From positions 13,834 through 77,833 of the forward strand of contig CABXRG010000001.1 in assembly GCA_902514615.1 (NCBI GenBank): a stretch of DNA of 64,000 bases, in the 5' to 3' direction. The position numbers and the translations under genes were made by a program. The first letter of the stretch is position 1. Each line of letters opens with the position of its first letter. The notes beneath the pieces are model-generated. The model saw nothing but the letters and a program-made list of their open reading frames with translations. It was not told the origin of the DNA and made no database searches. Below, piece after piece: positions 1 to 64,000 of the stretch. Source of the DNA: an uncultured Bacteroidota bacterium (GTDB taxonomy: Bacteria; Bacteroidota; Bacteroidia; Flavobacteriales; Flavobacteriaceae).

Positions 1-1
1 T

Positions 2-202
2 AACCTTATAGCAGCTTTACTTTTGACTGCTGATTGGACTGTTTTTCAAACTGAATCAATTTTAATTGATATATCTGAACCTAGTCTTGGTATAACAGAT
101 TGGATTTCACCTTTTATAGTATATCCTATACTTCTCGCCATTTTTGCAAAAAAATATTCTTGGACTAATTGGAAAGAAAAATTATTTTCAAAAACTAGAT
201 AA
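2..202 (+). CDS. C-terminal fragment of a hypothetical membrane protein (5' end outside window)
   Basis: Frame 2 is open from the window edge to TAA at 200-202 (...[34 protein letters not shown]). It has a hydrophobic stretch then a basic tail. It is not in the ORF track because no start codon lies in the window. It converges on the GNAT gene and overlaps it by 15 nt. Confidence 0.35.
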   Translation, partial: NLIAALLLTADWTVFQTESILIDISEPSLGITDWISPFIVYPILLAIFAKKYSWTNWKEKLFSKTR

Positions 203-658
203 TACCAATTCCATTTTTATATCACTCCTTTTGTAAGGCGTTTTTCCTTCTAAGTTTATTTTTTCAAACCCAAACTTATTGTATAAATGGATTGAATTTT
301 CAAGTACTGTATTAGAGTATAAAATTATTGATTTGTAGTTATTCTTTTTTGCAAACTCTATTGTAAATTGTATTAGTTGGTGTCCAATACCATTACCTCT
401 AAGTTTTTTCTTAACTGCCATTTTATTTAGCTCATAAACATCTTTTTCTCTTGGAATCAAAGCCATGGTTCCGACTACTTCTGAGTTATAGATTGCAAAA
501 AAAATATTACCTCCTTTATTGATTATTTCTTGTTTACAATTTTTGAGAACTATCTCATCATATTTCTCTACATAGAAATATTCATTTAGCCAGTCATAAT
601 TGAGTTCATAGAAGTAATTTGAATACTTATCTTGAAATGGAACTATATTAACCCTCAT
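188..658 (-). CDS. GNAT-family N-acetyltransferase
   Basis: 156 aa with an ATG start. Acetyl-CoA binding motif in [15 protein letters not shown] (R/Q-x-x-G-x-G/A) and a typical GNAT length. Overlaps the fumC stop by 11 nt. Confidence 0.8.
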
Positions 659-2045
659 TATTTGTCATTCTGTCTGGATTGACATATTGATCAAATTCAT
701 CTTCTGTTAAATATCCAAGCTCAGTAGCTGCCTGTTTAAGAGTGCTTTCTTCATTATATGCTTTATTTGCAATTTCAGCAGCTTTGTAGTATCCTATTTT
801 TGAATTTAATGCAGTTACTAGCATTAGAGAGTCATTTAAGAATTTCTGTATTTTCTTAGTGTTTGGCTTTATGCCATCGATGCAGTTTTCAGAAAAACTA
901 AGAGCAGCATCACCTAATATTTTTGAAGATTCTATAATGTTAAAAGCAAAAAGTGGTTTAAAAACATTTAGCTCAAAATGACCATTAGCTCCAGCAAAAC
1001 TAACAGCTACATCATTTCCAATAATTTGAGCACAAACCATTGATATTGCTTCACACTGAGTAGGGTTTACCTTTCCTGGCATTATTGAACTACCAGGCTC
1101 GTTGGTAGGAAGTATTAATTCACCTATACCAGATCTAGGTCCAGAACCCATTAATCTTATGTCATTAGATATTTTATAAATAGAGGCTGCTACAGTTTTT
1201 AGAGCGCCATGCATTTCTACGATACAATCATGAGAAGCAATGCCCTCAAACTTATTTAAAGACTCTTTAAAAGATAGGCCTGAATTTTTAGAAATATACT
1301 CAACAACTTTACTTGAATAACCTTTTGGTGAATTAAGTCCTGTACCCACAGCTGTTCCTCCAATAGGAAGTTCACTTAAGTGATCTATAGCATTTTCAAT
1401 TGTATTAATTCCATGGTCAAGTTGAGAAACATAACCAGAAAATTCTTGACCAAGAGTTATTGGAGTAGCATCCATTAAATGTGTTCTACCAATTTTAACT
1501 ATCTTGTTAAACTCAATAGATTTTTTATCTAAACTATTTCTTAATTTTTTAAGATTTACAAGAGTGTTGTTAGAAATTATTTTCAAAGCTGCAATGTTTA
1601 TTGCAGTTGGAAATGTGTCATTTGAGGATTGTGAAAGATTGACATCATCATTAGGTGATAATGTTTTATCAGTTTCACCTAGTAACTTTCCTTCTATTAA
1701 ATGAGCTCTATTAGAAATTACCTCATTAATATTCATGTTAGTTTGAGTGCCTGATCCGGTTTGCCAGATTACTAATGGAAATTGCTCATCGTGTTTATTT
1801 TCAAGTATTTCATCACAAACTTTTTGAATAAGTTTAGATTTTTCACTTGTCAACACACCTAAGTCCTCATTTGCTTGAGCAGCAGATTTTTTAAGTATTG
1901 CATATGAATGAATTATTTCAATAGGCATTGATGAGGAGTTACCTATTTTAAAATTATTTCTTGATCTTTCTGTTTGGGCACCCCATAAGGAGTCTGCAGG
2001 GACTTTTACTTTCCCTAATGTATCTTTTTCAATTCTGTAGTCCAT
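648..2045 (-). CDS. fumC: Class II fumarate hydratase
   Basis: 465 aa. Fumarate-lyase signature [15 protein letters not shown] (GSxxMxxKxN). N-terminus [28 protein letters not shown] is typical of FumC. Confidence 0.97.
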
Positions 2046-2072
2046 GGCCTTTGTAATTTACTTAAAAAAAAT

Positions 2073-2080
2073 TACTTTTG
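2073..2080 (+). promoter_or_regulatory. Candidate Bacteroidota -7 promoter box (TACTTTTG) for the small ORF at 2099
   Basis: Exact TAnnTTTG match 18 nt upstream of the ATG at 2099. The motif is short and the genome is AT-rich, so a chance match is possible. Confidence 0.3.
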
Positions 2081-2091
2081 TTAAGCAATTA

Positions 2092-2099
2092 CAAATATA
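2092..2099 (-). promoter_or_regulatory. Candidate -7 promoter box (TATATTTG on minus strand) for fumC
   Basis: The reverse complement of caaatata is TATATTTG, lying 46 nt upstream of the fumC ATG (2045). Confidence 0.3.
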
Positions 2100-2257
2100 T
2101 GGAGTTTCAACAATACCTCGGATTTTTAGCTTTTTTAGCAATTTTTACACTTGGCTTTTGGCTAATGATTTTCTTAGCACTTGTTGCCCCTTATTGGGCG
2201 TCTTCATATGTGTTTCAAAAAATTAGAAATTTTGTAACAAAAAAGTTAAAATCTTAA
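2099..2257 (+). CDS. Small hydrophobic protein, 52 aa (below the 60-aa size of the smallest ORF in the track)
   Basis: ATG at 2099, TAA at 2255-2257. Translation: MEFQQYLGFLAFLAIFTLGFWLMIFLALVAPYWASSYVFQKIRNFVTKKLKS, a long hydrophobic core followed by a basic tail. It fills a 208-nt gap in a genome with almost no spacer DNA and has a TAnnTTTG box 18 nt upstream. Confidence 0.4.
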   Translation: MEFQQYLGFLAFLAIFTLGFWLMIFLALVAPYWASSYVFQKIRNFVTKKLKS

Positions 2258-4752
2258 TTAAAGATTGGCCCTTCATCACCTCCGCCATCACTAAAGTCTT
2301 GTTGATTATTTCGAGCTCTTTGCTTTCTTTTAGATTTATTTTCATTTATTCTGTAAGAGAAAGTTAATATAAGAGTTGGTTCTCTCCATTGACCTTCAGA
2401 TTCAGATATAAATGTTTCTCTTGTAGTTGTTGACCTCCACTTGCCTGTATTAAATAAATCAGAATACCTAAGTGAAATATTACCTTTTTTATCAAGAATA
2501 CTTTTTTGAATAGCAGCAGTAGTGAATCCAAATGCCTTTCTTTTAGAAAAAGCGTTTTCACTAGGCCCTCTAAGGAATCCGAAAAATTGTAGACTATAGT
2601 CCTTTGGAAGTCTAATAAATCCATTAAATCGTGCACTCCAATTTGTATCATCTGAATCAAAACTTTGATTTTCGAAAGTGCCTCTAATTTTAGAGGAATT
2701 TAATGTAAAACTTCCATTAATTCTAACTGATCTAGATGGAGTATAGGTTATACTTAGTTCAGATCCTAATCTTTTATTTGTTGACAGATTAATTGGATAA
2801 TACTCAAGTACTGGAACTTGAAGTACAGGATTATTAGTACCTGAATCTACAATTAAATTAACTAGGTCTCCAGTTTCTTGTTGAATTCTTTCAACGTTGC
2901 CGTCAGATTGTCTGTAAAATACAGCAGTATTGATCGTAACTTTTTTAAATCGTTTTAAGTAATCTATTTCATAAGCGGACGTAAATGTTGGATCTAAGAA
3001 TGGATTACCTCTTCTGTAAGATGTTATAGAGTTTCTTCTTGGAAAAGGGTTTATATCCCATCCTCTTGGTCTTCTTACCCTTTTACTAAAACCAAAAGTT
3101 AAAGATTCTAATTCTGAAATTTCATATGCTAGATTAACAGTTGGAAATAAATCTGAATATTTTTTTACTTCAAATTGATTTGTAGTTCTTTGGTCAATTT
3201 CTTGTTTTGAATTCTCATATCTAAGACCTAGAAGTACAGAGATTGAATTAATTTTCTTTCCAAATTGTGAGTAGAAGGAATTTATATTTTCTGTATACTT
3301 AAAAATATTAGATAATCCCGGATCTGATTGATAAGATCCGCCATCCAGAAATGAAACATCAAAGTCAGTTTCTCTGTCTAAAAATCTACCTCTATAACCA
3401 AACTCTAGTTCAGTATTTTCATCTATTGGATAAACATAATCAACTTGAGCTAGTAACCTGTTCTGAAAATCAATATTAGTAGTTCTTTCAAAAGATGATG
3501 CTGAAACAAAAGGTATAGTAGAGTAATCTTCAATATTGTCAACCGAGTTTTCATCATTCTCTTCATATGATATTTTAGCGCTTAATGTATGACCATCTTT
3601 ATCAAAATCTTTATAAAAATCTAATGAATATTCAAAAGATTCTTCTAATTCTTCATCATTGGCTATTCTCTCATTTGAAGATACAATATTGATGTTGGTT
3701 ATATCGTTAACTATATTTTTTGAATAACCTAAGTCATCTCCTTTTCTATAAAATCCACTTAAAGAAAGGGATGTATCATCATCAAAGTAATACTCAACCC
3801 CTAAATTAAGAAACGTGTTTTTTCTATTGGAACTGCTATTTGTGTTATTATCAATTTTTAGGTTATTGGTAAAATATTCAGTGTTTCCAATAAAACTCCC
3901 GTTATTTTCAGAATCTTTTATTGAAGTTGTACTAAAGATATTTATTTTATTATTTCTAAGGTTGAATGTTCCTGAAGCACCAGTATTTTTAGGTTCACCG
4001 ACATTTAAATTTACATTACCATTGAAACCCAAAAGATCCTGCTTTTTAAGTATAATGTTAAGAATACCTGCTGTTCCTTCTGCAGAGTATCTAGCAGAGG
4101 GTGAGGTTACTACTTCAACTTTTTCTATTGATTCAGATGGAATTGATCTCAATCCTTGAGGTCCAGATAAGCCAACTAAACCAGAAGGTTTACCATTAAT
4201 TAATATTTTAACATTATTATTTCCTCTTAACGATATATTACCATCAAAATCTACATCAATTGACGGAATGTTAGCTAGCACATCTGAAACGTTACCACCT
4301 CTCACAGTTATATCTTGACCTACATTATATATTTTTTTATCTAACCTGACTTCAACCTGAGTTCTTTCTGCTCTGACTTCAACTTCATCTAGCATTGATA
4401 CATCAAGGTTTAATGCTTTATTTCCAATGTCTGTATTTCCTTTGACTAAAAAATTATCATCTATATAGGACTCAAAAGATATGTAGTCAATTTTTAAATT
4501 ATACATACCTGGTTTAGCTTCAAGAGAAAATTTACCATCCTCTCCAGTAATAGCTCCTAAAACAGTGGCTGAATCTCTTTTGCTAGTTAAAGTTATAGTA
4601 GCGTACTCAAGAGGTACTTCAGTTTCAGAATCAGTAACAGATCCAGTAACAGTGAATGTAAGATTTGCATATTGTTGATAGTTACCAGCAGGTTGTTGTG
4701 AAAACGAAAATGTTGATATAACTAAAAGTAGGTTGAAGTAGATTTTATTCAT
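2254..4752 (-). CDS. TonB-dependent receptor / outer-membrane beta-barrel protein with N-terminal CarboxypepD_reg-like domain
   Basis: The track ORF starts at a TTG (4806). I use the ATG at 4752, which gives a signal peptide (MNKIYFNLLLVISTFSFSQQ). It has a carboxypeptidase-regulatory-like beta-sandwich, a plug region (NVSDVLANIPSIDVDFDGNISLRGNNNVKILINGKPSG) and a long beta-barrel. No SusD-like partner gene follows. Confidence 0.85.
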   Translation of the reverse strand: MNKIYFNLLLVISTFSFSQQPAGNYQQYANLTFTVTGSVTDSETEVPLEYATITLTSKRDSATVLGAITGEDGKFSLEAKPGMYNLKIDYISFESYIDDNFLVKGNTDIGNKALNLDVSMLDEVEVRAERTQVEVRLDKKIYNVGQDITVRGGNVSDVLANIPSIDVDFDGNISLRGNNNVKILINGKPSGLVGLSGPQGLRSIPSESIEKVEVVTSPSARYSAEGTAGILNIILKKQDLLGFNGNVNLNVGEPKNTGASGTFNLRNNKINIFSTTSIKDSENNGSFIGNTEYFTNNLKIDNNTNSSSNRKNTFLNLGVEYYFDDDTSLSLSGFYRKGDDLGYSKNIVNDITNINIVSSNERIANDEELEESFEYSLDFYKDFDKDGHTLSAKISYEENDENSVDNIEDYSTIPFVSASSFERTTNIDFQNRLLAQVDYVYPIDENTELEFGYRGRFLDRETDFDVSFLDGGSYQSDPGLSNIFKYTENINSFYSQFGKKINSISVLLGLRYENSKQEIDQRTTNQFEVKKYSDLFPTVNLAYEISELESLTFGFSKRVRRPRGWDINPFPRRNSITSYRRGNPFLDPTFTSAYEIDYLKRFKKVTINTAVFYRQSDGNVERIQQETGDLVNLIVDSGTNNPVLQVPVLEYYPINLSTNKRLGSELSITYTPSRSVRINGSFTLNSSKIRGTFENQSFDSDDTNWSARFNGFIRLPKDYSLQFFGFLRGPSENAFSKRKAFGFTTAAIQKSILDKKGNISLRYSDLFNTGKWRSTTTRETFISESEGQWREPTLILTFSYRINENKSKRKQRARNNQQDFSDGGGDEGPIFN

Positions 4753-4771
4753 AGTAGATTGATTGGTTTGG

Positions 4772-4779
4772 CAAATATA
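4772..4779 (-). promoter_or_regulatory. Candidate -7 promoter box (TATATTTG) for the TonB-dependent receptor
   Basis: Exact TAnnTTTG on the minus strand, 19 nt upstream of the ATG at 4752. Confidence 0.35.
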
Positions 4780-4823
4780 TTTTTTATAATTCGAAAGAAA
4801 ACACAAGGATTTGTTAAAAGATT

Positions 4824-5243
4824 TTAATCATTTTTCTTAGATTTCTTTCTCCCTTTTTTAATTAATGTTTTTTGATATGATGATAATGTATTATAGAATG
4901 TTTTTCGTATAGTATCAATTCTTCTTTCAAATCCTTTAAGTCTCTTTTTTTGATCCTCAGTTAAGGATTTCATTAAATTATGTCTTCTTTCCCTGTATGA
5001 CACTGAGCTATCTTGAATAATTTTTTCTTGTATGTCAGTAATGGTCTCCTTTAAATAATCATGATGACGTTTCCATAACTTTTTTTCTTTTTCAAATAAT
5101 TCTTTTTGTTTTTCAGAAAAACTTTCAATCAATTCTTTTTTAAACCCTCGATGATATCTATCTATTTCTTGACCTATTGAAACATTAGTTGTTATAAGAA
5201 CTAGAGTTAGAATTAATATAAACCTAGGTGTTTTACTCATCAT
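4824..5243 (-). CDS. Exported helical protein with LTXXQ-like repeats (Spy/CpxP/ZraP-like periplasmic stress protein)
   Basis: Start chosen at the ATG at 5243 (MMSKTPRFILILTLVLITTNVSIGQ is a signal peptide). Repeated motifs are FSEKQKELF, ITDIQEKII, LTEDQKKRL and LSSYQKTLI. The protein is highly charged and helical and lies downstream of the ECF sigma. Confidence 0.55.
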   Translation of the reverse strand: MMSKTPRFILILTLVLITTNVSIGQEIDRYHRGFKKELIESFSEKQKELFEKEKKLWKRHHDYLKETITDIQEKIIQDSSVSYRERRHNLMKSLTEDQKKRLKGFERRIDTIRKTFYNTLSSYQKTLIKKGRKKSKKND

Positions 5244-5271
5244 ATATAGGAACTTTAGAATCATGAAAAGT

Positions 5272-5601
5272 TTATTTAGGTATATTAATTTCATTTACCA
5301 CTACTTGTGAAGTAAGAAAATCAATTATATATTCATCTGTAATATCACTATTTGAGAGGATAGTTGATATAATTGGTGAATCTGTTCTAAATTCATTTAT
5401 TTCCAAACTATTATTTGGAAAATTCATGTAAAGTAAAGATGTTATAAAAATAGCAGCAACTAATAATTGAAAGTATGAGCTACTTTTTTCTGTAGCTAAT
5501 ATGTTTTCATTATTAAAATTTGATGCTAAAATTTCATTTTTGGACTTTTGAAAATAGTTTTTAGGTGTTTTAAAACCTAGTTTTTTATAGTGCTGACTCA
5601 T
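5272..5601 (-). CDS. Single-pass membrane protein, possible anti-sigma factor
   Basis: 109 aa with one TM segment (YFQLLVAAIFITSLLYMNF). Its ATG overlaps the stop of the ECF sigma gene by 17 nt. No zinc-binding anti-sigma motif is present, so the function is positional inference only. Confidence 0.4.
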   Translation of the reverse strand: MSQHYKKLGFKTPKNYFQKSKNEILASNFNNENILATEKSSSYFQLLVAAIFITSLLYMNFPNNSLEINEFRTDSPIISTILSNSDITDEYIIDFLTSQVVVNEINIPK

Positions 5602-6130
5602 TTATTTCTTTTTTAATTTTTCTTTCAACTAAATAGTAAGTCGATTTAATTGTGTTAATATTTATACCTGTTATTTTTGATATTTCAGTAAACTTAAGTT
5701 CATCAAAATATTTCATATTGAATATGTTTCTTTGTCTTAAGGTTAATTCTGATAAAATTTGATGAAATTTTAAGGATAGATTTTCTGCATCAAAATAAAC
5801 ATCTGCATATAATTTTCTAGAATAGTTATCATCATTTGAATCAAGCTCTACTCTCTTAAGCTTAGATTCATTAGCTAAAAATCTAATACTTTCATTATAA
5901 GCAATTCTATAAATCCAAGTAGAAAGTTTACTTTTTTCTTTAAATCTTTCTATTCCTTTAAATATTCTAACATATGTCTCTTGAAGAACATCATTTGCTG
6001 AATCGTGAGATAATACCATTTTTCTTATCATCCAATAAGTTTTTTCATGATATAAATCTACTAGAAGTTTAAAACCCTCATTCTTAGAACTTGGATTCTT
6101 TAAAAGTTTAATCAACGCACCTTCTTTCAA
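5585..6130 (-). CDS. ECF-type RNA polymerase sigma-70 family factor
   Basis: 181 aa with a TTG start. Region 2 is DVLQETYVRIFKGIERFKEKSKLSTWIYRIAYNESIRFL. Region 4 helix-turn-helix is LRQRNIFNMKYFDELKFTEISKITGININTIKSTYYLVERKI. Confidence 0.85.
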   Translation of the reverse strand: MKEGALIKLLKNPSSKNEGFKLLVDLYHEKTYWMIRKMVLSHDSANDVLQETYVRIFKGIERFKEKSKLSTWIYRIAYNESIRFLANESKLKRVELDSNDDNYSRKLYADVYFDAENLSLKFHQILSELTLRQRNIFNMKYFDELKFTEISKITGININTIKSTYYLVERKIKKEINESAL

Positions 6131-6190
6131 TCTATATTTTTATTTTAGACCTGAAAAATAAGATAAAGTTGAGGTAGAGTAGGTGGGGGG

Positions 6191-6535
6191 TTATTTTAGA
6201 GATTTAATAATCGCCTCAAATGCATTTGGATTGTTCATAGCTAAGTCAGCTAAAACCTTTCTATTGAGTGAGATTTTATTAGACTTAAGTTTAAACATAA
6301 ATTCATTATAGGATAAACCATGTTGGTGTGCTGCTGCATTTATTCTCATTACCCATAGAGATCTAAAATTTCTTTTCTTAGTCTTTCTATCTCTGTAGGC
6401 ATACTGAAGTGCTTTCTCAACAGCATTTTTAGCTACTGTCCAAACATTTTTTCTTCTTCCAAAGTATCCTTTGGCTTGTTTAATTATTTTTTTTCTTCTT
6501 GCTCTAGAAGCAACTGAATTTACTGATCTTGGCAT
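6191..6535 (-). CDS. rplT: 50S ribosomal protein L20
   Basis: 114 aa. [30 protein letters not shown]... is typical of L20. Last gene of the thrS-infC-rpmI-rplT array. Confidence 0.97.
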
Positions 6536-6542
6536 AGCTAAT

Positions 6543-6740
6543 TTATTTTAATCTTAATTGTCTTTTAATACTGTTTTCATCACTTGCATGAACGAGTCCA
6601 AAGTGAGTTAGCTTTAGTTTTCTCTTTTTTGATTTCTTTGTCAAAATATGATTTTTAAAAGCATGTTTTCTTTTAATTTTTCCAGAACCGGTTACTTTGA
6701 ACCTTTTTTTAGCACTGGATTTAGTTTTCATTTTAGGCAT
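6543..6740 (-). CDS. rpmI: 50S ribosomal protein L35
   Basis: 65 aa and very basic. [36 protein letters not shown] is typical of L35. Confidence 0.95.
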
Positions 6741-6753
6741 AGTTCCTTTTTAT

Positions 6754-7311
6754 TTAATTCTTTTTTGGCATTATGAACATAATCATTCTTTTTCCTTCTA
6801 GCTGAGGTAATTGCTCAACTGTTCCAAGTCCTTCTAGGTCTTGAGCTAATCTAAGTAGCAAAATTTGACCTTGTTCTTTAAATATGATCGATCTTCCTTT
6901 AAAAAATACAAATGCTTTTAACTTAGCACCTTCCTTTAAAAATTTCTCTGCATGTTTCTTTTTAAACTGATAATCATGTTCATCAGTTTGAGGTCCAAAC
7001 CTAATTTCTTTTACAACTATTTTTGTCGCCTTAGATTTTAGCGCTTTGTCCCTTTTTTTCTGTTCATACAAGAACTTCTTGTATTCTAGAATTTTACATA
7101 CAGGAGGAGAAGCTTTTGGAGATATTTCAACTAAATCTAGTTCTAGATTTCTTGCCATTCTGAGCGCCTCACTAGTAGAATATACTCCTACATCTACATT
7201 ATCACCAACAAGTCTAACTTCAAGAGCTGTTATCCTTGTGTTGATTTTATGAGGATCTTCTTTTATTACTCTGCTGAATCTCCTATTCGATCTTCTTCTT
7301 CTTATTGCTAT
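6754..7311 (-). CDS. infC: Translation initiation factor IF-3 (non-AUG start, probably ATA)
   Basis: The track ORF (from the ATG at 7158) lacks the IF-3 N-terminal domain. The same frame stays open upstream to 7326 and encodes (I)[63 protein letters not shown]..., which is clearly IF-3 N-domain. There is no in-frame ATG/GTG/TTG there. ATA codons lie at 7311, 7305 and 7266. Confidence 0.88.
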
Positions 7312-7322
7312 AACTACTTTTT

Positions 7323-9272
7323 TTAATTAATATTAAATTTTGGGATACAATCCGAAATTTCTTTCTTAATTATATCAATAAATTTTTCAATTTCCATTTC
7401 ACCTAAATCATCTCCATGATGTCTTCTAATTGAAATAGTATTGTTGTTAACTTCATTTTCACCAACAACAATCATAAAGGGAATCTTATTTATCTCAGAT
7501 TCTCTTATTTTTTTTCCAACAGTCTCATTTCTATCATCTAAGTGGGCGCGAATTTCGTGATTTTCTAAGATATTTAAAACTTTTTCGCCATAATTTTTAA
7601 AGTTCTCGCTAACAATTAGTATTTCCACCTGTATAGTAGTTAACCATAATGGGAAAACACCTCCAGTATGTTCAAGAAGAATTGCCACAAATCTCTCCAT
7701 ACTTCCAAAAGGTGCTCTATGAAGCATAACTGGTCTTAGATCTTCGTTATTGCTACCTTTATATGTAAGTTCAAATCTTTCAGGAAGATTATAGTCTACT
7801 TGAATTGTGCCTAATTGCCAGCTTCTTCCCAATGCGTCTTTCACCATAAAATCAAGTTTTGGACCATAAAATGCAGCTTCTCCATATTCAACTTTAAAGT
7901 TGAGATCTTTTTCTTTTGCAGCATTTAAAATTGCTTTTTCAGCTATATCCCAATTTTCGTTAGATCCTATGTATTTTTCAGGATTGTTAGGGTCTCTAAG
8001 TGAAACTTGAGCGTAGAAGTCACTAAATCCAAGAGATTTAAACACATAAAGTACCAAGTCAATAGTATTTTTAAATTCCGAATCTACTTGTTCAGGTGCA
8101 CAAAAAATATGAGCATCATCAACTGTAAATCCTCTTACTCTGCTTAAACCATGAAGTTCACCACTCTGTTCATATCTATATACGGTTCCAAATTCAGCTA
8201 GTCTAAGAGGAAGATCTCTGTAGCTCAATGGCTTAGAATTGAAAATTTCACAATGATGAGGACAATTCATGGGCTTGAGCATAAAAATCTCATTTTCATT
8301 TGGAGTGTGAATTGGTTGAAAACTATCTTCCCCATATTTTTCAAAATGTCCAGAGGTAACATATAACTCTTTGGATCCTATATGAGGTGATATAACTTTT
8401 TTATAACCAGCTTTTTTTTGAGCATCTTCTAAAAAGTTTTGAAGACGATCTCTTAATTCAGTTCCTTTTGGTAGCCAAAGTGGGAGACCCTGTCCAACTT
8501 TACTTGAGAATGTAAAGAGCTCCAACTCTTTACCAAGTTTTCTGTGATCTCTTTCCTTTGCTTTCTCAATTAAATCAAGATATTCAGTCAGAAACTTTTG
8601 TTTTGGGAAAGATATACCATAAACTCTAGTAAGTTGATTATTGTTTTCATCTCCTCTCCAGTATGCTCCTGCTATATTTAGAAGTTTCACTGCCTTAACA
8701 ATACCTGTAGATGGAATGTGTCCCCCTCGACATAAATCACTGAAATCAGAATGATCACAAAATGTAATAGTTCCATCATCAAGATCTTGAATTAATTCAA
8801 CTTTGTACTGGTTGTCTTCTTTTTTATAAAATTCAAGTGCATCATCTTTTGAGATTGATTTCATTTTAAATTGGCTATCTGTTCTTGCAAATTCAAGAAA
8901 TTTTGCTTCAATTTTTTGAAAATCATTTTCTGAAATACTTTCACCGTCAAAGTCTACATCGTAATAAAAACCATTTTCAATAGAAGGTCCGATAGTTAAT
9001 TTAGATTTTGGATAGAAAAATTTTATTGTTTGAGCTAGAATATGAGCAGAAGAATGCCAAAATGCTTGCTTGCCCTCATCATCATCCCAAGTATAAAATT
9101 TTATATTGCCATCAACAAGTAATTCAGACTGAAGTTCACAAGTTTCTTTATTATAGGATGCTGAAATTACCTTTCTAGCTAATCCCTCACTAATGCTCTT
9201 TGCTACATCAATAACTTTAGTTCCTTTTTCGAACTTTTTAATTGAATTGTCTGGAAAAATTATACTAATCAT
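7323..9272 (-). CDS. thrS: Threonine--tRNA ligase
   Basis: 649 aa with an N-terminal TGS-like domain, a class II core ([14 protein letters not shown]) and a C-terminal anticodon-binding domain. It heads the conserved thrS-infC-rpmI-rplT array. Confidence 0.97.
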
Positions 9273-9297
9273 AACTTACTTTGAAATCAAAAATAAT

Positions 9298-9525
9298 TTA
9301 ATTTAATTTATTCTTAGGCCCTAATGTTCCATTTAATATATTGACTATTCCTCTATATCCATAAAAAACAGCTAGCACTAGCAGGATTGCTCCTATAATT
9401 AGGACTACAATAAAAAAAGGATGATCTTGATTATTAAAGGCTTGAGATACAATAACTGGTGCTATAAAACAAAGGGAAATTCCTGTAAAAACTTGAATAA
9501 ATCCTTTTCTTAAGTATTTATTCAT
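9298..9525 (-). CDS. Small two-TM membrane protein, function unknown
   Basis: 75 aa with two hydrophobic segments (FTGISLCFIAPVIVSQAF and FFIVVLIIGAILLVLAVFYGY). Its ATG overlaps the murQ stop by 8 nt. Confidence 0.5.
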   Translation of the reverse strand: MNKYLRKGFIQVFTGISLCFIAPVIVSQAFNNQDHPFFIVVLIIGAILLVLAVFYGYRGIVNILNGTLGPKNKLN

Positions 9526-10333
9526 TTATGTAATTATCTATTGCTGATCTAACACTTTTATGTTTAAGTATTAATTTGTTAGCCACCTCTTGGTCAACTC
9601 CTAATTCTTCCATAATAATTTTACGTGCTCTTTTATTTAATTTAGCATTACTCATCTGCATATCAACCATTTTGTTTCCTCTAACATGACCATCTAGAAT
9701 CATTGATATTGTTGAAATCATGTTTAAGATAAGTTTCTGTGCTGTACCAGCTTTAAGTCTTGAGCTGCCAGTTAAAAATTCAGGACCGACAATTACTTCA
9801 ATTTTAATATCTGCATACTTTGATAAAGGTGAGTTTTCATTACAAACAATACATCCGGTTGAAATATTATTATTTTGACATTCTTTTAATCCACCAATAA
9901 CATATGGAGTTGTCCCAGATGCAGCTATACCAATTACAAAGTCATTAGAATTTATATTATGATCGGAAAGATCTTTCCATGCTTGATTTAAATCATCTTC
10001 AGCAATTTCAATTGAACTGTGAAGAGCAGGGATCCCGCCAGCTATTAGTCCTACAACCTTTTCTGGAGGTGTTCCGAAAGTAGGAGGACATTCTGAGGCA
10101 TCTAAAACACCAAGTCTTCCACTTGTTCCAGCTCCAATGTAGAATAATCTACCACCATTCTTTATTTTAGGTTCAATTTTTTCAATTAATTCAGTAACAT
10201 GAGGTAATACTTTATGAACTGCTTTAAGTGCATTGTTATCCTCCTCATGCATAGCATTAACTAACTCAACTACAGACTTTTTTTCTAAATCTTTATGATT
10301 GGAATCTTTTTCTGTAATCTTAATGAAATCCAT
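9518..10333 (-). CDS. murQ: N-acetylmuramic acid 6-phosphate etherase
   Basis: 271 aa SIS-domain protein with the MurQ-typical GGRLFYIGAGTSGRLGVLDASECPPTFG. Confidence 0.85.
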   Translation of the reverse strand: MDFIKITEKDSNHKDLEKKSVVELVNAMHEEDNNALKAVHKVLPHVTELIEKIEPKIKNGGRLFYIGAGTSGRLGVLDASECPPTFGTPPEKVVGLIAGGIPALHSSIEIAEDDLNQAWKDLSDHNINSNDFVIGIAASGTTPYVIGGLKECQNNNISTGCIVCNENSPLSKYADIKIEVIVGPEFLTGSSRLKAGTAQKLILNMISTISMILDGHVRGNKMVDMQMSNAKLNKRARKIIMEELGVDQEVANKLILKHKSVRSAIDNYINE

Positions 10334-10338
10334 TATAG

Positions 10339-11568
10339 TTAAAGATTAAGTTTTTTATTTAGATTCTTTTTTAACTCATCTAAAAACTGTTGTGTAGTCA
10401 GGAAGTTCGAATCAACTAAATCATCTCTAAAAACAAGTAAAGCTAGATCTTTTGTCATTTTTCCATCTTCAACAGTTTCAATACAAACTTCTTCAAGAGT
10501 TTTGCAGAAGTCAATTAACTCTTGGTTATTATCAAGTTTTCCTCTATGCATTAAACCTCGTGTCCAAGCAAAAATTGATGCTATTGGATTAGTAGAAGTC
10601 TCTTCACCTTTTTGATGCCTTCTAAAATGTCTAGTAACCGTTCCATGTGCAGCTTCTGCTTCAAGAGTTTTTCCATCAGGGGTTACTAATGTTGAAGTCA
10701 TAAGCCCTAATGAACCAAATCCTTGTGCTACAATATCTGATTGAACATCTCCATCATAGTTCTTACATGCCCACACGAATCCACCTTTCCATTTTATAGC
10801 AGCTGCCACCATATCATCAATTAATCTATGCTCATAGGTTAAATTTTCTTTCTCAAATTTATCTTTAAACTCATTGTCAAAAACTTCTTGAAATATATCC
10901 TTAAATCTACCATCATATGCCTTCAGAATAGTATTTTTTGTAGATAGATAAAGAGGCCATCTTTTAGTTAAGGCCATATTCATACATGACCTTGCAAATC
11001 CGTATATAGATGAATCAATATTATACATTGACATAGCTATTCCGTCTTCTTCAAAATTATAAACTTCCCAGGTTTTAGACTCTCCTCCATTTTTTGGTGT
11101 GAATTTCATTTCAAGTTTTCCTGGACCGTGAGTTGTAACATCTGTAGCTCTATATTGATCTCCAAAAGCATGTCTTCCAATACAAATTGGCCTTGACCAA
11201 CCTTGAACATATCTAGGTATTGATCTACAAATAATAGGCTCTCTGAATACCGTTCCACCTACAATATTTCTTATCGTTCCGTTAGGAGACTTATACATTC
11301 TGCTTAATGAAAACTCATCAACTCTTTGTTCGTCAGGAGTTATCGTAGCACATTTGATGCCGACATTATATTTTTTGATAGCATTTGCAGCATCAACTGT
11401 TATTTGGTCATCAGTTTTGTCTCTAGACTCAATTCCTAAGTCATAGTAAACTACATCTAGATCAATATAGTCTAGAATTAGTTTTTCTTTAATAAATTTC
11501 CAGATGATTCGTGCCATTTCATCACCATCGATTTCTACTATGGGATTGGCTACTTTAATTTTTGACAT
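10339..11568 (-). CDS. icd: NADP-dependent isocitrate dehydrogenase (eukaryote-like subfamily II)
   Basis: 409 aa. [16 protein letters not shown] at the N-terminus and [11 protein letters not shown] are typical of IDH1/2-type homodimeric enzymes. Confidence 0.93.
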
Positions 11569-11573
11569 AAAAT

Positions 11574-11918
11574 TTATACTTCTTTAATCCTAGCTTTCTT
11601 TCCTCTAAGTTCTCTGAAGTAATAAATTCTTGATTGTCTTACTTTACCCTTCTTATTAACTTCGATTTTCTTTAAACCAGGCATGTTAATTGGGAAAATT
11701 CTTTCAACTCCAACAGTACCAGACATTTTTCTTATTGTAAATGTTTTAGATTGGCCTCTACCTTTTACTTGAATTACAACACCTTTAAAAGACTGAGGTC
11801 TAACCTTATCACCTTCTCTAATTTCTATGGTAACAGTTAACGTGTCACCTGCTGAAAATGAAGGAAACTCATTTTTATTGATAAGTTTATCTTGAACTAA
11901 ATTTACTAAAGAATCCAT
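11574..11918 (-). CDS. rplS: 50S ribosomal protein L19
   Basis: 114 aa. [35 protein letters not shown]... is typical of L19. Lies downstream of trmD as in most bacteria. Confidence 0.96.
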
Positions 11919-11975
11919 TGAAATTTTATTTATTAGGTTTGATTAATTTCAAACACGGGCAAAAATAAACCTTTT

Positions 11976-12653
11976 TTAATCATTATCAAAAAGATTTGGC
12001 CTAAGTAATTTGGTTCGTTCTAAAGATTTATCATCATTCCACTTTTGAATCTCTTTTTCATTACCCGATAAAAGAACCTTTGGAACTTGAAGACCTTTGT
12101 ATATTTCGGGTCTAGTATATATTGGGGGGGATAATAGGTCATCTTGAAAAGTATCTGATAAAGCCGATGATTCATCACCAATAATACCTGGCAAAAGTCT
12201 AATAATTGAATCACATAAAACTGCAGCAGGCAGTTCTCCTCCGGATACAACAAAATCGCCAATAGAAATTTCTTTTGTTACAAGAAATTCTCTTACTCTA
12301 TGATCAATTCCTTTATAGTGCCCACAAATAATTATAATATTGTTTAAAGTTGAGAAATAATTTGATATTTTTTGATCCAACAATTCGCCATCAGGAGTTA
12401 GATATATTATCTCATCATAAATGTTATTTTTTTTAAGTGATTCAATACACTTATCTATGGGTTCAATTTTAATAACCATTCCCGGAAACCCCCCGTAAGG
12501 ATAATCATCTACTTTTCTTGAATTATCTGCATAGTCTCTAAGGTTGTGTGTTTTAACCTCAACTTTATTGGAATCTATAGCCTTTTTAATTATTGAAAAT
12601 GAATTAAGATTATCAAAAACTTCAGGAAATAATGTGAGTACATCTATCCTCAT
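11976..12653 (-). CDS. trmD: tRNA (guanine37-N1)-methyltransferase
   Basis: 225 aa. MRIDVLTLFPEVF at the N-terminus and the SPOUT-knot region ISIGDFVVSGGELPAAVLCDSIIRLLPG. Confidence 0.93.
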   Translation of the reverse strand: MRIDVLTLFPEVFDNLNSFSIIKKAIDSNKVEVKTHNLRDYADNSRKVDDYPYGGFPGMVIKIEPIDKCIESLKKNNIYDEIIYLTPDGELLDQKISNYFSTLNNIIIICGHYKGIDHRVREFLVTKEISIGDFVVSGGELPAAVLCDSIIRLLPGIIGDESSALSDTFQDDLLSPPIYTRPEIYKGLQVPKVLLSGNEKEIQKWNDDKSLERTKLLRPNLFDND

Positions 12654-13792
12654 TAGTTTGAACTTTTTTTCAATGTTACAGTAACAGTTTTAATTTTGTT
12701 ATCTCTGACGAAACTTACTTTAACTTTATCATCTGGTCTTTTTGAGGATAAATATCCAGAAAGATCTGAAAAACGATTTATTTTAAACCCATCAATTGAT
12801 TTTATGATGTCACCTTTCATTAGCCCAGCCATGTCAGCTCCAAATCCTATTTCTATCTCGTCTATATAGAACCCCTCTGTTTCAGATATATTTAATTGTT
12901 TTGAATATGATGATTTTAAAGCTACACCTCTTACTCCAAGAAGACCTTTTTGAACATCTCCATATTCTAGAATATCTTCAAATATTTTTCTCACGGTGTT
13001 ACTGGGTACTGCAAAAGAGTATCCGACATAACCTCCTGTCATAGATTGAATGAGTGTGTTAATTCCTATTAATTCACCTTCGATATTAACTAATGCACCA
13101 CCACTATTCCCGAAATTTACAGCTGCATCAGTTTGAATAAAAGATTGATTCTTTTGATCATACTCATTTAGATCTCTTGACTTAGAACTTATAATGCCAG
13201 CTGTAACTGTTGAATTTAAGTTGTAAGGATTTCCAACAGCTAGAACCCATTCTCCAATAAGTGTAGAATCTGAATCACCAAAAAAAATATAATCTAAACT
13301 TGAATCTGAATCAATTTTTAAAACTGCTATATCAAAAACCTCATCATATCCTACAATTCCAGCTTCATACTCTTTATTGTCATTAGTAGTTACAATAACT
13401 TCGCTGGAGTTCTCAATTACGTGATAATTGGTTATTATATATCCATCAGGAGAAACAATTACCCCTGAGCCAGTTCCTACCTTTTTTTTAGAATCATCAC
13501 CATAAAAAAACTGTAATGCCCAGCTATCGCTATCTTTAACAATACTTGTATTTTTTACATGCACAACCGCATCTATTGATTTATTTGCTGAAAAGGTTAA
13601 GTCTGGGAGAGAGGATGTTGAATTTATGCTCCTTTGACTAGATAATGTGTTAACAGCATATTGAGGAACGTTATCATCCGCTAGCGCTACTTTGTAATTA
13701 TTTTCACTTGTTTGAATAAAACTATTAAACAAGAAAAAAGTTAGAGTCGAACAAGCAATAGAAATAATTATAACTTTAGTAAATGATTTCAT
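12653..13792 (-). CDS. HtrA/DegP-like trypsin-fold serine protease with one PDZ domain
   Basis: 379 aa with an N-terminal signal/anchor. Catalytic triad contexts are TNYHVI (His), DIAVLKI (Asp) and GNSGGALVN (Ser). C-terminal PDZ-like region (GLMKGDIIKSIDG). Confidence 0.85.
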   Translation of the reverse strand: MKSFTKVIIISIACSTLTFFLFNSFIQTSENNYKVALADDNVPQYAVNTLSSQRSINSTSSLPDLTFSANKSIDAVVHVKNTSIVKDSDSWALQFFYGDDSKKKVGTGSGVIVSPDGYIITNYHVIENSSEVIVTTNDNKEYEAGIVGYDEVFDIAVLKIDSDSSLDYIFFGDSDSTLIGEWVLAVGNPYNLNSTVTAGIISSKSRDLNEYDQKNQSFIQTDAAVNFGNSGGALVNIEGELIGINTLIQSMTGGYVGYSFAVPSNTVRKIFEDILEYGDVQKGLLGVRGVALKSSYSKQLNISETEGFYIDEIEIGFGADMAGLMKGDIIKSIDGFKINRFSDLSGYLSSKRPDDKVKVSFVRDNKIKTVTVTLKKSSN

Positions 13793-13862
13793 TTTTTTAA
13801 GGTAAAAATAATATATTAAATTTTTAATATTTATATTTTAACTATTGTTTAACTAGAGTATT

Positions 13863-14366
13863 ATGAATTTAAAACTTAGAGCTCTTGAACCTAGTGATTT
13901 AGAACTGGTTTATGAGGTGGAAAATGATAAATCTCTTTGGGTCTATTCAAATACTGCATCTCCTTTTTCTAGACATTCGCTAAAGAAATTTATAGAAAAT
14001 TCACATTTGGATATAATTGAGCACAAACAATTAAGATTAGTAATAGCTGATGATGAGAAATCATATGGATTCATAGATTTATATGATTATGACTTTATAA
14101 ATAGAAGGGTAGGTATAGGGATAATTATATTTAAAAAATATAGATCTAAAGGAATAGGTTTGATTTCCTTACAACTAACTGAAGATTACTTACTTAATCA
14201 TGTTCCAATTCATCAATTATATGCAAATATTTCATCTACTAATAAAGAAAGTATTTCACTTTTTAAAAAAAGTGGTTTTGTTAATGTAGGTTTGAAAAAA
14301 GATTGGATATTTTACAATAATAAATTTAATGATGAGTTATTAGTTCAAAAAATTCTGAATAAATGA
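13863..14366 (+). CDS. GNAT-family N-acetyltransferase (RimJ/RimL-like)
   Basis: 167 aa. GNAT motif A in FKKYRSKGIGLISL. LRALEPSDLELVYEVEND at the N-terminus is typical of the RimJ/L-like subgroup. Confidence 0.75.
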   Translation: MNLKLRALEPSDLELVYEVENDKSLWVYSNTASPFSRHSLKKFIENSHLDIIEHKQLRLVIADDEKSYGFIDLYDYDFINRRVGIGIIIFKKYRSKGIGLISLQLTEDYLLNHVPIHQLYANISSTNKESISLFKKSGFVNVGLKKDWIFYNNKFNDELLVQKILNK

Positions 14367-15391
14367 AAGTTTTAAAAATAATTATACCAATAACAATCCT
14401 ATTTTCAGTTATAGCTATTGACTACTATAATAAGTTTTATAAAGAAAATACTGCTTTTGACGAGGAAGCTATATTCCTCTATGTCATGGAAGGTGATAGC
14501 CTAGCCTTTGCAGACTCTATTTCAAAGTATTTAAAATCTACAAAAACATTTTACAAAGTTGCAGATAGACTTAATTATTTAGATAATAAAAAAACAGGAA
14601 GATTTAAAATAATAAAAGGTATTGGAAACAATGACATAGTCAGATCTTTAAAGTTTAATAATACTCCTGTAACAGTTACTTTTAATAATCAAGAAAGAAT
14701 TGAAAACTTAGCAGGAAGAATTTCAAAGCAAATTTATGAGGATAGTTTATCTCTTATTAATTCATTTAAAGATGAGGATTTTTTAATGAGTAATGATTTA
14801 AATGAGGAAAATATTCTTTCAATTTTTATTCCTAATTCATATAAAATTTATTGGAATACTAGTTCTGATGATTTTAGAGACAAAATGCTTAGTGAATTCA
14901 AAAAGTTTTGGAATCAGGATAGATCTGAAAAAGCTAAAAACTTAGGCTTGAGTAAATTAGAAATAATTTCATTAGCATCAATTGTTCAAATTGAGAGTAG
15001 AAAAATTGATGAACGTCCAAGAGTTGCAGGTTTATATATAAATAGACTTCAAGACAAAATGAGGCTTCAAGCTGATCCAACTGTAATTTATACAATAAAA
15101 GATTATTATAAGAATTTTGATACTATTATAAGGAGAGTCCTTTATCGAGATCTTAAATTAGATTCTGAGTTTAATACATATAAGATAAAAGGTCTTCCGC
15201 CAGGTCCTATAACAATGCCAGATATATCAGCTATAGATGCTGTTCTTGATTATGAGAAACATGATTATTTGTTTATGGTAGCCAATCCATCTAATAGAGG
15301 ATATCATCTTTTTGCAAGCGATTTATCTGGACACAACAGAAATAAAAAGGCTTATATCCGCTGGATAAACAGCAAGGGAATCTATAGATAG
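14363..15391 (+). CDS. mltG: Endolytic murein transglycosylase (YceG family)
   Basis: 342 aa with an N-terminal TM anchor. Conserved YceG blocks are LASIVQIESRK, RLQADPTVIY and YNTYKIKGLPPGPI. Confidence 0.88.
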   Translation: MKVLKIIIPITILFSVIAIDYYNKFYKENTAFDEEAIFLYVMEGDSLAFADSISKYLKSTKTFYKVADRLNYLDNKKTGRFKIIKGIGNNDIVRSLKFNNTPVTVTFNNQERIENLAGRISKQIYEDSLSLINSFKDEDFLMSNDLNEENILSIFIPNSYKIYWNTSSDDFRDKMLSEFKKFWNQDRSEKAKNLGLSKLEIISLASIVQIESRKIDERPRVAGLYINRLQDKMRLQADPTVIYTIKDYYKNFDTIIRRVLYRDLKLDSEFNTYKIKGLPPGPITMPDISAIDAVLDYEKHDYLFMVANPSNRGYHLFASDLSGHNRNKKAYIRWINSKGIYR

Positions 15392-15392
15392 T

Positions 15393-16820
15393 TTAGTTTG
15401 AAAGTTTCTGATTCAAATCTTCAACATACTTTCTGAATTGTTTATCAGTAAAGCTAAGATTATCAACAGTTTTGCACGCATGTAGAACAGTAGCATGATC
15501 TCTTCTACCGATTTGTGAGCCAATACTAGCAAGCGAAGCCTTGGTGAATTTTTTAGCAAAATACATAGCTATTTGTCTGGCTTGTACAATATGTCTTTTT
15601 CTAGTTTTTGATTGTAGTGTTTGTATATCCATTTGGAAATAATCAGAAACTACTTTTTGAATGTAATCAATAGAAACCTCTCTTCTATTATTCTTAACAA
15701 ATTTATTTATAACCTCCTTGGCTAACTCTACTGTTATTTCTGCTTTGTTAAATGAAGATTGAGCAATTAGGGATATAATCGCGCCTTCTAGCTCCCTTAC
15801 ATTCGAATGTATATTCTTAGCTACAAATTCAATTACATCATCTTGAATCTCAACGCCATCTCTGTAAAGTTTATTTTTTAGAATTGAAACTCTAGTCTCA
15901 AAGCTTGGGTTTTGAAGTTCAGCAGATAATCCCCATTTAAACCTAGATAAAAGTCTTTGTTCAATATCTTGCATATCAATTGGAGCTTTGTCTGAAGTGA
16001 GAATAACTTGTTTCCCATTTTGATGCAAGTGATTAAAAATATGAAAAAATACATCTTGAGTTCCAGATTTACCTGAAAGAAACTGAACATCATCAACTAT
16101 TAGGACATCAATTACTTGATAAAAATGTATGAAATCATTTCGAGTATTCTTTTTAACTGAATCAACATATTGTTGAGTAAATTTTTCTGCTGAAATATAT
16201 AATACAGTTTTATCTGGATATTTCTGTTTAATATCGACTCCTATTGCATGTGCTAGATGAGTCTTTCCTAATCCAACACCTCCATAAACAAGAAGAGGAT
16301 TAAAGGATGTGCCTCCTGGTTTATTTGAAACAGCAATTCCTGCAGATCTAGCTAATCTGTTAGAATCACCCTCTAAAAAATTTTCAAAAGTGTAATTAGG
16401 ATTTAATTGTGATTCAATCTGAAGATTTCTTATTCCAGGTATGACAAATGGATTTTTTAATTCAGATGCAAAAGTGCTGAAAGGAGAATCAATTGATTGT
16501 GATTTTATGCTAGAACTTGAAGAACTCGGAATTTTTTCAGTAAATGGCATCTTATTTCCAAATGTGTTCTCCATTTTAATTATATAGACAAGTCTTGCTT
16601 CTGACCCCAGTTCTTTGGTAAGAGCCATTCGTAAAATCTTAACATAATGTTCTTCTAGCCATTCGTAGAAAAATTTACTAGGAACTTGAATACTTAAAAC
16701 ATCATCTGAAAGCTTAACTGGAATTATGGGCTCAAACCAAGTTTTATATGCCTGAGGCTGGATATTATCCTTTATAAAGGATAAGCAATTGTTCCATACT
16801 GCAGAGGGTGTTTGACTCAT
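15393..16820 (-). CDS. dnaA: Chromosomal replication initiator protein DnaA
   Basis: 475 aa. AAA+ Walker A GGVGLGKTHLAHAIG, Walker B LIVDDVQFL, and C-terminal DNA-binding domain (IVQARQIAMYFAKKFT...GRRDHATVLHACKTV). Confidence 0.97.
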   Translation of the reverse strand: MSQTPSAVWNNCLSFIKDNIQPQAYKTWFEPIIPVKLSDDVLSIQVPSKFFYEWLEEHYVKILRMALTKELGSEARLVYIIKMENTFGNKMPFTEKIPSSSSSSIKSQSIDSPFSTFASELKNPFVIPGIRNLQIESQLNPNYTFENFLEGDSNRLARSAGIAVSNKPGGTSFNPLLVYGGVGLGKTHLAHAIGVDIKQKYPDKTVLYISAEKFTQQYVDSVKKNTRNDFIHFYQVIDVLIVDDVQFLSGKSGTQDVFFHIFNHLHQNGKQVILTSDKAPIDMQDIEQRLLSRFKWGLSAELQNPSFETRVSILKNKLYRDGVEIQDDVIEFVAKNIHSNVRELEGAIISLIAQSSFNKAEITVELAKEVINKFVKNNRREVSIDYIQKVVSDYFQMDIQTLQSKTRKRHIVQARQIAMYFAKKFTKASLASIGSQIGRRDHATVLHACKTVDNLSFTDKQFRKYVEDLNQKLSN

Positions 16821-16959
16821 TTTTTCTTAGCTAGATATTATTTGAATATATTTATGAAATATTGTTTTTGGCTCACTGCAAATATTAGTTAAAAAAAGTG
16901 AAAAAAAAATATCGTTTACTATTGATTATTAATTTTTTTTTTGTTAAAATCAAGTAGGA

Positions 16960-16967
16960 TAATTTTG
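16960..16967 (+). promoter_or_regulatory. Candidate -7 promoter box (TAATTTTG) for the thioesterase gene
   Basis: Exact TAnnTTTG, 37 nt upstream of the ATG at 17005. Confidence 0.3.
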
Positions 16968-17004
16968 TAGGAAGATTAGTGTTTTCCTTCATAAAACATA
17001 ATAA

Positions 17005-17397
17005 ATGAACTACACAACGGGTAAAATTAAAGTCAGATATAACGAAACCGATCAAATGGGTATCGTTCATCATAGTAATTATTTGAAATTTTTTGAATTA
17101 GCAAGGATTGAATGGCTAGAGAAATTGAATATGCCATATGAGGAAATTGAAAGTAACAATATAATTCTCCCGGTTGTTAGATGTGAATTAAAGTTTATAA
17201 AACCATTAATTTTTGGAGACATTTTTTTTGTAAAAGTTTTATGTTCAAAAAAGCCAACTTCTACAATTGAGTTTACTTACGAAATTTATAATGATAATAA
17301 TGAATTAACTACCGAAGGGAAAACATCACTAGCATTCCTTAATTCTTCTACAAGAAAGCCATCAAGATGTCCAAAGATTATTAGTGACTTGTTTTAA
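17005..17397 (+). CDS. Hotdog-fold acyl-CoA thioesterase (YbgC/4HBT family)
   Basis: 130 aa. N-terminal VRYNETDQMGIVHHSNYLKFFELARIEWL matches the YbgC/4HBT catalytic-Asp block. Confidence 0.8.
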   Translation: MNYTTGKIKVRYNETDQMGIVHHSNYLKFFELARIEWLEKLNMPYEEIESNNIILPVVRCELKFIKPLIFGDIFFVKVLCSKKPTSTIEFTYEIYNDNNELTTEGKTSLAFLNSSTRKPSRCPKIISDLF

Positions 17398-17401
17398 ATA
17401 T

Positions 17402-18424
17402 TTATCTCTCTAATGTATAAAGAGAATCTCTACCTATTATTGTTTCTTTAAAAATTGAAAAATCTATATCTGGACTTTTGACACCATCCACTAAATTTTT
17501 ACTAGATTTAAATACTCTGATAGAATCCCACAAATCATTTTTTAAAAAATTATTAATTGTTTTAGTACCCCCCTCTATGATTACAGATTGAATTTTTAGA
17601 CTGTATAATGAATCTAAAATAAATTTCATTTTTTCAAATTTTATTATTTTAAGATTATCATTAATCGCACTATTCTCTTTCTTTGATAACACTATTGTTT
17701 TTGAATCTTTTGAAAATATTTTAGAGTTTACAGGGATTCTACAATTAGGGTCTAACACAAATCTAATTGGATTTTTTCCTTGAACTAACCTAGTAGTTAG
17801 AAAAGGGTTGTCATCTATTATGGTCTGAACACCAACTAAAATTGAATCTTCTTGTCCTCTCCATGTGTGAGATAATTTTAAAGACTCTTCACCAGAAATC
17901 TTGAATACTTCTCTTTGTTTTTTAATTGGACTTATAAATCCATCACTTGATTCAGCCCATTTTAGAATTATATATGGCCTTTTAAATTTATGATAAGTAA
18001 AAAATCTTCGATTTAAATAATTGCATTTATCTTCTAAAACACCTAATGTTACATTGCAACCACTATTTATAAGTTTTTCGACACCACCTCCTTTAACTAT
18101 ACTGTTAGGATCTCTTGATCCAATAATTATATTTTTAATTTTATTTTTGATTATTAAATCTGTACATGGTGGTGTTTTGCCAATGTGATTACATGGTTCT
18201 AGATTTACATACAGTGTCGAGTCTTTTAGTAAATCTTTATTTTTCACACTGTTGATTGCATTAACTTCAGCATGATTTTCTCCATAGATTTGATGAGACC
18301 CTTCTCCTATAATTTTATTTTTATGAACTATGACAGATCCAACTAGTGGATTTGGAAAGGTATTTCCTAATTCTTTTGATGCTAGCTCAATACATCTTTC
18401 CATATAATTTATATTATACTCCAT
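17402..18424 (-). CDS. ribD: Bifunctional riboflavin biosynthesis deaminase/reductase
   Basis: The track ORF begins at a TTG (18496). I use the ATG at 18424 (MEYNINYMERCIELA...). Zinc deaminase motifs are HAEVNAI and PCNHIGKTPPC, followed by the C-terminal reductase domain. Confidence 0.9.
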   Translation of the reverse strand: MEYNINYMERCIELASKELGNTFPNPLVGSVIVHKNKIIGEGSHQIYGENHAEVNAINSVKNKDLLKDSTLYVNLEPCNHIGKTPPCTDLIIKNKIKNIIIGSRDPNSIVKGGGVEKLINSGCNVTLGVLEDKCNYLNRRFFTYHKFKRPYIILKWAESSDGFISPIKKQREVFKISGEESLKLSHTWRGQEDSILVGVQTIIDDNPFLTTRLVQGKNPIRFVLDPNCRIPVNSKIFSKDSKTIVLSKKENSAINDNLKIIKFEKMKFILDSLYSLKIQSVIIEGGTKTINNFLKNDLWDSIRVFKSSKNLVDGVKSPDIDFSIFKETIIGRDSLYTLER

Positions 18425-18472
18425 AACTACTAATAAAATTAGAATTGTAAATTTAAGCCAAAAAGCATAAAT

Positions 18473-18948
18473 ATGTTGATTAGACCAATTAATCAATCTG
18501 ATAATAAATCTCTTTCAGTTATACTCAGAGAAGTATTGGTTGAAATGCAGATTCCAAAAATAGGTTCTGCATACGAAGATCCAGAATTAGATGATATGTT
18601 TAATACTTATCAATTGCCAAGATCACAATATTTTGTTGTTCAAGAGGGAGATAGAATTCTAGGTGGTGCAGGTATAAGTCCATTAAGAGATGGAGATGCT
18701 AATATCTGTGAACTTCAAAAAATGTACTTTAATAAATCTTTAAGAGGAAGGGGTATAGGACAAAAAATGATACAAATTTGTATAGATTTTGCTGTTAAAT
18801 CAGATTTTGATAAGTGTTATATAGAAACTATGCCTAATATGATTAAAGCTCAAAAATTATATATAAAACAAGGATTTAAATATATAGATAGCCCGCTTGG
18901 AAATACAGGTCATAATGCTTGCCCTATTTGGATGATAAAGGAAATTAG

Positions 18949-18952
<4 letters not shown>
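18473..18952 (+). CDS. GNAT-family N-acetyltransferase
   Basis: 159 aa. Motif A is NKSLRGRGIGQKMI, with the usual GNAT fold length. Confidence 0.75.
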
Positions 18953-21787
<2,835 letters not shown>

Positions 21788-21822
21788 ACTTATATTAAAT
21801 TTGCCAAAATACGCAATACTTT

Positions 21823-22605
21823 ATGTACAGATTTTCTTTTATAATATTGTCAACTTTAATCTTGTCCTCATGTAATGATTATCAAAAATTATTAAATAGT
21901 ACTGAGAATGAAGTTGATAAATATACTGCTGCTGAAGAATATTATGATAATGGAGAATATAGAAGAGCTAATGCTTTAATTGAGCAAATAATTCCATCAT
22001 ATAGAGGAAAACCACAAGGTGAAAGGTTAGTTTATTTCTTTGCTAATTCCTATTTTGAGACAAAAATTTATTATTCTTCTGCTATTCAATTTGAAAATTT
22101 TATTAAGTCTTATCCCAATAGCCAAAGAATTCAGGAAGCTTATTTTATGGAAGCTAAATCTTATTACATGCTTTCACCTCTGTATACTCTAGATCAAGAT
22201 GACACTTATACTGGAATTGATAAGCTTCAAGTTTTTATTAATAGGTTCCCCAATAGTGAATATGTTGTTGAGGCACTGGAATTAATGGAGGAGTTACAAA
22301 ATAAGCTTGAGAAAAAAGAATTTGAAGTTTCAAAACAGTACTATTCTATTAGAGACTATAATTCTGCTATTAAATCATTAGATAACTTTATAGCAGATAA
22401 CCCTGGAACAATCTTCAGAGAAGAAGCCTTATATTATAGATGGTTGTCTCAATATGAGATTACAATTAATAGTATTGAGTCTAGAATAAATGAGAGAGTT
22501 ACGGAGCTTGAGAGATCATTTGATAACTTTTTAAGATATTATCCTGACACCATCTTTATTGAAGATTTATCAGAAAAAATTAATATTGCTAAACAACTTT
22601 TATAA
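21823..22605 (+). CDS. bamD: Outer membrane protein assembly factor BamD (YfiO-like lipoprotein)
   Basis: 260 aa. Lipoprotein signal ending LILSSC, TPR-like helical repeats and the conserved SPLYTLDQDDT block. Sits in the bamD-rpoZ-coaBC neighbourhood typical of Flavobacteriia. Confidence 0.8.
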   Translation: MYRFSFIILSTLILSSCNDYQKLLNSTENEVDKYTAAEEYYDNGEYRRANALIEQIIPSYRGKPQGERLVYFFANSYFETKIYYSSAIQFENFIKSYPNSQRIQEAYFMEAKSYYMLSPLYTLDQDDTYTGIDKLQVFINRFPNSEYVVEALELMEELQNKLEKKEFEVSKQYYSIRDYNSAIKSLDNFIADNPGTIFREEALYYRWLSQYEITINSIESRINERVTELERSFDNFLRYYPDTIFIEDLSEKINIAKQLL

Positions 22606-22613
22606 ATAAAATA

Positions 22614-22946
22614 ATGAATAAATATAGAAACACTAACGCTGCAAACACAACTAAGACATACAATAAACATGAGATTGAGAATCCTACTGAGAATATTTAT
22701 GAAGCAATCTCAATAATTTCTAAAAGATCAAGTCAAATTAATGCTGAAATTAAAAAAGAACTTCACGATAAGCTTGATGAGTTTGCGACACATAATGATA
22801 GCTTAGAAGAAATATTTGAAAATAAAGAGCAAATTGAAGTTTCAAGATTTTATGAAAAACTTCCAAAGCCCTATGCTATTGCTGTTCAAGAATGGTTGGA
22901 TAATAAAATTTACTTCAGAGATACAGAATCTGAAAGTGAGCAATAA
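22614..22946 (+). CDS. rpoZ: RNA polymerase omega subunit-like protein
   Basis: 110 aa. NIYEAISIISKRSSQINAEIKKEL resembles the omega core helix. Lies between bamD and coaBC, where Bacteroidota rpoZ is normally annotated. The call rests on memory of that family. Confidence 0.6.
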   Translation: MNKYRNTNAANTTKTYNKHEIENPTENIYEAISIISKRSSQINAEIKKELHDKLDEFATHNDSLEEIFENKEQIEVSRFYEKLPKPYAIAVQEWLDNKIYFRDTESESEQ

Positions 22947-22957
22947 ACTTTCATTAT

Positions 22958-24169
22958 ATGAGTGTCTTAGCTCAGAAAAATATTCTAATAGGAGTTTCAG
23001 GGGGTATAGCTGCTTACAAAATCCCTTTATTAATCAGACAACTGACTAAGCTCAGTGCTAATGTTAAAGTGGTAATGACTCCTTCCTCTAAAGAGTTTGT
23101 TACTCCTCTTACTTTATCAACGGTTTCTAAAAATGATGTTTTTTCAGAATTCACTTCACAAAAAAACAATAATCCATCATGGAATAATCATGTAGAGCTA
23201 GCTGAGTGGGCAGATGTTTTTATCATAGCTCCTGCAACCTCAAATACGATATCTTCAATGGCTAATGCTAGATGTGACAATCTTCTTTTGGCTTGTTACC
23301 TGTCATCTAATTGTCCTGTTTTTGTTGCGCCTGCGATGGATCTTGAAATGTTTAAAAACAATCTTAATCAAGAGAATATAAATAAACTGAAATCGAATTT
23401 AACAACTGTTCTACCTGTTGGATCTGGATCTTTAGCAAGTGGATTAGAGGGAGAGGGAAGAATGCTTGAACCTTCTGAAATTATTGAATTTGTTGAAAAT
23501 AGAACTAAAGAATCACTTCCTTTAAATGGCTTTAATATTTTAATTACAGCAGGACCAACTCATGAAAAAATTGATCCTGTCAGATATATTGGAAATAGCT
23601 CTTCTGGTAAAATGGGCTATTATCTTTCTAAAAAATCTATTGAGTTAGGAGCTAATGTAAATTTAATTATAGGGCCAACAAATTTATCTATGGACCTCTC
23701 AAATATTAATACAATTAGAGTTCAAGACTCAGAGGAAATGTTTAAAGAAACTATCAAACTCTTTGATAATTCTGATATAGTAATTTGTTCTGCTGCTATC
23801 TCTGATTTTAGGCCAGTCCAAGTAATTGAAAATAAAATTAAAAAGGAAAACGGATTAGACTCAATTAAACTAGAACCTACCATTGATATTTTGAAAGAAC
23901 TTGGAGAAGTTAAATCCTCACAGTTTCTTGTAGGATTTGCTCTAGAGACAGATAACGTTATTAAGAATGCAAAAAATAAATTAAAATCTAAAAATCTTGA
24001 TGCTATAGTCGTTAATAAAATAGGTGATTTTAATCCGATTTCAAGTGACTATAATCAAATTGATTTTATAAATTCAAGTTTGGAAATTACTTCATTCGAA
24101 AAAAAATTAAAGTCAGATGTTTCAAGTGATATTTTAAATCAGATAATAAAGAATGTTAAAAAGACTTAA
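22958..24169 (+). CDS. coaBC: Bifunctional phosphopantothenoylcysteine decarboxylase / phosphopantothenate--cysteine ligase
   Basis: 403 aa. N-terminal flavoprotein (ILIGVSGGIAAYK) and C-terminal CoaB block ITAGPTHEKIDPVRYIGNSSSGKMG. Confidence 0.93.
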   Translation: MSVLAQKNILIGVSGGIAAYKIPLLIRQLTKLSANVKVVMTPSSKEFVTPLTLSTVSKNDVFSEFTSQKNNNPSWNNHVELAEWADVFIIAPATSNTISSMANARCDNLLLACYLSSNCPVFVAPAMDLEMFKNNLNQENINKLKSNLTTVLPVGSGSLASGLEGEGRMLEPSEIIEFVENRTKESLPLNGFNILITAGPTHEKIDPVRYIGNSSSGKMGYYLSKKSIELGANVNLIIGPTNLSMDLSNINTIRVQDSEEMFKETIKLFDNSDIVICSAAISDFRPVQVIENKIKKENGLDSIKLEPTIDILKELGEVKSSQFLVGFALETDNVIKNAKNKLKSKNLDAIVVNKIGDFNPISSDYNQIDFINSSLEITSFEKKLKSDVSSDILNQIIKNVKKT

Positions 24170-25805
24170 GATTAATAATTATGCTTTAATTGACTCTATT
24201 GAAATATCTTTCGATAAGGGCATGACTTCCATTACAGGTGAAACGGGAGCTGGAAAGTCCATAATTCTTGGAGGACTCTCTATGGTTTTAGGTTCAAGAA
24301 TTGATAATTCAAAAATTATCAATAAGGATAAAAAATGTTTTGTTGAGGCTGTGTTTGATCTTAAAGATCAGAACTCAAATGAGTTTTTTTTAAATAATGA
24401 TTTAGATTATGATGACATAACTATTATTAGGAGGGAGGTCAATCAAAGTGGAAAGTCTAGAGCTTTTATTAACGATACACCCGTTAAGCTTGATCTTTTG
24501 TCTAGTTTAACAAATAAATTAATTGACGTCCACTCTCAGTTCAATAATTTGAGTATTCTAAATTCAAATTTTATTTTTTTAATTCTAGATTCACTTTCCG
24601 ATAACCTTGATGACTTTAAAGTTTATTCAAATGAATTCAGGTCACTAAAAGTGATTGAAAAACTTATAGAAGATAAAAAAATTACTAGAGAGAAATTAAA
24701 TTCTGATTTAGATTATAATAAATTCTTATTGAGTGAATTTGAAGATTTAAATCTAGACGATATAAATCTGTCTGATCTTCAAAATAAAGTAAAAGAGGCT
24801 GACAATGTTGATCAAATAAAGGAAATACTATCAAAAATTAATCTTGAATTTAATACTGACGATATTGGTATATCAGATAAATTATCTCATATTATTAAAA
24901 GTTTAGGCAAGGTTTCTAGTTCATCAGAGCGTCTTAATGAACTTACTCAAAGCCTGAACCTTGTTAATGAAAATTTAAATCAGTTAGTTAATGATTCAGA
25001 GTCAATTCTTACTGATATTTCTAACTCTGAGGCTAATATTGATAATCTTAGAGACACTCTTGATAAGATATTTTCCCTCCAAAATAAACATAGGCTAGAA
25101 TCGATTGAGGATTTATTAAACCTTAGACATGATTTAACACTTAAAATTTCAACTCATGACAATATAGATTTTGAAATTGAAAAGCTTGATAAGGAAATGA
25201 AGACTTTAACTTCTAACCTTCTTATTAAAGCAAATAAAATTCATGACAAAAGAAGATCTGTAATTCATGAATTTCAAATTTTAATGAACAAAAATTTATC
25301 AGAATTGGCTATGGAAAAATCTGATATCAAAATTGATTTATCTAAAAGTGAAACAATACAAAAAAACGGTATTAGTGAGGGTAGATTTTTATTTAAATCT
25401 AATAATGAAAGTATTTATAGTGAATTAAAAGATATTGCTTCAGGTGGAGAAATATCAAGAGTGATGCTATCAATTAAATCTATTTTATCAAAGTTTACTA
25501 AACTATCTAGTATAATCTTCGATGAAATTGATACGGGTATTTCAGGTTCTGTTTCTTCCAAAGTTGCTGAGCTTATGAAATACATGTCTCACAAAATGCA
25601 AGTTATAGTTATTACGCATACTCCCCAGGTGGCTTCTAAGGGTGATTTTCATTACAAAGTATTTAAAAGAGAAGAAAATAATAAGATTATTACTGATGTA
25701 AAGTTGCTTTCTGATAAAGAAAGAGTAAATGAAATTGCAGAGATGTTGTCAGGTGACAAATCAAATAAATCTGCCAATGAACTTGCTAATGAATTATTGA
25801 ATTAA
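24153..25805 (+). CDS. recN: DNA repair protein RecN
   Basis: 550 aa SMC-like protein. Walker A GETGAGKSI, long coiled-coil middle, signature SGGEISRVMLSIK and Walker B IIFDEIDTGISG. Confidence 0.93.
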   Translation: MLKRLKINNYALIDSIEISFDKGMTSITGETGAGKSIILGGLSMVLGSRIDNSKIINKDKKCFVEAVFDLKDQNSNEFFLNNDLDYDDITIIRREVNQSGKSRAFINDTPVKLDLLSSLTNKLIDVHSQFNNLSILNSNFIFLILDSLSDNLDDFKVYSNEFRSLKVIEKLIEDKKITREKLNSDLDYNKFLLSEFEDLNLDDINLSDLQNKVKEADNVDQIKEILSKINLEFNTDDIGISDKLSHIIKSLGKVSSSSERLNELTQSLNLVNENLNQLVNDSESILTDISNSEANIDNLRDTLDKIFSLQNKHRLESIEDLLNLRHDLTLKISTHDNIDFEIEKLDKEMKTLTSNLLIKANKIHDKRRSVIHEFQILMNKNLSELAMEKSDIKIDLSKSETIQKNGISEGRFLFKSNNESIYSELKDIASGGEISRVMLSIKSILSKFTKLSSIIFDEIDTGISGSVSSKVAELMKYMSHKMQVIVITHTPQVASKGDFHYKVFKREENNKIITDVKLLSDKERVNEIAEMLSGDKSNKSANELANELLN

Positions 25806-25822
25806 ACTATATTTATGACACA

Positions 25823-26635
25823 ATGGAAAATAATATTTTAAAAGGTAAAAAAGGAATAATATTTGGTGCTTTAGACAGTAGTTCTATCGCATGGAAAACA
25901 GCTGAAAATGTTTTTAGAGAAGGAGGGGAATTTGTTTTAACTAATGCTCCTGTTTCTGTTAGAATGGGATCAATTAATGAACTTGCAGAGAAGACAAATT
26001 CTGAATTAGTTCCTGCAGATGCAACTAATCTTGAAGATCTTGAAAACTTGATTAAAGTTGCAAAAGATAAATTTGGCAAACTTGACTTTATTCTTCACTC
26101 TATAGGTATGTCTGTAAATGTTCGAAAAGGTAGACATTATACTGATTTAAACTATGACTGGTTAACTAAAGGTTGGGATGTTTCTGCTGTTTCTTTTCAT
26201 AAGCTTATGCAATCTCTTTTTAAATTAGATGCAATGAATGAGTGGGGAAGTATAGTAGCTCTTACGTATATAGCTGCTCAAAGAACTTTTCCAAATTATA
26301 ATGATATGGCTGACAATAAAGCTTATTTAGAGTCTATTGCTAGAAGTTTTGGATATATTTTTGGTAAAGAGAAAAATGTAAGAGTCAATACAATATCACA
26401 ATCTCCAACCCTTACAACAGCTGGTAAAGGAGTTAAAGGACTTGATGACTTTCTCAATTATGCAGAACTTACTTCACCTCTCGGAAACGCAACTGCTGAC
26501 GATTGTGCAAATCTTACTGTCTCCTTATTTTCAGATTACACAAAAAGAGTAACACTTCAAAATATATTTAATGATGGTGGATTTTCGAATGTTGGTGTTA
26601 GTCAAGAAATAATTGATAAATTAAACTCAAAATGA
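25823..26635 (+). CDS. fabI: Enoyl-[acyl-carrier-protein] reductase (NADH), FabI-type SDR
   Basis: 270 aa. N-terminal KGKKGIIFGALDSSSIAW dinucleotide-binding region and the FabI-like block NKAYLESIARSFGY...RVNTISQSP. Confidence 0.85.
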   Translation: MENNILKGKKGIIFGALDSSSIAWKTAENVFREGGEFVLTNAPVSVRMGSINELAEKTNSELVPADATNLEDLENLIKVAKDKFGKLDFILHSIGMSVNVRKGRHYTDLNYDWLTKGWDVSAVSFHKLMQSLFKLDAMNEWGSIVALTYIAAQRTFPNYNDMADNKAYLESIARSFGYIFGKEKNVRVNTISQSPTLTTAGKGVKGLDDFLNYAELTSPLGNATADDCANLTVSLFSDYTKRVTLQNIFNDGGFSNVGVSQEIIDKLNSK

Positions 26636-27210
26636 AAATTATTGGATTAACCGGGGGTATTGGTTCTGGAAAATCTACTGTTTTAAAACTTTTTAAAGAT
26701 CTAGGCGTAAAAACTTACAGCGCAGATAGGGTTGCTAAAAAACTAGTTAACTCAGATCATAAATTAATTGACCTTATAAAGGCATCTTTTGGTGAAAGTA
26801 TTTACCATGATAATAAATTAGATTCTAAAAAACTTTCAAAAATTGTTTTTACTAATCCTGAAAAATTAAAAACACTTAACTCAATTATTCATCCAGCTGT
26901 AGACATAGACTTTAAGAACTTTATAGAAATCAATAATGAAAATTACATAGTAAAGGAGGCTGCAATTATTTTTGAAACAAAATCCGAGAATAAATATGAT
27001 AAAATAATATTGGTGAGAACACCTTTAGAAATTAGAATTGAAAGAGTAATGAAGAGAGATAATATTTCAAAAATCGAAGTAATGAAGCGGATCAATAATC
27101 AATTAGATGAAAAAGAAATTATTGATAAGTGTGATTATGTAATTAATAATCATAATCAGAAAGATTTAAAAAATTTAGTTTACAATATTCACCTAGAATT
27201 AAAATCCTAA
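26632..27210 (+). CDS. coaE: Dephospho-CoA kinase
   Basis: 192 aa. P-loop IGLTGGIGSGKST at the N-terminus. ATGA overlap with fabI. Confidence 0.9.
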   Translation: MKIIGLTGGIGSGKSTVLKLFKDLGVKTYSADRVAKKLVNSDHKLIDLIKASFGESIYHDNKLDSKKLSKIVFTNPEKLKTLNSIIHPAVDIDFKNFIEINNENYIVKEAAIIFETKSENKYDKIILVRTPLEIRIERVMKRDNISKIEVMKRINNQLDEKEIIDKCDYVINNHNQKDLKNLVYNIHLELKS

Positions 27211-27271
27211 TAAATAGATATTAACATTTCATTAAGAAATTTTAATTTTAAAATTGAGAATTTTATAAAAA

Positions 27272-28849
27272 ATGAACAAGAAGCTTTACACATATTTAGT
27301 TCTATTGATGTCATTTTCATTGATAGGAATAATCTTAATGCAAGGTTATTGGATCTATTCAGCATGGCAAAATAAGGAAGAAGAGTTTTCTCTTTCTGTT
27401 AATAGGGCTTTACGTGAAGTTGTTGATGAGATTCAAAGTAGAGAGCTTAATGATTATGTATACACTTATCAAATGTTAATTGATTCTATTGGAACACCTA
27501 ATGAATCAAATTTTACAGATGTTTTTTTATTCTTAGATGAAGATCAATCTTCCAATCTTTCCACTTTTTTTGCTTATGGAATTCTTGAAGAAGATTACAA
27601 TATCAATTTACCTAATAATTTTTCTAATAGATATGGAGATGATAACCTAAAAGATTATAAAGCTGTTAAAACAACAATAGTTAATAAAAATATTTTTGAT
27701 AGAAGAGAGAATAGACTTAATGCCTCCATTGCAAAATTAAAAAGCGTAGAAGATATAGACTTATTCAAGTTTGAGAAATATAAATCAGCTTTTCAAGAAT
27801 ATGCTTCATCTCTTCCTATTCATAAAAGAACTACATCTAGAGAGATACAAATTTTACTAAACCAAGGCTTCAAGGATAGAAATATTATTACACCTTATGA
27901 ATTTGGAATTTATAGTAATGGATTGTCAACTAAGGTGAAATCAAATAATTACTTAGAAGTTCAGTCTGGTCCAAAGTATTCTATACCCTTTCTGTTTGAT
28001 AGATCAAGTCCTATATCTTATAATTTAGTAGTATCATTTCCTGAAAAACAAGAATATGTTCTCTCAGGTATTATAGGAGTAGCTACTTTGTCATTCATGC
28101 TTACTTTAGTCATAGTAGTAATATCTACAAGCGCTCTTTATCAGATCATTCAGCAGAAAAAATTATCTGAAATAAAAAATGACTTTATTAATAATATTTC
28201 ACATGAATTTAAAACACCTATTGCTACTATAAATTTAGCTCTTGATGCAATTTTAAGTTCTAAGAACAACTTAAATGAAAAGTTTACTTCTTATTTAGGT
28301 ATGATAAGGGAAGAGAATTCTAGAATGTTATCTCAAGTTGAAAACATACTGAGAATATCTCAACTAGAAAAAAGCTCTAACCCTTTTGATATGGAAGAGA
28401 CTAACATTCACGAAGTAATTGAGGATGCAATTGAACATGTTAAGTTGATAGTGGAAAGTCGAAATGGGTCAATAAAATTATCTCTTAATGCAGAAAACTT
28501 TAATATTAGTGGAAATAGTAATCATCTTGAAAATATTATTATTAATATTCTTGATAATGCTTTAAAATATTCTAAAGAACACCCACAAATAGTTGTTTCA
28601 TCAATTAATTCTAATAAAAATATTATAATTTGTTTTGAGGATAATGGAATTGGAATGGATAAAAACACACAGAAAATGATCTTTGAAAAATTTTATCGCG
28701 AACAGAATGGCAATATTCATAACATAAAAGGACATGGCTTGGGATTGTCCTATGTTAAAAAAATCATTGACTTTCATAATGGAAAAATTTCATTGGAGAG
28801 TAAAATAGGTACAGGAACAAAGTTTTATATAACTCTTAAAAACATTTAA
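27272..28849 (+). CDS. Sensor histidine kinase
   Basis: 525 aa. Two TM segments flank an extracytoplasmic domain of about 230 aa. H-box ISHEFKTPIATI and ATPase boxes (LDNALKYS, DNGIGM, GHGLGLSYV). Confidence 0.88.
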   Translation: MNKKLYTYLVLLMSFSLIGIILMQGYWIYSAWQNKEEEFSLSVNRALREVVDEIQSRELNDYVYTYQMLIDSIGTPNESNFTDVFLFLDEDQSSNLSTFFAYGILEEDYNINLPNNFSNRYGDDNLKDYKAVKTTIVNKNIFDRRENRLNASIAKLKSVEDIDLFKFEKYKSAFQEYASSLPIHKRTTSREIQILLNQGFKDRNIITPYEFGIYSNGLSTKVKSNNYLEVQSGPKYSIPFLFDRSSPISYNLVVSFPEKQEYVLSGIIGVATLSFMLTLVIVVISTSALYQIIQQKKLSEIKNDFINNISHEFKTPIATINLALDAILSSKNNLNEKFTSYLGMIREENSRMLSQVENILRISQLEKSSNPFDMEETNIHEVIEDAIEHVKLIVESRNGSIKLSLNAENFNISGNSNHLENIIINILDNALKYSKEHPQIVVSSINSNKNIIICFEDNGIGMDKNTQKMIFEKFYREQNGNIHNIKGHGLGLSYVKKIIDFHNGKISLESKIGTGTKFYITLKNI

Positions 28850-28850
28850 C

Positions 28851-29549
28851 ATGAAATCAAACAAAAGAATATTATTAGTTGAAGACGATCCAAATTTTGG
28901 TAGAATTTTAAAAGACTACTTAACTTTAAACAACTATGAAGTTTCTCTGGCTGTAAATGGTATAGAAGGCTTTGAAAAATTTAATAGATCTGACTTTGAT
29001 TTATGTATTCTTGATATAATGATGCCATTCAAGGATGGACTTACCTTAGCAAGGGAAATAAGAGAGGTCAATGAATTAATTCCATTAATTTTCTTAACTG
29101 CAAAAAATTTAAAGGATGATGTTCTTAAAGGTTATAAAATTGGTGCAGATGATTACTTAACAAAGCCTTTTGATTCAGAAATTCTACTTGCTAAAATTAA
29201 ATCTATTCTAAACAGAAAACCTAATGTGAGTACTGAGGAAAAAGATACTTTTGAGTTTGAGTTCGGTGACTTTAATTTTAATTCCAAACTTCGTATTTTA
29301 ACCCATAAAGAGGGTGAATCATTTAAATTATCTCCAAAAGAAAATCAACTTCTTAAAATGCTTGTTTTAAATTTTGATGATCTTCTCCCAAGAGATATTG
29401 CACTAAATAAGATTTGGAGAGATGCGAATTATTTTACTTCCAGAAGTATGGATGTTTATATTGCTAAACTTAGAAAATATCTTGATAATGATCCATCATT
29501 GAAAATTATTAATGTTCACGGAGAAGGATTTAGATTGATGAAGGAGTAG
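28851..29549 (+). CDS. OmpR/PhoB-type response regulator
   Basis: 232 aa. Receiver domain (LLVEDD, phospho-acceptor context DLCILDIMMP) and a C-terminal winged-helix domain (LSPKENQLLKML...VYIAKLRKYL). Confidence 0.9.
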   Translation: MKSNKRILLVEDDPNFGRILKDYLTLNNYEVSLAVNGIEGFEKFNRSDFDLCILDIMMPFKDGLTLAREIREVNELIPLIFLTAKNLKDDVLKGYKIGADDYLTKPFDSEILLAKIKSILNRKPNVSTEEKDTFEFEFGDFNFNSKLRILTHKEGESFKLSPKENQLLKMLVLNFDDLLPRDIALNKIWRDANYFTSRSMDVYIAKLRKYLDNDPSLKIINVHGEGFRLMKE

Positions 29550-29563
29550 TTTCGCTTATTTCT

Positions 29564-30460
29564 CTATACTCCTCTTGGATGATATTTTTTAAGAACTTCT
29601 TCTAGATGAAAAGTATCTAGGTGTGTATATATTTCAGTTGTCGTAATGCTTTCATGTCCAAGAATTAACTGTATAGTTCTCAAATCAGCACCATTCTTAA
29701 GTAAATGAGTTGCAAATGAATGTCTTAAGGTATGTGGACTTATTTTTTTTTCTAATCTAATACTTTTAGATGCATCGCTTATTATTTTAAAAATCATTGA
29801 CCTAGTCAAACTTCTTCCATATTTATTTAAGAAAAGAATATCTGAATAATTACTATTAATTTTTAATTTATCTCTTAAGCTTATATAAGTCTTAATTTCA
29901 ATAGAGGCAATTTTTCCTAGAGGTACAAACCTTTCTTTATCTCCTTTTCCAGTTACTTTAAGAATGTTTTCTTTGAAAAATATATTTGATAATTTTAAAT
30001 TCACAAGTTCACTTACACGAATCCCAGTTCCATATAAAACCTCTATTATTGTTTTGTTTCTTTGACCAAATTGATGATTTAGATCAATTGAATTAATCAA
30101 CCGGTTAGTTTCGTCTAACGTAAGGACTTCAGGTAATTTTTTTTCAAGTTTTGGTGCTTCAATATTTGAGATTGGAGATTCTTTAATATATCCCTCAAAA
30201 ATTAAATAATTAAAAAAACTTTTGATAGCCGAAATACTTCTTGCTTGACTTCTTGTTTTTTTATCTGACAAGCTTTTGTATAAATAGTTTTTTATAGTCT
30301 CAGGTTTGCAATTAAGTGGAGTGTCTTTTATGTTATTTATATCTAAAAATTTTTTAAATAAGATGAGGTCATAATCATAACTTTTAATGGAGTTTTCACT
30401 TAATCCCCTCTCTAACTTTAAATAATTTTTAAAATTTTCAAAACTTGAATCCCAATTCAT
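29564..30460 (-). CDS. xerD: Tyrosine site-specific recombinase XerD
   Basis: 298 aa. N-terminal SAM-like domain and catalytic residues in GIRVSEL (Arg), HTLRHSFATHLL (His-x-x-Arg) and GHESITTTEIYTH (Tyr). Divergent from aroQ, with no flanking mobile-element genes. Confidence 0.88.
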   Translation of the reverse strand: MNWDSSFENFKNYLKLERGLSENSIKSYDYDLILFKKFLDINNIKDTPLNCKPETIKNYLYKSLSDKKTRSQARSISAIKSFFNYLIFEGYIKESPISNIEAPKLEKKLPEVLTLDETNRLINSIDLNHQFGQRNKTIIEVLYGTGIRVSELVNLKLSNIFFKENILKVTGKGDKERFVPLGKIASIEIKTYISLRDKLKINSNYSDILFLNKYGRSLTRSMIFKIISDASKSIRLEKKISPHTLRHSFATHLLKNGADLRTIQLILGHESITTTEIYTHLDTFHLEEVLKKYHPRGV

Positions 30461-30498
30461 TTTTTTTAATTACTCTTTATGCGTTACCTTTATAATAT

Positions 30499-30909
30499 AT
30501 GAAAATAACAATAATTAATGGACCTAATTTGAATCTTCTAGGCTCTAGAGAAACTGATATTTATGGTAGTCAGAACTTTGATTCATACTTGGAATCACTT
30601 AGAGCCTTATATCCAAAAATTGAAATTGAATATTTTCAATCAAACATTGAAGGCGAAATTATTAATTACATTCATGAATCTAAAGATTGTGATGGAATTA
30701 TATTAAATGCTGCTGCATACACTCACACCTCTGTTGGGATAGCAGATGCAGTTAAATCAATTAATTGTAAGATTATTGAGGTTCATATATCGAACACTTA
30801 TTCTAGAGAAGAATTTAGGCATAAATCATTTTTATCGCCTGTTGTAGATGGAATTATTATCGGCTTTGGGTTAGATAGCTATAGGTTAGGGGTAGAGAGC
30901 CTTATATAA
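30499..30909 (+). CDS. aroQ: Type II 3-dehydroquinate dehydratase
   Basis: 136 aa. ITIINGPNLNLLGSRETDIYG and NAAAYTHTSVGIADA blocks are typical of AroQ. Confidence 0.93.
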   Translation: MKITIINGPNLNLLGSRETDIYGSQNFDSYLESLRALYPKIEIEYFQSNIEGEIINYIHESKDCDGIILNAAAYTHTSVGIADAVKSINCKIIEVHISNTYSREEFRHKSFLSPVVDGIIIGFGLDSYRLGVESLI

Positions 30910-32301
30910 TTAAAGATGTATTACCTCATCGTATGCATCAGCTACAGCTTCCATTAAAGCTTCACTCATTGTTGGATGAGGATGAACTGATTTTAATATT
31001 TCTTTACCAGTGGTTTCTAGTTTTCTTCCTAAAACAGCTTCAGCTATCATATCAGTTACACCAGCACCTATCATATGACATCCTAGCCATTCACCATATT
31101 TTTCATCAAAGATCACTTTTACAAAACCTTCTGAGTGTCCAGATGCTTTAGCTTTACCGGATGCAGTAAACGGGAACTTACCGACTTTGATACTATATCC
31201 TTTTTCAATTGCTTTCTCTTCTGTTAGTCCAACAGAGGCAACTTCTGGAGCACAATATGTACATCCAGGAATATTTTCATAATCAATAGGTTCAACATCA
31301 TGATTAGCAATTTTTTCTACACACAGAATACCCTCGGCTGAAGCGACATGAGCAAGTGCTTGTCCTGGAGTAACGTCTCCAATAGCAAAGTAACCAGGTA
31401 TATTAGTTTTATAGTATTCATCAACAATTATCTTATCTCTATCTACTGCAATTCCAACTTCCTCTAATCCAATATTCTCAATATTACTTTTTACTCCAAC
31501 TGCTGAAAGTACTATATCTGCTTCGTGTTCTGAAATTTGACCTTTTGATTTAATCTGAACTTTAACACCTTTACCTTTTGTGTCAGAGGAGATTACTTCA
31601 GAATTAGTTAAAATCTCAATTCCTGTCTTTTTAAATGTTTTTTGTAATTGATTTGAAATATCTTTATCCTCTACAGGTAAAACTCTATCCATATATTCAA
31701 CAACTTTAACTTCTGTTCCCATAGAATTATAAAAATATGCAAATTCAATACCTATAGCTCCCGAACCAACAATTATCATCTTTTTAGGCTGCTTTGGAAG
31801 TGTCATAGCCTCTCTGTATCCAATTATCTTCTTACCATCTTGAGGAACTGATTCAATTTGTCTTGATCTTCCCCCTGTTGCAATAATGATGTTGTCTGCT
31901 TCATAATTTTCAGTTTTACCACCATTTTCAACTGATACAATTTTATTTGGAAGAACTCTACCATATCCAGAAATCACATCAATCTTATTTTTTTTCATTA
32001 AGAAGTTAACACCCTTACTCATTCCGTCAGCTATACTTCTGCTTCTCTTTATAACTGATTCAAAGTCTTTATCAAAATCTTTTATTTTCAAACCATAAGT
32101 ATCTGCTTTTTTTAGATATTCAAAGACCTGAGCAGATTTTAACAATGCTTTAGTGGGTATACAACCCCAATTTAGACACACACCTCCAAGACTTTCTTTT
32201 TCAATTATAGCAGTTTTTAATCCCAATTGAGAAGCTCTAATTGCAGTTACATAACCTCCAGGACCACTTCCTAGAACAACTAAATCATATTTTTTACTCA
32301 T
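30910..32301 (-). CDS. lpdA: Dihydrolipoyl dehydrogenase (E3)
   Basis: 463 aa. FAD-binding GSGPGGY, redox-active disulfide GGVCLNWGCIPTK and C-terminal HPHPTMSE interface motif. Confidence 0.93.
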   Translation of the reverse strand: MSKKYDLVVLGSGPGGYVTAIRASQLGLKTAIIEKESLGGVCLNWGCIPTKALLKSAQVFEYLKKADTYGLKIKDFDKDFESVIKRSRSIADGMSKGVNFLMKKNKIDVISGYGRVLPNKIVSVENGGKTENYEADNIIIATGGRSRQIESVPQDGKKIIGYREAMTLPKQPKKMIIVGSGAIGIEFAYFYNSMGTEVKVVEYMDRVLPVEDKDISNQLQKTFKKTGIEILTNSEVISSDTKGKGVKVQIKSKGQISEHEADIVLSAVGVKSNIENIGLEEVGIAVDRDKIIVDEYYKTNIPGYFAIGDVTPGQALAHVASAEGILCVEKIANHDVEPIDYENIPGCTYCAPEVASVGLTEEKAIEKGYSIKVGKFPFTASGKAKASGHSEGFVKVIFDEKYGEWLGCHMIGAGVTDMIAEAVLGRKLETTGKEILKSVHPHPTMSEALMEAVADAYDEVIHL

Positions 32302-32785
32302 TTTTATTATTTATGAAATTAATACTAGCAGAATTTACACAATATCTTTTACCAGTTGAGGTGGGCCCATCATCAAATACATGACCTTGATGTCCTCCAC
32401 AATTAGAACATAAAATCTCTGTTCTTATCATTCCTAAACTTGTATCTTTTTTGTAAGTAATAGCACCAGGAATTGCACTTTCATAGCTTGGCCATCCACA
32501 GTCAGACATAAACTTGTTGTTACTTTTAAAGAGTGCTTGCCCACATGCTTTACATGCATAAACACCTTCTTCAAAGTGCATATTATATATTCCTGTATTA
32601 GGTCTTTCAGTACCTTTATTTCTAAGAATTTCAAATTCTTCAGGTGAAAGTTCTTCTTTCCATTCTTTATCAGTCTTATTCACTTTAAAAGTTATTTTAG
32701 GTTCTTTTGTGTCTATAGAAGTTTGGCAATTTAATAGGGATAAACTAAAAAATAAAACTCCAAATAAGTATAATTTATTACACAT
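32294..32785 (-). CDS. msrB: Peptide-methionine (R)-S-oxide reductase with N-terminal signal/lipoprotein-like peptide
   Basis: 163 aa. Two CxxC pairs (CKACGQ, CSNCGG) and the catalytic RYCVNS. The N-terminal MCNKLYLFGVLFFSLSLLNC looks like an export signal. Confidence 0.9.
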   Translation of the reverse strand: MCNKLYLFGVLFFSLSLLNCQTSIDTKEPKITFKVNKTDKEWKEELSPEEFEILRNKGTERPNTGIYNMHFEEGVYACKACGQALFKSNNKFMSDCGWPSYESAIPGAITYKKDTSLGMIRTEILCSNCGGHQGHVFDDGPTSTGKRYCVNSASINFINNKNE

Positions 32786-32849
32786 CTATTTTTTGACAAA
32801 TATAAATATCTTTTAATTTATTTGCTTATTTTGGCAATCATTTAAATTT

Positions 32850-34172
32850 ATGTTTAATAAAAAAACTGACCATCCTAGAGGTAGCAAAAAACTAATAGGT
32901 GCTTGGGCTCTTTATGACTGGGCTAACTCTGTGTATTCATTGGTCATTTCATCTGCTATTTTTCCAATTTATTATTCTCAATATATTTTTGCAGAAACAA
33001 ACAGCGTAATTCTTTTTAATTTAGAAATTAATAAAGACACCTTAATTAGTTCAGTTTCAGGTTTTTCTTTTTTATTAATTGCATTTCTTTCTCCACTTTT
33101 AAGTGGTATTGCTGATTATATCGGTAATAAAAAAATATTCATGAAATTTTTTGTTTACTTGGGGTCTCTATCATGTATATCATTGTACTGGTTTGAGCTA
33201 GAAACTATTGAAATAAGCCTCGTATTTTATGTGCTTGGGTTAATTGGATTTTGGGGAAGTCTAGTTTATTATAACTCATATTTAACTGATATAACATACC
33301 CTAAACAAACTAACAAAGTTAGTGCTAGAGGTTATGTTATGGGATATATTGGAAGTGTAATTCTTTTATTGATTAATTTAATCATGATTAATTTTTACGA
33401 GTCATTTGGGTTCTCTTCTGAGACATATGCTATGAAATCTTCTTTTGCGATTGTAGGTTTATGGTGGTTAGCTTTTAGTCAATATTCATTTTATCATTTA
33501 CCGAGAGGAAATAAAGGTATTAAAATTCCAAAAAATATTATCTGGAATGGATTTAAAGAACTTAAATCTGTTTATAAAATAATTAGATCAAGTAAAAGAT
33601 TTACTAGATTCTTATTAGCATTTTTTATATTTTCATTTTCCCTTCAAACTGTTTTATACATTGCTTCATATTTTGGGGTTAGTGAAATTGAATGGAGTAG
33701 TTCAAGTGAGCAAACATCAGGTTTAATTATTAGTATTCTACTAATACAAATTGTAGCTATCGGTGGTGCATATATTTTCACTAGATTAGCTCAAAAATAT
33801 GGTAATATTCTAGTCTTAACCTTTGCTATATTTTTATGGGGTGTCGTTTGTCTGTATGCATATTACATTAAATCTCCAATGCAATTTTATATGATTGCTG
33901 GTCTAGTTGGGCTTTTAATGGGAGGAACTCAGCCTATAGCTAGAGCTACATTCTCTTTATTTATTCCTGACACTAATGATACTACCTCATTTTTTAGTTT
34001 TTATGATGTAACAGAAAAAATAGGAATAGTATTTGGTATGCTTTTTTATGCTGTAGCAGCCCAAGTTACAGGTACTGTTAGATTCTCAGTAATTATATTC
34101 ATGTTCTTTTTCTTTTTAGGAGCTATACTTCTTACCAGAGTTCCACGAATAGATAAAAATAAGTTGGCATAG
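32850..34172 (+). CDS. MFS transporter (UMF1/Atg22-like family)
   Basis: 440 aa with about 12 hydrophobic segments. N-terminal AWALYDWANSVYSLVISSAIFPIYY is typical of the UMF1 family. Confidence 0.75.
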   Translation: MFNKKTDHPRGSKKLIGAWALYDWANSVYSLVISSAIFPIYYSQYIFAETNSVILFNLEINKDTLISSVSGFSFLLIAFLSPLLSGIADYIGNKKIFMKFFVYLGSLSCISLYWFELETIEISLVFYVLGLIGFWGSLVYYNSYLTDITYPKQTNKVSARGYVMGYIGSVILLLINLIMINFYESFGFSSETYAMKSSFAIVGLWWLAFSQYSFYHLPRGNKGIKIPKNIIWNGFKELKSVYKIIRSSKRFTRFLLAFFIFSFSLQTVLYIASYFGVSEIEWSSSSEQTSGLIISILLIQIVAIGGAYIFTRLAQKYGNILVLTFAIFLWGVVCLYAYYIKSPMQFYMIAGLVGLLMGGTQPIARATFSLFIPDTNDTTSFFSFYDVTEKIGIVFGMLFYAVAAQVTGTVRFSVIIFMFFFFLGAILLTRVPRIDKNKLA

Positions 34173-34263
34173 CTTTTGTCCTTATATAAATATAATAGTT
34201 GTATTTATTCAATTGATATTTAATTGTATCATGTTTATGACAATATGACTGTAAAAATATTTT

Positions 34264-36714
34264 ATGAGTATCATTTTTAATAATATGGACAAAATGTCAT
34301 TTGATGACTTAGGTGAAGAATCAGAATTTATTCCTTTAATGACATCAGAAGATGAGAAAGCCCTCGAAAAAGAGAGTCTTCCTGAGGTTTTATCAATTTT
34401 ACCATTAACTAATAATGTTTTATTTCCAGGTGTAGTTATTCCTATAAACGCTGGGAGAGATAAGTCAATAAAACTTATTAATGATGCAAATAAATCAACT
34501 AAGTTAATTGGTGTAGTTAGTCAAAAAGACATTAAAATTGAAAACCCAGGTATAGAGAACATATATGGAGTAGGAACGGTAGCTAAAATATTAAGGGTTT
34601 TAAAAATGCCTGATGGAAACACTACTGTTATAATTCAGGGTAAAAAAAGATTTAAAATTAAATCGGTTGTTAAAACAGACCCATATATACAAGCTACTGT
34701 AGATCCTGTTTCTGACAAGACTCAAATAAAATCTGACAGTAAATTTTCTGCTACTATTGATGCTATTAAGGATATAGCTTTAAAAATAATTAAAGAAAAC
34801 CCAAATATTCCTTCTGAGGCTTCTTTTGCTATTAAAAACATTCATAGTTCTGCTTTTTTGATAAATTTTGTCTGCTCTAATATGAATATTAGTATTAAAG
34901 ATAAACAAGAGCTGCTTTCAAGTGTTAGTATAGAAAAAAGAGCTCTTAAATGTTTAAAATTTTTAAATTTAGAATATGAGAAACTTGCACTTAAAAACGA
35001 CATTCAATCTAAAGTTAGAAATGACTTAGATCAACAACAACGAGAATATTATCTCCAGCAACAAATGAAGACTATACAGGAAGAGTTGGGTGATAATTCA
35101 TATCAAGAAGATGTACAAGAACTAGTAAGTAAATCAAAAAATAAAGAGTGGAACAGCGAAACTAAATTACATTTTGAAAAAGAATTATCTAAGCTGAAAA
35201 GAATGAATTCTCAAGTGGCTGAATACTCTGTTCAAAGAAACTATCTTGATTTATTGGTAGATCTACCTTGGGATAAGTTTTCTGAAGATAATTTTGATTT
35301 AAATAAAGCACAAAAAATTTTAGATAGAGATCATTTTGGACTTGAGGATGTCAAAAAGAGAATTATTGAGTATTTAGCTGTTCTTAAGCTTAGAAGTGAT
35401 ATGAAATCACCTATTTTATGCTTATATGGTCCTCCTGGAGTTGGAAAAACTTCGCTTGGTAAATCTATTGCAAAATCAATTAACCGAGAATATGTCAGAG
35501 TATCGCTTGGAGGATTAAGAGATGAAGCGGAGATTAGAGGACATAGGAAAACCTACATAGGTGCAATGCCAGGTAGAATTATTCAAAGTATCAGAAAATC
35601 TGGAACTTCTAACCCTGTTTTTGTATTAGATGAGATTGATAAAATTTCAAGTGGATCTCAAGGAGATCCCAGTTCCGCATTATTGGAGTTGTTAGATCCA
35701 GAACAAAATAATTCCTTTCATGATAATTTTTTGGAAATCGGATATGATCTCTCAAAAGTTATGTTTGTTGCAACTGCTAATAACTTATCCTCTATGCACC
35801 CAGCACTATTAGATAGAATGGAGTTAATTAATGTTTCAGGCTATACATCAGAGGAAAAAGTTTCAATTGCTTCAAAATTTTTAATTAAGAAGCAATTAAC
35901 AGAACATGGAATGAAGAATAATGATTTCAAAATTAATAATCAAATATTAAAAGATATTATTAGTGGTTACACCAGAGAGTCAGGTGTAAGAAACTTAGAG
36001 AAACAAATTGCAAAATTAATAAGAAATAGAGCTAAAAATATCGTCTCTAAAGCTAAGCTTAATGATTCTAAAGATGTTAATTTTTTAAAAAACGTCCTTG
36101 GTCCTAAAAAATTTTTCAGAGATAAATATGAAAATAATTCTGTAGCTGGTGTTGTAACTGGATTAGCCTGGACGTCTGTTGGAGGTGAAATTTTATTTAT
36201 TGAATCATCTATTTCTGAGGGTAAAGGGGATTTGTCAATTACTGGAAATCTTGGAAAAATAATGAAAGAATCAGCCATTATTGCTCTTGAATATATAAAA
36301 TCAAACTACAAACTTTTAGGAATAAATGATGAGCTAGATTATTCTAAATATAATATACATATTCATGTTCCTGAAGGTGCTACTCCAAAAGATGGACCTA
36401 GTGCTGGTATAACTATTTTGACCTCACTGGTTTCATTGTTCACTCAAAAAAGAGTTAAAAAGAATTTAGCAATGACTGGTGAAATTACTTTAAGGGGAAA
36501 AGTATTACCCGTAGGAGGTATCAAAGAGAAGATTCTAGCTGCAAAAAGAGCTAATATTAAAGAAATTATTTTAAGTTCATATAATGAAAAAGATATCGAA
36601 GAAATAAATCAGAAATATCTTAAAGGATTAAAGTTTATTTATGTTGACTCTATGACAGATGTTATTAATAATGCTTTAACAAACAGAAAAGTTTTAAACC
36701 CTAAAGTAATTTAG
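34264..36714 (+). CDS. lon: ATP-dependent Lon protease (endopeptidase La)
   Basis: 816 aa. LON N-domain, Walker A GPPGVGKTS, and protease domain with catalytic Ser in PKDGPSAGIT and Lys in GGIKEK. In-frame ATGs at codons 8 and 11 are alternative starts. Confidence 0.96.
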   Translation: MSIIFNNMDKMSFDDLGEESEFIPLMTSEDEKALEKESLPEVLSILPLTNNVLFPGVVIPINAGRDKSIKLINDANKSTKLIGVVSQKDIKIENPGIENIYGVGTVAKILRVLKMPDGNTTVIIQGKKRFKIKSVVKTDPYIQATVDPVSDKTQIKSDSKFSATIDAIKDIALKIIKENPNIPSEASFAIKNIHSSAFLINFVCSNMNISIKDKQELLSSVSIEKRALKCLKFLNLEYEKLALKNDIQSKVRNDLDQQQREYYLQQQMKTIQEELGDNSYQEDVQELVSKSKNKEWNSETKLHFEKELSKLKRMNSQVAEYSVQRNYLDLLVDLPWDKFSEDNFDLNKAQKILDRDHFGLEDVKKRIIEYLAVLKLRSDMKSPILCLYGPPGVGKTSLGKSIAKSINREYVRVSLGGLRDEAEIRGHRKTYIGAMPGRIIQSIRKSGTSNPVFVLDEIDKISSGSQGDPSSALLELLDPEQNNSFHDNFLEIGYDLSKVMFVATANNLSSMHPALLDRMELINVSGYTSEEKVSIASKFLIKKQLTEHGMKNNDFKINNQILKDIISGYTRESGVRNLEKQIAKLIRNRAKNIVSKAKLNDSKDVNFLKNVLGPKKFFRDKYENNSVAGVVTGLAWTSVGGEILFIESSISEGKGDLSITGNLGKIMKESAIIALEYIKSNYKLLGINDELDYSKYNIHIHVPEGATPKDGPSAGITILTSLVSLFTQKRVKKNLAMTGEITLRGKVLPVGGIKEKILAAKRANIKEIILSSYNEKDIEEINQKYLKGLKFIYVDSMTDVINNALTNRKVLNPKVI

Positions 36715-36715
36715 T

Positions 36716-37372
36716 TTGAATTCAGTGATTATTGCTATAGACGGAGAGGCATCAACAGGAAAGAGCACCCAGGCTAAAAAAATTGCTGAAAAATTTAATT
36801 ATAATTATCGTGATTCAGGAGCCTACTACAGAGCAATAACACTTTATCTTATACAAAATAACATTTCGTCTAACTCAAACATTAATCAAAATATTCTTGA
36901 TAAAATTGATGTAAAGCAAAAATATGAAAATAAAAAACTGTCTATTTACCTCAATGATGTTGATGTAAGTGGTAAAATTAGAGGTTACAAGGTTTCTACA
37001 AATGTTAGTAATTACGCAAAAAAACCTGAAATTAGAAATCTTGTTTACAAACAATTAAGAAATTCTGATAGATCTAATTCACTTGTTATTGATGGTAGAG
37101 ACATTGGAACTGTAGTTTTTCCAGATGCTACCTTTAAATTTTTTCTTTGTGCAGATTCAAAGGTAAGGGCGGAAAGACGTCATAAAGAAATTAATGATAA
37201 GGCAGTCAAATTAGAGTTAATAGAGAAAGAGATCAAATATAGAGATAACACAGATTCAACAAGAAAAGTTGCACCTCTTAAAAAAGCTGATGATGCATAT
37301 GAAATTGATGTCACTCTTCTTACTATAGACCAGGTTTTTAAAAAAATACTTGATAAAATTGATTCTAAGTAG
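36716..37372 (+). CDS. cmk: Cytidylate kinase
   Basis: 218 aa. P-loop IAIDGEASTGKST. No ATG is available, so the start is TTG (36716) or GTG (36725), 1 nt after the lon stop. Confidence 0.9.
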   Translation: MNSVIIAIDGEASTGKSTQAKKIAEKFNYNYRDSGAYYRAITLYLIQNNISSNSNINQNILDKIDVKQKYENKKLSIYLNDVDVSGKIRGYKVSTNVSNYAKKPEIRNLVYKQLRNSDRSNSLVIDGRDIGTVVFPDATFKFFLCADSKVRAERRHKEINDKAVKLELIEKEIKYRDNTDSTRKVAPLKKADDAYEIDVTLLTIDQVFKKILDKIDSK

Positions 37373-37414
37373 ATAAAAAACTGATCTTAACTTTGCCAAT
37401 AACTTAATTAATTA

Positions 37415-37422
37415 TATTTTTG
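37415..37422 (+). promoter_or_regulatory. Candidate -7 promoter box (TATTTTTG) immediately upstream of rpsA
   Basis: Exact TAnnTTTG ending 6 nt before the rpsA ATG (37429). If used, it implies a near-leaderless transcript. Confidence 0.25.
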
Positions 37423-37428
37423 CGCACT

Positions 37429-39207
37429 ATGAGTGAAGAAAATACTGCTAATACTAATATTGAGGATACAGAAAAAGCTGTTAAGCCAATTCCAAAAAAG
37501 GCTAAGAAAACAACTGATCCTCAAGATGATTTTTTAACAAATTTTAATTGGCATCAATATCAAGAAGGAATTGATGAACTTGACGATAAACAAATTAAAG
37601 AGTTTGAAAAACTCGTTGAAAAAAACTTTGTTGATACATCTGATGATAACATAATTGAGGGTGAAGTTTTAATTCTTACTGATAAGGATATCATAATTGA
37701 TATAAATGCAAAATCAGAAGGAGTAATTTCAAAAAATGAATTTAGGTATAATCCTGACCTCAAAGTAGGTGATAAAGTAGAAGTAATTGTCGATACAAGG
37801 GAAGATAAGTCTGGTCAATTAGTTCTTTCTCATAGAAAAGCAAGAGTTATTAAAGCTTGGGAGAGGGTAAATGAAGCACACGATAAAGGTGATATAGTTC
37901 AAGGTTTTGTTAAGTGTAGAACCAAAGGTGGAATGATCGTTGATGTTTTTGGCATTGAGGCATTTTTACCAGGCTCACAAATTGATGTTAAGCCTATCAG
38001 AGATTATGATCAATACACTAATAAGAATATGGATTTTAAAGTAGTTAAAATCAATCATGAATTTAAGAATGTAGTTGTTTCTCATAAAGCATTAATAGAA
38101 GCTGATATTGAAGAGCAGAAAAAAGGAATTATTAGTCAACTTGAAAAAGGTCAAGTTCTAGAGGGTACAGTGAAAAATATGACTTCATATGGTGTCTTTA
38201 TTGACTTAGGTGGTGTTGATGGTCTTATTCACATTACTGATCTATCATGGAGTAGAATTAATCATCCAAGTGAAATACTTGAGCTTGATCAAACCATTAA
38301 AGTAGTTATTCTAGATTTTGATGATGACAAATCCAAGATTCAGCTTGGATTAAAACAATTAACTCAACACCCATGGGATAAACTTGGTGATGATGTTAAA
38401 GAAGGTTCAAAAGTTTCAGGTAAAGTTGTAGTTATTGCTGATTATGGTGCTTTTATTGAAATTGACGAAGGAATTGAAGGTTTAGTTCATGTTTCAGAAA
38501 TGTCTTGGTCAACTCATCTTAGAAGCGCACAGGATTTTGTAAATGTAGGGGATACTATTGAAGCAATTGTATTAACTCTTGATAGAGAGTCTAGAAAAAT
38601 GTCATTAGGTATGAAACAATTGTCTGAGGATCCGTGGACAGATATAACGAAGAAATTCCCTATTGGCTCTAATCATACTGGATCTGTTAGAAACTTCACT
38701 AATTTCGGTGTCTTTATTGAACTTGAAGAAGGTATAGATGGATTAATATATATATCAGATCTTTCTTGGACTAAAAAAATAAAGCATCCTTCAGAGTTTC
38801 TATCACTTGAAGACAAAATAGAGGTGGTAATCCTGGATTTAGATGTTGAAGGAAGAAAACTTAGTTTAGGCCATAAACAAACTAAACCAAATCCTTGGGA
38901 TTTATACGAAAAGGATTTTGCTGTGGATACTGTTCATACATCTGAAATTTCAGAAGTTATTGATAAAGGAGCTATTATAAATTTTAATGATGATATTTCT
39001 GCATTTTGTCCAACCAGACATTTAGATAAAAAAGATGGCACTAAATTATCTAAAGGTGATTCTGCTGAGTTTGTAGTAATAGAATTTAGTAAAGAATTTA
39101 AAAGAGTAGTTGTATCTCATATGCAAACTCATAATGATTCTTCTTCTCAAGAAGTTGAAGAAGTTAAAGTCAAGGAAAAGAAATCCAAGAAAAAAGATGA
39201 AGAATAA
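37429..39207 (+). CDS. rpsA: 30S ribosomal protein S1
   Basis: About 592 aa from the ATG at 37429 (the track ORF starts at the TTG at 37420). Six tandem S1 OB-fold repeats (for example GQVLEGTVKNMTSYGVFIDLGGVDGLIHITDLSW) and a lysine-rich tail. Confidence 0.95.
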   Translation: MSEENTANTNIEDTEKAVKPIPKKAKKTTDPQDDFLTNFNWHQYQEGIDELDDKQIKEFEKLVEKNFVDTSDDNIIEGEVLILTDKDIIIDINAKSEGVISKNEFRYNPDLKVGDKVEVIVDTREDKSGQLVLSHRKARVIKAWERVNEAHDKGDIVQGFVKCRTKGGMIVDVFGIEAFLPGSQIDVKPIRDYDQYTNKNMDFKVVKINHEFKNVVVSHKALIEADIEEQKKGIISQLEKGQVLEGTVKNMTSYGVFIDLGGVDGLIHITDLSWSRINHPSEILELDQTIKVVILDFDDDKSKIQLGLKQLTQHPWDKLGDDVKEGSKVSGKVVVIADYGAFIEIDEGIEGLVHVSEMSWSTHLRSAQDFVNVGDTIEAIVLTLDRESRKMSLGMKQLSEDPWTDITKKFPIGSNHTGSVRNFTNFGVFIELEEGIDGLIYISDLSWTKKIKHPSEFLSLEDKIEVVILDLDVEGRKLSLGHKQTKPNPWDLYEKDFAVDTVHTSEISEVIDKGAIINFNDDISAFCPTRHLDKKDGTKLSKGDSAEFVVIEFSKEFKRVVVSHMQTHNDSSSQEVEEVKVKEKKSKKKDEE

Positions 39208-39213
39208 AAATTT

Positions 39214-39242
39214 AAATCCTCAATTTTTGAGGATTTTTTTTT
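39214..39242 (+). terminator. Rho-independent terminator after rpsA
   Basis: Perfect 10-bp stem AAATCCTCAA / TTGAGGATTT (39214-39223 and 39227-39236), a 3-nt loop and a T-run through 39242, starting 7 nt after the rpsA stop. Confidence 0.7.
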
Positions 39243-39268
39243 GTACTATACTTAAAATATAAAATTTA

Positions 39269-39276
39269 TATTTTTG
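39269..39276 (+). promoter_or_regulatory. Candidate -7 promoter box (TATTTTTG) for pyrR
   Basis: Exact TAnnTTTG, 16 nt upstream of the pyrR ATG (39293) and just downstream of the rpsA terminator. Confidence 0.35.
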
Positions 39277-39292
39277 TATATAACTGAATATT

Positions 39293-39829
39293 ATGCCAAA
39301 TAAAATACTCTTAGATTCAAAAAAAATTGAAATAATACTGAGTAGGCTTGTTTATCAGTTAATAGAAAATCATAAGGATTTTCACAATACGGTTTTGTTA
39401 GGTCTTCAGCCCAGAGGTATTTTTTTAATAGAGAAAATTTTAGAAATTTTTAAAAGAGATCATCCTAGCCTTAAAATTAAAAGTGGTATCCTTGATTATA
39501 CCTTCTTTAGAGATGATTTTAGAAGGTCGGAAAAAACACTTTCTGCAAGTTCAACTCAAATTGATTTTTCTATTGAAAATAAAAATGTTGTCTTGATTGA
39601 TGATGTTTTATTTACTGGTAGAAGTATAAAAGCTGCTATGTCATCTATTGACTCTTATGGCAGGCCAAAATCAATTGAACTTCTTGTTTTAATAGACAGA
39701 AGGTTTAAAAGAGAAATTCCAATAGAAGCTAACTATTGCGGTGCTAAAATTGATACTTTTAAGGGTGATAGAGTAAAGGTTCTCTGGGGTGATAAAATAA
39801 AAGATAATATTATATACATAGAGAATTAA
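39293..39829 (+). CDS. pyrR: Bifunctional pyr operon regulator / uracil phosphoribosyltransferase PyrR
   Basis: 178 aa. PRPP-binding loop VVLIDDVLFTGRS and N-terminal ILRLVYQLIE-like helix. Directly precedes pyrB. Confidence 0.9.
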   Translation: MPNKILLDSKKIEIILSRLVYQLIENHKDFHNTVLLGLQPRGIFLIEKILEIFKRDHPSLKIKSGILDYTFFRDDFRRSEKTLSASSTQIDFSIENKNVVLIDDVLFTGRSIKAAMSSIDSYGRPKSIELLVLIDRRFKREIPIEANYCGAKIDTFKGDRVKVLWGDKIKDNIIYIEN

Positions 39830-40771
39830 ATGAATAAGTTAAGTGTTGATAATCTTTTGGGTATAAAGTCTTTGAATGAAAGTGATGTAAATTTAATTTT
39901 TAAAACTGCATCTCATTTTAAGGAAGTAATAAATAGACCAATAAAAAAGGTTCCAACTTTACGTGATATTACAATTGCAAATTTATTTTTTGAGAATAGT
40001 ACAAGGACAAAAATATCCTTTGAATTAGCTGAAAAAAGATTAGGTGCAGATATCATAAATTTTTCAAGTTCTTCTTCTTCAGTGAAAAAAGGAGAATCAT
40101 TAATTGATACCGTAAATAATATACTTGCAATGAAAGTTGATATGATAGTTTTGAGGCACCCTAATCCAGGATCTTCATTTTTATTATCTCAACATACAGA
40201 TTCATGCATTATAAACGCAGGGGATGGTGCTCATGAACATCCTACACAAGCTTTATTAGATTCATTTTCATTATACGAGAACTTAAAAGACATAAAGGGT
40301 AAAAACATATTAATAGTAGGTGATATTCTCCACTCCAGAGTAGCGTTATCAAATATTTATACGCTTAAGCTGTTAGGAGCAAATGTGAAATTATCCTGTC
40401 CTTTAAGCTTACTACCGAAAGATATTGAAAAACTTAATGTTTCAGTTGAGACTGATATTGTAAAAGCTCTAAAATGGTGTGACGCAGTTAATGTTTTAAG
40501 AGTTCAACGAGAAAGAATGCAAAAGTCTTACTTTCCTGATAACAGAGAATATTCTATGCTTTTTGGTTTAGATATTAATAAGCTGAATAAAATTAAAAAA
40601 GACATATTAATTCTCCATCCTGGACCAATTAATAGAGGAGTTGAAATCACTTCTGATATTGTAGATTCAAATAATTCAATTATTTTAGACCAGGTAGAAA
40701 ATGGAGTAGCAATTAGAATGGCTATAATTTATTTACTTGCATCAAAAATGAACTTTTCAATTAGCGAATAA
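39830..40771 (+). CDS. pyrB: Aspartate carbamoyltransferase catalytic subunit
   Basis: 313 aa. Carbamoyl-phosphate site FFENSTRTK, HEHPTQALLD and the HPGPINRG block. Confidence 0.95.
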   Translation: MNKLSVDNLLGIKSLNESDVNLIFKTASHFKEVINRPIKKVPTLRDITIANLFFENSTRTKISFELAEKRLGADIINFSSSSSSVKKGESLIDTVNNILAMKVDMIVLRHPNPGSSFLLSQHTDSCIINAGDGAHEHPTQALLDSFSLYENLKDIKGKNILIVGDILHSRVALSNIYTLKLLGANVKLSCPLSLLPKDIEKLNVSVETDIVKALKWCDAVNVLRVQRERMQKSYFPDNREYSMLFGLDINKLNKIKKDILILHPGPINRGVEITSDIVDSNNSIILDQVENGVAIRMAIIYLLASKMNFSISE

Positions 40772-41409
40772 TGAAATTATTTAATCACAGACAATCTTAT
40801 GATAAAAACTCTTTGAGTATTAGTGATATAGGAGATAATCCTATGGAATTCTTTAAAAAATGGTTTAATGAAGCTGAAAAATCCGATCAGATAATTGAAT
40901 CAAATGCTATGACTATTTCTACTGTTGACATTGACAATAGTCCATCATCAAGAGTTGTTCTATTAAAGGAAATTAAAGACAATAGTTTAATTTTTTTTAC
41001 AAATTATAAAAGTAAAAAAGGAAAGTCAATAAATGATAATCCAAATATTTGTGCTTCATTTTATTGGGCTCCTTTGGAAAGACAAGTAATTTTAAAAGGA
41101 ATTGCAAAAAAAACGACGGAAAATTATTCAGACATATATTTCAATTCAAGACCATTCAATAGTCAGGCTGGTGCTATAGTGTCAAATCAAAGTCAGATAA
41201 TTTCAAGTTATGATGAATTGATTAAACGTTATGATAAATTCTTAGAAGACTACAGTGGCACATCTTTAAAAAGGCCTTCTCATTGGGGTGGAATTGAATT
41301 ATTTGTTCAGGAGATAGAGTTTTGGCAAGGCAGGGAAAGTAGACTTCACAATAGAGTAATTTGTAATTATATAGATGATAAATGGGAGCTAAATCTTTTA
41401 TCACCATAA
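40771..41409 (+). CDS. pdxH: Pyridoxamine 5'-phosphate oxidase
   Basis: 212 aa. RVVLLKEI block and C-terminal IEFWQGRESRLHNR, typical of PdxH. TAATG overlap with pyrB. Confidence 0.9.
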   Translation: MKLFNHRQSYDKNSLSISDIGDNPMEFFKKWFNEAEKSDQIIESNAMTISTVDIDNSPSSRVVLLKEIKDNSLIFFTNYKSKKGKSINDNPNICASFYWAPLERQVILKGIAKKTTENYSDIYFNSRPFNSQAGAIVSNQSQIISSYDELIKRYDKFLEDYSGTSLKRPSHWGGIELFVQEIEFWQGRESRLHNRVICNYIDDKWELNLLSP

Positions 41410-41898
41410 ATGAAAACTATCACTTTTTTGAGGCATTCTAAATCCTCCTGGGATTTAAATGTATCTGATATTGATAGACCATTAAATGAGTTTGGTATTG
41501 AAAAAATTAAAAAAGTTGCTGTCTCCTGTAAAGAACATTTTTTAAATTCTGAAATAATATATACAAGTTCGGCTAATAGAGCTACACACACCTGTTCTAT
41601 TTTAACTCGATATTTAGATGTAAAATTTGATAGAATAAGAATTTGTAGAGATCTATATACCTTTGATTTTAATGAGGTGTTTAAGTTTGTTAATAAAATA
41701 GATAACAGATACTCAAATGTAGTTTTAGTTGGACACAATCCAGCATTTACTGATATTTCAAATTATTTTTCTGAAAATAAAATTTTAAATTTACCTACTG
41801 CAAGATGGTTTTCTCTAAAATTTGATTCTACCAGTTGGTCGGATATTTTAGATTTAAAACCAATTTTTTATGCAAATAATTTAAAAAGTGAATCTTAA
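41410..41898 (+). CDS. Histidine phosphatase superfamily protein (SixA-like)
   Basis: 162 aa. N-terminal catalytic RH motif (FLRHSKSSW) and a second His in VLVGHNPAF. Its ATG directly follows the pdxH stop. Confidence 0.7.
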   Translation: MKTITFLRHSKSSWDLNVSDIDRPLNEFGIEKIKKVAVSCKEHFLNSEIIYTSSANRATHTCSILTRYLDVKFDRIRICRDLYTFDFNEVFKFVNKIDNRYSNVVLVGHNPAFTDISNYFSENKILNLPTARWFSLKFDSTSWSDILDLKPIFYANNLKSES

Positions 41899-43930
41899 AT
41901 ACATAAATAGAGAATTAAGTTGGTTAGATTTTAATGCAAGAGTCCTGCAAGAGGCATCTAACAAAGAAGTTCCAATATTAGAAAGGTTAAGGTTCATAGG
42001 AATTTTCTCTAATAATTTAGATGAGTTTTTTCAAGTTAGGTATGCAACTGTTAAGAGAATTGCAGATGCTAAAACTTCAATTAAAAATAATGAAGAAAAC
42101 ATTGCTGCAAAAAAACTACTAGCTGATATTACTTCAAAGGTTATTAATCTTCAAACAGAAAGTTCACTAATATTGGAGTCAATTGAAAAATCATTAAAAA
42201 AAGAGAATATTGTTTTTATTAACGAAAATGAAGTTTTAGAATCTCATAAAGAGTTTTTAAAAGATTATTTTATTAAAAAAATTAGTCCAGCATTAGTAAC
42301 TGTGATTTTATCTAACAATAAACTTCATGACTTTAAAGACAACAAAGCTTTTCTAATTGCTAATATAAAACTGATAGACAATTCTATTTTTTATGCTTTA
42401 GTTGAAATACCAAGAAATATTAGCAGGTTTGTCGTCTTGCCTAAAAATGATAATAAACAATACATCATGCTTATTGATGATATAATTAGATATCATTTAG
42501 ATATAGTCTTTAGTTTTTTTAATTATTCAAATATTGAAGCTAATATGCTTAAGATAACTAGAGATGCTGATTTTGATATAGATGATATTGATTTATCAAA
42601 AAGCTATGTAAAAAAAATTCTAGAATATGTTAACAAGAGAAAGAGAAGTAATCCTGTAAGACTTGTTTATGACAAAAATATTTCTACTTCGACTTTAAAC
42701 TATTTAATTAAAAAAATTAAAATTACCTCATATGATAGTTTGATACCAGGAGGTAAATATCATCATAGAAGTGATTATATGAATTTCCCAGATCTTGGCA
42801 GGTCTGATCTATTATATCCAAAAGAAAAATCCCTAGATATAAAAGATTTAAAAATTGAATCAAACCTTCTAGATCAAATATCAGAAAAAGATTTCCTCAT
42901 GTATACCCCCTACCATTCCTTTTCTTATTTGGTATCTATATTAAGGCAATCTGCAATTGATCCAAGTGTTAAGTCTATTAAAATTACTCTGTATAGACTT
43001 TCAAAAAAATCAAATGTTATTAGCTCCTTAATAAATGCTGCAAAAAATGGCAAAAAAGTTTTAGTTCAAATTGAACTTCAGGCTAGATTTGATGAAGAAA
43101 ATAATATAAAGGTATCTCAGCAACTTAAGGAGGCAGGAGTTGATTTAATTTTTGGTGTCAAAGGTTTAAAAGTTCACTCTAAAATATGCTTAATAGAACG
43201 ATTTAAGGGTAACAAAAAAAGATTTTATGGATTTGTAAGTACTGGAAATTTTAATGAATCCACTGCAAAAATATATTCAGATTTTACATTGTTCACCTCT
43301 AATCAAAAAATATTAAAAGAACTTCAAAAGGTCTTTGATTTTCTAAAAGCTAACTATAAGATTTATGATTATAAACATTTAATTGTTTCTCCACATCAAA
43401 CCTATAGCAAACTTTTTAAGCTTATAGATAATGAGATTTCTAATGTTAAGAAGGGTTTAAAAGGACAAATCATTTTCAAATTAAATAGTTTTACTAGTTA
43501 TAAGTTAGTTGACAAACTATATGAGGCTAGTAAATCTGGTGTTAAAATTAAATTATTAATTAGAGGTATATGCTGTCTAATACCGGCTAAAATTGGACTT
43601 AGTGAAAATATTGAGGTTAAAAGTGTAGTAGACAAGTATCTTGAACATTCTAGAGTTTATGTTTTTGAAAATGCAGGTGATATAAAAGTTTTTATTTCTT
43701 CAGCTGATTTAATGACAAGGAATATTGAAAAACGTGTTGAAGTTGCTTGTCCTATATATCAAGATAATCTCAAAGAACAAATTCTAAAGACACTTTCTAT
43801 TAGTGATAATGATAATGTAAAAACTAGAAAAATCAATCAAAGTGTCCAAAATGAATTTATTAGTAACCCAAAGATAGCTATAAGGTCACAATGGGATACT
43901 TATACTTATTTTAAAAATAACTTAGATTAA
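41888..43930 (+). CDS. ppk1: Polyphosphate kinase 1
   Basis: 680 aa. N-terminal YINRELSWLDFNARVLQEA and two PLD-like HKD-type C-domains (VHSKICLIER, EHSRVYVF). GTG start at 41888, with no in-frame ATG near. Overlaps the upstream gene by 11 nt. Confidence 0.95.
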   Translation: MNLKYINRELSWLDFNARVLQEASNKEVPILERLRFIGIFSNNLDEFFQVRYATVKRIADAKTSIKNNEENIAAKKLLADITSKVINLQTESSLILESIEKSLKKENIVFINENEVLESHKEFLKDYFIKKISPALVTVILSNNKLHDFKDNKAFLIANIKLIDNSIFYALVEIPRNISRFVVLPKNDNKQYIMLIDDIIRYHLDIVFSFFNYSNIEANMLKITRDADFDIDDIDLSKSYVKKILEYVNKRKRSNPVRLVYDKNISTSTLNYLIKKIKITSYDSLIPGGKYHHRSDYMNFPDLGRSDLLYPKEKSLDIKDLKIESNLLDQISEKDFLMYTPYHSFSYLVSILRQSAIDPSVKSIKITLYRLSKKSNVISSLINAAKNGKKVLVQIELQARFDEENNIKVSQQLKEAGVDLIFGVKGLKVHSKICLIERFKGNKKRFYGFVSTGNFNESTAKIYSDFTLFTSNQKILKELQKVFDFLKANYKIYDYKHLIVSPHQTYSKLFKLIDNEISNVKKGLKGQIIFKLNSFTSYKLVDKLYEASKSGVKIKLLIRGICCLIPAKIGLSENIEVKSVVDKYLEHSRVYVFENAGDIKVFISSADLMTRNIEKRVEVACPIYQDNLKEQILKTLSISDNDNVKTRKINQSVQNEFISNPKIAIRSQWDTYTYFKNNLD

Positions 43931-43931
43931 T

Positions 43932-44828
43932 TTGAAAAGAATAGCTGCTATTGATATTGGTTCTAATGCTGTAAGAATGCTAATTTGTTATGTAATTCAA
44001 TCAGGAGATAAATTTATATTTCAAAAAAACTCGTATTTAAGATTACCTATAAGACTAGGTGAAGATTCATTTAAAAATGGTATCATCTCAAAATCAAAAA
44101 TTGAAACACTTACTAATTCTATTTTTTCTTTCAAGTATATCATGAAAGTTCATAAAGTTGAAGACTATCAGATCTATGCTACTTCTGCCCTTAGAGAGTC
44201 AAAAAATTCATCAGAAGTAATATCGTTTGTAAAGAGACATACTGGCTTAATAATTAACCTTATTGATGGTTTAAAGGAAGCAGAAACCATTTCAAAAGGT
44301 AATTCCCTTGAAAAAATTGATTTTAATAAAATCTTCTTATATGTTGATGTAGGTGGAGGTAGTACTGAGTATTCAATTTTGAAAAGAGGTAAGCAGAAAC
44401 TATCTAAGTCATTTAAGATAGGTACTGTTAGACTTCTTAATAATTTAGTTGATGATGGAATTATAGAGGAAATAAGTTGCTGGTTAAAATCTAATATAGA
44501 TGGTGATGACAAAATTAAACTATTTGCAACTGGAGGCAACATAAATAAAATTCAATCTATGGCAGGTTCAAAATCAGGTAAACCTATTTCTTATCTTTCA
44601 ATTAAAGATTTGTCTAATACTCTATCTAAATATAATTATCAAGAAAGAATGATAAAGTTTGATTTAAACCCAGATAGAGCTGACGTAATTATTCATGCAT
44701 TAAAAATATTTTTAACTACTATGGAATCAATTCAAGCTAATAAGATGTTTGTTCCAAAGTTAGGTCTTGTTGATGGAATGATTAATGAGATATATTTTGA
44801 AAATAATGGTAGTAAGTTAGATTCTTAA
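43932..44828 (+). CDS. ppx: Exopolyphosphatase (Ppx/GppA family, short form)
   Basis: 298 aa. ASKHA phosphate-1 motif AAIDIGSNAVRM and YVDVGGGSTE. A TTG start is required to retain the first motif. Starts 1 nt after the ppk1 stop. Confidence 0.88.
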   Translation: MKRIAAIDIGSNAVRMLICYVIQSGDKFIFQKNSYLRLPIRLGEDSFKNGIISKSKIETLTNSIFSFKYIMKVHKVEDYQIYATSALRESKNSSEVISFVKRHTGLIINLIDGLKEAETISKGNSLEKIDFNKIFLYVDVGGGSTEYSILKRGKQKLSKSFKIGTVRLLNNLVDDGIIEEISCWLKSNIDGDDKIKLFATGGNINKIQSMAGSKSGKPISYLSIKDLSNTLSKYNYQERMIKFDLNPDRADVIIHALKIFLTTMESIQANKMFVPKLGLVDGMINEIYFENNGSKLDS

Positions 44829-45377
44829 TCTCAGTTCGTCAATTAATAAGCCAATATTTTTGTTGTCTTTTATTATAATTTCTAGTTTGTCTTTACTATC
44901 TAAGTATGATTTTTTTGAATTGTCTTCAGATAACTTAACATCTACAGAAATAGTGTAATTATTAAGCTCTTTAGAAATAAAAGTCTGAATTCTATTTCTG
45001 TAAGCCTTAACTTCTTTAAAATTCATCTTATTAATCGTAGATATAGTTATTATATTATCTTTAATTGAAGGATTATTCATGTTTAATAAAGAGAGAATAT
45101 TATTATTTCCTTTATTTTTTTCTGTATCACAGAATTTTTTCCAGATAATTTGAAAATCATTTTCAGTAAATTCATCTGCAGGAAGCTCTTCTAAATCCTC
45201 ATCTTGTTTATCTTCAGCTGAATTTTTAAAATTAAGACTCGCTAATGAGAGTGATGAGACTTCTTTAGAGACTGGAGGTATAAAAAGCTTTTTATCAATA
45301 TCATTATTCTCTTCTTCTAAAACTTCTGTTACAACAGATTCTTTTAATTCTGAGGTTTTAATTAAGGATTTTTTTTT
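44817..45377 (-). CDS. dnaX: -1-frame continuation of dnaX (tau-specific linker and C-terminal domain); the track shows only its last 87 codons
   Basis: The frame of track ORF 44817..45080 stays open upstream, without a start codon, to the A11 tract (186 sense codons). It encodes KKKSLIKTSELKESVVTEVLEEENNDIDKK...EFTENDFQIIWKKFCD...YLDSKDKLEIIIKDNKNIGLLIDELRLRI. This is an acidic linker plus a domain that resembles the C-terminus of full-length Bacteroidota DnaX, judged from memory rather than a search. Confidence 0.7.
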   Translation of the reverse strand, partial: KKKSLIKTSELKESVVTEVLEEENNDIDKKLFIPPVSKEVSSLSLASLNFKNSAEDKQDEDLEELPADEFTENDFQIIWKKFCDTEKNKGNNNILSLLNMNNPSIKDNIITISTINKMNFKEVKAYRNRIQTFISKELNNYTISVDVKLSEDNSKKSYLDSKDKLEIIIKDNKNIGLLIDELRLRI

Positions 45378-46423
45378 TTAATGCTATCAATTGAAGCTAA
45401 TTTCATTAAGCAAAGCTCTGTATGAATTCTTTTATCATTTATTTTTTGATAGTTTATTAGTGTTTCATTTATAATTTGAATCATCAAAATAATATCATCA
45501 TCTACAAAATCCTTAGAATGTTCAAGATATTTTAGGCTTAATTCATTTTTTAAATCAGAAATTTTATCTGCAGAACCTATTTTGCTTATTAAGATCTCTC
45601 TTAAATGCCTAGATAATCCATTTAAAAAATTAACATCATCAAATCCACGATTAAATATATCGTTGTATTTAGTTAAAATTCTTGGAATATCTTTATTCTT
45701 AATTAAGCTAGATAAATCGAAATAAGTTTCATAATCTAAGACATTTAGATTAGTCGTAACTTCAGTAATTGTTAAATTAGAATCAGTAAAGCTTACTAAT
45801 CTGTCAAACATAGATAGAGAATCTCTTATTGACCCATCTGACTTGTCAGCAATTAATGCTATAGAATTTTCATCATAATTAATTTTTTTGTCTTTGCATA
45901 TATTAGTCAATAGTTTCATTATTGAAGGGCTGTCAACTTTTTTAAAGTCATAAATCTGACATCTAGATAAAATTGTGGGAATTATTTTATTTTTTTCGGT
46001 TGTTGCTAGAATAAAAACTACATGTTTAGGAGGCTCTTCTAATGATTTTAAAAAGGCGTTAAATGCAGCATTAGACAGCATATGAACTTCGTCAATTATA
46101 TAGACTTTATATTTACCAATTTGAGGTGGTATACGAATTTGATCAGTAATATTCCTTATATCTTCTACAGAATTATTAGATGCAGCATCTAGCTCAAAAA
46201 TATTATACTCAAAGTCTTGCTCTAAATTATTTATTTTTTTTGCAAGAATTCTTGCACATGATGTCTTACCTACGCCTCTTGGTCCACAGAAAAGAAGTGC
46301 TTGTGGAACTTGATCATTCTTAATAGCATTTGAAAGTGTCTTAACAATAGCATCTTGTCCTATCATGTCACTAAAATCTTTAGGTCTATATTCAGAAGCT
46401 GATGAAATTGAGGAACTATTCAT
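45362..46423 (-). CDS. dnaX: DNA polymerase III subunit gamma/tau, zero-frame product (domains I-III, 353 aa)
   Basis: Walker A GPRGVGKTS, Walker B IIDEVHML, SRC/sensor TILSRCQ and domain III helices. The frame ends ...DSIKKKNP* two codons after the A11 tract. Confidence 0.95.
   Translation of the reverse strand: MNSSSISSASEYRPKDFSDMIGQDAIVKTLSNAIKNDQVPQALLFCGPRGVGKTSCARILAKKINNLEQDFEYNIFELDAASNNSVEDIRNITDQIRIPPQIGKYKVYIIDEVHMLSNAAFNAFLKSLEEPPKHVVFILATTEKNKIIPTILSRCQIYDFKKVDSPSIMKLLTNICKDKKINYDENSIALIADKSDGSIRDSLSMFDRLVSFTDSNLTITEVTTNLNVLDYETYFDLSSLIKNKDIPRILTKYNDIFNRGFDDVNFLNGLSRHLREILISKIGSADKISDLKNELSLKYLEHSKDFVDDDIILMIQIINETLINYQKINDKRIHTELCLMKLASIDSIKKKNP
45369..45379 (-). other. dnaX: A11 homopolymer: candidate -1 frameshift / transcriptional slippage site in dnaX
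   Basis: The minus strand reads ATT AAA AAA AAA AAT CCT TAA. The 0 frame and +1 frame both stop within 4 codons of the tract. The -1 frame opens exactly at the tract. Confidence 0.6.
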
Positions 46424-46498
46424 TTAAACAAATATAGAGATTGAGAAAAATTAATTCTCAAATCATGTTTTTTTTTTAATAAAATTATCAACAAATAC

Positions 46499-46506
46499 TA
46501 TATTTG
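46499..46506 (+). promoter_or_regulatory. Candidate -7 promoter box (TATATTTG) for rnpB
   Basis: Exact TAnnTTTG ending 4 nt before the predicted 5' end (G46511) of the RNase P RNA P1 helix. Confidence 0.4.
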
Positions 46507-46510
46507 TCAT

Positions 46511-46792
46511 GCAAGCCGTCTTATCGCTGTTTTTTCAGAGGAAAGTCCGGACACCAGAGAGCAATGCAGCGGGTAACACCCGTCATCTATTTATAGAGAG
46601 GAATAGTGCAACAGAAAGTATGTACAGGTAATGCTGTAGTGGAATCTTGTAAACTCTGCATGGTGAAACGCCAAGTAAATCTACATTTTAAAATTGCTCG
46701 TTTTAAGTAGAAGGGTAGGCGGTATGAATGTGATAGTAATATTACATCTAGATAAATGATAAGATTCGACAGAATCCGGCTTATAGGCTTGC
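46511..46792 (+). ncRNA. rnpB: RNase P RNA, bacterial type A, compact (about 282 nt)
   Basis: Universal P4 strands GAGGAAAGUCCGGAC (5') and ACAGAAUCCGGCUUA (3'). Also conserved are GGUAACACCCG, AGUGCAACAGAAAG, GUAAACUC and AAGGGUAGGC. P1 pairs 5' GCAAGCC with 3' GGCUUGC, and P2 pairs GUCUUAUC with GAUAAGAU. The region is locally GC-enriched relative to its surroundings. Confidence 0.9.
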
Positions 46793-47326
46793 TTTTTTTA
46801 TAATTGACAGAATTGATGAGCCATACTTTCGTTCCTCTACATTGTTTATATAATCTTGTAATGTAATTTTAGAACTATGTTCAATTATTATTTCACCCTC
46901 ATCAATAAGCATTTCATTATCTTTTATTAATTCTATCATCTCAACATATTGTTTTGTATAAAAATTATAAGGGGGGTCTGCGAAAATTAGATTAAATTTT
47001 TTTTTATTTTTTTTTAAAAAAATTAAAAAATCTAGTCTTTTTGTTTGAATATCAAAGTCAAGTTTTGATGCAGTTTTATTAATAAATCTTATGCAGTTAA
47101 GATTATTGTCAACTGAAATAACTTCACGGCATCCTCTAGATGCAAATTCATATGAAATATTACCAGTCCCTGAAAATAAATCTAAAACAATCAAGTCGCT
47201 ATAATTAAATTTATTTGAGATTATGTTAAAGAGCGATTCTTTGACCTTATCAGTAGTTGGTCTTACTGGAAGATTTTTGGGCGCTTTAATAGAAATACTT
47301 TTTTTAATCCCTGATATAATTCTCAT
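46781..47326 (-). CDS. rsmD: 16S rRNA (guanine966-N2)-methyltransferase
   Basis: 181 aa. MRIISGIKKS...RPTTDKVKESLFNII at the N-terminus, SAM motif DLFSGTGNISYEFASRG and catalytic FADPPY. Confidence 0.88.
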   Translation of the reverse strand: MRIISGIKKSISIKAPKNLPVRPTTDKVKESLFNIISNKFNYSDLIVLDLFSGTGNISYEFASRGCREVISVDNNLNCIRFINKTASKLDFDIQTKRLDFLIFLKKNKKKFNLIFADPPYNFYTKQYVEMIELIKDNEMLIDEGEIIIEHSSKITLQDYINNVEERKYGSSILSIIKKASL

Positions 47327-48053
47327 TTATAATTGAAAAAAATGGTGATTCGTGACTTTCTGAAGAATTATTGTTATATCCTATAAAATCAATCTCTGAG
47401 TACTTAGAAGCTATATTATAATAATTTTCAAATCTTTCAAATTTACCCAAAAATGTAATTTTATCTTTCTTGTTTGAACCTTCATAGTTTTTCAAAACAA
47501 AGAATAGGTAATATAAAAACTCATTTTCATCATTTACATTAAATGAATTAAAGAAAATAAATTCATCATTATTAAAAATGATTATATCAAATGATTTATA
47601 ATTAAAGTTTACAAAAAAAGAAAATCCATAAGTTTCGGCATTTCTATTCTCTATAAAATCATATAGATAGGTGAAATAATTATTATGAGAATACTCCAAT
47701 TTCGATTTTTCTAATATCTCATTCAATTTATCTGAAATTGAATAAACTACTTTAATTTTTTTATCATAAGACGTATCTGATAAAATAGTTTTTAATGAAA
47801 CTGTATTGGTTATTAAGTATTTATATTTAAGATCTTCATCAAAATAGATAGAGGGTACTACAGATGGGCGTGAATTAAAATTAATTATTTCAATAAATTC
47901 TGAAGATGAGTTTAATATGAAAACAAGGGATTTTGAAACGAATTTATCATCATCAAAATCTACCCTTATAACATCATTTATCGATTTAAGATGAAAGAAA
48001 GATTCAAATTGATAAATAAATGTTTTATTGATTTTACTCTTTATTTTTTGCAT
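47304..48053 (-). CDS. Conserved hypothetical protein (possibly DUF3822 family)
   Basis: 249 aa from the ATG at 48053 (the track ORF begins one codon earlier at a TTG). No motif was recognised. The DUF3822 suggestion rests only on the remembered flavobacterial neighbourhood upstream of rsmD. Confidence 0.45.
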   Translation of the reverse strand: MQKIKSKINKTFIYQFESFFHLKSINDVIRVDFDDDKFVSKSLVFILNSSSEFIEIINFNSRPSVVPSIYFDEDLKYKYLITNTVSLKTILSDTSYDKKIKVVYSISDKLNEILEKSKLEYSHNNYFTYLYDFIENRNAETYGFSFFVNFNYKSFDIIIFNNDEFIFFNSFNVNDENEFLYYLFFVLKNYEGSNKKDKITFLGKFERFENYYNIASKYSEIDFIGYNNNSSESHESPFFSIINENYIRD

Positions 48054-48690
48054 CAAAAATAGTAGGCCAGTTTCCGCTAGTACTTACCTCAGTCATTGAT
48101 CCCAAAATTATCTCAGTACCATTAACGCCATCAACTGAAATAACCTTATTTTCTTGATCTAATAAGTCTTTATTTTGATCAAAAAGAACAATATTTTTCA
48201 TGACTTTAACTTCAAAAACTGGTACTTGATAGCCATTTTTATCTATAATGTCTGATTTGATAGAAAATTCTGAGTCTGTTCCATCTATTGGAACTTTTGC
48301 CATCATCTTATATGAATCGTTTTGACCGAAAAGAGAATCTTTTACAGAAACAAATCCTAGTGTATCAACAATTTCGACTTCCTTTAGCATATCAATTCTA
48401 TAAGTTCTATTATATTCTAGATAAGATGAATCTCTTTTTTCAATAAGTGTAAATATACCATTATCAACAAAGCTGACTAAACTATCAAAGTTACTTGCAT
48501 AGAAGCCTCTAACGTCCTTATGAGCAATTTGAGCATTTCTTATATCTTTTAACCTATCAATAACTTGAGTGTATCTCTCATTTTTAACTTGGTTAAACTT
48601 TATAGGTCCATTAATAGAGCTGTATATTTGTGTCGCAAAAAATATTGATGTCAACCACAAAAAAAATTCTAATGCACGTTTTTTATTCAT
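48034..48690 (-). CDS. Hypothetical N-terminally anchored/exported protein
   Basis: Start taken at the ATG at 48690 (MNKKRALEFFLWLTSIFFATQIYSS is a hydrophobic anchor). The track ORF starts at an upstream TTG and runs through an A12 tract. No recognisable domain. Confidence 0.5.
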   Translation of the reverse strand: MNKKRALEFFLWLTSIFFATQIYSSINGPIKFNQVKNERYTQVIDRLKDIRNAQIAHKDVRGFYASNFDSLVSFVDNGIFTLIEKRDSSYLEYNRTYRIDMLKEVEIVDTLGFVSVKDSLFGQNDSYKMMAKVPIDGTDSEFSIKSDIIDKNGYQVPVFEVKVMKNIVLFDQNKDLLDQENKVISVDGVNGTEIILGSMTEVSTSGNWPTIFDAKNKE

Positions 48691-48778
48691 CTTAGTAATT
48701 TTTGATTTTAACAAATCTACAATTTTTTTTTTTTCGTGAAACAATATATAAATGAATTATATTAGAAAAATATTTTAA

Positions 48779-49501
48779 ATGAAAACTATAGCTTTAATAC
48801 CTGCTAGACTTGAATCTGAAAGGTTTCCTAACAAATTACTTAAAAAAATTAATGGAATCCCTATTATACTTAAAACTTACAGATCAGCATTAAAAACTAA
48901 TCTTTTTGATGAAGTATATGTAGTTAGTGGAAACGATGAAATTATTGATACCATAAAAGCTGAAGGTGGTTTGGTATTCAAATCTCTTAAGAAACATGAT
49001 TCAGGAACTGATAGAATAGCTGAGGCTGCTGTAAACATAGACCATGGGATCGTTGTAAACCTTCAAGGCGATGAACCTTTTATTAATAAGGAAGCTATTA
49101 GTAGTTTAATTAACTCTTTTAATGACCCTACCGTTAAAATAGCTTCATTAATGACTAAATTTAATTCCCTTGATGAAATAAAAAACCCAAATAATGTTAA
49201 GGTTATCGTAGATAAAGAATCTAATGCTATCTATTTTTCCAGATTACCTATTCCCTATAATTCAAAAAAAATTGAAATTTACAATCGTCATATAGGTGTT
49301 TATGCTTTCTTAAAAAACGCTTTAATTGATTTTGCAAGTCTAGAAAGGTCAAATCTTGAGGTTATTGAGAGTCTTGAAGGTATTAGAATTATTGAAAATT
49401 CAAAAAAAATTAGAATGATAAGTACCTCTTTTCATGGAATCTCAATAGACACTCCAGAAGATTTAATAAAAGCTGAAAAATTTAGTTCACAAAATGATTA
49501 A
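48779..49501 (+). CDS. kdsB: 3-deoxy-manno-octulosonate cytidylyltransferase (CMP-KDO synthetase)
   Basis: 240 aa. N-terminal ALIPARLESERFPNKLL, and the VVNLQGDEPFI and GIRI blocks typical of KdsB. Confidence 0.93.
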   Translation: MKTIALIPARLESERFPNKLLKKINGIPIILKTYRSALKTNLFDEVYVVSGNDEIIDTIKAEGGLVFKSLKKHDSGTDRIAEAAVNIDHGIVVNLQGDEPFINKEAISSLINSFNDPTVKIASLMTKFNSLDEIKNPNNVKVIVDKESNAIYFSRLPIPYNSKKIEIYNRHIGVYAFLKNALIDFASLERSNLEVIESLEGIRIIENSKKIRMISTSFHGISIDTPEDLIKAEKFSSQND

Positions 49502-50027
49502 AATCTTATCAAAGTTTATTTTAAATAAAGTTATTGGGTGGAAAGTTATTGGATTTTTACCTTTAAACCGAAGTTATTTAATAGCCGTTGTCCCTCATTC
49601 AAGCTACTTTGATTTAATAATTGCTGTTCTTATAAGAACTTACTCAGGTTTAAAAATTAAATTTATTGGCAAAAAAGAATTATTTAATCCAATTACAGCT
49701 GTTTTTTTTAAATTCCTTGGTGGCATTCCAGTTGATAGAAATAAAAACACCAATTTAGTAGATGCAGTGGTTGATCTCTTTAAAACAAATAAAATTCAAA
49801 TTTTAGCCATTGCTCCTGAGGGGACAAGAAAAAAAGTAAGAAAATGGAAAACAGGATTCTATTATATTGCATTAAAGGCTAAACTTCCAATATTAATGGT
49901 TTCTTTTGATTATGATAGAAAAGAAGTTATGATTAATAGTGAGTTTAATCCAACTGGAAATATTGAAAGTGATTTAAATGAATTAAATAGTTTGGTTAGT
50001 GATGTAGTTACTAGGAATAAAATTTAA
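49494..50027 (+). CDS. Lysophospholipid (1-acyl-sn-glycerol-3-phosphate) acyltransferase family protein
   Basis: 177 aa. Acyltransferase HX4D motif (PHSSYFD) and the later APEGTR block. The substrate cannot be told from sequence. Confidence 0.75.
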   Translation: MIKILSKFILNKVIGWKVIGFLPLNRSYLIAVVPHSSYFDLIIAVLIRTYSGLKIKFIGKKELFNPITAVFFKFLGGIPVDRNKNTNLVDAVVDLFKTNKIQILAIAPEGTRKKVRKWKTGFYYIALKAKLPILMVSFDYDRKEVMINSEFNPTGNIESDLNELNSLVSDVVTRNKI

Positions 50028-50740
50028 TTATCATACTTTATGTTATGATAAACATTTTGAACATCTTCATCTTCATCAATCATATTTATTAACTTCTCTA
50101 CTATAATTATTTCTTCTTCATTAAGTTTTTTTAAAGTGATTGCCTCCCTTTCAAAGTCACTTGAGATAATTTCAAAGCTTCTTATTTCTAATTCTTTTTG
50201 AATTGATCCAAAATTTTCAAATTTTGCAGTGATACTTATCTCGTTACCTGATTTACTAACATCTATTGCTCCAAAATCAATTAATTCAAATTCAAGCTCT
50301 TCTATATCTAAACCTTCATCTTTTATTTGAAAAAAACATAAATGGTTAAATAAGAATTCAACTGATCCGGATGTAGCAAGATTTCCATCACATTTGTTGA
50401 AATAGCTTCTAATATTAGCTACAGTTCTATTATTATTATCTGTAGCTGCTTCAACAAGAATAGCAATACCATGAGGAGCATAACCTTCTAATAAAACTTC
50501 TTTAAAATCTTCAGTACTTTTCTCAGATGCTTTTTTTATTGCTCTCTCAATATTATCCTTTGGCATATTAGCTGCCTTAGCATTTTGAATTATTGCTCTT
50601 AATTTTGAATTTGATGAAGGATCCGGGCCTGAATCTTTTACAGCTATTATAATCTCCCTTCCAATTCTAGTGAATGTTTTAGCCATATTAGACCATCTTT
50701 TCATTTTTCTGGCTTTTCTAAATTCAAATGCTCTTCCCAT
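50024..50740 (-). CDS. yebC: YebC/PmpR family DNA-binding transcriptional regulator
   Basis: 238 aa. N-terminal MGRAFEFRKARKMKRW... and the SGPDPSSNSKLR block are typical of the family. Confidence 0.92.
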   Translation of the reverse strand: MGRAFEFRKARKMKRWSNMAKTFTRIGREIIIAVKDSGPDPSSNSKLRAIIQNAKAANMPKDNIERAIKKASEKSTEDFKEVLLEGYAPHGIAILVEAATDNNNRTVANIRSYFNKCDGNLATSGSVEFLFNHLCFFQIKDEGLDIEELEFELIDFGAIDVSKSGNEISITAKFENFGSIQKELEIRSFEIISSDFEREAITLKKLNEEEIIIVEKLINMIDEDEDVQNVYHNIKYDN

Positions 50741-50742
50741 AA

Positions 50743-51816
50743 TTAAATAAATGGTGTTTTTACAATTTCAGCTTCAATAAGATTTTTTCTTATTTTGATA
50801 TAGATTAAATCATCTTTTAGATTTGAGGACTTAATATGTGCAAGACCAATTCCTTTAGAAAGAACTGGCGAAAAGGTACCAGATGAGACATGTCCAATGT
50901 ATTCGTTCGATTTACTATATATCTCATATCCATTTCTTGGAATTGACTTTTCTTTTAATTTGAAACCAACTAACTTTTTATCACATCCAGATACAATCTG
51001 TTTATTAATAATTTCACTACCTATGAAATTAGTATCAATTTTAGTTATCCATCTAAGATTAGCTTCCTCTGGAGAAACATCTTCATTAATATCATTTCCA
51101 TACAAACAATAACCCATTTCAATTCTTAAAGTGTCCCTTGCTGCTAAACCTATAGGTTTTAAATTATAATCTTTGATATTGAATAAAGCATCCCATATGT
51201 TAACAGTTTTATCATTAGGGATGTAAAGCTCAAATCCTCCAGAACCAGTATATCCAGTTTTGGAAATAATAATATTTTCAAATCCAGCAAAAGAAGAAAT
51301 AGTGAATGAATAATTAGACATTAACGAAAGACTCTCATTGGTAAGTTTTTGACATAATTCCTGAGCTTTTGGACCTTGAATGGCTAAAAGTGAAATTTCA
51401 TCTGATAAATTAGTCACTGAACATTTATACTCTTCGTTTTTTTTGTTTATCCATTCCCAATCTTTAGAAATATTTGAGGCATTTACAACAAGTAGATATT
51501 TTTCTATTTCAATTCTATACACAATAAGATCATCTATAATCCCCCCTAATTCATTTGTCAAACAATTATATTGAGCTTTTCCCACTTTAATTTTTGAAAT
51601 ATCGTTTGAACAAAGGTGTTGAACAAAACTTGATGAATTTGATCCAGAAATTTCAATTTCACCCATATGAGACACATCAAAAATTCCAACATTGTTTCTA
51701 ACATGTAAGTGCTCCTCATTTACAGATGAGTAGCTAATAGGCATCATATATCCTGCAAAGTCTATAATTTTTGCATTTAATTTTTTATGTCTATCAAAAA
51801 GAACTGTTTTTTTCAT
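50743..51816 (-). CDS. gcvT: Glycine cleavage system aminomethyltransferase T
   Basis: 357 aa. KKTVLFDRHKKLNAKIIDFAGYMMPISY and VRNNVGIFDVSHMGE blocks are typical of GcvT. Confidence 0.93.
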   Translation of the reverse strand: MKKTVLFDRHKKLNAKIIDFAGYMMPISYSSVNEEHLHVRNNVGIFDVSHMGEIEISGSNSSSFVQHLCSNDISKIKVGKAQYNCLTNELGGIIDDLIVYRIEIEKYLLVVNASNISKDWEWINKKNEEYKCSVTNLSDEISLLAIQGPKAQELCQKLTNESLSLMSNYSFTISSFAGFENIIISKTGYTGSGGFELYIPNDKTVNIWDALFNIKDYNLKPIGLAARDTLRIEMGYCLYGNDINEDVSPEEANLRWITKIDTNFIGSEIINKQIVSGCDKKLVGFKLKEKSIPRNGYEIYSKSNEYIGHVSSGTFSPVLSKGIGLAHIKSSNLKDDLIYIKIRKNLIEAEIVKTPFI

Positions 51817-51841
51817 TAATTTGAACTATAAATATATTTTA

Positions 51842-53275
51842 ATGAGATTCAAAAATACTCTTTTTTTATTATTGTTTTTTTTGCTTTCTAGTAATATTTC
51901 AGGTCAACAATATACTGATGACTTAGGTGCTGAATTTCATAAAAAGAAAAGACAAGAATTTAGAAATCAAATGCCTCCTAATAGTATTGCATTCTTTTTT
52001 ACTTCTCCAATTATGAAACGTTCAAATGATACTGATTTTATGTATCACCAAGATCCCAATTTTTATTATTTAACAGGTTGGAGAGAACCACATGGTGTGC
52101 TAGTTATATACAAGGACAAACAACAAGATGAAGCTGGCTTGTATAATGAAATACTTTTTGTTAGAGAGAGAAATGAATACAGGGAGATGTGGGATGGAAA
52201 ACGGCTTGGTTTAAAAGGTGCTGAGAATATGAGTTTCGATAGAGTTTTGCTTAGATCAAGTTTTGATGAAAATTCTATTAATATTAAGAACTTTTCAAAT
52301 GTCTTAAACATGGATATTAGAGATGATGTGAGAGACTTTAAAGATGATAAATATGATTTATATAATATTCAAAATAAGTTTTTAGAAATTATTAGTGCTA
52401 AAGAAATTTCAGAAAATTTAGGTGATCAAAAAAAAGAATTTAAAAATACTTCTATCAATAATATAATGTCTAATCTTAGACAAACAAAAGATTCATTAGA
52501 AATTAAACTTTTAACTAAAGCTGTAAAAATATCATCATTAGCTCAAATTGAAGTTATGAAAGCTATTCACGGTGAAATGACCGAAAGAGAGATTCAGGGT
52601 ATCCATGAATTTATATATAGGAAGTATGGTGCCGCACATGAAGGCTATAACTCAATTGTAGGTGCTGGTGCTAATTCATGTATTTTACATTATATAACTA
52701 ATGATGCTGTAGATATCGATAACCAACTTATTTTAATGGATTTAGGTGCTGAATATAGAGGGTACACAGCAGATGTAACAAGAACAATTCCTGTTAATGG
52801 AAAATTTTCAGAGGAACAAAAAGAAATTTATGATATAGTTTATGAATCTCAAGAAGAAGCTATTAAAAAAGCCGTTATTGGTAATACATTTAATGATATT
52901 TATATTGAGAGTTTTAAAATAATTTCCAGTGGATTGATGAAATTGGGTATTATTGATAATATCGAAGAGGCAAGGAAGTATTACCCTCATGGAGTTTCGC
53001 ATCATATAGGTTTAGATGTTCATGATCCTGGATCTAGAACACTTAAAAAAAACATGATTATTACTGTTGAGCCAGGTATTTATATTCCTGAGAATAGTGA
53101 TTGTGATCCTAAATGGTGGAATATAGGAGTAAGAATTGAGGACGATATATTGATTACTGAATCTAATCCTATAAATCTATCAGCTGATGCTCCCAGGTTA
53201 TCTACTGAAATTGAAATACTCATGAAGCAAGAAAGTATAATAAATCAATTAGACCTTCCAGATATTGATAATTAA
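51842..53275 (+). CDS. pepP: Xaa-Pro aminopeptidase (M24B) with signal peptide
   Basis: Start at the ATG at 51842 (MRFKNTLFLLLFFLLSSNISGQ). AMP_N domain followed by M24 metal-ligand contexts DLGAEYRGYTADVTRT, HGVSHHIGLDVHD, VEPGIY and VRIEDD. Confidence 0.88.
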   Translation: MRFKNTLFLLLFFLLSSNISGQQYTDDLGAEFHKKKRQEFRNQMPPNSIAFFFTSPIMKRSNDTDFMYHQDPNFYYLTGWREPHGVLVIYKDKQQDEAGLYNEILFVRERNEYREMWDGKRLGLKGAENMSFDRVLLRSSFDENSINIKNFSNVLNMDIRDDVRDFKDDKYDLYNIQNKFLEIISAKEISENLGDQKKEFKNTSINNIMSNLRQTKDSLEIKLLTKAVKISSLAQIEVMKAIHGEMTEREIQGIHEFIYRKYGAAHEGYNSIVGAGANSCILHYITNDAVDIDNQLILMDLGAEYRGYTADVTRTIPVNGKFSEEQKEIYDIVYESQEEAIKKAVIGNTFNDIYIESFKIISSGLMKLGIIDNIEEARKYYPHGVSHHIGLDVHDPGSRTLKKNMIITVEPGIYIPENSDCDPKWWNIGVRIEDDILITESNPINLSADAPRLSTEIEILMKQESIINQLDLPDIDN

Positions 53276-54573
53276 TTTCTATCGAGTAATATCTCTTTAA
53301 GTTCAGAGTAGGTTTGAATAGACTTTGATTTCTTTTCTTTTTTTAAAATTGATTGAATTGAACTTGGAAATTTTATTTTTGAGTTAATAGTTTCCTCAAC
53401 TACATTCTTGAATTTTATTGAATGTGCTGTTGATATAAAAATTCCATTAATATCATTTTCAGTTTGATCTATATATTCTTTTAGTCCTAGATAACCAATT
53501 GCAGAGTGAGGATCTGAAAGGTATTGCCTCGAATTATAAAGCATTTTAATGGTATCTTTAGTTCTCCTGTCATCAAAGCTATAACCTGATATATTTTTTC
53601 TTATTTTTTGTAAATCATTATTATATATCTTTTGAATCCTTATAAAATTACTAGGATTAGAAACATCCATTGCGTTAGAGATTGTAGGTTTCGTATTGTA
53701 AGGCTCAAAAATACCATCCTTAATATATCTTGGAATAGTGTCATTTATATTTGTAGATGCTATAAAATGTTCAATTGGTAATCCCATCGATTTTCCTAAA
53801 ACTCCTGCACAAATATTTCCAAAATTACCACTAGGTACAGAAAACACATTCTTTTTATTGTTTTTGATTCGTTTAAATGCTAAAAAATAATAAAACATTT
53901 GAGGAAGCCATCTAGCAACATTTATCGAATTTGCTGATGTTAAAGCTATCTTTCTATTAATTTCTTCATCATTAAACGCTCTTTTAACCATTGATTGGCA
54001 CAAATCAAAATCTCCTTCAACCTCAATAGCATTAACATATGAGCCATTTGTAGTTATCTGTTTCTCTTGTACCTCACTAATTTTTCCTTTTGGGTACAAT
54101 ACACATACATCTATATCCTTTGTTTTGGAAAATCCTTTAGCTACAGCACCCCCAGTATCTCCAGATGTAGCAACTAGGACAGTGATTTTTTTTGAAGTAT
54201 AACTATCTTTAAAATGATCTAAACATGAAGCCATAAATTTAGCACCTATATCTTTAAACGCCAGTGTTGGACCATGAAATAGTTCAAGAGAATAAATTGA
54301 TTTTTCTATCTTTTTTAGGGGAATTTTAAAAGACACTGTATTTTTTATAATTTCTAACAATTTATCTTTTTGAATTTCATCACCAATATATTTATTGATT
54401 ACTTCGTAACAAATTTCAATATCATCAAGACTTTTTATTGATTCAATAAAACTTTTAGGAAGCCTGATCTCAGTTTTAGGAAAATATAAACCTTTATCTG
54501 GAGCCAATCCATTAATAACTGCCTTCTTAAACGAAGTTGGAGCAGAGTTGTGGTTTAAGCTTATATATTTCAA
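53272..54573 (-). CDS. thrC: Threonine synthase
   Basis: 433 aa. PLP-lysine context FHGPTLAFKD. The TTG start is embedded in a TTGA overlap with the thrB stop. Confidence 0.93.
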   Translation of the reverse strand: MKYISLNHNSAPTSFKKAVINGLAPDKGLYFPKTEIRLPKSFIESIKSLDDIEICYEVINKYIGDEIQKDKLLEIIKNTVSFKIPLKKIEKSIYSLELFHGPTLAFKDIGAKFMASCLDHFKDSYTSKKITVLVATSGDTGGAVAKGFSKTKDIDVCVLYPKGKISEVQEKQITTNGSYVNAIEVEGDFDLCQSMVKRAFNDEEINRKIALTSANSINVARWLPQMFYYFLAFKRIKNNKKNVFSVPSGNFGNICAGVLGKSMGLPIEHFIASTNINDTIPRYIKDGIFEPYNTKPTISNAMDVSNPSNFIRIQKIYNNDLQKIRKNISGYSFDDRRTKDTIKMLYNSRQYLSDPHSAIGYLGLKEYIDQTENDINGIFISTAHSIKFKNVVEETINSKIKFPSSIQSILKKEKKSKSIQTYSELKEILLDRN

Positions 54574-55499
54574 TTTGATTCAATTATTTTAATCCCTGTT
54601 GAATTGACTTTAGAGATAAATCCATCATAACTAATATTTAGCTTTTCATAATGATTAGTTACACTTTTTAAAATTTTTTCCGAAACAGTAGAATTATTTG
54701 ATAATGAGAAAATCGAAGGTCCAGAACCTGAAATTCCAACAGCTATAGCTCCATCTTCTTTAGATATTTCTTTGATTTTATCAAATTCTGGTATTAAAAT
54801 TCTTCTGTTAGGTTCTACTATAACATCTACAACCGATTTGGACATCAAACCATAGTCTTCTGTATACAAACTACTAACAAATGAACCTAAGTTAGCAGAC
54901 TGTTGAACCATTTTCTCAATTTTAATTTTATTTTTTACAACTTTTCTTGAATCTGAAGTTTTAATTTCAATATTAGGTCTAATTATTATTACCTCTAAGC
55001 TTTTTGGAGATGGAAGTTTTATAACATCAATTTCATCAATTGATCTAACTAAAGTTATCCCACCTAATATAATGGGGGCAACATTATCTGCATGGTATGT
55101 GCCACTTACAAACTTTTCACCTTCCATAGAAAACTTAATCAAATCCATTTGGCTAAAAGGTGAATCTAATAGTTGGTTGATTGCAAATACTGTTCCAGCT
55201 GAACTAGCAGCAGAGCTTCCAATCCCACTTCCTGGTTTGATACCCTTTTTTATTTCAATTTCAAAGCCAAATTTAGTTTTAGTGTTTTTTAGTAATGCTT
55301 GAGCGGCTATTCCAGCAACATTTTTATTAATGTCTTCAGAAATGTTATAATCATCATTAGAATTAATGATTATTTCTTTTTTATCAATCTTTTTAACAGT
55401 AATTTCATCACCTCTATTTTGAAGACAAACACCTAAAATATCATACCCACAAGATAAATTAGTAATACTGCCAGGTGAAAATACTTTAATACTATCCAT
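54570..55499 (-). CDS. thrB: Homoserine kinase
   Basis: 309 aa. GHMP-kinase motif KPGSGIGSSAAS. ATG start, overlapping the thrA stop by 8 nt. Confidence 0.9.
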   Translation of the reverse strand: MDSIKVFSPGSITNLSCGYDILGVCLQNRGDEITVKKIDKKEIIINSNDDYNISEDINKNVAGIAAQALLKNTKTKFGFEIEIKKGIKPGSGIGSSAASSAGTVFAINQLLDSPFSQMDLIKFSMEGEKFVSGTYHADNVAPIILGGITLVRSIDEIDVIKLPSPKSLEVIIIRPNIEIKTSDSRKVVKNKIKIEKMVQQSANLGSFVSSLYTEDYGLMSKSVVDVIVEPNRRILIPEFDKIKEISKEDGAIAVGISGSGPSIFSLSNNSTVSEKILKSVTNHYEKLNISYDGFISKVNSTGIKIIESN

Positions 55500-57936
55500 T
55501 CTCTTGACTGGCTTTAATTATATCAGCAAAAACACCTGATGCAGTAAATTCTCCTCCTGCACCAGCACCTTTAACAACTAAAGGTGAGTTTTTGTATCTC
55601 TCAGTATAAAAAACAGTAATATTATCGCTTCCTACTAAGTTATAAAAAGGATGTTCACTATTTACTGCTTCAAGTCCAATGCTAGCTTTTCCTTTTTCAA
55701 GTTTAGCAACAAACTTTAATCTTGAGTTATTTTCTTTAGCGTTAATTAAAATATCATTGAAATGATCATTATTTTTCTCTAATCCTGATAAAAACTCTTC
55801 TTTAGATTTTGCATTTACAGATTCGTTTGGTAAAAAATGATTTTTACTAACATCTTCAATTTCAAGTTCATAGCCACTTTCTCTAGCTAAAATTAATATT
55901 TTTCTAGATACATCAATACCGCATAAGTCTATTTTAGGATCTGGTTCTGTATACCCAAGATCTACTGCTTTTCTTACTATCTCATGAAATGTATTAATCT
56001 CCTGAAAATTATTGAATATATAATTTAAAGTCCCAGAAAGAACTGCTTCAATTTTCATTATTTTATCACCAGAATTTATAAGATTTTTTAACGTACTTAT
56101 AACAGGTAGTGCAGCACCAACATTCGTTTCATATAAAAAAGGAGCATTATTATCTCTGGATAATGATTTTAGTTCTGTATACTTAGAAAAGGTCCCTGAA
56201 TTACCTATTTTGTTACAAGTAATAATTCCTATTCCATTTTTTAAATATTTGTTATAAGTTTCTGGTATTGAGTCGCTAGCAGTATTATCAACAAATAAAC
56301 TATTTCTCATATTTAATTCTAAAATTTTTTCTTGAAAAATTTTGCTATCAGCGACTTTCTTCGAATTATTTAATAAGTTTTTCCAGTTTTCAAGATCAAT
56401 TTCAGAATCTGATAGAATCATTTTCCTAGAATTAGATATACCAAATACTTTTAAATTTAATTTAAGGTTTTGAGCAATAAATTTTTTCTGATTTTTAATT
56501 TGCTCAATTAGAAATCCACCAACATTTCCTACTCCAGTTATAAAAACATGTACATCTTTGAGGTTTTCTTCAAAGAATGTTTCATGTAGAGCATTTAGTG
56601 CTTTCTTTGTATTACTCTCGTCAATTATAATTGATATATTTCTTTCTGATGCTCCCTGAGCTATAGCCCTTATGTTTATGTTATTTTGTCCTAGAGAATT
56701 GAATAACTTACCACTAATACCCTTTTTACTTTTCATTTTATCCCCAACTATAGCAATATTCGATAAATTAGATTCTATTTGAGATTCGTTAATTCTTTTC
56801 TGAGATATTTCAAATTCAAATTCTTTATCTATTACTTTTTTTGCTGCTGAGGCGTCATCAGAATTAATAGCAATACAAATTGAAAATTCAGAAGAAGCCT
56901 GAGTAATCATAACAACATTTATTTGATTTATTGAAAGTGATTCAAAAAATCTTTTTGAAAATCCAGGAACTCCAACCATACCAGAACCCTCAAAATTTAG
57001 TATAGAAATATTTTCTATATGACTAATTCCTTTGACTATTTCATCTCCATCAAGTTTAGTTGAATTAGATATGCAGGTACCAGCAGCTTCTGGTTCAAAT
57101 GTATTTTTAATATAAACAGGTATGTTATCTTCAATTAGAGGTTGAAGAGTAGGAAAATAAATAACTTTTGCGCCAAAAAAAGAAAGCTCCATGGCTTCTT
57201 TATATGACAGAAATTCAATTGGAGATGCATTCTTAACAATTCTGGGATTTGCACTATAGACCCCACTAACATCAGTCCAAATCTCGAGAGTTTTGGCATT
57301 ACTATACTTTGCAAAAATAGCTGCGCTATAATCAGATCCACCTCTTCCCAAATTCGAAATTTCATTTTTTTCATTAGAGCAAATATACCCTGGAGCAATA
57401 ATTAACTTAGATTTGATTAGATCTAATTTATTTTTAATACTTATGGATGTTTTATCACTATCTAAAACTTCATTATTATTAAATTCTTTACTATAAATAA
57501 CTGCTTTAGAATCTATAATAGAAATATCAAAGTTTTTTTGTTTTAAAATCTCAAAAATTATTTGACTTGAAAGTATTTCACCAAGTGTTAAGACTTTTGA
57601 AATAGCTTTTTGAGTTACTTCGTCTATTGTAGAGATTGCATCTAGAATATCTTCAAGTTCATTCAGCTTTTCTTTAACAAAGCTTTTTAACGAACTTTGA
57701 CCGATTAAACTAGAAAGATTTTCAATTACTTCTAAATGTTTATTTTCAATCTCAAGGAGAACACTTTCTGTTGATTTTCCTTTCAAATGAAGGCATTTTT
57801 GAAGAAGGTTTGTAACACCACTAAATGCTGATACAACAATAATTAAGTTATCATCATTATTTTTTAAAATGGAAACTACCTTTGATATAGATTTTGAATC
57901 AGCGACTGAAGTGCCACCGAACTTTAAGACTTTCAA
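55492..57936 (-). CDS. thrA: Bifunctional aspartokinase / homoserine dehydrogenase
   Basis: 814 aa. Aspartokinase N-terminus (M)KVLKFGGTSVADS, ACT repeats and a C-terminal homoserine dehydrogenase (VFITGVGNVGG). The TTG start lies in a TTGA overlap with the clpC stop. Confidence 0.95.
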   Translation of the reverse strand: MKVLKFGGTSVADSKSISKVVSILKNNDDNLIIVVSAFSGVTNLLQKCLHLKGKSTESVLLEIENKHLEVIENLSSLIGQSSLKSFVKEKLNELEDILDAISTIDEVTQKAISKVLTLGEILSSQIIFEILKQKNFDISIIDSKAVIYSKEFNNNEVLDSDKTSISIKNKLDLIKSKLIIAPGYICSNEKNEISNLGRGGSDYSAAIFAKYSNAKTLEIWTDVSGVYSANPRIVKNASPIEFLSYKEAMELSFFGAKVIYFPTLQPLIEDNIPVYIKNTFEPEAAGTCISNSTKLDGDEIVKGISHIENISILNFEGSGMVGVPGFSKRFFESLSINQINVVMITQASSEFSICIAINSDDASAAKKVIDKEFEFEISQKRINESQIESNLSNIAIVGDKMKSKKGISGKLFNSLGQNNINIRAIAQGASERNISIIIDESNTKKALNALHETFFEENLKDVHVFITGVGNVGGFLIEQIKNQKKFIAQNLKLNLKVFGISNSRKMILSDSEIDLENWKNLLNNSKKVADSKIFQEKILELNMRNSLFVDNTASDSIPETYNKYLKNGIGIITCNKIGNSGTFSKYTELKSLSRDNNAPFLYETNVGAALPVISTLKNLINSGDKIMKIEAVLSGTLNYIFNNFQEINTFHEIVRKAVDLGYTEPDPKIDLCGIDVSRKILILARESGYELEIEDVSKNHFLPNESVNAKSKEEFLSGLEKNNDHFNDILINAKENNSRLKFVAKLEKGKASIGLEAVNSEHPFYNLVGSDNITVFYTERYKNSPLVVKGAGAGGEFTASGVFADIIKASQENG

Positions 57937-60485
57937 GAAGCTGTTTCTTTTTTATTGATTAATAATATCAAATTATCAAGATCAGGCTTGTGATCTACGT
58001 ATAATTTGTCTCCTGGTTTTATTTTATCTGACACTAAGTTTTCTGCAATCAAGTCTTCAATATACTTTTGAATCATTCTGTTAAGTGGTCTAGCACCATT
58101 TTTTTTATCAAAACCTTTATCACAAATAAATGATTTAGCTTTTTGTGAAATTGATAATTCATATCCAATATTACTAACCCTTTTCTTTAACTTGTTGATT
58201 TCTATAGTAACAATTTTATTAATCTCCTTAATTGAGAGTGAATTAAATATTATGCAATCATCAATTCTATTCAAAAATTCTGGAGCAAATGTATTTTTAA
58301 GCGCTCTCTGAATAACTTTCTGTTCAGTTTGAGAAGTTTGATCAACAGATGATTTAGTTTCAAAACCAACACCGATTCCAAAATCATTAATTTGTTTTAC
58401 ACCAATATTAGATGTCATTATTATAATAGTGTTTTGAAAATTAATTTTTCTACCAACACTGTCTGTTAAGAATCCATCATCAAGAATTTGAAGAAGCATG
58501 CTATATATATCAGGATGTCCTTTCTCTATCTCATCAAAAAGGACTACTGAGTAAGGTCTACGTTTGACTTTTTCCGTCAATTGACCACCTTCTTCATATC
58601 CAACATAACCAGGAGGCGCACCAATTAACCTAGACACAGAAAATTTTTCCATGTACTCACTCATATCAATTCTAATCAAATTTTCTTCTGATTCAAATAT
58701 TTCTGATGCTAAAACTTTTGCTAATTGTGTTTTTCCCACACCAGTTTGTCCGAGAAATATAAATGATCCAATAGGTCGGTTAGGAGAATTTAAACCTGCT
58801 CTATTTCTTTGTATTGATTTTACAACTTTAGAAACAGCTTCATCTTGTCCGATAATTTTGTCCTTTATTATTTTTTCAAGTTTAAATAACTTGTTTTTTT
58901 CAGTTGAAACAATTTTATTCACAGGAATGTTTGTCATCATGGATACAACATCAGCTATTTCATTTTCATCAACTGTAACTCTATTAAGTTTAGAATCTTC
59001 ATGCCACCTGTTTTGAGCTTCAACTAATTTTTTTTCAACTCTTTTTTCATCATCACGTAGTTTTGCTGCTTCTTCATATTTTTGTTTTTTTACAACAGAA
59101 TTTTTTAGTTCTCTGACATCTTCAAGCTGTTTCTCCATGAGAATAACTTCTTCTGGCACATCCATATTGTTAATGTGAGCACGTGATCCTGCTTCATCTA
59201 ATGCATCAATTGCTTTATCCGGAAGGAACCTGTCGGTAATATATCTTTGGCTAAGCTCAACACATGCAATCAGTGCTTCATCTGTGTAATTAACATTGTG
59301 ATGAGATTCATATTTATCTTTAATATTTCTTAGAATTTCAATAGTTTCTTCTTTATTTGTTTCCTCGACAAGAATTTTTTGAAATCTTCTTTCAAGCGCA
59401 CCATCCTTTTCAATATGTTGACTGTACTCATTTAATGTAGTAGCTCCTATACATTGTATTTCACCTCTGGCTAATGCAGGTTTAAACATATTAGATGCAT
59501 CTAAGCTTCCTGTAGCTCCTCCAGCTCCCACAATTGTATGAATTTCATCTATAAATAAAATTATATTTCTATTCTTTTCAAGCTCGTTCATAACAGCTTT
59601 CATTCTCTCCTCAAATTGTCCTCTATACTTTGTGCCTGCAACCAAACTAGCAAGATCAAGAGTTATAACTCTTTTGCCATATAAAATTCTTGATACTTTT
59701 TTTTGAATTATTCTTAGAGCCAAGCCTTCTGCAATGGCGGATTTTCCAACACCCGGTTCTCCAATTAAAAGTGGATTATTCTTTTTTCTTCTGCTTAAAA
59801 TTTGAGATACTCTTTGAATTTCTTTTTCTCTGCCTATAACAGGATCTAGTTTGTTTGATTCAGCTAGTGCAGTCATGTCTCTTCCAAAATTATCTAAAAC
59901 AGGAGTTTTAGTTTTTGAAGTTGATTTTGATTTTTGTTTAGATGTAAATGGATTTTTCGAAGATTCTTCTGAGTCATCTTTTTCATCTGGAAAAGCTGCA
60001 GAAGTCGGATATTCAATAATATCATCAGATCCAGTTTCATTAATCATTGATTTGAATTTCTCTTTCACGTTGTCATAGCTAATATCCATTTTAGATAACA
60101 CCTTAGTGATAGGATCATTATCATTTCTTAAAATACATAAGAGCAAGTGAGCAGTATTTATGTTAGTACTTTGAAAAAGTTTCGCTTCTAAAAAAGTCGT
60201 TTTAAGTGCTCTTTCTGCTTGTCTAGTTAGATGTAAATTTTTCTTTTCATTTAACCCAATAGATGAGCTATCAATAATTGCTGGGTTTAAAAGTTCAACT
60301 TTCTTTCTAAGTTCATCAAGATTTATTTCAATGGAATTTAAGATTGATATAGCTTTTCCACCACCATCCCTTAACATTCCGAGAAGTAAATGTTCAGTGC
60401 CTATCTGTTTATGACCTAATCTCAAGGCCTCTTCCTTACTGTATGAAATTACATCTTTAACTCTAGAAGAAAAATTATCGTCCAT
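57933..60485 (-). CDS. clpC: ATP-dependent Clp protease ATP-binding subunit (ClpC-type)
   Basis: About 850 aa from the ATG at 60485. Clp_N repeats, two AAA+ modules (GEPGVGKSA and GQTGVGKTQ) and a short UVR-like middle region (KQKYEEAAKLRDDEKR) rather than the long ClpB M-domain. Confidence 0.88.
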   Translation of the reverse strand: MDDNFSSRVKDVISYSKEEALRLGHKQIGTEHLLLGMLRDGGGKAISILNSIEINLDELRKKVELLNPAIIDSSSIGLNEKKNLHLTRQAERALKTTFLEAKLFQSTNINTAHLLLCILRNDNDPITKVLSKMDISYDNVKEKFKSMINETGSDDIIEYPTSAAFPDEKDDSEESSKNPFTSKQKSKSTSKTKTPVLDNFGRDMTALAESNKLDPVIGREKEIQRVSQILSRRKKNNPLLIGEPGVGKSAIAEGLALRIIQKKVSRILYGKRVITLDLASLVAGTKYRGQFEERMKAVMNELEKNRNIILFIDEIHTIVGAGGATGSLDASNMFKPALARGEIQCIGATTLNEYSQHIEKDGALERRFQKILVEETNKEETIEILRNIKDKYESHHNVNYTDEALIACVELSQRYITDRFLPDKAIDALDEAGSRAHINNMDVPEEVILMEKQLEDVRELKNSVVKKQKYEEAAKLRDDEKRVEKKLVEAQNRWHEDSKLNRVTVDENEIADVVSMMTNIPVNKIVSTEKNKLFKLEKIIKDKIIGQDEAVSKVVKSIQRNRAGLNSPNRPIGSFIFLGQTGVGKTQLAKVLASEIFESEENLIRIDMSEYMEKFSVSRLIGAPPGYVGYEEGGQLTEKVKRRPYSVVLFDEIEKGHPDIYSMLLQILDDGFLTDSVGRKINFQNTIIIMTSNIGVKQINDFGIGVGFETKSSVDQTSQTEQKVIQRALKNTFAPEFLNRIDDCIIFNSLSIKEINKIVTIEINKLKKRVSNIGYELSISQKAKSFICDKGFDKKNGARPLNRMIQKYIEDLIAENLVSDKIKPGDKLYVDHKPDLDNLILLINKKETAS

Positions 60486-60667
60486 TATCAATTATTTGTT
60501 GTCTAAAATATACCATTAATATAAATAAACAAAGAAAATGATTATACTAATTACTTATTTTAAGATAAAACTTTTCAATTAATAATGTTAATAAATATTC
60601 TTTTTTTAAGTCAATTTATTTGATGTAAATAACCCCTGATTATTTATTTTAGCATTAATATAAACTT

Positions 60668-63154
60668 ATGGAAAAAGAAAAATTAATTCCTATAAAGATT
60701 GAAGATGAAATGAAGTCTGCTTACATCGATTATTCGATGTCTGTTATTGTTTCAAGAGCCCTTCCAGACGTAAGAGATGGTCTTAAACCTGTTCATAGAA
60801 GAGTTTTGTTTGGTATGAATGAAATGGGAGTTAGATCTACCTCATCATATAAAAAATCTGCCAGAATTGTGGGTGACGTTATGGGTAAATATCATCCTCA
60901 TGGTGATAGTTCAGTTTATGACACTATGGTGAGAATGGCTCAAGAGTGGAGTTTAAGGTATAATTTAGTAGATGGACAAGGAAACTTTGGATCTGTAGAT
61001 GGCGATAGTCCTGCAGCTATGAGATATACTGAGGCTAGAATGCAAAAAATTTCAGAAGATCTATTATCTGATATTGACAAGGAAACAGTTGACTTTCAGC
61101 TCAATTTTGATGATACTATTATGGAGCCTACAGTTCTTCCTACTAGAGTACCTGCATTAATAATTAACGGAGCTTCTGGTATAGCAGTTGGAATGGCAAC
61201 AAATATGCCTCCTCATAATCTATCTGAGGTTATAGATGGAATAATGCAGTATATTGACAATAATGATATTTCAATAGACGAATTGATTCAACACATTAAA
61301 GCACCTGATTTTCCAACAGGTGGAACAATTTATGGCTATGATGGCGTCAAGGAAGCTTTTCATACTGGCAAAGGTAGGGTTGTAATGAGAGGAAAAGCTA
61401 TTATTGAAAATGTCAATGATAGAGAATGTATTATTGTATCTGAAATACCATATCAAGTTAACAAGGCTGATATGATCAAAAAAACTGCAGATTTAATTAA
61501 TGATGGAAAGATTGAAGGTATTTCTACAATTAGAGATGAGTCGGATAGAAACGGTATGAGAATCGTTTATGTCCTAAAAAGAGATGCTATTCCTAACATA
61601 GTTTTAAATAAACTTTACAAGTATACTTCATTACAATCTTCTTTCAGTGTTAATAATGTGGCATTAGTAAATGGTAGACCTCAGCTTCTAAATCTAAAGG
61701 ATTTAATTCATCATTTTGTTGATCATAGACATGATGTAGTCGTTAAAAGAACTAACTATGAGTTAAAAAAAGCTGAACAAAGAGCACATATTTTAGAGGG
61801 CCTAATTATTGCTAGTGATAATATCGATGATGTAATAGATTTGATTAAAAAATCATCTAATGCAGAAGAAGCTAGGCTAAAATTAGAGAAGAAATATAAA
61901 CTTTCTGAGATACAAGCTAAGGCTATAATCGAGATGAGATTAAGACAGCTTACAGGATTAGAGCAAAATAAATTAAGAGAAGAGTACGATGAACTTCAAA
62001 AAATAATCAAAGGTTTCAAAGAATTATTGGACAGTAAGCCTATGAGAATGAATCTTATTAAAGATGAATTATCAGTTATTAAAGAAAAATATGGTGATGA
62101 GAGAAGGTCTGTAATTGAATATGCAGGTGGTGATTTTAGAGTTGAAGATATTATTCCAGATGAAAAAGTTGTAATTACTATATCACATGCAGGATATATC
62201 AAAAGGACTCCTCTTACAGAATACAAAACTCAAAATAGAGGAGGAGTAGGTCAAAAAGCATCAAAGACAAGAGATGAGGACTTTTTGGAAGACTTATTTG
62301 TAGGTACAAACCATCAATACATGCTGTTTTTTACTCAAAAAGGTAAATGTTTTTGGATGAGAGTTTATGAGATACCTGAAGGCTCAAAAAATTCAAAAGG
62401 AAGGGCTATACAAAACCTCATTAATATAGAACAAGATGACAGAGTTAAGGCTTTTATCTGTACCCAAGATTTAAAAGATGAAGACTATGTAAACAGTAAT
62501 TATGTAATTATGGCTACTAAAATGGGTCAAGTAAAGAAAACCTCATTAGAACAATATTCTAGGCCTAGATCTAATGGTATAAACGCTATAACAATTAAAG
62601 AAGGGGATGAGTTACTAGAAGCTAAGCTTACAAATGGAAATAGTCAAATTATGCTTGCCGTAAAATCTGGTAAGGCAATTCGGTTTGAGGAAAGTAAAAC
62701 TAGACCAATGGGAAGAAATGCATCTGGTGTAAGAGGTATTAGGTTAAAAGACAACAAAGATGAGGTTGTTGGAATGATATCTGTAAATGATATGGATGCT
62801 AATATTTTAGTAGTTTCTGAAAATGGTTATGGTAAGAGATCTTCTTTGGAAGACTACAGGTTAACCAATAGAGGAGGGAAAGGAGTTAAAACTATATCTA
62901 TTACAGAAAAAACAGGTAAATTAGTAACCTTAAAGAGTGTTTCTGACAATGATGATTTAATGATTATCAACAAATCAGGTATAGCAATTAGGATGCAGGT
63001 CGAGGATCTAAGAGTTATGGGAAGAGCAACTCAAGGTGTTAAAGTTATCAGTATTAAAGATGGTGATAGCATTGCAGCTGTTGCTAAAGTAATGAAAGAT
63101 GATGATGATATTGAAGACATCAATGATATCGAATTTACAGGAGATACTATATAA
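60668..63154 (+). CDS. gyrA: DNA gyrase subunit A
   Basis: 828 aa. GKYHPHGD block, active-site Tyr in [10 protein letters not shown] and C-terminal beta-pinwheel repeats. Confidence 0.98.
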
Positions 63155-63164
63155 TTAAAAAAAT

Positions 63165-64000
63165 ATGAAAAAATTAATATTATTTACTCTTTTATTTACT
63201 GTCTTCTTTTCGACAGCTCAAAAAAAGGAATTAAGAAATGCTAATAAGTTTTTTATCTCTGGAGAGTACTCTTCAGCTATTGACTTATTAGATTCAGCTA
63301 GGGATCTTTTTGATTCAAGTGATGATAAGATTAAATCTCAAGTAATGTTGCTTTATGGAAAACTTCATACTTCTATGGAAGACTTTGACTTGGCAATGAA
63401 AGCTTTTGATATGTCAAAAAACTTAGGGACTAGCGATCAAATTTTAAATCCTGAAGTTAGAAAACTTGAAACTGCAATTATTACTAGTGCAGTTGGTGAT
63501 AATGAAACTGAAAATTTTAATAGTGCTGCCAGAAAGCTTAAGATGGTTTATGATTTAAATCCTGAAATAAATCAAGAATATCTTTATTATGCTGCTTCAT
63601 CAGCAGTTAACTCTCTTGATTATCCTTTATCTCTCGAATATTATGAACTTTTAAGAGATATCAAGTATGAAGGGATTGAAACAAAATTTTTTATCACTGA
63701 AGTTTCATCTGGAAATGAAATTGAGATTAATTCTGAAACAGAGTTTAATTTATTGCAGAAATCAAAAGAATATTCTGATCCAAGAGAAGAGGATACAGAT
63801 TCAAAGTTTCCAGAAATAGTTAAAAACATAGCATTGATTTATAAAGAGCTAGGTCAAAATGATAAAGCATTAGCTGCAATTGAAGCAGCTAGATCTTCCA
63901 ATCCTGATGATGTAGGTTTGATAATTACTGCAGCAAACATTTATTTTGAGCTAGACAACAAAGAGGCATTCAAAGTAGCTATGTCCGAGGCTATTGAAAA
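63165..64000 (+). CDS. TPR-repeat protein with signal peptide (3' end outside window)
   Basis: ATG at 63165. The frame is open to the window edge, so it is absent from the track. MKKLILFTLLFTVFFSTAQ is a signal peptide, followed by TPR-like helical repeats (for example ALIYKELGQNDKALAAIEAARSSNPDD). Confidence 0.7.
   Translation, partial: MKKLILFTLLFTVFFSTAQKKELRNANKFFISGEYSSAIDLLDSARDLFDSSDDKIKSQVMLLYGKLHTSMEDFDLAMKAFDMSKNLGTSDQILNPEVRKLETAIITSAVGDNETENFNSAARKLKMVYDLNPEINQEYLYYAASSAVNSLDYPLSLEYYELLRDIKYEGIETKFFITEVSSGNEIEINSETEFNLLQKSKEYSDPREEDTDSKFPEIVKNIALIYKELGQNDKALAAIEAARSSNPDDVGLIITAANIYFELDNKEAFKVAMSEAIE

Follow-up and report, generated by a model that had tools for sequence, protein, structure and literature searches.

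A conserved poly-A break in dnaX of an uncultured marine Flavobacteriaceae lineage and its probable role as a recoding site for tau

The dnaX gene in the window (the whole stretch of 64,000 nucleotides analysed) probably contains a programmed recoding site, where a gamma-like protein is the default product and tau would be formed by slippage, most likely of RNA polymerase, on a run of eleven A residues (A11). Standard decoding is predicted to yield a 353-aa gamma-like clamp-loader subunit that ends at a stop two codons past A11. In a fraction of expression events the other frame would be read, giving a 535-aa tau with a C-terminal domain encoded downstream of the tract. The break at A11 is real and conserved and does not represent a sequencing artefact.

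Two dnaX frames around an A11 tract

An earlier note on this DNA had described dnaX as split at an A11 tract on the minus strand, and its sequence statements were all reproduced at the coordinates given here. The junction reads GAT AGC ATT AAA AAA AAA AAT CCT TAA. The 0-frame ORF (45362..46423, minus strand, TAA included) encodes a gamma-like clamp-loader subunit of 353 aa and 40.2 kDa with DnaX domains I–III (PF13177, PF22608, and PF12169), and the product matched TIGR02397 (E = 6e-109) and positions 5-364 of the Bacteroidota DnaX model NF011531 (E = 3e-136). These assignments confirmed that the gene is dnaX and that the unshifted product ends after domain III. An exact-protein look-up gave no identical record for the 353-aa product, and close relatives were used instead.

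The candidate slippage tract (45369..45379, minus strand) is read as AAA AAA AAA AA- in the 0 frame, and the 0-frame TAA (45362..45364, minus strand) that ends the gamma-like product is located two codons 3' of it. The +1 frame is closed by a TAA (45358..45360, minus strand) 11 nt past the tract, within the conserved TTAATTAA. The −1 frame is closed just 5' by a TAA (45378..45380, minus strand) that overlaps the first two A's of the tract, its translation thus beginning with '*', and then stays open for 186 codons until a TAA at 44817-44819. The tract, the 0-frame and +1 stops, and the closed-then-open −1 frame were thus all found as claimed. The −1-frame continuation (44817..45368, minus strand) comprises 183 post-tract codons plus TAA and encodes an acidic linker and a C-terminal domain. 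In this 3' region, 19 and 34 stops are present in the remaining two frames and none in the −1 frame, indicating that an open frame of 186 codons in DNA with 27-29% GC is no chance event. Joining the 5' part and the continuation via one extra A gives a conceptual tau of 535 aa and 61.2 kDa. As had been noted from the ORF track, the sole ORF called downstream of the 353-aa ORF codes for 87 aa (45080..44817), leaving 281 nt uncalled. Public records of the clade list a truncated 'gamma/tau' and, separately, an orphan 'hypothetical protein' for this gene.

The trivial alternative weighed in the earlier note was a homopolymer miscall, with a true genomic A12 (or A9) and dnaX as an ordinary uninterrupted gene. 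Homopolymers of 11 nt are prone to error, and rare contigs of closely related lineages carry A12 (L057, P0001-P0003) or A10 (L058, L013, P0121); however, the A12 contigs are single and short, with a coverage of 2.7x in one that was inspected. Two assemblies of this species, independent of each other, both carry A11 (L064, TARA, 98.9% nucleotide identity; L059, Logan, 98.7%). Metagenome contigs were picked by the junction pattern with a free gap of 0-2 nt (n = 13), and all 13 contained an 11-nt spacer (seven A11, six A10C). Aligning related dnaX loci, as the earlier note had proposed, revealed the same break in 15 GTDB species representatives from single-cell and metagenome assemblies (77-90% protein identity), with the tract, the 0-frame stop, and the −1-frame continuation conserved. 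Dozens of 353-aa protein clusters exist, one of them on 182 contigs and another with 343 members, and hundreds of database members carry A11, or A10 plus one other base. The broken states with shorter runs (A10-G, A10-C) yield the identical frame offset, and A11-C is consistently read in in-frame relatives, which means that an 11-base run assembles reproducibly. Since independent assemblies agree and the break is conserved across species, the miscall alternative was excluded; an error at this position is extremely improbable. The two A9 runs of the rsmD-like ORF are in frame, as had been claimed.

The continuation as the C-terminus of tau

The continuation is the C-terminus of tau; it is under purifying selection and has no start of its own. 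In an NCBIfam search, a check that had been proposed beforehand, the −1-frame product matched positions 462-612 of NF011531 (E = 2.7e-14), which is the C-terminal part of this model. In agreement, uninterrupted relatives of 532-565 aa aligned with 99-100% of the conceptual 535-aa fusion, so that the assignment to a Bacteroidota-type tau, made in the earlier note, was borne out. The C-terminal domain corresponds to Pfam DUF8439 (PF28557), which is found on homologues in precomputed annotation; a Pfam-A scan of the continuation with a release older than PF28557 gave no significant match. A PDB sequence search with the continuation returned noise only (E ≥1). An AlphaFold2 model of the continuation based on 19 sequences had a mean pLDDT of 63, with the domain (residues 70-186) at 70-83, and a Foldseek comparison of this model with the PDB gave a best E of 0.09 and no match to solved tau domains. 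Binding of Pol III alpha and DnaB by the C-terminal domain is the function that defines tau. For the continuation, it is membership in this family that suggests such a polymerase- and helicase-binding role.

Among 12 frame-broken species, the continuation showed dN/dS values of 0.11-0.30 at dS of about 1-2, and it contained no stops compared with 18-44 in the other frames. The first ATG/GTG/TTG of the continuation is codon 97 in the window and codon 96-99 in 11 of the 17 frame-broken loci, whereas the invariant motifs (residues 44-98, or 30-98 in a wider delimitation) precede this first start codon in most lineages. The second post-tract codon is drawn from a synonymous Leu set (TTA, TTG, CTA, CTG) and provides no conserved start. 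Peptides predicted past the tract but ahead of the first Met in the continuation are LFIPPVSK, EVSSLSLASLNFK, and NSAEDKQDEDLEELPADEFTENDFQIIWK; the junction peptide KKKKSLIKTSELK that had been suggested for proteomics proved a poor choice, as the junction is too Lys-rich and trypsin would fragment it.

These properties bear on a split or decaying gene that makes the gamma-like protein only, with the 3' part being a pseudogene, a reinitiated small protein, or subject to DNA-level switching of tract length. In the output of gene callers and at NCBI, the 3' part does appear as hypothetical proteins in their own right (122-200 aa), the continuations of two lineages (L024 and L025) contain TTG at codons 2 and 8, and public assemblies include tract-length variants. 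A remnant, however, would not keep approximately 185 open codons at these dN/dS values with dS above 1, nor do the late first start codon behind invariant motifs and the freely exchanged Leu codons fit a reinitiated protein. The broken allele has been kept through speciation with no cycling, and an untethered C-terminal domain could not connect the polymerase with the clamp loader. In E. coli tau, it is the C-terminal domain that tethers the polymerase to the clamp loader. A split gene is therefore considered very unlikely, and the locus is treated below as a candidate recoding site.

Tract conservation and candidate routes to tau

All 56 Flavobacteriales loci compared, in-frame ones included, have a run of A10-A12 at the position of the tract, down to 38% identity. 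A T precedes the tract in all frame-broken relatives, and the 0-frame stop follows 7-8 nt past the tract in every one of them. Both non-tau frames are closed within 19 nt in all 56 loci compared with a background of 25%. The Lys codons inside the run are AAA in every locus, AAG occurring only at the run end in A10-G types, whereas AAG accounts for 17% of the Lys codons elsewhere in dnaX. ORFs of 100 aa or longer make up 94% of the window, and homopolymer runs of 8, 9, 10, 11, and 12 nt occur 33, 5, 2, 1, and 1 times, respectively; among A/T runs of at least 10 nt, that of dnaX alone falls inside a solid coding region. The presence in 56 of 56 loci, the exclusive use of AAA within the run, and the steep fall of run counts indicate that the A10-A12 tract is selected, although KKK can in part account for long A runs in a genome where AAA makes up 83% of the Lys codons. 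The likeness to the rescue of poly(A)-broken genes in endosymbionts, drawn in the earlier note, was not upheld, as the tract is conserved in position even in in-frame relatives and no other gene of the window is broken at a homopolymer. An endosymbiont-style, genome-wide breakage at poly(A) tracts was ruled out by the homopolymer census of the 64 kb.

From these DNA sequences we infer that slippage occurs, as well as its level (RNA or ribosome) and its efficiency. The most likely route to tau would be slippage of RNA polymerase on A11, giving A12 and more rarely A9 transcripts that are then translated normally; −1 slippage of the ribosome on A_AAA_AAA may contribute in addition. For in-frame relatives the opposite, Thermus-like situation is predicted: tau would be the default product, and slipped transcripts, meeting an immediate stop in either of the other frames, would yield gamma.

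Stimulatory elements of ribosomal frameshifting were searched on both sides of the tract. Folding of the downstream RNA gave a z-score of +0.29 for the single sequence, and the consensus fold of 21 species consisted of three pairs (−0.37 kcal/mol) with no conserved stem-loop. The sequence is freely divergent across relatives more than 20 nt past the tract. No GGAG, GAGG, or AGGA as part of a Shine-Dalgarno-like element was found in the 20 nt 5' of the tract (GCTTCAATTGATAGCATT). A heptamer of the X_XXY_YYZ type is present in the 0 frame, i.e., A_AAA_AAA within the tract.

Tau might alternatively be formed at the same site mainly by −1 ribosomal frameshifting on A_AAA_AAA, with transcripts that are faithful A11 copies; in the A10-G lineages, this would take place on an A_AAA_AAG-like site. 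The tract indeed holds the classic Lys heptamer of E. coli dnaX at the same protein position (PMC3711429, PMC5009743), and the E. coli dnaX site stripped of its stimulators gave approximately 14-16% frameshifting in vitro (bioRxiv 10.1101/2025.10.02.679949). Moreover, the −1 frame is the one required in all well-supported broken states, namely in 14 of the 15 species representatives, in L073-75, and in all 13 metagenome contigs. According to the rule of thumb of Antonov and coworkers (PMC3711429), a single shift direction would point to ribosomal frameshifting, and this rule speaks against the transcriptional reading because all well-supported broken states require one extra A. An A10 run in lineage L013 (+1 offset) was considered as support for both shift directions and discarded as weak, since A11 is present in a metagenome contig (L060) that belongs to this lineage. 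On the other side, neither a downstream stem-loop nor an upstream Shine-Dalgarno-like stimulator accompanies the heptamer, with free divergence from 20 nt past the tract, and in E. coli A_AAA_AAA reportedly promotes shifting less than A_AAA_AAG does (PMC5009743). All 56 loci keep a run of at least 10 although 7 would suffice for ribosomal slippage, and in in-frame relatives both alternative frames are closed as in Thermus (PMC1088944), a layout that fits mRNA of heterogeneous length. For these reasons the transcriptional route is favoured, and a mainly ribosomal origin of tau appears rather unlikely.

Frame-state changes, significance, and comparison with known systems

The distribution of broken and in-frame dnaX was evaluated on a tree of the marine clade. 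The groups L073+L001 (98-100% bootstrap) and L002+L024+L025 (88-100%) were well supported and contradict a single origin of the broken state. The frame state thus changed at least three times by gain or reversion of the one-base difference that sets gamma as the default; the count is a minimum, as the tree does not fix how the three main clades branch at depth. The in-frame relatives (L001-L011, L026-L054) show the Thermus-type layout, and lineages L020-L023 carry the A10-G form. The A10-A12 run may represent an ancient bidirectional slippage site across Flavobacteriales with an efficiency of tens of percent, allowing cheap single-base flips of the default product (at least three in one abundant marine genus-level clade); we give equal weight to this extended interpretation and to its opposite.

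With a recoding site recognised at this position, the annotation of an essential replication gene can be put right in an abundant marine clade, and the quality control of metagenome-assembled genomes need not mistake such loci for pseudogenes or assembly errors. The dense sampling revealed a poly-A tract that is kept regardless of frame, off-frames that are always closed, and a default product that has switched repeatedly. According to a published proposal (PMC5009743), a single nucleotide can reverse which dnaX product needs recoding once slippage runs at close to 50%, and the sampling of this clade provides comparative support for this idea. The clade also offers a test of whether the gamma form is really needed outside Proteobacteria and Thermus. 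If the bidirectional reading holds true, it would constitute a natural titration series for the tau requirement of the replisome.

The dnaX site reveals no new mechanism, and its elements can be compared with those of known systems. In Blochmannia and Buchnera, frameshifts at poly(A) tracts are rescued by polymerase slippage, with many genes hit in the course of genome erosion, and the frameshift in Blochmannia dnaX is located downstream of the gamma site (PMC3017870). As in these endosymbionts, an out-of-frame gene at a poly-A tract would be restored in a fraction of transcripts; here, in contrast, a single tract is concerned, its place at a functional boundary is the same in 56 of 56 relatives, and the 64 kb contain no further broken gene. 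In Shigella flexneri mxiE, the longer product depends on transcriptional slippage (PMC1088944). The predicted situation in the window is similar, with overlapping ORFs fused by a non-templated nucleotide in a homopolymer and a longer product that depends on slippage. However, mxiE is an unrelated gene with a T/U run and a regulatory role, whereas in dnaX subunit ratios would be affected.

E. coli dnaX uses −1 programmed ribosomal frameshifting on A_AAA_AAG with an upstream Shine-Dalgarno-like element and a downstream stem-loop. It shares with the locus studied here the gene, the boundary, a slippery sequence of Lys codons, and two products with common N-terminal clamp-loader domains. Unlike in E. 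coli, the roles of the products are reversed, neither a Shine-Dalgarno-like element nor a stem-loop was found, and the run is far longer than the heptamer. According to PMC1088944 and PMC5009743, which summarise Larsen et al. 2000, tau of Thermus thermophilus is encoded in the DNA by a single dnaX ORF, and gamma arises from slipped transcripts. As far as these summaries describe it, both loci have an A homopolymer at the gamma/tau boundary with nearby stops in both non-tau frames, and Thermus obtains two products from one gene without stimulators of the E. coli RNA type, as is predicted for the window. One mark of Thermus-type sites is a sense-strand A/T homopolymer of at least 9 nt, and this run is A11 in the window and A10-A12 in relatives. 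Opposite to Thermus as summarised there, gamma is what the DNA of the window encodes, and tau would come from slipped transcripts.

The closest counterparts are two-ORF dnaX genes with an A10 run and a tau that needs recoding, reported by Antonov et al. 2013 (NAR 41:6514, PMC3711429, Suppl. Fig. S3) for Flavobacterium johnsoniae, F. psychrophilum, Cytophaga hutchinsonii, and Capnocytophaga ochracea, and also for Chlorobium and related genera (Chlorobi) and Coraliomargarita. The arrangement was thus already published in 2013, and the window represents a further, unannotated case. Both share the gene, the position after domain III, the −1 offset at the DNA level, a poly-A run of approximately 10 with an immediate 0-frame stop, and a downstream ORF for the C-terminus of tau; lineages L020-L023 share the A10-G form with F. 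johnsoniae, and transcriptional realignment is the mechanism proposed in both studies. The window differs from those cases in its A11 run and in its origin: the marine clade Candidatus Marisimplicoccus / 'Cryomorphaceae MED-G11', uncultured and streamlined, was outside the 2013 study and carries no recoding annotation. Beyond the published cases, the tract is kept in all in-frame relatives, and the frame state has flipped at least three times.

Two-part organization and products of dnaX

At its junction the minus-strand dnaX of the window reads GAT AGC ATT AAA AAA AAA AAT CCT TAA TTA AAA. The uninterrupted A11 run (45369-45379) is followed by the zero-frame stop TAA (45362-45364), which ends a 353-aa ORF (46423..45362); the mechanical ORF list then has 281 nt without any call before an 87-aa ORF (45080..44817). 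Upon translation, the −1 frame was closed upstream by a TAA at 45378-45380 and then stayed open for 186 codons to the TAA at 44817-44819, and the +1 frame stopped 11 nt past the tract. The two other frames of the dnaX 3' region contain 19 and 34 stops in this DNA of 27-29% GC; thus, the open −1 frame is not due to chance. The description of the junction, tract, stops, ORFs, and frames in the earlier note was reproduced in all details checked.

The convergent Ppx/GppA-family gene (43932-44828, plus strand) and the dnaX continuation (44817-45368, minus strand) share 12 nt at the 3' end of the latter, and the gene order DUF3822, rsmD-like, dnaX, ppx, ppk was identical in all relatives inspected. 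A divergent bacterial class A RNase P RNA (RF00010, 187 bits, full length) is located just upstream of dnaX at 46508-46799 (plus strand) and overlaps the final 19 nt of the opposite-strand rsmD-like ORF (46781-47326).

The 353-aa product comprises the entire clamp-loader core, with matches to PF13177, PF22608 (DnaX lid domain), PF12169 (domain III), and TIGR02397 (dnaX_nterm, E = 6e-109). In the 614-position model NF011531 for Bacteroidota-type DnaX gamma/tau, this product covers positions 5-364 (E = 3e-136) and the −1-frame continuation positions 462-612 (E = 2.7e-14). Insertion of a single A joins the two parts into a conceptual fusion (...SIKKKKSLIKTSELK...) of 535 aa and 61.2 kDa (short form, 40.2 kDa), which is alignable over 99-100% of its length to uninterrupted proteins of 532-565 aa at 67-86% identity; these relatives carry a C-terminal PF28557 (DUF8439) in precomputed Pfam annotations. 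The model search thus confirms the view of the earlier note, in which the continuation represents a tau-type C-terminus as in Bacteroidota DnaX. Sequence comparison of the continuation with the PDB gave only noise and no link to solved tau structures, and a Foldseek search with its AlphaFold model of moderate quality (pLDDT 63) gave no match better than E = 0.09. The role assigned to the C-terminal domain is presumptive.

Authenticity of the break and translation of the continuation

The earlier note had considered a homopolymer miscall as the trivial explanation. A11 was found in two independent assemblies of the window's species, the TARA locus L064 (98.9% nucleotide identity) and the Logan-run locus L059 (98.7%). 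In the protein database, dozens of 353-aa clusters with 87-99% identity derive from independent ENA, JGI, TARA, NCBI, and Logan assemblies, one of them on 182 contigs and another with 343 members. A scan of metagenome contigs using the junction pattern with a free gap of 0-2 nt retrieved an 11-nt spacer in 13 of 13 contigs (A11, n = 7; A10-C, n = 6). When one genome per GTDB species was scanned, 15 species representatives with 77-90% protein identity, including single-cell genomes and MAGs, had the same architecture, each with A10 or A11, a zero-frame stop 7-8 nt on, and a −1-frame continuation of 181-185 codons. The organisms are uncultured marine Flavobacteriales, with source records named 'Cryomorphaceae bacterium MED-G11', 'Flavobacteriales bacterium MED-G121', or 'Candidatus Marisimplicoccus sp.' With this agreement between assemblies, contigs, and species an artefact is excluded, and the break is real.

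Tract-length variants were rare and came from short or single contigs (A12 at 2.7x coverage; A10, e.g. loci L058 and L013 and protein cluster P0121); the lineage of L013 (A10) also includes a metagenome contig, L060, with A11. Public assemblies of one species differ in length between L057 (A12, the 2.7x contig), L058 (A10, 23-kb contig), and L012 (A11). With A10, the tau frame gains a TTG start four codons 5' of the tract (P0121, 13 members). Such variants represent either low-frequency alleles or assembly noise. Two contigs with flavobacterial-type dnaX, L046 (PBKO01000002.1) and L055 (CAKZOX010000123.1), occur in MAGs labelled Gammaproteobacteria and Campylobacteraceae, probably as a result of binning contamination.

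The continuation could also be a pseudogene remnant or a separately started small protein. In 12 frame-broken species, i.e. those in which tau requires recoding at the tract, its dN/dS was 0.11-0.30 at dS of ~1-2 (0.05-0.11 for the 5' part of dnaX), and its 181-185 codons contained no stop versus 18-44 in the other two frames. For 11 of the 17 frame-broken loci, the window among them, the first ATG, GTG, or TTG of the continuation frame is codon 96-99; (nearly) invariant residues are found far 5' of it (K30 L31 F32, S44, S47, L65 P66, T71, W79 K81 F82 C83). The second codon past the tract is TTA, TTG, CTA, or CTG, the pattern expected for a Leu under synonymous drift and not for a conserved start. 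Both a remnant and an independent small protein are therefore very unlikely; the comparative data indicate a continuation that is translated, and only from upstream.

Conservation of the tract and changes of frame state

A run of A10-A12 was present precisely where domain III ends in all 56 loci examinable there, including in-frame relatives (uninterrupted dnaX) at just 38-46% identity. Lys codons within the run are always AAA, with AAG solely at the run end in A10-G types; elsewhere in these genes, AAG accounts for 17% of Lys codons. The run reaches at least 10 in all loci because flanking codons often contribute A's (TTA-AAA AAA AAA-ATA, CCA-...-AAT, GAA-...-AAG). In each of the 56 loci, a stop is reached in both non-tau frames no more than 19 nt from the tract; the background for this, taken from random positions in these genes, is 25%. 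In the window's clade, the two frames close within 12 nt (background 6%) via the conserved TTAATTAA.

The window contains 33, 5, 2, 1, and 1 A/T runs of length 8, 9, 10, 11, and 12, respectively. Both runs of length 10 and the 12 are in leaders or spacers, and thus the dnaX tract is the sole long run in coding DNA of the window. An A10 (46468-46477, minus strand) lies in the dnaX leader 45-55 nt upstream of the ATG at 46423; A8-A10 is kept at equal distance in relatives (positions 2438-2446 with the dnaX start near 2501) and may be part of an A-rich leader/promoter typical of Bacteroidota. The longest homopolymer, A12 at 48723-48734 (minus strand), was placed within ORF 48034-48744 by the ORF finder; it is probably leader and not coding, because a likely ATG start (MNKKRALEFF...) follows ~35 nt downstream.

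In-frame forms are ATC A11 C TCT (clade of locus L001), ATA A12 C TCT (L004), C A11 TCT (L002), and A10 CT CTA (L007). Broken forms are ATT A11 TCC (window's clade), A10 G TCT (L020-23, L025, and L051, matching the Flavobacterium johnsoniae form in the literature), A10 C TCC (L016), ACT A11 TCT (L024), and ATA A10 T TCT (L073-75, an uninterrupted A11 counting the A of ATA, from a lineage in 86 blocks of the collection). In bootstrapped neighbour-joining trees, which do not settle the deepest branching among the three main clades, the broken L073 grouped with the in-frame L001 (support 98-100%), and the in-frame L002 was nested among broken loci, in a clade shared with L024 and L025 (88-100%). 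The frame state has therefore changed at least three times. The offset was uniform across well-supported broken states, the −1 frame, corresponding to one missing A.

Probable mode of recoding and relation to known systems

Tau is very probably produced by some form of recoding. The main rival to transcriptional slippage, −1 ribosomal slippage on A_AAA_AAA, fits the uniform offset direction; we consider it rather improbable as the principal route, and it may add to a transcriptional effect. The 171 nt around the tract folded no better than shuffles (z = +0.29), a consensus fold of 21 species had three pairs (−0.37 kcal/mol), sequences diverge freely from ~20 nt past the tract, and a Shine-Dalgarno-like motif was absent from the 20 nt preceding it. 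The junction lacks any E. coli-type stimulatory element. Efficient slippage of RNA polymerase is known to set in at runs of nine or more A/T. In Thermus, the dnaX run is A9, both remaining frames contain stops, and gamma comes from slipped transcripts (PMC1088944; PMC5009743 section 21). The in-frame relatives have exactly this layout; the window is its mirror image. Because of the missing stimulator, the run-length threshold, and the Thermus layout in relatives, transcriptional slippage is favoured. RNA polymerase slippage at the tract would generate A12 transcripts alongside A11; the former would yield tau by normal translation, the latter gamma. That dnaX contains a recoding site with tau formed by transcriptional slippage is, taken as a whole, a reasonably probable reading; slippage efficiency and the tau:gamma ratio are quantities that we infer.

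The interpretation in the earlier note is upheld, and the observation itself stands. Its analogy to poly(A) rescue in endosymbionts does not hold: Blochmannia has many affected genes, and its dnaX frameshift is located 3' of the gamma site (PMC3017870). An experimental demonstration of the mechanism in any member of the Bacteroidota was not found in the literature. Among 12 genera, Antonov et al. (2013) identified 17 dnaX genes that are offset by −1 in the DNA, nine of them with A10, and proposed transcriptional realignment by analogy to Thermus (PMC3711429, section 'dnaX fs-genes'); Supplementary Figure S3 therein depicts poly-A junctions of Flavobacterium johnsoniae, F. psychrophilum, Cytophaga hutchinsonii, Capnocytophaga ochracea (A9 as printed), several Chlorobi, and Coraliomargarita. 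Atkins et al. use dnaX as their example. The dnaX of the window is therefore a further member of a published two-part class, and the novelty is modest. Its clade was unsampled by Antonov et al., and public records still annotate the clade's dnaX as truncated DnaX plus hypothetical protein. New are this unannotated member of the dnaX recoding class, the universality of the tract in 56 Flavobacteriales loci, in-frame or not, and a default dnaX product that has switched at least three times inside one marine clade.
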